Source of the DNA: a virus | Lineage: Duplodnaviria; Heunggongvirae; Uroviricota; Caudoviricetes | DNA: 4,157 nt | Virus record (IMG/VR): IMGVR_UViG_2681813205_000010 | Direction: 5' to 3' (one strand) | In this document: positions 1 to 4,157 of the stretch, piece by piece | How the letters are laid out: every line of letters begins with the position of its first letter | Numbering within the stretch: position 1 is the stretch's first letter | Program-made: the position numbers and the translations under genes | The notes under the pieces: model-generated | The model's input: the letters and a program-made list of their open reading frames with translations, nothing else | What the model was told of the DNA's origin: nothing | Database searches by the model: none

Positions 1-408
1 CTGGTCACGGCTCACCGCTGCGGTGTAAATATCCTGCTGACCGTTCTCCATAATCAGAAACCAGTTAGCCAGAATCGCGGCGGTCGTTGATTTCGCATTT
101 TTGCGCGGCACTTCGATAAAGGCGCTCGTGTATTTGCGCCGTCCGGTGGCCTTAACCTTAAAGCCGAGGATGCACGCAAAGGCGAACTGCTGCCACGGCT
201 CCAGCTCAATGGGTCTGCCACGCATCGGTCCTTTTACGTGCGGGCACACCCTGGAAAAGGCAATAAACCGCTCCACAACCTCACGATCGAACGTGTAAAG
301 GGGGCTTTTAAGATCCGAAAAGTACCGTTTAACGGCCTGTTTCAGCCGTTTACAGGCCGGAATTTTGCCCGTTTTTACGTCTTCTGCGTACTTATTCCAG
401 GCGGTCAA
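1..408 (-). CDS. terL: Terminase large subunit, N-terminal 136 codons; gene continues beyond the window start
   Basis: My own minus-strand translation of 1..408 gives an open frame ending exactly at base 1: (L)TAWNKYAEDVKTGKIPACKRLKQAVKRYFSDLKS...FIEVPRKNAKSTTAAILANWFLIMENGQQDIYTAAVSRDQ. It contains a deviant Walker-A-like stretch PRKNAKST (about 85..108), as expected near the N-terminus of a terminase ATPase domain. It lies directly downstream of terS. The only in-frame start after the upstream stop (451..453) is TTG at 406..408, preceded by GAGGA 5 nt upstream. Not listed in the ORF track, presumably because it lacks an ATG and runs off the window. Confidence 0.75.
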   Translation of the reverse strand, partial: MTAWNKYAEDVKTGKIPACKRLKQAVKRYFSDLKSPLYTFDREVVERFIAFSRVCPHVKGPMRGRPIELEPWQQFAFACILGFKVKATGRRKYTSAFIEVPRKNAKSTTAAILANWFLIMENGQQDIYTAAVSRDQ

Positions 409-748
409 GCTCGTCCTCTTCTTCTGTTTCCGGTGGATTTTTACGGCGGCTTATCGGGTCAAAACCAAGCAAGGAGGCCATTTTTATCATCACTCTTTCA
501 GCGTCGGATTTCGCGCTTAATGCGGGGTTTCTGCTCTCGCCGCCCTGACTGTTAACAATGCTGAACCCGCGCGCCGCAAGGTCTGCGACGGCTTTGCGGT
601 ATATTGAGTAATTGACGCAATACAGTTCCAGATTGCTCCAGTCGGCGGGGGTCAGGTCTCCCCGTTCCGCAAGCTGCCGCGATTTTTCCCGCCACTGCTT
701 CACGGCGATGTCATCCAGGTAGGCGGGGGCTTTCGGTGGTCTTGCCAT
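392..748 (-). CDS. terS: Terminase small subunit, P27-like family
   Basis: 118-aa ORF (MARPPKAPAYLDDIAVKQWREKSRQLAERGDL...GFDPISRRKNPPETEEEDELDRLE) with the size, N-terminal helical DNA-binding-like region and acidic C-terminal tail typical of P27-family small terminases. It sits immediately upstream of, and overlaps, the terL start. Family assignment is from recognition, not a search. Confidence 0.8.
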   Translation of the reverse strand: MARPPKAPAYLDDIAVKQWREKSRQLAERGDLTPADWSNLELYCVNYSIYRKAVADLAARGFSIVNSQGGESRNPALSAKSDAERVMIKMASLLGFDPISRRKNPPETEEEDELDRLE

Positions 749-870
749 GCTTATTTTTCGTCAGATTATTTTTCAAAAAATTCCCGTGCATAAAAATTTG
801 GGGAGGCGTTCGGTGCCCGGCGGGGTCGGGTTTGTCCTGAAACCGCCCCCCCCCCCGCCATACAGCCTCA
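749..870. other. Intergenic region, candidate cos / packaging-initiation site (GC-rich cosN-like segment plus AT-rich cosB-like segment)
   Basis: The only sizeable non-coding gap in the operon, between the HNH/small ORF and terS. About 800..860 is very GC-rich (ggggaggcgttcggtgcccggcggggtcgggtttgtcctgaaaccgccccccccccccgcc) with dyad elements: GGCGGGG at 819..825 against CCCCGCC at 853..859, and GGTTT/AAACC around 829..844. The terS-proximal 749..800 is AT-rich with T and A runs. An HNH-cos-terS-terL arrangement is known from HK97-like cos phages. The function is inferred from position and composition only. Confidence 0.3.
846..856. repeat. Homopolymer tract, C11 on the plus strand (G11 on the coding strand)
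   Basis: Counted directly: bases 846..856 are eleven consecutive C residues, flanked by g845 and g857, inside the intergenic candidate cos region. Confidence 0.9.
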
Positions 871-1044
871 TCAGCGATTGCGGAAACATTCCATAACCTC
901 GCGGTCACGGTCGGTTAATCGCTTCGCTGTGATGCGTTCTGCGCGTCCTGACGCTTTATCTTTATGCCCTGTTTCCTGTGTCTTCCATGCGTCACGCTGC
1001 CTTATAAGTCCACGGATAAGGCGGTTTTGTTCCCGCTCATTCAT
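871..1044 (-). CDS. Hypothetical small basic protein, 57 aa
   Basis: The distal part of the listed 871..1275 minus ORF begins at an internal ATG (1042..1044) placed 5 nt before the HNH stop, so the two genes overlap by 8 nt (ATGAATGA). It encodes MNEREQNRLIRGLIRQRDAWKTQETGHKDKASGRAERITAKRLTDRDREVMECFRNR, which is highly charged and R/K-rich. The part of that ORF upstream of 1044 overlaps HNH out of frame and looks non-coding. No recognisable family. Confidence 0.4.
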   Translation of the reverse strand: MNEREQNRLIRGLIRQRDAWKTQETGHKDKASGRAERITAKRLTDRDREVMECFRNR

Positions 1045-1477
1045 CAGCGTCATACATCCAGTTATTGCGGTTAGCGGCCCGTTCTTCATCTTCACGAAAT
1101 CCACCTGCGGCACGCTTGCTTTTTGTTGCCGGATCAAGCCATTTCGTTTTCTGGTTATGACACGCCTGACACAATGGCTGATGGTTCCATTCGGGCCAGA
1201 AGAGAACATCATCGCCGCCATCGATGGGGATAATGTGATCCACCACCACGGCGGGCGTATATATCCCCTTCTCAAGGCATCGCACGCATAACGGGTTTTT
1301 ACTCAGATACATGGCGCGGTATTTGTCCCACTGTCTGGAGTACCCACGCGCGCGGCGGTGTCCTCGTCTGGCATCCTCTGCACGCCATGCCGCCCGCCTG
1401 TGCTCCTCACACTTACCGGACTTAACGCGCCTGTTACAGCCTGGTTCTGTACATCGTCTTAATGGTTGCCACGGCAT
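1037..1477 (-). CDS. HNH endonuclease, phage terminase-associated type
   Basis: 146-aa ORF with N-terminal Cys-rich segment (RRCTEPGCNRRVKSGKCEEH) and an HNH motif: DHIIPIDGGDD...WNHQPLCQACHNQKT (His, Asn, His plus a CxxC-His zinc-finger-like end). Located next to terS/terL, as in HK97-like packaging modules. Its start ATG (1475..1477) overlaps the connector stop (TGATG). Confidence 0.85.
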   Translation of the reverse strand: MPWQPLRRCTEPGCNRRVKSGKCEEHRRAAWRAEDARRGHRRARGYSRQWDKYRAMYLSKNPLCVRCLEKGIYTPAVVVDHIIPIDGGDDVLFWPEWNHQPLCQACHNQKTKWLDPATKSKRAAGGFREDEERAANRNNWMYDADE

Positions 1478-1770
1478 CAGTACACCCCCACATCACGGTA
1501 AGCCGTCCAGAGTGCGCCTATCGTCATGGGTACGCGCGTTTTTGCGTTATCCGCGACAATCTGGCGATTTTCATACAGGTGAGCGATAAACATCATGCAG
1601 CCAATCTTTATGGCTGGCGTGAACTCCAGCCCGTCATCAAAGCGCCTGCCTATGTGTATCTGGCACGCCTCAAGCGATGCGGCAATGTATCCGCTGATTA
1701 ACTGGTCTTCATCGTCGCCATCGATGCGGCAATGGAGTTTCACTTCTTCCAGGGTGATAAGTTCTGTCAT
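1477..1770 (-). CDS. gp6-like head-tail connector (adaptor) protein
   Basis: 97-aa ORF whose N-terminus MTELITLEEVKLHCRIDGDDEDQLISGYIAASLEACQ matches the conserved signature of gp6-like head-tail connector proteins (xLITLEEAKxHLRIDxDDEDxLI), with a C-terminal AHLYENR-type segment. ATG 1768..1770 overlaps the stop of the upstream gene (ATGA). Confidence 0.8.
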   Translation of the reverse strand: MTELITLEEVKLHCRIDGDDEDQLISGYIAASLEACQIHIGRRFDDGLEFTPAIKIGCMMFIAHLYENRQIVADNAKTRVPMTIGALWTAYRDVGVY

Positions 1771-2105
1771 TTTTCCGCGCCCTCACGACAAAGAATTTCA
1801 AGGCGTGTCCTGGCGGCATCTGGCAGCGGTTGCCCGATGATATTCAGTACACGCCCCGCCAGCGGCCCCGTATTGACCTTTATCCGACTGGTGGCGTTGA
1901 TGTCCTTCCGGTAGCGTATCCATATCCTTACAGTTCCAGTCGCCAGCTCTGCACCTGATGAAATGGCCTCCTTGCTGCTGATCATGTTCACGCTTGCCCA
2001 GAGTGTGTGACCGTCCAGCCACGTTTCGAGTATTTCACCCGTCATGGCTCTGGTCTGTTTCAGGGTCTGAATCGTTACCCTGTCACGCAGTCGCCCTATG
2101 TTCAT
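1767..2105 (-). CDS. Head closure / head-tail joining protein (SPP1 gp16-like)
   Basis: 112 aa from the internal ATG at 2103..2105: MNIGRLRDRVTIQTLKQTRAMTGEILETW...GTVRIWIRYRKDINATSRIKVNTGPLAGRVLNIIGQP. The N-terminal xxGRLRxRVTIQ and the central RIRYR-type motif are typical of this family. The listed ORF extends to 2147, but that extension overlaps the portal 3' end out of frame; ATG 2105 overlaps the portal stop (ATGA) and has GAGGGAG upstream. Confidence 0.75.
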   Translation of the reverse strand: MNIGRLRDRVTIQTLKQTRAMTGEILETWLDGHTLWASVNMISSKEAISSGAELATGTVRIWIRYRKDINATSRIKVNTGPLAGRVLNIIGQPLPDAARTRLEILCREGAEK

Positions 2106-3313
2106 TCCGGTTTTTCTCCCTCGCTGATTTTTACTTCCTGTTTCCATGCCTGGCTGAACTCATCACCACCATCACGCGGTGACAGTCCTTCACGTTCGCG
2201 GGCTTCGTTCGGACACATAACGCCGGATTTGATGCCGCGCTCATAGGTGGCAAAGCGTTCGCCAGGTGTGGCCCGTAACAGGTCCGCGCTGTCAAACTCC
2301 ACCTGATACCGGATACCAGGTACAGGCGAGGCCACCAGCAGGGCGTTTTTTATCTGCTGCTCAAAGTTCGCCAGCCACGGGCGCATCGTCATGGTGAGAA
2401 ATGCGCGGCTTGCCTCGCTGAAATTGCTGTAGGTGCTGTTGCTGTATTCCTGCAAAAAAATCGGCGAGACGTTGAACATTCTGGCGATGTCTTCAATGGT
2501 GAAGCGACGGGAGGCCAGCCATTCAGCATCCTGATTACTCATGCCCAGCTGCTGATAGCTCATACCCCCTTCAAGGATGGGCGTTTTTCCGGCGTTTCTG
2601 GCCCCTTTGTAGCGTTCCAGTGCGGCTAATGCCTGTTTGCCCTTCACGCCGTCCAGCCATTCGCCTGACGTGATAACCCCTGCCGCCATCATGCCATCAC
2701 GCATCACGCTCGCGCCGTGGCGTTGTTGGGCCAGCCCAAGCCCCAGCGATTCGCGGCAGATGGTTACAGGTGAGCGCCCCATAAAACCGTCATCCGTGGA
2801 GTAACGAAGGTGGAGAACCTCCCACGGTAAATAGTTGCGGGTGTTTCCGGTGTAAGCGTCAGTGATGCAGTAGCGCCAGTTGTGTTCTCCTGTCTGCTCC
2901 ATGTTCACCGACTGCGGCGGGTAAGGATGCAAAGCCGCCGGAAAACCATCACGCCCCCACTGAATCACCGCGTAAGCATTACCGTTTAACAGGCAGTGGC
3001 GGATCATCATTCGCTTAAACTGGTAGGGAGTCTGCCACGCGTTCGGGCGCTCGTTGAGGATGTGATCGACCGGATGAGAATCAAGCCACTCGCGGGCCTC
3101 CTTCCCCTTCTCATTGCGTACCAGGTACAGGTAACACGGCATGGTAGCCACCGCCTCAGAGATGACCGTCACGGCGTTCATGACGGCGGGCAGTGATTCC
3201 GCTGTCCCCGATGATACGTACTCACCCGCCCCCGTGTTCGATGTGCCAGCCAGCGCCATAAACTCATCAAGCGTCATGCTGCGCTGCTCTTTTTTTCTTC
3301 TGAAAGGCCACAT
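2102..3313 (-). CDS. Portal protein, HK97 family
   Basis: 403-aa ORF of the size and composition expected for HK97-type portal proteins, placed between the prohead protease and head-completion genes. A GGGGGTG Shine-Dalgarno-like element lies about 7 nt upstream of ATG 3311..3313. Family assignment is by recognition of the overall sequence, not a search. Confidence 0.85.
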   Translation of the reverse strand: MWPFRRKKEQRSMTLDEFMALAGTSNTGAGEYVSSGTAESLPAVMNAVTVISEAVATMPCYLYLVRNEKGKEAREWLDSHPVDHILNERPNAWQTPYQFKRMMIRHCLLNGNAYAVIQWGRDGFPAALHPYPPQSVNMEQTGEHNWRYCITDAYTGNTRNYLPWEVLHLRYSTDDGFMGRSPVTICRESLGLGLAQQRHGASVMRDGMMAAGVITSGEWLDGVKGKQALAALERYKGARNAGKTPILEGGMSYQQLGMSNQDAEWLASRRFTIEDIARMFNVSPIFLQEYSNSTYSNFSEASRAFLTMTMRPWLANFEQQIKNALLVASPVPGIRYQVEFDSADLLRATPGERFATYERGIKSGVMCPNEAREREGLSPRDGGDEFSQAWKQEVKISEGEKPE

Positions 3314-3314
3314 A

Positions 3315-3887
3315 TCACACCCCCGCTAAATCCGCCCACCAGCGGCGATTATCCGCACGCGGCATTTTTTCGGGGTGCTGCTCGTACAGGGAGCGGCGGG
3401 CCAGCTCCACGCCGGAATCAGGGTAAGCCGGTACGGATGTGACGGTAATTTCGTACAGTTCCGCAACCAGCACGGTGCGCACGCATGGATCTGTTGTGGT
3501 ATCCCATACATCCTTACGGGAACGAAAGCCAAAGCTCATGCCGGATATATCACCACGCTTAACCAGTTCGATAACGTCGCGCCCTGTACTGGTATCCGGT
3601 GGGGTCAGTTCAAAGCGTAACCCTGTTTCATCCTCTTCCAGTTTCAGCGTGCCGGAACGGGTGCGCCCCAGTAACATACTGTGGTCATGCTCATACAGGC
3701 CGCGAACGTCATTACCCGCCGCAAGCCATTCAGTAAACGCCCCCCGCTGGAATTTTTCGTAAAACTCACCCCATAACAGTTCTGAAAGCTTATCCCAGCG
3801 AACAACGTAGCCTGTAAGCGTGTTGCTGCCGCTGGTGGTGATTTCCGATGACCGGATTTCCATACTCTTCATAATTTTTTCACCCAT
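3315..3887 (-). CDS. Prohead maturation protease, HK97 family (peptidase S78)
   Basis: 190-aa ORF with a characteristic prohead protease core: GAFTEWLAAGNDVRGLYEHDHSMLLGRTRSGTLKLEEDETGLRFEL...RGDISGMSFGFRS, which includes candidate catalytic His and Ser contexts. The start is ambiguous between ATG 3887, 3872 and 3863 (MGEKIMKSMEIR); none has a strong Shine-Dalgarno. The stop is 1 nt before the portal start. Confidence 0.85.
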   Translation of the reverse strand: MGEKIMKSMEIRSSEITTSGSNTLTGYVVRWDKLSELLWGEFYEKFQRGAFTEWLAAGNDVRGLYEHDHSMLLGRTRSGTLKLEEDETGLRFELTPPDTSTGRDVIELVKRGDISGMSFGFRSRKDVWDTTTDPCVRTVLVAELYEITVTSVPAYPDSGVELARRSLYEQHPEKMPRADNRRWWADLAGV

Positions 3888-3896
3888 AAAACACTA

Positions 3897-3916
3897 AAGG
3901 GGCTTTTAAGCCCCTT
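3897..3916 (-). terminator. Intrinsic terminator-like hairpin between the upstream gene and the protease gene
   Basis: On the minus-strand RNA: AAGGGGCU-UAAA-AGCCCCUU (8-bp stem, 4-nt loop) followed at once by UAGUGUUUU, then the protease AUG. It sits in the 37-nt gap between the stop at 3927..3929 and the ATG at 3887. The plus-strand version lacks a comparable U tract. Confidence 0.45.
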
Positions 3917-3926
3917 CTGTATGCTG

Positions 3927-4157
3927 TTAATCGTCGTCCTGTGGCAGTTCCAGAATCTTGATCGCGTTCGAATCCACCACGCCACCGCCTAAATATTTCT
4001 GCGTGAAAATTTTGAGGAAGCGCGGCTCTGTGAGCATGTCCGGTCTGGTGCGAACACCTGTTTGGTGAGCAACAATACAGTAACCGCGTTTGCAGTCACC
4101 CAGGGCAATATGGTTAACCGGCATAAACGCCAGATATTTGACCGTGAGGCCCAGCAA
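3927..4157 (-). CDS. C-terminal fragment of an upstream gene (5' end outside the window); possibly the major capsid protein
   Basis: Open frame running off the right edge and ending at TAA 3927..3929 (…GYCIVAHQTGVRTRPDMLTEPRFLKIFTQKYLGGGVVDSNAIKILELPQDDD). The leading M in the ORF track is a window-edge artefact, since the first codon is TTG. It is followed by a terminator-like hairpin, as is common after highly expressed capsid genes. Capsid identity is inferred from position only; I do not recognise the sequence. Confidence 0.45.
   Translation of the reverse strand: MLGLTVKYLAFMPVNHIALGDCKRGYCIVAHQTGVRTRPDMLTEPRFLKIFTQKYLGGGVVDSNAIKILELPQDDD

Follow-up and report, generated by a model that had tools for sequence, protein, structure and literature searches.

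A 4,157-nucleotide stretch of DNA on record as viral (IMG/VR IMGVR_UViG_2681813205_000010; this whole stretch is referred to here as the window) carries phage-type head and packaging genes in an unusual order, which raises the question of what kind of element it comes from. An earlier note had suggested that it belongs to a capsid-forming phage-inducible chromosomal island (cf-PICI) and not to an ordinary prophage, with an undescribed, rearranged phage lineage as the alternative. Here we conclude that the window almost certainly represents the operon for head assembly and DNA packaging of an EcCIEDL933-type cf-PICI, carried by an E. coli-like chromosome. Its unusual gene order is real, yet already described, and the alternative of an undescribed lineage is unsupported because the lineage is already known.

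Gene content and order

All genes of the window lie on the minus strand, as determined from the open reading frame (ORF) listing and Pfam (Table 1), and are transcribed in the order capsid (C-terminal part), prohead protease, portal, head-completion protein or adaptor, gp6-like connector, HNH endonuclease, 60-aa ORF, intergenic region, terS and terL (N-terminal part). The same two sources confirmed each gene named in the earlier note, their placement on one strand and the position of the head genes ahead of HNH and terminase; that list had, however, overlooked the 60-aa ORF between HNH and terS. All seven complete genes are intact in the ORF listing, and the capsid and terL genes, which are cut by the window edges, are full length in relatives, where terL is annotated with 553 aa. 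Rfam and tRNA scans found no RNA or tRNA feature in the window.

Table 1. Annotated features of the window, listed in the direction of transcription.
Feature	Position	Strand	Evidence	Remarks
Major capsid protein gene, 3' end	3927..4157	-	Pfam Phage_capsid, E 2e-4	Last 76 codons and stop; continues past the window edge; homologue of EcCIEDL933 gene 1786
Prohead maturation serine protease, 190 aa	3315..3887	-	Pfam Peptidase_S78, E 4e-48	
Portal protein, 403 aa	2102..3313	-	Pfam Phage_portal, E 4e-90	
Head-completion protein, 112 aa	1767..2105	-	Pfam Phage_HCP, E 1e-22	'Head-tail adaptor' in cf-PICI papers; start at 2105 from RefSeq annotation of a relative (longest ORF begins at 2147)
gp6-like head-tail connector, 97 aa	1477..1770	-	Pfam Phage_connect_1, E 5e-12	
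HNH endonuclease, 146 aa	1037..1477	-	Pfam HNH, E 1e-8	
60-aa ORF	871..1053	-	Annotated as WP_000174068.1 in JB2, O157:H7 strain 2571 and EDL933	Overlaps the HNH stop
Intergenic region with putative cos site	749..870	.	G/C-rich inverted repeat	
terS, small terminase subunit, P27 family, 118 aa	392..748	-	Pfam Terminase_4, E 1e-23	
terL, 5' part	1..408	-	Pfam TerL_ATPase, E 4e-6	First 136 codons; TTG start at 408; 17-nt overlap with terS; continues past the window edge

The relative order of these genes was said to be reversed compared with HK97-like phages, and a direct comparison with Shigella phage SfIV bears this out. In SfIV the seven Pfam families run canonically, in the order terS-terL-portal-protease-capsid-connector-closure-tail; since the same families occur there in canonical order, the reversed order of the window is real and no wrong-strand artefact. 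The arrangement of a complete HK97-like temperate prophage, with canonical order followed by tail genes, is thus not that of the window.

The HNH protein is the terminase-associated nuclease of HK97-type cos packaging. The 60-aa ORF belongs to PHROG phrog_3173, a family of unknown function, and counting from the capsid gene as 1786 it probably corresponds in EcCIEDL933 to 'hypothetical gene 1792', mutation of which caused a severe drop in island transfer in the published work on that element. Between HNH and terS, a G/C-rich inverted repeat (arms 819-830 and 848-859) surrounds the motif GGTTTCAGGAC, and the end of the linear genome of Escherichia phage vB_KppS-Ant (LR881103.1, 16.5 kb), which begins just ahead of terS, maps to window position 834|833 within the spacer of this repeat. 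Judging from these features, this intergenic region probably holds the putative cos site of the island.

Relationship to the published prototype

A conserved layout of capsid-protease-portal-head connectors followed by hnh-terS-terL has been described for Proteobacterial cf-PICIs (Alqurainy et al., bioRxiv 10.1101/2022.09.08.507074), and that paper reports family members with packaging genes 50-90% related to those of EcCIEDL933. The cf-PICI assignment is supported by this layout and by 97.4% DNA identity, over all 4157 bases, between the window and the packaging module of EcCIEDL933, an island located between roxA and phoQ in E. coli EDL933. Comparison with characterised proteins, as the earlier note had advised, points the same way: across the seven complete genes and the terL fragment, amino acid identity to EDL933 is 95.5-100% (protease 98.9%, portal 99.0%, head-completion 95.5%, connector 98.9%, HNH 99.3%, 60-aa ORF 100%, terS 100% and terL fragment 99.3%), while portal identity to true phages reaches at most 35.5%. 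In the head-completion protein, the two copies differ at 5 of 112 residues. We observe that a correct and recently described family had been inferred in the earlier note from gene order alone.

EcCIEDL933 is the experimentally characterised cf-PICI prototype, 15.4 kb as published and mobile in experiments. Published knockouts of each gene of its packaging module abolished transfer of the island but not of the phage, phage tail mutants abolished transfer of both, and its T=4 capsid has been solved by cryo-EM (10.1101/2025.02.11.637232; PDB 9gyi). The full 385-aa JB2 capsid matches the 'Major head protein' of that structure over residues 1-385 (E 1e-254). Since a prototype with 97% identical DNA has already been dissected genetically and structurally, the window adds nothing new for biology in this respect.

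The experiments on this 97%-identical prototype suggest a mechanism that we infer for the window copy. A helper phage would trigger the island through the AlpA regulator, whereupon the island would excise and then replicate. Its capsid protein, protease and portal would form small T=4 capsids of HK97 fold, and its HNH-TerS-TerL terminase would recognise and cut the island's own cos, probably in the HNH-terS intergenic region, packing only the island genome of about 15 kb into these capsids. The head-completion protein (adaptor) and the gp6-like connector would then complete the neck, allowing it to dock onto phage-made tails (those of HK106 for the prototype), the island itself presumably lacking genes for tails or lysis. 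Experiments have shown helper-dependent induction, self-made small capsids and dependence on phage tails for EcCIEDL933 and a few others only.

Genomic context of close relatives

Our evidence on integrase, AlpA, replication genes, att sites and the absence of tails comes from relatives at 97-99.5% identity. In the closest, strain JB2 (99.5% DNA identity to the window), the island interrupts tqsA, measures 15.27 kb and has a 9-bp TGCTGTTAT duplication at its ends, as seen against the uninterrupted K-12 tqsA; a 27-bp direct repeat near both island ends was rejected as the att core, which was set by the K-12 comparison. The insert carries an integrase, Phage_AlpA, an AAA_25/RepA helicase, SSB, PerC and the packaging module. 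Neither RefSeq annotation nor Pfam nor PHROGs revealed a tail, holin or lysin gene in it. The flanks predicted in the earlier note (integrase, AlpA, replication genes, an island-sized element with end repeats, no tail or lysis genes) are therefore those of the JB2 copy. Phage_integrase, Phage_AlpA and a replication module with AAA_25 helicase and SSB likewise lie upstream of the packaging module in two further 99.5% relatives; the sizes of the JB2 and EDL933 islands fall within the cf-PICI range of about 10-18 kb with att repeats, and by RefSeq annotation, precomputed Pfam and PHROGs the relatives lack lysis genes and a tail module, as is characteristic of cf-PICIs.

The window alone is silent on genes past its edges. 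In principle tail and lysis genes could follow there, which would make the source a complete temperate phage from an undescribed lineage in which the modules are rearranged; the related record vB_KppS-Ant does have a gene annotated as 'tape measure' after terL. However, wherever a near-identical context was examined, a single ORF of 93 or 102 aa separates terL from host genes, and regulation and replication genes and an integrase occupy the capsid side. Tail genes beside terL or capsid, which the earlier note had named as grounds for abandoning its proposal, were not found in any context examined, and none of the ten small ORFs of unknown function in the relatives matched a tail or lysis family in a PHROGs scan. 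Islands of the size of the JB2 and EDL933 copies are also too small for a tailed phage with such head genes, and we give the possibility of a complete phage practically no weight.

Of 5426 complete E. coli genomes, 534 contain matches to the window, in every case on the chromosome, and both the chromosomal site of the packaging module and the replication module that accompanies it vary. In the collection, 851 blocks contain the portal protein; among the loci read, the best was 99.5% identical to the window and none was exact. This distribution bears on a further possibility, that of a cryptic or decaying prophage remnant, in which deletion has stripped an HK97-like prophage of its tail and lysis modules, leaving head and packaging genes that no longer form a working unit. 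Phage-type structural genes without tails are the typical look of defective prophages, and the EDL933 copy was originally annotated as a cryptic prophage. Decay is nevertheless difficult to reconcile with the intactness of all seven complete genes, with a gene order unlike that of phages and beyond what simple deletion yields, with a 15-kb unit that has precise att boundaries at several chromosomal sites in hundreds of genomes, with proteins sharing no more than about 35% identity with true phages, and with a prototype that is experimentally mobile and needs every gene for transfer. The remnant interpretation is largely refuted and retains a very slight probability.

A substitution patch at the capsid C-terminus

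The window departs from its relatives in one place. Within its last ~130 bases (4016-4146), corresponding to the capsid C-terminus, 16 substitutions are found in no relative; of 18 window positions at which no covering relative shares the base of the window, 16 lie here (34-51 relatives per position; binomial P ~1e-22). Codon changes in the patch comprise 12 non-synonymous against 2 synonymous, with 4 transitions against 13 transversions, whereas natural divergence between two alleles of the module shows 23:132 and 114:43, respectively (Fisher P 7e-8 and 1e-4). The resulting 12 private amino acid replacements, which remove five acidic residues and add two cysteines, fall in a segment with one and the same sequence in 46 of 51 relatives.

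A window-specific 29-mer had 0 matches in genome, metagenome and viral collections, compared with 31 viral and 12 metagenome matches for the common allele as control, and a degenerate back-translated 33-mer matched nothing in the genome, metagenome or viral collections searched. As for possible sources, no recombination donor was found, as no complete E. coli genome exceeded 94% identity there, and a diversity-generating retroelement was ruled out because the changes are not adenine-specific.

With its mostly non-synonymous transversions, the patch resembles sequence error or unselected damage more than it does a natural allele. We somewhat favour the view that this is a genuine cf-PICI whose copy is non-functional or whose sequence is corrupted at the end, either by sequencing or assembly error near a contig end or through real, unselected capsid damage; the clustering of the private positions, their codon and transversion pattern, the constancy of the segment among relatives and the failure of the 29-mer to recur are all in its favour. 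Weighing against this, the reading frame is open and without indels, leaving room for a functional variant, and the 29-mer used to retrieve 43 of the 51 relatives itself fixes 4 of the 17 positions. If the 12 replacements are real, the capsid of the window copy may be non-functional. That they represent a real and adaptive burst of diversification in a satellite capsid protein appears improbable; were it so, escape from a capsid-sensing host defence or altered capsid assembly might be involved. The cluster at the window edge serves mainly as a data-quality flag.

Comparison with known systems

Cf-PICIs are abundant satellites. They produce small capsids themselves and take from phages only the tails, an arrangement that allows movement between species, and labelling the window as cf-PICI avoids its annotation as a defective prophage. 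With HK97-like cos phages that use an HNH-assisted terminase (comparator SfIV; the published helper phage HK106 is of this kind), the window has in common the families Terminase_4, TerL, Phage_portal, Peptidase_S78, Phage_capsid, Phage_connect_1 and Phage_HCP, and the cf-PICI capsid also has the HK97 fold. In contrast, those phages have canonical gene order, genomes of ~40 kb with tail and lysis genes, T=7 rather than T=4 capsids, and portals only ~30-35% identical to that of the window.

Classical Gram-negative PICIs (EcCICFT073, EcCIED1a) resemble cf-PICIs in their int-alpA-replication left half and in AlpA-dependent induction by a helper phage. They differ in using helper capsid proteins and in having no capsid, portal, connectors or terL of their own, and in the PICI model of SatelliteFinder the portal, connector and adaptor of cf-PICIs count as forbidden components. 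By Pfam, the window carries portal, adaptor, connector and terL, and is not a classical PICI.

Apart from two satellite-sized genomes (15.3-16.5 kb), a 3.8-kb fragment and one end of a 106-kb record, no 'phage' record exceeds 60% portal identity. The two genomes, vB_KppS-Ant (portal 81% identical) and Pasteurella phage Pmp8 (OR544139.1, 15.3 kb; 62%), differ from the window in having ~70% DNA identity and other accessory and replication genes, and in vB_KppS-Ant the gene annotated as tape measure encodes 765 aa. OR845787.1, whose host is ATCC 43895 (EDL933), had at 70.6% suggested EcCIEDL933 as a distant relative, which was rejected when EDL933 itself gave the far higher identity reported above. 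This record is an unverified wastewater contig.

EcCIEDL933 itself has the nine genes of the window in identical order and orientation. As differences, the 99.5% relatives of the window are inserted in tqsA, not between roxA and phoQ, and carry a RepA/AAA_25 helicase where EcCIEDL933 has a DUF927 primase-type replication gene, their integrase regions are ~92% identical in DNA to that of EcCIEDL933, and the window alone has the 12 private replacements in its capsid C-terminus.

Gene order and near-identity with EcCIEDL933

The window is filled by an unbroken run of minus-strand ORFs in the six-frame ORF list. The earlier note had described the head genes as preceding the packaging genes, with protease before portal and head closure before connector, and Pfam order bears out each of these points; the description is correct because Shigella phage SfIV, read directly, shares seven of these families and arranges them canonically, as terS, terL, portal, protease, capsid, gp6-like connector and head completion, followed by tail genes, so that both pairs run opposite to those of the window. 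Missing from that gene list was a 60-aa ORF that lies between HNH and terS, with a 17-nt overlap at the HNH stop.

Features of the window, with protein identity to the EDL933 element
Feature	Position	Strand	Evidence or remark	Identity with EDL933
Phage_capsid	4157-3927	minus	Pfam E 2e-4; last 76 codons only	84.2% (fragment)
Private-substitution cluster	4016-4146	minus	capsid codons ~314-352; 16 substitutions, no indels	
Peptidase_S78 prohead protease	3887-3315	minus	Pfam E 4e-48	98.9%
Phage_portal	3313-2102	minus	Pfam E 4e-90	99.0%
Phage_HCP head completion (adaptor)	2105-1767	minus	Pfam E 1e-22	95.5%
Phage_connect_1 gp6-like connector	1770-1477	minus	Pfam E 5e-12	98.9%
HNH	1477-1037	minus	Pfam E 1e-8	99.3%
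60-aa ORF	1053-871	minus	without Pfam match; annotated in every relative; PHROG phrog_3173	100%
Intergenic region, 122 bp	870-749		between 60-aa ORF and terS	
Terminase_4 small terminase (terS)	748-392	minus	Pfam E 1e-23	100%
TerL_ATPase	408-1	minus	Pfam E 4e-6; first 136 codons only	99.3% (fragment)

The proposal that this arrangement marks a capsid-forming phage-inducible chromosomal island (cf-PICI) is supported by an end-to-end alignment, 97.4% identical in DNA, to an element of E. coli O157:H7 EDL933 flanked by roxA and phoQ. This is the prototype EcCIEDL933; its published description gives a length of 15.4 kb and the genes int, alpA, rep, capsid, protease, portal, head-tail connectors, HNH, terS and terL, but no tail genes (10.1101/2022.09.08.507074). 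Among 5426 complete E. coli genomes, megablast found matches to the window in 534, all of them chromosomal and none plasmid-borne, with coverage of at least 80% in 375 genomes; strain JB2 was the top match (99.5%), and O157:H7 strains reached ~97.8%. The family has already been described and experimentally dissected and the window is nearly identical to its prototype, so the finding is already known, and its weight beyond the known family lies in correct annotation. A private change in terS, at 605, leaves the encoded protein identical to that of EDL933.

Comparison with phages

A portal more than 60% identical to that of the window occurs in only four of 50,697 phage records: vB_KppS-Ant (16.5 kb), Pasteurella phage Pmp8 (15.3 kb), a 3.8-kb fragment, and the 106-kb Klebsiella phage P12620-1, where the module lies at the extreme end (103264-106364), possibly as an assembly chimera. 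In true phages portal identity is at most 35.5% throughout, in agreement with the published low similarity of EcCIEDL933-type proteins to phage proteins (10.1101/2022.09.08.507074). DNA comparison linked the window to just six phage records. vB_KppS-Ant shares the capsid-to-terL order and also carries an integrase and a primase; a 765-aa gene after its terL, annotated 'tail length tape measure protein', is possibly an accessory gene with the wrong label. LR881103.1 (vB_KppS-Ant), OR544139.1 (Pmp8) and PQ569648.1 were deposited as phages and resemble cf-PICIs.

Island context in relatives

Since the collections searched contained no exact match to the window, island context was taken from relatives, the closest being 99.5% identical. 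In JB2 the island interrupts tqsA, with 15.27 kb inserted between two copies of TGCTGTTAT by comparison with the uninterrupted K-12 gene. From the integrase end it encodes a tyrosine integrase, a Phage_AlpA regulator, an Icd-like protein and several small ORFs, then a DUF4222 protein, an AAA_25/RepA helicase, SSB and PerC, followed by the nine genes of the window and, after terL, a single 93-aa ORF. The integrase, AlpA, replication genes and end duplication predicted in the earlier note for the flanks of a cf-PICI are thus all seen in this relative. In a PHROGs scan of ten small ORFs of unknown function in relatives, a single transcriptional-repressor family came up; the other families matched have no assigned function, and none is a tail, holin or lysin family.

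A 27-bp perfect direct repeat, AAAGTGACTACACCAGTGACTACACCG, which itself holds GTGACTACACC twice, was also found in JB2 (17757-17783 and 32803-32829). It sits just inside both island ends, was rejected as an att core, and may represent arm-type binding sites for the integrase.

In O157:H7 the packaging module occupies a site between roxA and phoQ and is accompanied by a DUF927-type (primase-type) replication gene. In a third context (locus L009), DUF3892 and Mg-chelatase-like genes come after it. These several insertion contexts fit the six attB sites published for such islands in E. coli (10.1101/2022.09.08.507074). Packaging modules that share ~97% identity are combined with different left halves at different chromosomal sites (JB2 locus, 17687-32956; EDL933 locus, ~4100-19500; and L009), JB2 pairing tqsA with the RepA/AAA_25 helicase whereas EDL933 pairs roxA-phoQ with the DUF927 gene; the replication and packaging halves are a case of modular mosaicism. 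In another relative 99.5% identical to the window (L007), HNH and the 60-aa ORF are called as a single 201-aa product (11838-12443), which suggests an indel fusing the two.

Putative cos region

The linear genome of vB_KppS-Ant begins 22 bases before terS and ends just past the small ORF downstream of HNH, and the terminus maps to window 834|833, a point that falls in the conserved motif GGTTT(T/C)AGGAC, between the arms of a G/C-rich inverted repeat. On this sequence evidence, which is suggestive only, a cos site may lie in the intergenic region upstream of terS; no description of a cf-PICI cos site was found in the literature examined. Relative to JB2, the window carries T-to-G changes (minus strand) at 843, private to it, and at 852, variable among relatives, by which GGGGTGGGGGGCGT becomes ten consecutive G within a conserved G-rich motif of this region.

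Substitution cluster in the capsid C-terminus

The sole item in the window left without explanation is a cluster of substitutions in the capsid C-terminus. Of 20 differences from JB2, 17 fall within 4016-4148, and of 18 positions at which the window base occurs in no relative (34-51 relatives per position), 16 fall within the cluster (binomial P ~1e-22). Against JB2, this patch shows a ratio of non-synonymous to synonymous codons of 12:2 and of transitions to transversions of 4:13, compared with 23:132 and 114:43 in the natural divergence between JB2 and EDL933 (Fisher test, P 7e-8 and 1e-4, respectively). The encoded segment, unchanged in 46 of 51 relatives, has five fewer acidic residues and two more cysteines in the window. 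Identity over the patch exceeded 94% in none of the complete E. coli genomes, and a window-specific 29-mer was absent from genome, metagenome and viral collections; the common allele, as a control, gave 31 matches in the viral collection and 12 in the metagenome collection. A degenerate back-translated pattern likewise found no match, and no collection searched yielded a donor sequence. The spectrum matches that of random, unselected substitution; therefore an error in the sequence close to an end, or damage without selection, seems a likelier source than a natural functional allele, and that the cluster is a real adaptive variant is highly improbable.

Mechanism and relation to known particles

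The mechanism is established for the prototype and would, by analogy, extend to the window's copy. EcCIEDL933 is induced by helper phages HK106 and HK446 and requires alpA (10.1101/2022.09.08.507074). Separate mutation of each packaging-module gene abolished island transfer and left phage titres unchanged, except for hypothetical gene 1792, whose mutation reduced transfer severely without abolishing it; counting consecutive locus tags from 1786, the capsid, this gene is probably the 60-aa ORF. Mutation of the homologous phage genes stopped the phage and not the island; with mutations in the tape-measure or major tail genes of the phage, both were blocked. The usable phage tails are set by the adaptor and connector proteins of the cf-PICI, as published.

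The shell built from the gene 1786 product measures 47.5 nm, has T=4 architecture and the HK97 fold, and has room for ~15.5 kb (10.1101/2025.02.11.637232), and the full-length JB2 capsid matches PDB 9gyi over its entire length. After 9gyi, the solved capsid closest to that of JB2 (23927-25084 in its locus) belongs to the gene transfer agent of Rhodobacter capsulatus (6tb9/6tba, E ~1e-46), whose portal is also matched by the window portal (E 7e-20); this agent is likewise a small-capsid, HK97-derived particle.

Follow-up and report, generated by a model that had tools for sequence, protein, structure and literature searches.

The window, that is, the whole 4,157-nt stretch of DNA analysed here, very probably belongs to the packaging operon of an Escherichia coli capsid-forming phage-inducible chromosomal island (cf-PICI), of which it would cover the 3' two-thirds. 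This island would be a variant close to EcCIEDL933, the prototype cf-PICI, which is found in E. coli O157:H7 EDL933 (Alqurainy et al., bioRxiv 10.1101/2022.09.08.507074). The window and EcCIEDL933 have the same genes in the same order, and about 2.6% of the nucleotides differ. To our knowledge, cf-PICIs are the only phage satellites which make capsids of their own and carry out their own packaging, with nothing but tails taken from the helper, and this explains their spread across species. A self-encoded HNH-TerS-TerL set, which makes packaging independent of the helper terminase, had been proposed in the first-pass annotation of this DNA; the proposal is supported and right, but it had already been published. 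It is confirmed here that such a packaging module can be recognised from raw sequence. Generally, the window repeats the prototype packaging operon in a further copy and holds no new biology, and the sole, modest addition is a precise and testable prediction of the cos position and of the likely TerS recognition bases.

Gene content of the packaging operon

All convincing genes of the window are located on the minus strand, in the order capsid-protease-portal-closure-connector-HNH-orf60-TerS-TerL, with Pfam matches following in this order (Table 1). HNH, TerS and TerL (3 of 3) scored above Pfam's curated cut-offs. Consecutive genes overlap by 1-17 nt, as is usual in translationally coupled operons; for example, the HNH gene starts within the stop codon of the connector gene (TGATG), and orf60 overlaps the end of the HNH gene by 17 nt. 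The ORFs wholly inside the window are all intact and translationally coupled.

The first and the last gene of the operon segment are clipped by the window edges. The full capsid gene in E. coli JB2, the closest relative found, codes for 385 aa (Pfam E 1.5e-61). About a quarter of terL is inside the window; it begins with a TTG at 408 and shares 17 nt with the end of terS, and the RefSeq start in JB2 is the same. The terminator-like hairpin lies between the capsid and protease genes, and HK97 likewise has an annotated putative terminator directly after its capsid gene. For the head closure gene, the RefSeq start is at 2105, while the longest ORF starts at 2147.

Table 1. Features of the window and their coordinates
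Feature	Position	Strand	Evidence
Major capsid protein, C-terminal 76 codons, clipped at window edge	3927..4157	-	PF05065, E 2e-4
Terminator-like GC hairpin then T-run, capsid/protease interval	3896..3917	-	pattern match only
Prohead serine protease (S78), 190 aa	3315..3887	-	PF04586, E 4e-48
Portal protein, 403 aa	2102..3313	-	PF04860, E 4e-90
Head closure / head completion protein	1767..2105	-	PF05521, E 2.1e-22; RefSeq annotation
gp6-like head-tail connector protein, 97 aa	1477..1770	-	PF05135, E 5.4e-12
HNH endonuclease, 146 aa	1037..1477	-	PF01844, E 1.2e-8; phrog_144, E 1e-44
HNH catalytic His81	1237..1235	-
HNH catalytic Asn98	1186..1184	-
HNH catalytic His107	1159..1157	-
orf60, 60 aa, without assigned function	871..1053	-	phrog_3173, E 7.5e-37; RefSeq WP_000174068.1
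Non-coding spacer, 122 bp, predicted cos region	749..870	-	conservation and HK97-like layout
Spacer G-run	856..846	-
Spacer core	818..769	-
GGGAATTTTTT element in spacer	785..775	-
Spacer T-tract	780..775	-
TerS, 118 aa, P27 family / Terminase_4	392..748	-	PF05119, E 1.3e-23; phrog_83
TerL, N-terminal 136 codons, clipped at window base 1	1..408	-	PF03354 TerL_ATPase, E 3.6e-6

Island setting and related copies

We searched the window by megablast against complete E. coli genomes, and it turned out that 534 of 5426 contained a match, always in the chromosome. The best match is E. coli JB2 (99.5% identity). In a phage collection (50,697 records), only partial matches with about 76% identity were found, all of them to cf-PICI-like records. 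In JB2, the operon is part of an insert of about 15.2 kb which splits tqsA and contains an integrase, a 62-aa AlpA (PF05930, E 5e-18), an Icd-like gene, a RepA-family helicase, SSB and PerC, besides nine packaging genes and one 93-aa ORF. The island in EDL933 is located between roxA and phoQ (1,680,329-1,694,760), and the window aligns to it with 97.36% identity over 4161 nt. In both genomes, a single 93-aa ORF closes the operon and the next genes belong to the host. Between the host genes on either side, the annotation shows neither tail nor lysis genes in JB2, O157:H7 strain 2571 and EDL933. A proteobacterial cf-PICI is defined by a size of about 10-18 kb, an integrase, an alpA regulator and a replication module, and the JB2 (about 15.2 kb) and EDL933 (about 15.4 kb) copies both have this size together with an integrase, alpA and a helicase or primase. 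The window itself is 4.2 kb, and its island setting is taken from these near-identical copies.

At the protein level, the window shares 96-100% identity with EcCIEDL933. The EDL933 copies are identical by 99.3% for HNH (one residue differs), 100% for orf60, 99.3% for the N-terminus of TerL and 100% for TerS, of which tblastn aligned 106 residues. JB2 and EDL933 share the RefSeq protein accessions of both TerS and orf60. The islands differ in their integration site (tqsA for the JB2 copy, between roxA and phoQ for EcCIEDL933) and in the replication gene, which codes for a RepA-family helicase in JB2 and a DUF927 protein in EDL933.

The published description of EcCIEDL933 agrees with this gene content: a 15.4-kb island with int, alpA and rep, followed by capsid, protease, portal, head-tail connectors, HNH, TerS and TerL, and without tail genes, the order in proteobacterial cf-PICIs being capsid-protease-portal-head connectors, then hnh-terS-terL (10.1101/2022.09.08.507074). 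EcCIEDL933 was mobilised experimentally at high frequency. When each gene of its packaging module was mutated, replication was unaffected and transfer was abolished, except for the mutant of "hypothetical gene 1792", in which transfer was severely impaired (10.1101/2022.09.08.507074). Loss-of-function experiments of the kind suggested for HNH, TerS and TerL in the first-pass annotation exist in published form for EcCIEDL933, with packaging-gene mutants losing transfer. Mutation of the homologues in the helper HK106, which has an HK97-type terS-terL-portal-protease-capsid module, abolished phage transfer while island transfer was kept, and the island required the helper tail genes; island and helper packaging were reported to be mutually exclusive (10.1101/2022.09.08.507074). 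Packaging without a helper terminase thus holds in the genetics of EcCIEDL933, with 97.4% identity to the window, the HK106 homologues being dispensable.

All nine proteins of the window come from families typical of HK97-like siphophages, and HNH, TerL, portal and closure protein are homologous to HK97 gp74, gp2, gp3 (25% identity) and gp7 (49% identity) respectively, as would also be expected if the window came from an ordinary temperate prophage of the HK97-like kind, as its packaging and head module, and not from a satellite. This explanation is highly improbable. In HK97 and HK106 the gene order is different (terS-terL-portal-protease-capsid-adaptor-closure-tail genes; the HNH gene is placed at the opposite end of the genome), the inserts of about 15 kb in JB2 and EDL933 contain no tail or lysis genes, and none of the 50,697 phage records matches above about 76%. 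Compared with HK97, the island in the window has an inverted order of head genes, no tail genes and an extra 60-aa ORF between HNH and the predicted cos. On the circular map of HK97, the HNH gene is found just upstream of cos and terS, as in the window with its predicted cos.

For the cf-PICI, the following course of events is proposed. The helper phage would induce the island, which would then replicate into concatemers. The P27-family TerS of the island would recognise an island-specific cos, which is predicted in the conserved spacer directly preceding terS, and cos would be cut by the island TerL with help of the HNH endonuclease, as in HK97. TerL would then dock on the island portal and pump one 15-kb unit into small island-encoded capsids, and the island head-closure and connector proteins would receive the tails that the helper supplies.

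When species-representative genomes were scanned, 19 related loci were obtained. In the loci spanning the whole module, which come from 15 named Enterobacterales genera, the synteny is the same. The Klebsiella island KpCIDSM30104, described by He et al. (bioRxiv 10.1101/2025.02.11.637232), and the virion-derived record LR881103 ("vB_KppS-Ant", 16.5 kb), which matches it protein for protein, have the same operon order and conserved spacer blocks, with HNH, TerS and portal being 73%, 83% and 81% identical to those of the window. The integration site and the accessory genes of KpCIDSM30104 are different, and the closure protein (37%) and the connector (62%) are less similar, which is consistent with the published variable region for tail adaptation. 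We also considered the 1.6-kb record "phage ECO95 1-6-1", whose host is given as ATCC 43895 (= EDL933) and which would place EcCIEDL933 in a lineage of about 75% identity. This was rejected because the record is a wastewater contig and the EDL933 chromosome has a copy with 97.4% identity.

Some copies of the module are damaged, such as that of Shigella flexneri (L009), in which the spacer core and the first terS codons are gone, and 17 substitutions are clustered in the last 140 nt of the window. Both observations would suit a decayed prophage remnant in which the HNH-TerS-TerL set no longer packages DNA. We regard such a remnant as very unlikely, since the ORFs lying wholly in the window are undamaged and translationally coupled, its proteins share 96-100% identity with those of the experimentally mobilised EcCIEDL933, and the spacer and the ORFs are conserved across genera.

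HNH endonuclease, orf60 and terminase

The HNH protein scores 35.4 bits against the PF01844 cut-off of 21.4 and contains the motif C64xxC67 ... D80-H81 ... N98 ... C103xxC106-H107 with two CxxC pairs, so the HNH motif described as clear in the first-pass annotation is indeed present. It shares 39% identity with HK97 gp74 over 85 residues spanning the catalytic core (E 3e-19), and H107 is aligned with H82 of gp74. Besides, residues 1 to 111 match the terminase-associated HNH protein of Geobacillus virus E2 (GVE2; PDB 5H0M, E 2.3e-15). The GVE2 protein (5H0M / 5H0O) and the HNH protein of the window have in common an N-terminal Cys-rich segment and the CxxC ... DH ... N ... CxxCHN core, whereas GVE2 is a thermophilic Gram-positive phage and the window protein continues for 35 residues at its C-terminus beyond the match. 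In HNH-dependent cos packaging of the HK97 type (Kala et al. 2014), an HNH endonuclease of the beta-beta-alpha-metal kind is encoded beside the terminase genes, and the HNH gene of the window agrees with this. A role of such HNH proteins at cos together with terminase, as claimed earlier for HK97-like phages, agrees with the similarity to gp74, which stimulates cleavage at cos by TerL (PMC9410871, PMC11331095). By analogy, the biochemical labour would be divided between the island HNH and TerL.

HNH domains are common in homing endonucleases and several generic HNH PHROGs also match the protein, which might therefore be a selfish homing endonuclease merely adjoining the terminase genes. Such an origin is extremely unlikely. 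The gene is free-standing, interrupts no gene, lies outside any intron or intein and overlaps both of its neighbours, and its position is constant in every complete related locus (15 genera). Its product is most similar to HNH proteins associated with terminases (HK97 gp74 and GVE2 HNH), and the hnh mutant of EcCIEDL933 loses transfer (10.1101/2022.09.08.507074). A homing endonuclease in a mobile intron or intein, named beforehand as an outcome which would speak against a packaging role, is thus contradicted by this arrangement.

The HNH gene had been placed immediately upstream of terS and terL. All three genes are present and HNH is upstream, but orf60 and the 122-bp spacer intervene, and terS starts 289 nt downstream of the HNH gene. 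orf60 has no Pfam hit, and its product carries the C-terminal motif RDRE-x-x-ECFRNR. Of the 18 related loci covering its position between HNH and terS, 16 gave a tblastn match to it, with 35-53% identity outside Shigella; in the remaining two, the position is also coding in one (L024) and gave no match in the other (L022). orf60 may be the "hypothetical gene 1792" of EcCIEDL933, whose mutant is severely impaired. The 93-aa ORF downstream of terL is another candidate for that gene.

The TerL fragment scores 27.3 bits against the PF03354 cut-off of 23.7 and contains a Walker A motif (RKNAKS) at 105..88 on the minus strand. The full-length TerL of JB2 (the copy with 99.5% identity) has an ATPase domain (E 1.3e-25) and a nuclease domain (E 9.6e-51), which settles the concern that these motifs might be lacking in the part beyond the window edge. 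It is homologous to HK97 gp2 throughout (27% identity, E 3e-47) and matches PDB 6Z6D with E 6e-42. Among the three proteins, the comparison with HK97 proposed in the first-pass annotation thus succeeded for HNH and TerL (gp74 and gp2) and failed for TerS, which gave no similarity to HK97 gp1 by BLASTP (E 2.4) and for which no relative with a solved structure was detectable by sequence. Judged by its Pfam match, TerS is a member of the P27 family (PF05119) and not an orthologue of HK97 TerS. P27-type TerS proteins are common in HNH-associated modules, and therefore the mismatch with gp1 rules out an HK97 TerS orthologue, not the mechanism.

A predicted cos site in the spacer

To describe the spacer, we aligned 19 copies from the 15 named genera. 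The column majority in the spacer core (818..769) is 0.92-0.95, the highest of the region, compared with 0.14-0.84 in orf60 and 0.85-0.90 in the 5' end of terS. A second conserved block consists of the G-run and TTTCAGGAC (856..832). When searched against the phage collection, the spacer matched only a 1.6-kb cf-PICI fragment, which fits a cos specific to the island.

The HK97 cos and the spacer of the window have the same layout, namely a G-run, 65 nt, a T-tract, about 20-26 nt and the ATG of terS. In HK97, a G9 run ends 42 nt before the right genome end and CGATTTTTTT is found 21-30 nt from the left genome end, and HK97 and the window both have 65 nt between the end of the G-run and the beginning of the T-tract. 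HK97 ends have a 10-nt 3' overhang, and the binding site of HK97 TerS is a G plus A-tract, located +15..+29 from the cut (PMC9410871, PMC11331095); cf-PICI DNA has been reported with cohesive cos ends. The alignment of the spacer to the HK97 cos scored 67, compared with 37 +/- 6 for shuffled sequences (about 5 SD), and one of 300 shuffles reached 70, so we claim a common layout only and not sequence homology.

By analogy with HK97, we infer that the spacer is the cos of the island, with a cut near window position 796-803. Three estimates of the cut position agree. Carrying over the HK97 cut by geometry gives about 803, and aligning CCAAA|GTTTGA with CCAAA|TTTTTA gives 797/796. The third estimate comes from LR881103, whose first base is 22 nt ahead of terS and whose last base lies just past the G-run, although these may be ends set by assembler or depositor convention and not physical ones; 69 nt present in the chromosomal copy are absent from this record, and the centre of the gap is equivalent to about 797 in the window. 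A second virion-derived assembly, PQ569648, has its break within 40 nt of the G-run. Mapped cos coordinates were not found in the cf-PICI literature searched.

It is possible, and we propose it tentatively, that three features go together: the spacer would be a cos on the HK97 plan, its reader a TerS of an unrelated family, and orf60 a fourth dedicated packaging factor. If this holds, the operon would be a compact system for the separation of cos specificity between two co-resident HK97-like packaging machines. On the HK97 plan, the cut would fall about 43 nt downstream of the G-run, and a TerS site of G plus T-tract would follow about 23 nt beyond the cut.

Other signals in the spacer were also looked for. 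Promoter-like matches were no commoner than in shuffled sequences, and the inverted and direct repeats are short and unconvincing. The G-run of the window carries two substitutions, if real, compared with all relatives.

Modular exchange among islands, and cf-PICIs deposited as phages

The islands of E. coli JB2 (the best-matching copy of the window, 99.5% identical) and of the O157:H7 strain EDL933 (carrier of the prototype capsid-forming phage-inducible chromosomal island, cf-PICI) have near-identical packaging modules. Their attachment sites differ (tqsA in JB2, roxA/phoQ in EDL933), as do the replication genes that accompany the modules, which encode a RepA-family helicase in the former and a DUF927 protein in the latter. 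Left and right halves are therefore exchanged as modules among such islands.

Such islands are also found among deposited phage records. For example, PQ569648.1 (“Klebsiella phage P12620-1”, 106.5 kb), which was deposited as a “complete phage genome”, contains a whole cf-PICI from terS to orf60 in its last ~16 kb, abutting ~90 kb of other sequence, and this junction suggests a chimeric assembly of satellite and helper. LR881103 (“Escherichia phage vB_KppS-Ant”, 16.5 kb) is a cf-PICI, not a phage.

The predicted cos region and orf60

The predicted cos region is the spacer between orf60 and terS. To its G-run (846-856) the window contributes G11 followed by CGG, and JB2, O157:H7 strain 2571, EDL933 and Shigella all have GGGGTGGGGGG followed by CGT. 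On the coding strand this corresponds to two T-to-G changes, at 843 and 852, within the conserved G-rich block; either a poly-G sequencing artefact or a variant private to the window could explain them.

The copy in Shigella flexneri SFBU1023 (locus L009) is 98-99% identical and carries a deletion at 6600-6660 of that locus, which fuses ...GACCCCGCC with TACCTGGATGA and appears to be flanked by CCCGCC microhomologies. Lost with it are the conserved core of the spacer and the initial ~7 codons of terS, so this copy is probably incapable of packaging itself.

On the other side of the spacer lies orf60. Of the 18 related loci covering its position, 16 were found to carry it there, with an identity of 35-53% outside Shigella and a C-terminal motif RDRE..ECFRNR. 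[quoted passage not shown]

Features on the minus strand of the window
Feature	Position	Strand	Location	Family
orf60, 60 aa	871-1053	-	between HNH and spacer	phrog_3173
9-bp GC-rich hairpin, then T-run	3896-3917	-	directly past capsid stop, ahead of protease start	

The capsid gene and its downstream hairpin

The last ~130 nt of the window (4016-4146) hold 17 of the 20 mismatches to the otherwise identical JB2 copy, and these clustered mismatches alter 12 residues of the capsid protein's conserved C-terminus. EDL933, O157:H7 strain 2571 and JB2 are each 84% identical to this segment, and this equal identity suggests that the three share the alternative residues. The substitutions relative to JB2 in this segment have no A-specific (DGR-like) bias. 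The cluster looks like either poor sequence quality where a contig or read ends, or a small patch of mosaicism.

The hairpin in the table is placed like the annotated putative terminator just past the capsid gene of HK97, and may be an attenuator that sets the excess of capsid protein.

HNH genes at the ends of Ralstonia records

The phage collection also contains dozens of Ralstonia “phage YO” records (matches H30-H64; ~21-23 kb) with a homologous HNH gene (44-47% identity). In these records, which may be small phages or satellites, the HNH gene sits exactly at the record end, either at 1-348 or in the last 348 nt, a position that would fit cos termini adjoining HNH.

Follow-up and report, generated by a model that had tools for sequence, protein, structure and literature searches.

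In bacteriophage HK97, TerS binds a 15-bp site, CTAACCCGATTTTTT, located at positions +15 to +29, with a requirement for G:C at position 21 and for an A/T tract at positions 24–29 (PMC11331095). HK97 TerS stalls the motor, and TerL together with the HNH protein gp74 makes a staggered cut that leaves 10-nt 3′ overhangs (PMC11331095, PMC9410871). In phage SfI, run-off sequencing of the virion DNA ends and comparison with the prophage revealed a 10-nt gap with the sequence 5′-TGCCCGCCCC-3′ (PMC3636060).

Capsid-forming PICIs (cf-PICIs) are satellites that build their own capsids, package only themselves and cross bacterial species and genera. They are recognized as elements of 10–18 kb that carry an integrase and a replication module, along with (in this order) genes for the capsid, protease, portal and connectors and the genes hnh, terS and terL, and that have no tail or lysis genes. 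In the cf-PICI EcCIEDL933, mutations in the packaging module abolish transfer of the PICI, except that a mutant in hypothetical gene 1792 is instead severely affected; transfer of the helper phage is unaffected by any of these mutations, and the packaging of EcCIEDL933 and of helper phage HK106 is genetically independent. Packaged cf-PICI DNA is joined into concatemers by its cohesive cos ends. The published cf-PICI papers state that these cohesive ends exist and do not give the sequence of the site or of its ends; cos packaging from a site near hnh–terS is already implied by that work, and a cos site in the gap between the HNH gene and terS is what is expected for cf-PICIs and predictable from HK97-like phages. 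Here we describe such a gap at nucleotide level.

The element and its HNH–terS gap

The DNA analysed here, a stretch of 4,157 nucleotides that we call the window, belongs to a capsid-forming PICI of about 15 kb that resembles EcCIEDL933. Every real gene of the window is encoded by the minus strand; the series opens with capsid and continues with protease, portal, head closure, connector, HNH, a 60-aa ORF, a gap, terS and terL (Table 1). A near-identical copy (99.5%) is present in Escherichia coli JB2, where the island is bounded by a split tqsA and additionally carries an integrase, a small HTH regulator, Icd-like genes, a RepA-type helicase, SSB and PerC. The JB2 island is about 15 kb long and has no tail or lysis genes, the packaging genes of the window stand in the cf-PICI order, and the gene layout of island and window matches the published architecture of EcCIEDL933. 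A satellite origin, raised as a possibility in an earlier reading made from the window's letters alone (the sequence-only reading), is thereby borne out by int, an alpA-like gene, rep, a capsid-to-terL module, the absence of tail genes and the insertion in tqsA. The segment 700–1100 was found in 489 of 5,426 complete E. coli genomes, chromosomal every time.

The gap at 749–870 is bordered on one side by the terS start codon (746–748 in + strand coordinates) and on the other by the stop codon of the 60-aa ORF (871–873). It is indeed the window's largest non-coding stretch and it does lie between the HNH gene and terS, as the sequence-only reading had described, with the 60-aa ORF intervening on the HNH side. 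The composition is also as described, a GC-rich core next to an AT-rich terS-proximal segment: the GC fraction is 0.75–0.78 over 800–859 and 0.25–0.28 over 740–799. The central proposal of that reading, that a cos site of the satellite lies here between HNH and terS, is supported by homology to mapped phage cos sites and by the linear ends of relatives, both set out below, and we consider it highly probable that 749–870 is the cos site of a capsid-forming PICI, of the HK97/SfV type.

Table 1. Features of the window, with coordinates on the + strand and sequences on the coding (minus) strand unless noted
Feature	Position	Strand	Sequence or basis
terL, N-terminal 136 codons, runs off the window	1–408	−	PF03354; JB2 annotation
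terS, 118 aa, Terminase_4 / P27 family	392–748	−	PF05119, E = 1.3e-23; phrog_83
terS ATG	748	−	
Whole (highly probable) cos region, 122-nt non-coding gap	749–870	−	ORF list, JB2 PGAP annotation, block conservation
Two copies of a direct repeat, then the terS translation start region	774–766 and 759–751	−	GAAAAATAA
+14 to +28, candidate TerS-binding site (cosB-like)	775–789	−	GCACGGGAATTTTTT; GC core then T-tract
+1 to +11 of the left end, most conserved block	792–802	−	CCCAAATTTTT; consensus CTCAAATTTTT
Predicted cosN cohesive end (10-mer)	803–812	−	CGAACGCCTC on the coding strand, GAGGCGTTCG on the + strand
21-nt spacer, variable sequence, fixed length	813–833	−	AAACCCGACCCCGCCGGGCAC
Conserved box, in the loop region of the inverted repeat	834–843	−	GTTTCAGGAC; consensus TTTTCAGGAC
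G-box, 3′ end 31 nt upstream of the 10-mer	844–856	−	GGGGGGGGGGGCG; family consensus GGGGTGGGGGAGG
Inverted repeat of the sequence-only reading	819–859	.	arms 819–830 / 848–859; 12 nt, 83% complementary
60-aa ORF between HNH and cos	871–1053	−	phrog_3173, E = 7.5e-37; PGAP-annotated
HNH endonuclease, 146 aa	1037–1477	−	PF01844; phrog_144, E = 1.1e-44
gp6-like connector	1477–1770	−	
Head-closure protein	1767–2147	−	
Portal	2102–3313	−	
HK97-type prohead protease	3315–3887	−	
Major capsid, C-terminal part	3927–4157	−	

Correspondence with phage cos sites and conservation among relatives

The gap matches the cos sites of SfI, SfV and ST64B block for block and at equal spacing. In the SfI/SfV group, as in the window, a G-rich box is followed by a 31-nt spacer ending in AC, a C-rich 10-mer and a (C/A)TC(G/A)-A/T tract; the 10-mer reads CGAACGCCTC in the window and TGCCCGCCCC in the SfI/SfV group, and the GC core and tract downstream read GCACGGGAATTTTTT and ACCCGCGAAAAA, respectively. 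With slashes marking the borders of the 10-mer, the alignment runs ...GGGGCGGG-31 nt-GGAC/TGCCCGCCCC/ATCGTTTTTTTATACCCGCGAAAAA in SfV, ...​/TGCCCGCCCC/CTCGAATTTTTATACCC in ST64B, GGGGGAGG-31 nt-GGCAC/CACCCGCCCC/CTCAAATTTTTACGCACGG in Klebsiella-type cf-PICIs and GGGGGCGG-31 nt-GGGCAC/CGAACGCCTC/CCCAAATTTTTATGCACGG in the window. Taken further across the junction, the same four sequences are GAGGGGAGGGGCGGG-31 nt-...CCGGAC/TGCCCGCCCC/ATCGTTTTTTTATACCCGCGAAAAATGAAA, .../TGCCCGCCCC/CTCGAATTTTTATACCCGCGAAAAATGAAA, GGGGTGGGGGAGG-31 nt-...AGGCAC/CACCCGCCCC/CTCAAATTTTTACGCACGGTGATTTTTTTGAAAATAA and GGGGGGGGGGGCGG-31 nt-...GGGCAC/CGAACGCCTC/CCCAAATTTTTATGCACGGGAATTTTTTGAAAAATAA. Across 100 gap-free columns anchored on the 10-mer, identity is 0.39–0.49, a level matched by at most 4 of 5,000 shuffles; for the window against SfV, ST64B and HK97, the same columns give 0.39–0.42.

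The genes around the site correspond as well. In SfV, the HNH gene ends immediately upstream of the cos/terS region, comparable to the window, and SfV TerS falls in the same Pfam family (PF05119) as the window's TerS, with 36% identity; across SfV, SfI, SfII, SfIV and ST64B, TerS is 36–37% identical to that of the window. The two differ in that the window's TerS is without the N-terminal extension of about 50 aa found in SfV TerS, and in the host element, which is a tail-less satellite of 15 kb here and a phage of about 38 kb in the SfI/SfV group.

HK97 is similar in layout and different in sequence. It shares with the window the order HNH, cos, terS. Its overhang is preceded at 32 nt by a G-run and followed by an A/T-rich left end, and its TerS site at +15 to +29, a GC core plus T-tract, corresponds to positions +14 to +28 of the window. 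In the HK97 group, to which HK022 and the helper phages HK106 and HK446 belong, cleavage of cos is stimulated by the HNH protein, and the cohesive ends are 10-nt 3′ overhangs. By contrast, the HK97 overhang, CGCCGCCAAA, and left end, GTTTGAATTTAACGC, differ from those of the window, and sequence comparison found no detectable similarity between HK97 TerS and the window's TerS. The HK97-like layout also appears in Acinetobacter phage AbIPP1. The right end of HK97 is present at 95% identity in helper phage HK106 and at 94% in HK446.

Within the cf-PICI family, the conserved blocks follow one another in the order G-box (844–856), TTTCAGGAC, 10-mer, CCCAAATTTTT and GCACGGGAATTTTTT. Because a first conservation table was partly biased, some of its loci having been fetched with DNA patterns taken from the conserved blocks, we repeated the analysis on loci retrieved by TerS protein, with one genome per species. 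This unbiased set comprises 29 regions from Enterobacterales, Aeromonas and Pasteurellaceae in a gap-free alignment. Mean pairwise identity among these 29 relatives is 0.96 for positions +1 to +11, 0.82 for the last 5 nt of the spacer, 0.81 for the 10-mer, 0.80 for +12 to +29, 0.77 for the G-box and 0.72 for the TTTTCAGGAC box, against 0.45 for the variable spacer and 0.37–0.43 for the flanks. The sequence-only reading had tied its cos proposal to conservation of the intergenic sequence among related elements; the sequence is conserved, and the proposal stands. In the earlier, partly pattern-biased set, columns 834–836, 838 and 840–842 are 99–100% conserved. At the place of the +1 to +11 block, ST64B has CTCGAATTTTT. 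The T-tract is T6 within +14 to +28 in the window, after the GC core, and T7 at +23 to +29 in relatives, and GAAAATAA is kept in most of them. Pasteurellaceae relatives have AATCAAATTTTTA at +1, where the window has CCCCAAATTTTTA.

In several Pasteurellaceae, palindrome-rich inserts separate the motif set from terS and place it at a greater upstream distance, so the conserved unit is the cos motif and not a terS leader. In another reading of the gap, to which we give very little credence, it holds expression signals for terS–terL only, with packaging directed by a site outside it or proceeding by a headful (pac) mechanism. The AT-rich half does sit directly upstream of the terS start, the GAAAAATAA repeat could be regulatory, and conservation by itself does not identify a function. 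Yet a promoter and terminator scan of 600–1100 gave no coding-strand match, and Rfam, searched on both strands with E up to 1, gave none either; the layout equals that of mapped phage cos sites, spacing included; and HNH genes accompany cos-type packaging. Moreover, cf-PICI DNA has cohesive ends, and two linear records of related elements, described in the next section, break in the gap and nowhere else; such unique ends, like cohesive-end concatemers, speak against headful packaging.

The λ cos site has three parts, an element some 30 bp upstream of the nick site, the nick site itself and a TerS-binding region downstream, a layout that resembles that of the window. It differs in its 12-nt 5′ overhangs, in needing no HNH protein, in the TerS family involved and in the IHF sites of its cosB. 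The sequence-only reading had likened the AT-rich segment of the window to a cosB or IHF-binding region. The IHF half of this idea finds no support here: WATCAANNNNTTR has 0 matches at up to one mismatch across the whole window, which thus shows no λ-type cosB with IHF. A cosB role for the AT-rich half is plausible by comparison with the HK97 TerS site, and by the same analogy we infer that TerS may bind at +14 to +28.

Linear ends of related elements and the predicted cut

Two linear records of related elements bear directly on where the site would be cut. The first, IMGVR_UViG_3300022664_000095, was found by an IMG/VR scan with motifs from both sides of the gap. It is a complete, linear, metagenomic contig of 15,518 bp from a Klebsiella-type cf-PICI, encoding terS, terL, integrase, primase, capsid and portal. 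Its first bases are CTCAAATTTTTACGCACGGTGATTTTTTTGAAAATAAAAC..., opening with CTCAAATTTTT, with terS starting from base 61, and its last bases are ...TTTTCAGGACAAAACCCAAGCCGCAAGGCAC (ending ...AAGGCAC). The integrase lies in the middle of the contig, which therefore represents the excised, att-joined form opened at the gap rather than a prophage excerpted from chromosomal sequence. In all of the continuous relatives compared, precisely 10 nt (C[AG]CC[CT]GCCCC) stand between GCAAGGCAC and CTCAAATTTTT; the linear contig thus is without exactly those 10 nt, and its two ends match the borders of the SfI gap with single-base precision. The loss of 10 nt is what end-polishing does to 3′ overhangs. 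The evidence for precise ends comes from this one assembled contig, and an assembly might in principle also break nearby if coverage drops at the C-run.

The second record, LR881103.1 ('Escherichia phage vB_KppS-Ant', 16,548 bp, its source listed as an induced prophage), was found by a distant BLAST search against deposited phage genomes and is a cf-PICI by gene content. The first bases of this linear record are ACGAAAAGG..., 22 nt before terS, and its last are ...GGGGTGGGGGAGGTTTTCAGGAC. Its ends are 23 nt and 36 nt from the 10-mer, such that 69 nt present in integrated relatives are missing; this particle-derived assembly therefore breaks inside the gap.

Larger collections did not add further ends. 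In IMG/VR, 69 contigs carry the left-end motif of the E. coli type and none of them has its start at the site, and in bulk metagenomes none of the 24 contigs with the Klebsiella-type left end starts at +1. A 1.6-kb, low-coverage contig from a phage preparation, OR845787.1, reads through the site, as annealed ends or concatemers would be expected to do, and gives no support. Klebsiella phage P12620-1 was set aside as uninformative: its terS is truncated, there is no cos upstream and the record looks chimeric.

Transferred from these relatives to the window, the nicks are predicted between 803 and 802 on the coding strand and between 812 and 813 on the + strand, inside the interval 800–860 in which the sequence-only reading expected read starts to pile up. 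An overhang length of 10 nt is supported by the 10 nt missing between the contig ends, equal to the SfI gap. The 3′ polarity is inferred from the fact that these 10 nt are lost rather than duplicated and from analogy with HK97. The site would thereby be placed to the base through homology and the ends of one metagenomic contig, with one deposited record in approximate agreement. The columns at both predicted nick borders are invariant in the partly pattern-biased set (814A, 813C and 812C; 803C, 802C and 800C), and the spacer ends in an invariant AC (814–813) just 5′ of the predicted + strand nick. The predicted cohesive end at 803–812 is located at the border of the GC-rich and AT-rich halves and lies outside the GC dyad.

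This position speaks to a rival placement of the cut, which we regard as very unlikely, at the GC-rich dyad itself (819–859), where a hairpin, a cruciform or a protein site with symmetry would be recognised. The sequence-only reading had made this dyad the core of the site, and its coordinates are correct (GGCGGGG at 819–825 and CCCCGCC at 853–859; GGTTT at 829–833 and AAACC at 840–844). The inverted repeat therefore exists, its 5′ arm overlaps the conserved G-box, and a TTT/AAA symmetry around CAGGAC is found again in relatives, where it is the sole recurring pairing among the 29. As single-stranded DNA, however, the dyad has a folding energy of −12 kcal/mol; dinucleotide-shuffled sequences give −11.65 ± 2.16 (z = −0.16), and 75 out of 200 of them reach an equal or better fold. 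Its 3′ arm falls within the variable spacer, and pairing of the long G/C stem is seen in 14–52% of the 29 TerS-retrieved relatives, the same range as register-shifted controls. The dyad is also inflated in the window by two private T-to-G changes on the coding strand, at 852 and 843, that are absent from JB2, the closest genome. Finally, the contig ends and the SfI gap put the cut 7–17 nt 3′ of the dyad. On the z-score and the lack of covariation we rejected the hairpin as a functional structure, and with a fold that is not significant, a stem that is not conserved and a cut that falls 3′ of it, the dyad is not the core of the site.

The same two substitutions matter for another alternative, namely that the gap is a cos site by descent whose copy in the window is impaired or decaying, as judged from 852, 843 and the divergent 10-mer, or that the bases at 852 and 843 are sequencing errors in a G-run. 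The only two differences from JB2 in 700–1100 fall in or at the 13-nt G-box, in columns that are 98–99% invariant, and natural loss of cos exists, as in Shigella flexneri SFBU1023, in which a deletion extends from cosN through the terS start. Because 3 of the 10 positions of the window's 10-mer depart from the family consensus and its G-box region has two private changes, this copy could cut less well. Against impairment, the neighbouring genes are all intact ORFs, and other E. coli islands share both the CGAACGCCTC 10-mer and C at position 801. We judge this alternative unlikely.

Proposed packaging model and the G-box

In the model that we propose, excision and replication would yield concatemeric satellite DNA that is recognised by the satellite's own TerS, which probably binds the GC-core-plus-T-tract at +14 to +28 (775–789), beside the invariant CCCAAATTTTT. 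TerL and the HNH protein would make two nicks 10 nt apart, at 803/802 on the coding strand and 812/813 on the + strand, leaving 10-nt 3′ cohesive ends, CGAACGCCTC. Packaging would begin at the terS end, take in terL, the joined att site, int, rep, the capsid genes and finally HNH, and stop at the next cos, which would put the G-box about 31 nt from the last-packaged end.

The fixed distance of this box recurs beyond the satellites: a G-box lies 30–32 nt from the overhang in SfV, ST64B, HK97 and AbIPP1. We tentatively suggest that the G-box, GGGGTGGGGGAGG, is a second, uncharacterised recognition element of HNH-dependent cos sites, for which candidate roles are a cosQ-like termination signal or docking of the HNH protein or terminase. 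The conservation of this box, at constant spacing, across several HNH-dependent cos systems is the only part of this description that may be new.

The element resembles P4, the cos SaPIs (such as SaPIbov5) and the Rpp-type E. coli PICIs in that the satellite's cos decides which DNA enters the capsid. Those satellites borrow the helper's terminase and either copy its cos or retarget its TerS, whereas the element described here has its own TerS, TerL and HNH protein, and its cos sequence is distinct from that of the helper. The satellite's 10-mer and putative TerS site differ from those of HK106 and HK446, which have an HK97-type cos, and this difference would explain why satellite and helper each package exclusively their own DNA. 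If the G-box is indeed a recognition element, the G-box, the 10-mer and the TerS site together would set the orthogonality of cf-PICI and helper packaging.

An exact cos sequence would supply the minimal cis element for making plasmids or other cargo transducible by cf-PICI capsids. The compact motif, consisting of the G-box, 31 nt, the C-rich 10-mer and CTCAAATTTTT, would allow packaged cf-PICI genomes and their true ends to be spotted in viromes. For the biology of the family, the exact sequence would give a sequence-level account of how the terminases of satellite and helper ignore each other's DNA.

Variation within the probable cos region

Between positions 700 and 1100, the window and E. 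coli JB2, its closest genome, differ only by two coding-strand T-to-G changes, at 852 and 843, both of which lie in the 13-nt G-box, the conserved block upstream of the predicted 10-mer cohesive end, in columns that are 98–99% invariant across the family. These changes give rise to an 11-G run and likewise improve the inverted repeat (819–830/848–859) picked out in the sequence-only reading; they could be real mutations or sequencing errors in the G run.

A natural deletion affects a related locus in Shigella flexneri SFBU1023 (L302; CP182556.1, 1171–1215), where the spacer CCCCGCC (window 825–819) is fused to the CCCCGCC of terS codons 7–9, so that the terS start is lost together with the 10-mer and the AT-rich half. 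This locus looks like a decaying cf-PICI left without cos by a microhomology deletion.

On the terS side, the two copies of GAAAAATAA (see table), whose counterpart in relatives is GAAAATAAAAC...GGAAAAC, may serve as a repeated binding element for a protein, or may belong to the region of the translation start. Many automated calls for the 89%-identity E. coli variant (proteins P0005–P0063) give a TerS of 165 aa, using an upstream start and reading through the cos region, compared with a conserved protein length of 118 aa.

Features of the packaging operon
Feature	Position	Strand	Context
60-aa ORF	871–1053	−	Between HNH and cos; phrog_3173, E = 7.5e-37
Repeat GAAAAATAA, two copies 15 nt apart	774–766 and 759–751 (within 751–774)	−	Immediately upstream of terS
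Terminator-like hairpin, GAAGGGGCTTAAAAGCCCCTTT then AGTGTTTTAT	3896–3917	−	Between capsid and protease genes

The 60-aa ORF and cos-like layouts elsewhere

The C terminus of the 60-aa ORF (...ECFRNR) is conserved among Enterobacterales relatives. In the published cf-PICI prototype, EcCIEDL933, mutation of a hypothetical gene of the packaging module, '1792', strongly reduced transfer (EcCIEDL933 paper). A small ORF is also found between HNH and a cos-like site, as in the window, in the 33-kb Acinetobacter phage AbIPP1 (L372; PQ201581.1), whose TerS is just 38% identical; at 265–340, this phage has the same layout as the window cos, with GGGGGAGGGTGGG, 30 nt with a GAC end, CGCCCCCTAA and then AGTACATTTTTACG. 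One genome, that of Pasteurellaceae bacterium Macca (LVZB01), holds at least nine loci of the window's TerS type (L327–L334 and L343), one of which, L327, has the cos motif set about 270 nt upstream of terS, with a palindrome-rich insert between them.

Gene calls and a hairpin in the wider operon

For the head-closure ORF (1767–2147, minus strand), a possible start at 2147 gives 126 aa and a 46-nt overlap with the end of the portal gene; the PGAP call in JB2 is a 112-aa version starting at window position 2105. The cf-PICI LR881103.1 was deposited under the name 'Escherichia phage vB_KppS-Ant'. After terL it carries a 765-aa ORF (2036–4333) whose annotation, tail tape measure protein, is odd in a tail-less satellite; this ORF is probably an accessory gene.

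One terminator-like hairpin was found between the capsid and protease genes, against 0.1 expected, and it may act as an attenuator that sets the ratio of capsid to downstream expression.

Follow-up and report, generated by a model that had tools for sequence, protein, structure and literature searches.

A small basic protein encoded between the HNH endonuclease gene and the cos region of capsid-forming PICIs as a candidate packaging cofactor

Can a reading frame of only 57 codons, lying between an HNH endonuclease gene and a cos-type region, be a gene, and what would its product contribute to packaging? The question is posed by a small open reading frame (ORF) that a preliminary description of this DNA, made from the letters alone, had regarded as an unannotatable gene of a satellite and as a candidate for a small DNA-binding or packaging-specificity factor. 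Capsid-forming PICIs (cf-PICIs) are recently described, widespread phage satellites, which make capsids of their own and steal nothing but tails. In the published criteria for finding them, the packaging module consists of eight named genes; the small ORF, which would be the ninth, is omitted, although its mutant transfers very poorly.

The satellite setting of the window

The stretch of DNA analyzed here, 4,157 nucleotides long and called the window in what follows, carries all of its long ORFs on the minus strand. In the direction of the genes, Pfam matches identify a capsid C-terminus (3927-4157), an HK97-type prohead protease (3315-3887), a portal (2102-3313), a head completion protein (1767-2147), a gp6-like connector (1477-1770) and the HNH endonuclease of the packaging module (1037-1477; 146 aa; PF01844, E 1.2e-8), which also matches phrog_144 (E 1.1e-44). 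The small ORF (871-1044) follows as the last gene before the cos-type region (749-870). Beyond that region lie terS, encoding a 118-aa small terminase subunit of the P27 family (392-748; PF05119, E 1.3e-23), and the 5' part of terL (1-408), which overlaps the end of terS, is truncated at the edge of the window and is named after the annotation of a 99.8% identical locus.

Of 5,426 complete genomes of E. coli, 533 contain a match to the portion of the window from 700 to 1500. The best genome match, which is the 99.8% identical locus just mentioned, lies within an island of ~15.3 kb inserted in tqsA, where an integrase, an alpA-like HTH regulator and a replication module are present and both tail genes and lysis genes are absent. 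Such an architecture is that of cf-PICIs (bioRxiv 10.1101/2022.09.08.507074). With the Pfam matches of the window genes and an island in the size range of 10-18 kb that holds integrase, alpA and replication module, the window is the packaging module of an E. coli cf-PICI. The satellite context claimed in the preliminary description is borne out by this gene content, by the island of the nearly identical locus and by the island of strain EDL933 considered below.

Coding capacity and family of the small ORF

The small ORF runs from 1044 to 871 on the minus strand, where it had been placed before, and encodes 57 amino acids followed by a stop (MNEREQNRLIRGLIRQRDAWKTQETGHKDKASGRAERITAKRLTDRDREVMECFRNR*). 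Its ATG (1044-1042) is situated inside ATGAATGA (1037-1044), an overlap of 8 nt with the HNH gene, whose stop codon occupies 1039-1037; its own stop codon (873-871) stands 12 nt before a G-run (848-859). RefSeq chooses an upstream in-frame start instead, the ATG at 1053-1051, which adds the residues MTL (1045-1053) and yields a 60-aa hypothetical protein, WP_000174068.1. This upstream start shows no conservation beyond the E. coli lineage. The 57-aa start is favored over it because the 8-nt ATGnnTGA overlap with the HNH stop is kept in 93 of 98 loci and because the phrog_3173 profile begins at the Met of this start.

Translational coupling to the HNH gene, as proposed in the preliminary description, is consistent with this conserved overlap. 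An SD-like sequence precedes the small ORF in 57 of the 98 loci, and no SD-like 4-mer was found there in the window lineage. Since that lineage is without a Shine-Dalgarno sequence, translation most likely proceeds by termination and restart at the HNH stop: ribosomes would end there and restart at the overlapping ATG, so that the output of the small protein would be tied to that of HNH. On the gene strand, no promoter or terminator was found between the small ORF and terS.

Whether the frame is translated at all was assessed in two samples, namely 19 loci from one-genome-per-species contigs, found by HNH homology (61-99% identity), and 80 IMG/VR loci. A homologous ORF of 46-58 aa occupies the same slot in 15 of the 17 informative genome loci, which come from more than 12 genera of Enterobacterales, including Klebsiella, Enterobacter, Kosakonia, Pantoea, Erwinia, Pectobacterium, Rahnella, Rosenbergiella, Phytobacter, Intestinirhabdus, Kluyvera and Shigella, and the ORF is intact in 72 of the 80 IMG/VR loci; the order HNH-ORF-cos-terS is kept as well. 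Compared with the window, the relatives show pS of 0.57-0.84, so that synonymous sites are saturated, and pN of 0.30-0.45. The most conserved residues, including those of the C-terminal motif, are encoded by varied synonymous codons. Wherever lengths differ, whether among E. coli copies or from one genus to another, the difference comes from an in-frame indel in the central part of the ORF. Because the frame is conserved across genera while synonymous change is saturated and indels stay in frame, the small ORF is, on this comparative evidence, a real protein-coding gene under purifying selection as a protein.

The opposing reading, that of a chance open frame or of a shadow cast by the cos DNA element or by an antisense gene, can point to the shortness of the ORF, to the missing Shine-Dalgarno sequence in the window lineage, to the eight disrupted copies among the 80 IMG/VR loci, and to an antisense frame that is also open in the window (878-1291, plus strand; TTG-initiated, 137 aa), which spans the small ORF and part of HNH. 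The entropy of codon position 3 is 1.18 bits, as against 0.75 and 0.74 for positions 1 and 2, but the antisense ORF shares its third-codon positions with the small ORF, and codon periodicity cannot separate the two. The antisense ORF is interrupted by stops in 5 of 15 relatives and was rejected as spurious, and the remaining four frames across the small ORF are full of stops. A shadow of either kind would lack the combination of protein-level conservation, synonymous turnover and in-frame indels described above. Together with a full-length match to phrog_3173 and the published, trans-complementable mutant phenotype of an identical protein, both taken up below, this leaves the non-coding reading effectively refuted.

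Several copies depart from the intact form. A recurrent deletion removes almost the whole small ORF in loci L019 (Citrobacter amalonaticus, 2937-3119), L099 and L105; its remnant, MSEQEH-MSQRER, reads into the G-run, while HNH, cos and terS are kept, and in L105 it continues in frame into terS. Truncated or frameshifted small ORFs are found in L027, L046, L069 and L100. In L015 (Kosakonia cowanii, 2937-3263) and in the protein P0068, the stop is lost (TGA to TGT), and read-through across the cos region gives copies of 80-108 aa. In a further protein, EIH26749.1 of E. coli 1.2264 (201 aa), deposited as "HNH endonuclease domain protein", a frameshift has fused HNH residues ~1-118 to the small ORF; the junction runs through the upstream reading frame of the small ORF, the native HNH tail is absent, and the fusion is probably a sequencing or assembly artefact.

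The 57-aa protein, of ~7 kDa, contains 16 K+R and 10 D+E, is 46% charged and has a pI of 10.7; the pI lies between 10 and 12 in all family members. AlphaFold2, run with an alignment of 38 sequences, places helices at residues 3-39 and 45-55, with pLDDT above 90 for residues 1-20, a poorly defined middle, a mean pLDDT of 73 and a pTM of 0.37. The earlier characterization as strongly charged and predicted helical agrees with these values. The tiny hydrophobic core and the non-compact model suggest that the protein may fold on a partner or as an oligomer.

Reciprocal homologues of the small protein were found, and they share a common plan. The conserved N-terminus, M-x-E-(K/Q/R)-(D/E), leads into an amphipathic helix, L-(I/Y)-x-x-L-x-R-x-R-(D/E)-x-(F/W); a basic linker of variable length separates it from the C-terminal helix, which bears the motif (S/T)-x-R-(D/E)-R-(E/D)-(V/L/I)-x-(E/D)-(C/A)-(F/M)-R-N-R, usually with the stop codon next to it. 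The window protein carries the RDRE-x3-(F/M)RNR motif and the amphipathic N-terminal helix, and its gene is in the slot after HNH and before cos and terS. In PHROGs v4, all 57 of its residues align with the 57-position profile of phrog_3173, a family of unknown function (E 7.5e-37). When 1.84 billion cluster representatives were searched exhaustively with a profile, 25 matches came back, ~20 of them real (47-61 aa). As far as sampled, the family is narrow and confined to cf-PICI modules of Enterobacterales, and the members of phrog_3173 are probably cf-PICIs that were deposited as phages.

One such deposit is LR881103.1, "Escherichia phage vB_KppS-Ant" (16,548 bp), whose gene content is that of a cf-PICI. 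The last 37 nt of this linear record follow the small ORF and its first 22 nt precede terS, and ~66 nt of the cos region is missing from the record in comparison with a near-identical chromosomal copy in K. pneumoniae ATCC 13883; a 2.3-kb gene after its terL is labelled tape measure protein.

Beyond phrog_3173, searches for relatives were negative. There was no match in Pfam or NCBIfam for 38 members, even at E<=10, nor in the PDB, either by sequence profile or by Foldseek with the AlphaFold2 model. The preliminary statement that the ORF is unannotatable and belongs to no known family holds with respect to Pfam, NCBIfam and the PDB, but not with respect to PHROGs or to RefSeq, where it stands as a hypothetical protein. 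A match to CHIP (E 0.19) was rejected as a coincidence of 13 residues in a charged helix. A split-off N-terminal TerS domain was likewise rejected: hhalign against HK97 gp1 gave a probability of 0.5%, and Pfam returned no match to the TerS families (Terminase_4 / HK97 gp1). No HTH DNA-binding domain of the LuxR/GerE, sigma-70 region 4 or Xis-like type was found by profile or fold; the segment LT-x-RDRE-V may resemble the first LuxR helix, and the protein ends right after it.

The small ORF and gene 1792 of EcCIEDL933

The 60-aa RefSeq call of the window is identical to the WP_000174068.1 protein of the satellite EcCIEDL933, and over the stretch that was aligned their coding DNA is identical as well. 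The island of EDL933 (NZ_CP008957.1) occupies the plus strand between roxA and phoQ; tqsA was considered as its site and rejected, as it is intact in this strain. RefSeq lists there, all on the plus strand, capsid, protease, portal, head closure and connector under the tags RS08700, RS08705, RS08710, RS08715 and RS08720, followed by HNH and WP_000174068.1, whose replacement tags fill the 08725 and 08730 slots, and then by terS (RS08735) and terL (RS08740). The island of the window is a different cf-PICI from EcCIEDL933: the packaging module of the tqsA island, the closest genome copy of the window, is ~98% identical to that of EcCIEDL933, whereas integrases, integration sites and replication modules differ, with a RepA-family helicase in the former and a DUF927 primase in the latter.

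The capsid of EcCIEDL933 is the product of gene 1786 (2025 preprint). Counting forward from it makes HNH gene 1791 and the small ORF, six genes on, gene 1792, which in the literature is a "hypothetical gene". We regard this identity as very probable, the mapping being by RefSeq gene order and numbering and not by locus tag. A literature search for EDL933_1786-1796 found no paper, and the names of the cluster members are without the tag.

Point mutants have been made in every gene of the EcCIEDL933 packaging module, and replication was normal in all of them; transfer of the gene 1792 mutant was severely reduced and complementation in trans restored the titres, while helper phage titres were unchanged in all packaging-module mutants (Alqurainy et al., bioRxiv 10.1101/2022.09.08.507074). 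The published product is therefore trans-acting and strongly stimulates transfer, without being absolutely essential, and through the mapping by gene order this phenotype supports the role in packaging or transfer that had been proposed for the small ORF. Both the gene and its transfer phenotype are already known, the window protein being identical to the published one and encoded in the same slot between HNH and cos/terS. The gene itself is not a new discovery; what is newly defined here is a conserved and, to all appearances, translationally coupled family with a sharp C-terminal motif.

The helper data bear on one possible mechanism, an interference in which the small protein, like Ppi of SaPIs or Rpp of PICIs, binds the TerS or HNH of the helper and biases packaging toward the satellite. 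The preliminary description had drawn an analogy with other satellites, and a small satellite-encoded protein in a packaging module invites it. On the other hand, EcCIEDL933 leaves the titres of HK106 and HK446 unreduced, helper transfer is the same in all packaging-module mutants, and redirection is not needed in a satellite that has its own complete terminase-HNH set. Interference with the helper is, in our judgement, very improbable.

A reduction in transfer, as published, could stem alike from a fault in cos cleavage, in capsid assembly, in head completion or in the expression of terS and terL, and this counts against the cofactor explanation favored below. The small protein might serve another step, as a chaperone or stabiliser of the procapsid or portal, in head completion, or as a post-transcriptional regulator of terS and terL across cos. 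Small helical proteins often serve as assembly chaperones; transfer and packaged DNA are all that the published assay records, and the gene is co-transcribed with the structural genes, no promoter or terminator standing before terS. Against this reading, the gene 1786 product is the sole capsid component reported from EcCIEDL933 capsids by mass spectrometry and cryo-EM, the conserved slot of the gene is with HNH, cos and terS, away from the capsid and connector genes, and the distances of the small protein correlate worst with those of the connector (r 0.35). We consider a role in such another step improbable, though decidedly less so than interference with the helper.

Candidate role at cos and comparison with known systems

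The cos-type region of 122 nt upstream of terS (749-870) is a conserved intergenic stretch in which the two arms of a G-rich inverted repeat (819-830 / 848-859) flank GTCCTGAAAC, with a T-run nearer terS; the joined cos ends of HK97 have the same general layout, that is, a G-run, ~90-100 nt to the terS ATG, and a T-run nearer the ATG. Across loci, this conserved region measures 116-130 nt, its core elements are more than 90% conserved, and the small ORF ends 12-25 nt from the G-rich element. The small ORF does, as had been noted for the window, end just before a candidate cos region, with the conserved intergenic sequence and then terS following its stop.

The G-rich element of the window deviates at 842-858 (minus strand GGCGGGGGGGGGGGCGGTTTCAGGAC) by two T-to-G changes from the closest genome, JB2. 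Read on the minus strand, GGGGTGGGGGG has become a run of twelve G, at a position more than 90% conserved across loci, and CGTTTTC has become CGGTTTC. The version of the window is absent from all 106 fetched loci and may be either a genuine variant or an error in the sequence.

The proximity to cos raises the possibility that the small protein is itself a cos-specificity factor, which would bind the satellite cos directly, in the manner of IHF or a cosB accessory protein, so that terminase and HNH cut the cos of the satellite and not that of the helper. The high pI throughout the family, the short distance of the gene from the conserved G-rich element, the restriction of the family to islands that share this cos type, and the reported mutual exclusivity of satellite and helper packaging are all compatible with such a factor. 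However, the divergence of cos DNA tracks TerS and TerL (r 0.81 and 0.88) and follows the small protein weakly (r 0.63, rho 0.35). The small protein is, moreover, the fastest-evolving part of the module, with a mean pairwise distance of 0.44 as against 0.12-0.27 for the other parts, next to core cos elements that hardly vary; no DNA-binding fold was recognized in it, and the mutant is leaky rather than null. The specificity role suggested in the preliminary description is weakly disfavored by the covariation with TerS and TerL, and we deem it unlikely.

Which partner the protein might have was approached by a mirror-tree comparison of pairwise distances among the module components. The distances of the small protein correlate best with those of HNH (r 0.65), a correlation that may merely reflect physical adjacency. 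Two hints, namely the fast evolution of the small protein with its best correlation to HNH, and the closer tracking of cos DNA with TerS and TerL, both confounded by adjacency, weakly favor a protein partner over direct reading of cos.

On balance, we favor the explanation that the small ORF is a real, coupled cf-PICI gene, namely gene 1792, and that its product assists the HNH-TerS-TerL machine for cos packaging as an accessory subunit or cofactor, an account to which we give somewhat better than even chances. As an accessory component of this machine, the small protein would raise the efficiency of cos cleavage or of packaging initiation into satellite capsids, and it would probably act through a protein partner, for which HNH is the foremost candidate, and not by recognizing the cos sequence directly. 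Several observations weigh against this explanation: the link to gene 1792 rests on gene counting, no homology to characterized proteins was found in Pfam, NCBIfam, the PDB or by Foldseek, and natural deletions, truncations and frameshifts exist, so that either the gene is dispensable in some lineages or those islands are decaying.

Among known systems, Rpp of E. coli PICIs and Ppi of SaPIs resemble the small protein in being small satellite-encoded proteins that affect packaging. They differ from it in that they act on the TerS of the helper and block the helper, whereas in cf-PICIs the helper is unaffected and the satellite brings its own TerS, TerL and HNH. An analogy may be offered by phage lambda, in which gpFI and, at cosB, host IHF are non-essential stimulators of terminase-dependent packaging that are not terminase subunits, and whose loss causes a leaky defect. 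As an accessory cofactor, the small protein would work like them, by analogy and with no homology.

A positional parallel is found in the HK97-like helpers (HK97, HK022, HK106, HK446 and others), where a 67-aa ORF follows the HNH gene gp74 in the same slot, overlaps its 3' end and is the last ORF before cos and terS. In HK97 (AF069529; 895-1098 of the extracted locus, 39394-39594 of the record) this ORF begins MKDLIIEYRDGKF...; it is conserved in 40 phage records, including those of the cf-PICI helpers HK106 and HK446, and is unannotated in the records of HK97 and HK022. Judged by inspection alone, it has no sequence similarity to the window protein, and tblastn of the window protein against phages returned only two cf-PICI-like records. 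HK97-type helpers carry a different small ORF at the same place. A speculative extension, which we hold with little confidence, is that the small protein is a previously unrecognized fourth component of HNH-dependent cos terminases, a fast-evolving adaptor that would join HNH to TerS and TerL at cos, whose matching to its cognate partners only would aid the exclusivity of satellite and helper packaging, and of which the HK97-like 67-aa ORF would encode the functional counterpart. Taken together, the small-protein family and the ORF in the same slot of HK97-type phages provide a concrete candidate for the accessory factor that is missing from the picture of HNH-dependent cos cleavage.

Follow-up and report, generated by a model that had tools for sequence, protein, structure and literature searches.

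The window analysed here, a stretch of 4,157 nt, carries every credible gene in its ORF list on the minus strand. In the direction of transcription these are the end of a major capsid gene and the genes for a prohead protease, a portal protein, a head closure protein, a head-tail connector, an HNH endonuclease, a 60-aa ORF and the small terminase subunit (TerS), followed by the start of the gene for the large subunit (TerL). Seven of them could be assigned to Pfam families. All these matches were significant except that of the partial capsid gene, which lay slightly under the cut-off; the full capsid gene of the copy in E. coli JB2 (385 aa) matched PF05065 with an E-value of 1.5e-61. The full-length TerL of JB2 contains ATPase and nuclease domains, and the HNH protein is a packaging accessory of HK97-type cos terminases. 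A Pfam scan of the 60-aa ORF gave no matches. The ORFs of the operon are intact and translationally coupled: an overlapping ATGA joins portal to closure gene and closure to connector gene, and a TGATG joins the connector gene to HNH. An earlier reading of this DNA, made from the letters and the ORF list only, had placed a gp6-like connector and a head closure protein at 1477-2105 and had pointed out that HNH and terminase genes, not tail genes, come after the pair. The PF05135 and PF05521 matches showed both coordinates and gene calls to be exact, and the genes that follow are as described according to ORF order and Pfam. In the window the closure gene stands before the connector gene, whereas in phages the order is Ad1 (connector) and then Hc1 (closure protein).

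Table 1. Genes identified in the window, listed by position
Feature	Position	Strand	Evidence
Large terminase subunit (TerL), N-terminal part	1..408	-	RefSeq annotation of JB2 copy; gene extends past window edge
Small terminase subunit (TerS), P27 family, 118 aa	392..748	-	PF05119, E 1.3e-23
Conserved 60-aa ORF between HNH and TerS	871..1053	-	Annotated in RefSeq copies; phrog_3173, E 7.5e-37, unknown function
HNH endonuclease	1037..1477	-	PF01844, E 1.2e-8
Head-tail connector (Ad1, HK97 gp6-like), 97 aa	1477..1770	-	PF05135, E 5.4e-12
Head closure/head-tail joining protein (Hc1, HK97 gp7/SPP1 gp16-like), 112 aa	1767..2105	-	PF05521, E 1.4e-22
Portal protein, 403 aa	2102..3313	-	PF04860, E 4e-90
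HK97-family prohead serine protease, 190 aa	3315..3887	-	PF04586, E 4e-48
Major capsid protein, C-terminal 76 aa	3927..4157	-	PF05065, E 2e-4; gene extends past window edge

The connector matched the PF05135 profile with 46.4 bits (cut-off 21.2) over residues 5-84 of its 97, and the crystal structure of HK97 gp6 (3JVO) was a weak match (E 0.32). [quoted passage not shown] In all elements compared, conservation extended over residues 1-60 and the last seven (YRDVGVY), and residues from about 60 to 90 were variable. The invariant C-terminus may be the portal-binding end, with the variable segment facing the closure ring.

The closure protein matched PF05521 with 80.7 bits (cut-off 25) over profile positions 1-106 of 106; by Pfam family the pair therefore consists of a gp6-like connector (PF05135) and a full-length Hc1 (PF05521). 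We retained the start at 2105, as in the sequence-only reading, in preference to an upstream ATG at 2147, because the RefSeq start, the first residue of PDB entry 2KZ4 and a gapless alignment of 112 with 112 aa to HK106 gp7 (48% identity) all agree on it. The 2KZ4 entry is a 112-residue NMR structure of a 'putative head-tail adaptor' and is about 93% identical to the closure protein (E 2.6e-66). In the PDB sequence searches this isolated structure and the weak HK97 gp6 match were the sole results, with no neck complex containing a close relative. Identity was 50-54% to the Hc1 proteins of phages Evi, Fraca and ST147-VIM1phi7.2 and 37-54% over six phage Hc1 proteins, compared with 36-55% to other cf-PICI closure proteins and 96% to the EDL933 copy (5 of 112 residues differ). 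A scan of species-representative genomes, which says little on cross-species distribution, returned a 94% identical protein from one locus, in Shigella flexneri SFBU1023 (CP182556.1; positions 10001-10336 of stretch L015).

The complete element and its classification

Matches to the window were found in 534 of 5426 complete E. coli genomes, all of them chromosomal. The best match was E. coli JB2 (99.5% nt identity), followed by many O157:H7 genomes. Between the window and JB2 there are 20 mismatches, of which 17 lie at the 3' end of the capsid gene (window 4016-4146); the complete element was therefore deduced from close relatives and not from its own source genome. In JB2 the element is 15,046 bp long and lies between exact 27-bp direct repeats within a split tqsA. 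It encodes an integrase (Phage_integrase and Arm-DNA-bind_3 domains), AlpA (Phage_AlpA, E 5e-18), a RepA-type helicase (RepA family, with AAA_25), an SSB, a PerC-family regulator and the eight packaging genes, and it contains 11 of 11 cf-PICI core genes.

The sequence-only reading had made its proposal depend on the absence of tail genes from the full element. Among the annotated CDSs of the JB2 element, every one of which is accounted for, no tail or lysis gene was found. No ORF of at least 100 aa exists there beyond the known genes or their shadow frames, and no unexplained ORF has tape-measure length. For the small hypothetical ORFs, PHROGs of 'unknown function' were the sole matches, and Pfam and PADLOC scans of the element's hypothetical ORFs gave none. 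No match below E 0.03 was obtained in a tblastn search of the element with 13 tail proteins, which came from HK106, HK022 and Evi and comprised Ne1, terminator, major tail, tape measure and minor tail proteins. The O157:H7 and EDL933 copies likewise have no tail genes. In JB2, O157:H7 2571 and EDL933 the element stops about 0.7-1 kb past TerL, beside chromosomal genes, and its other side carries replication, regulation and integration genes only. Thus in the closest complete copies (JB2, O157:H7 and EDL933) there is neither a tail gene nor, anywhere in the element, a complete tail module.

Very probably, the window represents the operon for morphogenesis and packaging in a cf-PICI nearly identical to the prototype, EcCIEDL933. 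[quoted passage not shown] The 99.5% identical JB2 copy supplies the integrase, the AlpA-type regulator and the primase/replicase module, and with its 15,046 bp and 27-bp repeats it lies within the range of about 10-18 kb with defined attachment sites. It lacks tail and lysis (holin) genes, the lysis genes being judged by annotation. SatelliteFinder takes adaptor and connector as core cf-PICI markers and treats tail and holin genes as 'forbidden' components. The 15.4-kb EcCIEDL933 encodes capsid, protease, portal, head-tail connectors, HNH and both terminase subunits and no tail genes, and the order in proteobacterial cf-PICIs is capsid-protease-portal-head connectors-hnh-terS-terL (Alqurainy et al. 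2022/2023). It has been shown experimentally to make its own capsids (T=4, 47.5 nm), to use HK106 tails and to be transferred. The window is 97.4% identical in nt to the EDL933 chromosome and its packaging proteins 96-100% in aa, with a value of 99% for the portal; gene order and content, a size of about 15 kb and the absence of tail genes are all shared. The two differ in location, EcCIEDL933 lying between phoQ and roxA and the closest complete copy, that of JB2, in tqsA with a 91% identical integrase, and in the replication module, which has a RepA-type helicase in JB2 and a DUF927 protein in EDL933.

Compared with gp6 and gp7 of HK97 and HK106, the window pair belongs to the same Pfam families, and for both pairs a stack of rings beneath the portal is presumed. 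The window pair is, however, inverted (Hc1 before Ad1) and follows the portal gene, whereas the phage pair follows the capsid gene; the phage pair is succeeded by Ne1, the tail terminator and tail genes, and the window pair by HNH and terminase genes. Identity of the connector to gp6 is only 23-24%. With classical PICIs, SaPIs and P4 the element shares the design of an integrated satellite of ~15 kb that has an integrase, an AlpA-type regulator and replication genes and needs a helper for transfer. Those satellites remodel helper capsids and use the helper's capsid, portal and connector, whereas the window element encodes all three and takes the tail only.

Two other readings of a tail-less set of head genes were considered. 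If the element were a decayed prophage, from which the tail and lysis modules had been deleted, the head-completion genes would be leftovers without a role. The structural proteins do all come from ordinary HK97-type phage families and carry the names of plain phage proteins in RefSeq. Against this stand the intact, coupled ORFs, a gene order unlike that of a phage, a design of ~15 kb with integrase, AlpA and replication genes that recurs at several chromosomal sites, the presence of at least 80% of the window in 375 of the 5426 genomes, and the experimental demonstration that the 97.4% identical EcCIEDL933 forms capsids and transfers. A remnant is thus highly improbable, and we rejected it on the state of the ORFs, the recurring 15-kb design and the published mobility of EcCIEDL933. 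The window spans only 4.2 kb, which would leave room for a complete small phage with its tail genes elsewhere in the element or just past the window edge. We see next to no chance of this: the element ends in JB2, O157:H7 2571 and EDL933 lie shortly after TerL, the 13 tail proteins found nothing by tblastn and no spare ORF of tape-measure length is present, and for the closest relatives the element ends and the tail-gene searches exclude it.

As a cf-PICI, the element would build a small HK97-fold capsid from its own capsid protein, protease and portal and would package its own DNA by means of HNH, TerS and TerL. The filled head would then be completed with two rings, the connector on the satellite portal and the closure protein on the connector. 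The closure ring is expected to retain the DNA, to plug the filled capsid and to offer a docking surface for a tail, which a helper siphophage would supply together with the tail terminator and the tail completion protein. Because the element has no tail genes, the two proteins would set which phage tails it can use and therefore which cells it can reach.

That the two head-completion proteins determine the helper range was what the sequence-only reading had proposed. The proposal is correct and had already been demonstrated, so that it amounts to a rediscovery rather than a new result. Tail-less, DNA-filled capsids are released by cf-PICIs and then joined to free phage tails; the tails that EcCIEDL933 uses are those of HK106 and not those of HK022; and when the adaptor and connector genes of KpCIDSM30104 were replaced by those of EcCIEDL933 or EcCIGN02175, the tail specificity switched (He et al. 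2025). The 'adaptor' of those authors is our closure protein (Hc1) and their 'connector' is Ad1. The EcCIEDL933 proteins used in this complementation are 96% and 98% identical to those of the window. In the published swaps adaptor and connector were always exchanged as a pair (He et al. 2025). To this the present analysis makes three modest additions: a head/tail asymmetry of the two proteins, exact recombination boundaries and a sub-lineage without a closure gene.

Related elements and exchange of the head-completion genes

The design of ~15 kb, including an integrase, AlpA and replication genes of its own, was found at several chromosomal sites: tqsA, phoQ/roxA, clpS/cspD, near fis and beside a truncated yifB. 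Near-identical packaging modules occupied different sites, within tqsA in JB2 and between phoQ and roxA in O157:H7. The integrases of these two elements (L001:25552-26781 in JB2 and L002:26021-27250 in O157:H7) are 91% identical, and the differences lie mostly in the N-terminal arm-binding region. Directly upstream of the capsid operon, the JB2 element has a gene for a PerC-family transcriptional activator (L001:19726-19998; PF06069, E 2.7e-44); PerC homologues regulate virulence loci in EPEC and EHEC.

A natural exchange of the head-completion cassette was observed in E. coli IAI39. Per 100-nt window, identity to the stretch analysed here was 95-100% over TerL, TerS, HNH, portal and most of the protease gene. 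It dropped to 47-63% in the closure gene (1751-2100) and to 58-74% at the 3' end of the connector gene (1451-1550). The edges of the swap match the limits of 1477-2105 given in the sequence-only reading. The C-terminal third of the connector has been replaced along with the closure gene, and since the two were exchanged jointly the connector may also contribute to specificity. Identity dropped as well in the capsid gene, past about 3850. The capsid gene is thus also mosaic, the IAI39 capsid protein (L005:6932-8104) being 69% identical and the adjoining protease 95%.

In an element of NZ_OZ040555.1, located between clpS and cspD, a connector of 100 aa directly follows the portal, with no closure gene in between (L006:4477-5986). 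A tblastn search of the 20-kb stretch around it (L010:1-20001) with 8 Hc1 proteins detected no closure homologue (best E 0.14). About 150 E. coli genomes fall into the same match class, which is marked by identities of 80-90%, a coverage of about 76% and a list of feature names shorter by two. The cf-PICI relatives in these genomes appear to lack a closure gene, one such element having been inspected in full. The closure gene is apparently missing from the KFu015 (H175) record too. Relatives of this kind would need the Hc1 of the helper in addition to its tail, or direct docking of the terminator on the connector. If so, their tail piracy would be of a second grade: the helper range would differ, and a stable tail-less particle might not exist.

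Two further elements used in the comparisons below have observations of their own. The record LR881103.1, 'Escherichia phage vB_KppS-Ant' (16.5 kb; L004:1-16548), was deposited as an induced prophage or phage. All parts of the cf-PICI layout are present in it (int, primase, capsid, protease, portal, closure, connector, HNH, TerS, TerL), and it is probably a packaged satellite. An ORF of 765 aa after TerL (2036-4333), annotated as tape measure, gave no Pfam or PADLOC match. In the element of E. coli OW1E2 two divergent genes upstream of the capsid gene (L008:8273-9830) matched the PADLOC candidate defence system PDC-M18 (A, E 1.9e-71; B, E 7.8e-23). The variable region of this cf-PICI thus contains a putative anti-phage system.

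The tail-facing side of the pair

The sequence-only reading treated both proteins as equal determinants of helper range. The pair as such stands as the published determinant, and our comparisons suggest a division of labour in which the closure protein faces the tail and the connector mainly the portal. In solved siphophage necks the rings follow each other in the order portal, connector (Ad1), Hc1 and tail terminator. In the 80alpha/SaPI1 neck structure the terminator ring is clamped by the ring equivalent to Hc1, and in SPP1 gp16 (Hc1) stays on tail-less filled heads as a stopper. From this ring order and the stopper role of gp16 the closure protein is predicted to hold the DNA and to form the docking face.

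The identities to phage proteins point the same way. Compared with those of the helper HK106, the window proteins showed 48% identity for closure, 24% for portal, 23% for connector and 19% for capsid. Among seven cf-PICI-like elements the portals were 78-99% and the connectors 54-98% identical to each other, and both were far from the phage proteins (17-31%). The closure proteins of the same elements were 31-68% identical to phage Hc1 and 35-61% to each other. We also compared neck genes among phages, using the established helper HK106 together with HK022, Evi, Fraca and one Klebsiella phage. HK106 and HK022 have portal, capsid and Ad1 proteins that are 99-100% identical, while identity is 28% for Hc1, 27% for Ne1 and 25% for the terminator. 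Over the 10 pairs formed by the 5 phages, Hc1 identity correlated with that of Ne1 (r 0.94) and of the terminator (r 0.92), correlations from a small sample that are driven largely by HK022, and the corresponding values for portal, capsid and Ad1 were r -0.1 to -0.2. In HK022 itself (L014:5545-6309) a truncated 78-aa remnant of an HK106/HK97-type gp7 is followed by gp8 and then by an unrelated full-length Hc1 (gp9). With this arrangement, the head and tail modules meet in a recombination joint that lies exactly at the Hc1 gene.

The closure alleles also differ in which phage they resemble. The closure proteins of the window and EDL933 are 48% identical to HK106 gp7 and 37% to HK022 gp9. For the Klebsiella element vB_KppS-Ant the values are 31% and 48%, and the OW1E2 protein is about equidistant (40% to HK106 gp7 and 42% to HK022 gp9). 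This pattern would parallel the published specificities of EcCIEDL933, KpCIDSM30104 and EcCIGN02175, if vB_KppS-Ant and OW1E2 carry the alleles of the latter two. We infer that vB_KppS-Ant may correspond to the KpCIDSM30104 allele and OW1E2 to the EcCIGN02175 allele, an equation based on just six pairwise identities that lie within about 3 points of the published ones (49/84, 35/60-63 and 39-40/60-62 here, 50/83, 35/63 and 40/61 as published). A search with the OW1E2 cassette matched 10 genomes, and strain GN02175 was not among them.

Taken from these sequence comparisons, the closure protein is likely to be the main tail-matching part, and the connector would be matched mainly to the satellite's own portal. 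The 48% identity to the helper gp7 is compatible with a shared docking surface and does not prove one. A stricter form of this reading, which we regard as possible and put forward tentatively, sets the head-tail boundary between the two proteins: the closure gene would come from the gene pool of phage tail modules and would by itself determine which tails fit, and the connector would act as a portal adaptor specific to the satellite, with variable residues 60-90 that co-adapt to the closure allele.

Specificity could instead be set mainly by the connector, or equally by both proteins, in which case the likeness of closure protein and phage Hc1 would reflect slower evolution or recent capture. 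Every published swap moved both genes, in IAI39 the C-terminal third of the connector was exchanged with the closure gene, and the roughly 150 E. coli genomes described above appear to have a connector and no closure gene. Moreover, certain phages have no Hc1 equivalent, and in these the terminator docks directly on a modified connector. We nevertheless consider such a role of the connector unlikely, as the Hc1 ring lies between connector and tail terminator in the solved siphophage necks and in phages Hc1 shares its inheritance with the neck genes of the tail side rather than with Ad1. In addition, the cf-PICI connectors form a tight group far from phage Ad1, whereas the closure proteins are as near to phage Hc1 as to each other.

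Either way, the two genes are the published determinants of which tails, and hence which hosts, the element can use. The closure allele of the window resembles the Hc1 of phages with HK97/HK106-type necks, which makes such phages the likely donors of tails. cf-PICIs are among the commonest phage satellites of enterobacteria, and the window finds a match in 534 of the 5426 complete E. coli genomes. Their tail-less capsids can take the tails of phages of other species, by which their DNA crosses species boundaries. The cassette-like exchange between otherwise identical elements means that the helper range is changeable through a single recombination event.

Follow-up and report, generated by a model that had tools for sequence, protein, structure and literature searches.

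The window, by which is meant the whole 4,157-nt stretch of DNA that was analysed, is on the evidence of its sequence part of an EcCIEDL933-type capsid-forming PICI (cf-PICI) of E. coli. It differs from a locus of E. coli JB2 (L001) at 20 of 4157 bases, and an 858-nt piece of it, spanning the start of the portal gene, the protease gene and the 3' end of the capsid gene, was recovered from 361 of 5426 complete E. coli genomes, in every case from the chromosome. All sizeable genes are read from the minus strand, which is the coding strand throughout, and their order as assigned with Pfam (capsid, protease, portal, head connectors, hnh, terS, terL; Table 1) matches that described for proteobacterial cf-PICIs (10.1101/2022.09.08.507074). 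The first gene of the operon had been put down as possibly a capsid gene, and does indeed encode an HK97-type major capsid protein, since the fragment within the window matches PF05065 with an E value of 2e-4 and its full-length 385-aa homologue in L001, named a 'phage major capsid protein' in RefSeq, does so with an E value of 1.5e-61. The small ORF that precedes the gap before terS has no Pfam match.

In L001 and in a second locus (L002, from the O157:H7 strain ATCC 43894) the packaging genes terminate an island of about 15 kb with host genes on both sides, and upstream of them the island carries an integrase, an HTH regulator, an Icd-like protein, a replication gene (a RepA-family helicase in L001 and a DUF927 protein in L002), an SSB and a PerC-family regulator. 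Tail and lysis genes are absent from the island as inspected in these two near-identical loci. For EcCIEDL933 it has been established by experiment that induction and transfer depend on a helper phage, which supplies the tails (10.1101/2022.09.08.507074). The nine genes of the operon are tightly packed, with just two non-coding gaps of 15 nt or more, one at the capsid-protease junction and one before terS; the remaining genes abut or overlap, except for a gap of 13 nt before the last small ORF.

Table 1. Genes and RNA features of the window, in the direction of transcription
Feature	Position	Strand	Remarks
HK97-type major capsid gene, 3' end	3927..4157	-	stop TAA 3929-3927; first operon gene; ORF exceeds window edge
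Hairpin GAAGGGGCU-UAAA-AGCCCCUUU	3896..3917	-	9 bp, 4-nt loop, -13.8 kcal/mol
Interrupted U-rich tail UUUAGUGUUUU	3888..3898	-	read from sequence
Shine-Dalgarno GGGUGA of protease gene	3880..3885	-	7 nt before ATG 3872; read from sequence
S78 prohead serine protease gene	3315..3872	-	PF04586, E 4e-48; RefSeq-style start ATG 3887
Portal gene	2102..3313	-	PF04860, E 4e-90; 1 nt past protease stop
Head closure / head completion gene	1767..2105	-	PF05521, E 2e-22; overlaps portal stop; start as annotated in L001
gp6-like head-tail connector gene	1477..1770	-	PF05135, E 5e-12
HNH endonuclease gene	1037..1477	-	PF01844, E 1e-8
Small 60-aa ORF	871..1053	-	hypothetical protein in relatives; between HNH gene and cos/terS gap
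Small terminase gene, P27 family	392..748	-	PF05119, E 1e-23
Large terminase gene, 5' part	1..408	-	PF03354, E 4e-6; annotation of relative

The hairpin and the start of the protease gene

As the original prediction had it, a terminator-like hairpin oriented with transcription separates the capsid gene from the genes for protease and portal. It lies on the minus strand, the strand of all the genes, begins 9 nt past the capsid TAA in non-coding sequence, and is confirmed as a real structure, with its 5' arm at 3917-3909, the loop at 3908-3905 and the 3' arm at 3904-3896. The GC-rich stem and its U-rich tail are thus present where they had been placed, but the stem is of nine pairs and not eight, and the U tract is interrupted. 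Five of the nine are G+C pairs (four G-C and one C-G), the others being three A-U or U-A pairs and one G.U, and an all-G+C core, GGGGC/GCCCC, is formed between 3914-3910 and 3903-3899. The tail reads UUU AGUG UUUU (3898-3888), its first three U being able to pair with the upstream GAA, and the sequence that follows the stem, AGUGUUUU, extends up to an AUG at 3887. Five U fall within the first 8 nt, and the resulting tail score of 4.1 is reached by 1.3% of random positions in related loci.

Folding energies bear the structure out. The 22-nt hairpin folds at -13.8 kcal/mol with a z score of -2.6, the 39-nt intergenic stretch at -17.3 kcal/mol with a z score of -4.7 (none of 200 shuffles folds as well), and in a context of 81 nt the z score is -2.7. 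A scan of the window with a loose pattern returned six terminator-like sites against 4.5 expected, a number which on its own is not beyond chance, and the hairpin is the strongest of the six. With a score of the d'Aubenton-Carafa type, which takes the hairpin energy per nucleotide together with a weighted U tail and counts d>0 as positive, it reaches d = +18 and is the sole positive site on the sense strand in 4157 nt, a value that provides a rough ranking only, as modern folding energies were put into a formula of 1990. The usual distance of 7-9 nt from the stem would put the RNA 3' ends at about 3892-3887. An Rfam 15 search of the whole window on both strands, at E values up to 1, produced zero covariance-model matches.

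The U tract had also been thought to overlap a ribosome-binding region of the protease gene that lacked a strong Shine-Dalgarno sequence. This rests on ATG 3887 as the start and does not hold for the conserved start, ATG 3872, which has its GGGUGA downstream of the U tract. Relatives carry GGAG (in most of them) or AGGAG at the position of GGGUGA, and their protease begins MK..(F)EIR with a methionine homologous to that of ATG 3872. The upstream ATG is replaced by ACA in L033, and in the L036 type (7 loci), in L062 and in L107 an A-run of different length between the two ATGs puts the upstream one out of frame, leaving ATG 3872 as the sole start codon that is in frame across all variants. The RefSeq start is therefore probably placed 15 nt too far upstream, the true start being ATG 3872. 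With that start and its GGGUGA at 3885-3880, the U-rich tail would come to lie just upstream of the Shine-Dalgarno, stopping 2 nt short of it and leaving it uncovered.

The junction in relatives and in distant phages

Relatives were drawn from a one-genome-per-species set, which supplied Shigella and two Haemophilus with 56% capsid identity, and from two scans of viral contigs of 80 loci each, one made with the E. coli capsid as the query and the other with a Haemophilus capsid. A scan with the protease protein alone returned mostly distant Firmicutes phages without a capsid gene upstream of the protease, and was useful only for L003-L005. The 165 loci with the capsid-then-protease order reduce to 71 distinct junctions from Enterobacteriaceae and Pasteurellaceae, at capsid identities of 56-100%.

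A lack of conservation had been named beforehand as counting against the hairpin; in the event a hairpin of -5 kcal/mol or better stands a few nucleotides past the capsid stop at 66 of the 71 junctions, and 57 of the 71 score as intrinsic terminators (d>0). In 39 of the 71 representative loci no site anywhere in the locus scores higher than that at the junction. The operon background in the same representatives, from the capsid gene to the downstream genes, amounts to 15 other positive sites in 262 kb, or 0.057 per kb, so that about 0.003 would be expected per junction of some 55 nt where 0.80 is observed, a positional enrichment of roughly 250-fold. Since the position of the hairpin is kept in relatives at this rate, chance is untenable as its origin.

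The loops vary freely in sequence and in length, from 3 to 17 nt (UUAAAA, UAAAAA, UUCG, ACAGC, GAAAA, GAAA, AAUUAA and GUGAUA are examples among others), while the arms are still complementary. GGGGC/GCCCC are the commonest arms among relatives. A long-stem class has 11 bp, GGGCGTTCCTG/CAGGAGCGCTC (in RNA letters GGGCGUUCCUG/CAGGAGCGCUC), and L094 has GGGTG/CACCC (GGGUG/CACCC). The stem of L004 and L112, CAAGCGGTA/TACCGCTTG followed by U7 (also written CAAGCGGUA.../...UACCGCUUG), is unrelated in sequence, as is that of L114. Processing by RNase III was considered and rejected, as the stems, which measure 5-11 bp in almost every copy and reach some 15 bp at most in L004 and L112, are too short for it; typical RNase III substrates are longer than the stems found at these junctions.

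The tail is directional, with U-tail scores that average 4.6 on the sense side but 3.1 on the antisense side, random positions giving 2.1, a comparison in which the stem boundaries had been picked so as to maximise the sense-side score. U tracts range from U3 to U8 in relatives, and every Pasteurellaceae junction retrieved has U5-U8. A covariance model built from eight real copies (alignment A5) recovered the junction sites and also aligned the antisense of the same palindromes, with the sense orientation scoring higher at nearly every site; the alignment so obtained (A6) was excluded from the covariation statistics. A MAFFT alignment of 60 hairpins was anchored on the 3' arm, with the 5' arms out of register, and was unfit for counting pairs. 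Within the GGGGC/GCCCC class, covariation was looked for with RNAalifold in 15 short-stem copies of equal length, where 0 of 7 pairs had changed on both sides and the covariation term was -0.26. The case for a selected structure is made instead by invariant arms beside free loops, by the variable spacing of the arms, by replacement stems of unrelated sequence and by position, which together suggest that selection acts on the shape of the hairpin.

At four junctions (L090, L096, L097 and L111) the hairpin is absent. In the first three the capsid stop is directly followed by a Shine-Dalgarno sequence and an ATG, and L111 is similar; across the four, Shine-Dalgarno and protease ATG fall within 5-21 nt of the capsid stop. 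These loci would make ready-made natural controls. In L108 the hairpin is degraded, and in L105 it has a poor U tract. Because some junctions lack the hairpin or hold a degraded one, the element is dispensable, and in some lineages the hairpin may work without termination.

Outside this set the hairpin goes with the capsid gene and not with the protease gene. In the phages SfI, Burkholderia vB_E175 and Vibrio K254, with capsid identities of 26-33%, the protease gene precedes the capsid gene, and in all three a GC-rich hairpin stands 7-27 nt past the capsid stop with the Shine-Dalgarno of the next gene after it, as in the cf-PICI. That of SfI is GGGGCGCGG-AAC-CGCGCCCC, followed by GGGTGA-N7-ATG in a layout identical to that of the window, although its U tract is poor and not clearly recognisable as one. 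Burkholderia vB_E175 has GAAGGGGC...GCCCCUUC and then U7, and Vibrio K254 has CGGGGCC...GGCCCCG and then U5. The order in these phages is portal, protease, capsid, hairpin and head-tail genes, which leaves only neck and tail genes downstream of the hairpin, whereas the cf-PICI, with its capsid gene in first place, has protease, portal and terminase on the far side. No post-capsid hairpin is present in the four phages of Gram-positive hosts that were sampled (of Streptococcus, Agathobacter and Streptomyces, and one from human faeces).

Candidate functions of the hairpin

The best explanation, and a probable one, is that in this EcCIEDL933-type cf-PICI the 3' end of the capsid gene carries a weak (leaky) Rho-independent terminator, made up of the hairpin and its U-rich tail. 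RNA polymerase would arrive from upstream of the capsid gene, and a fraction of it would halt about 7-9 nt past the stem to yield a capsid-only mRNA, the 3' hairpin of which would also shield it against 3' exonucleases. The remaining polymerase would read through into the packed protease, portal, head-closure, connector, HNH, terS and terL genes. The outcome would be more message for the capsid protein than for protease, portal, connector and terminase, which are needed in far fewer copies; by arithmetic, and not as a measurement made here, a shell of T≥4 has at least 235 capsid subunits against 12 portal subunits. In the packaging module of EcCIEDL933 all single mutants abolish transfer except that of one hypothetical gene, in which transfer is severely affected (10.1101/2022.09.08.507074), and from the hairpin to the downstream genes the sense strand showed no sigma-70-like promoter. 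Since every downstream gene is needed and no such promoter follows, the hairpin, if it terminates, must be leaky or be overridden, and the partial terminator of the original prediction is to that extent a reasonable reading. The interrupted U tract and a score (d = 18) below those of the other four terminator-like sites of the island fit a weak terminator. A search of the accessible cf-PICI literature for terminators, promoters and RNA-seq met with no mention of the site and with no transcript 3' ends or coverage for the hairpin; with Rfam equally silent, the site appears to be undescribed for cf-PICIs.

The hairpin is, as far as its sequence tells, an ordinary example of a known device of phage gene control that is new to this element. 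T7-like phages (LUZ100, and T7 itself with Tphi, which is placed after gene 10, the capsid gene) resemble the cf-PICI in having a stem-loop terminator directly after the capsid gene, so that later virion genes need read-through. Such a terminator directly after the major capsid gene is described for T7-like phages (PMC10134795), T7 uses inefficient terminators as a means of balancing expression (PMC9163698), and the arrangement is believed to raise the capsid message (PMC10134795, PMC9163698). These phages differ in encoding a single-subunit RNA polymerase of their own and in giving the capsid gene its own phage promoter, whereas the cf-PICI presumably uses the host polymerase and has the capsid gene first in an operon that also holds protease, portal and terminase. 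In phiX174 weak intrinsic terminators (T_J, T_F, T_G and T_H) likewise follow structural genes, the major capsid gene F included, and step transcript abundance down along a polycistronic unit, with T_J, T_F and T_G blocking only 20-40% of passing transcription (10.1101/2020.03.05.979765); phiX174, one of the Microviridae, belongs to another virus realm and has several terminators in series where the operon of the window has one internal site. With generic Rho-independent terminators of E. coli the hairpin shares a GC-rich stem of 5-9 bp, a 4-nt loop and sequence that is A-rich before and U-rich after the stem, and it departs from them in its interrupted U tract and in lying inside an operon and not at its end.

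The cf-PICIs build their own capsids, and in proteobacteria have the capsid gene as the first of the packaging operon. The simplest means of obtaining capsid subunits in large numbers and those of portal, protease and terminase in small ones from a single promoter would be a leaky terminator after that gene. The principle being known from T7-like phages and phiX174, this would extend a known idea to a new element and adds no new mechanism. The site offers a compact and testable control point with natural variants that have no hairpin, a long stem or a strong U tract, and may be of relevance to the engineering of cf-PICI satellites as DNA-delivery particles.

Other functions can be argued from the same features. 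Differential stability of operon segments by way of 3' hairpins is established bacterial biology, and the hairpin could be mainly a stabiliser of mRNA 3' ends or a processing barrier with near-complete read-through, which after a downstream endonucleolytic cleavage would block 3'-to-5' exonucleases and let the capsid segment outlive the rest. The interrupted U tract of the E. coli form, the strong hairpins with hardly any U tract in L105 and phage SfI, and the invariant arms of the short-stem class, as would be expected of a stability element, all point this way. However, most relatives keep a U run right after the stem (U5-U8 in Pasteurellaceae), which a pure exonuclease barrier would not need, and stabilisation as the main role is rather unlikely; nor are the two functions exclusive, as a terminated transcript ends in the same protective hairpin. 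That the hairpin controls translation of the protease, by occluding the ribosome-binding site or with the U-rich stretch as a ribosome standby site, is very improbable. The closeness of the tail to GGGUGA would suit such control, and the U tract can form a weak alternative helix with the sequence surrounding ATG 3872, but the stable stem leaves out both the Shine-Dalgarno and the start codon, the distance from hairpin to Shine-Dalgarno varies, most relatives have a strong and free GGAG, and the hairpin also follows capsid genes that have no protease gene next to them. Hardest to credit is the view that the palindrome arose by chance, or is bound as DNA by a dimeric protein, and has no role in RNA at all. 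The sequence is a near-perfect DNA palindrome, and the loose scan gives similar numbers of terminator-like sites for the window and for shuffled sequence; against this stand the positional enrichment across 71 distinct junctions and the directional U tail, and the spacing of 3-17 nt between arms, some of them unrelated in sequence, ill fits the fixed half-site spacing of a protein site.

A further possibility concerns the region ahead of the capsid gene, outside the window, where L001 has four further terminator-like hairpins on the sense strand just upstream of that gene, at 14419, 14065, 13947 and 13822 (the series spanning 13793-14419 on the minus strand). The last of them, GTCCTGGAGTTCCTTACTTAACCCCAGGAC followed by T7 (a U7 tail), abuts the capsid ATG and holds the capsid AGGA in its 3' arm, and direct repeats, GTTGTTC-N3-GTTGTTC, lie further upstream of the series. 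The series is conserved in the EcCIEDL933 group, the same stem with a different loop is present in L107, and other relatives lack it. The capsid leader yielded no consensus sigma-70 promoter, and a blastn comparison of the leader with phage records, in which a lambdoid late-promoter/qut region was sought, gave zero matches. The post-capsid hairpin might on this basis be one of several terminator locks in an antiterminated operon, silencing it when uninduced and having little effect on gene ratios once, after induction, an island or helper-phage factor allows polymerase past every lock. The four extra hairpins with the last abutting the capsid ATG, the recurrence of its stem in L107 and the leader without a consensus promoter would be in keeping with this, yet the multi-hairpin leader is peculiar to the EcCIEDL933 group. 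Elsewhere among enterobacterial relatives there is no more than one upstream terminator, and among Pasteurellaceae relatives none within 450 nt, and both groups keep the post-capsid hairpin. Nor is a borrowed lambdoid late-promoter/qut region visible in a leader that has no DNA similarity to phage records, and no antiterminator was identified. Such a lock is distinctly unlikely, and as doubtful is the wider proposal that the cf-PICI head and packaging operon is switched on by processive antitermination and not by simple promoter activation, with an island or helper factor overriding all five hairpins. Were antitermination nonetheless at work, the post-capsid hairpin would be a silencing lock before induction and a stabiliser of the mRNA afterwards.

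A probable cos region, a cluster of differences and an unexpected annotation

Of the 20 differences from the JB2 locus, 17 are packed into the 131 bases from 4016 to 4146, in the 3' region of the capsid gene near the right edge of the window. Nearly all of them are transversions, and an amino acid is altered in 12 of the 14 affected codons, several of the changes (F to C, Y to C, D to A, E to Q, N to M, G to R) falling at residues that are invariant in an alignment (A1) of the E. coli capsid with two Haemophilus capsids. The best match over this segment among all fetched loci still differs at 17 of the 17 positions. The cluster has the look of a damaged copy, or of errors in the sequence close to the end of a contig, and not of normal divergence.

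The other non-coding gap of the operon, the 122 nt before terS (749-870), contains GGCGGGGGGGGGGGCGGTTTCAGGAC, with a run of G11 at 844-854 on the minus strand and a further point of note at about 834; L001 and L002 carry GGGGTGGGGGG in the place of GGCGGGGGGGGGGGCGGTTTCAGGAC. A linear record of 16.5 kb, the cf-PICI-like 'Escherichia phage vB_KppS-Ant' (L193, LR881103.1), terminates exactly after the homologous TTTCAGGAC, and the gap is probably the cos cleavage region of the island. Straight after terL the same record has a gene of 2.3 kb (1747-4044) annotated as 'tail length tape measure protein', an unexpected annotation in a cf-PICI-like element, as cf-PICIs are said to be without tail genes.
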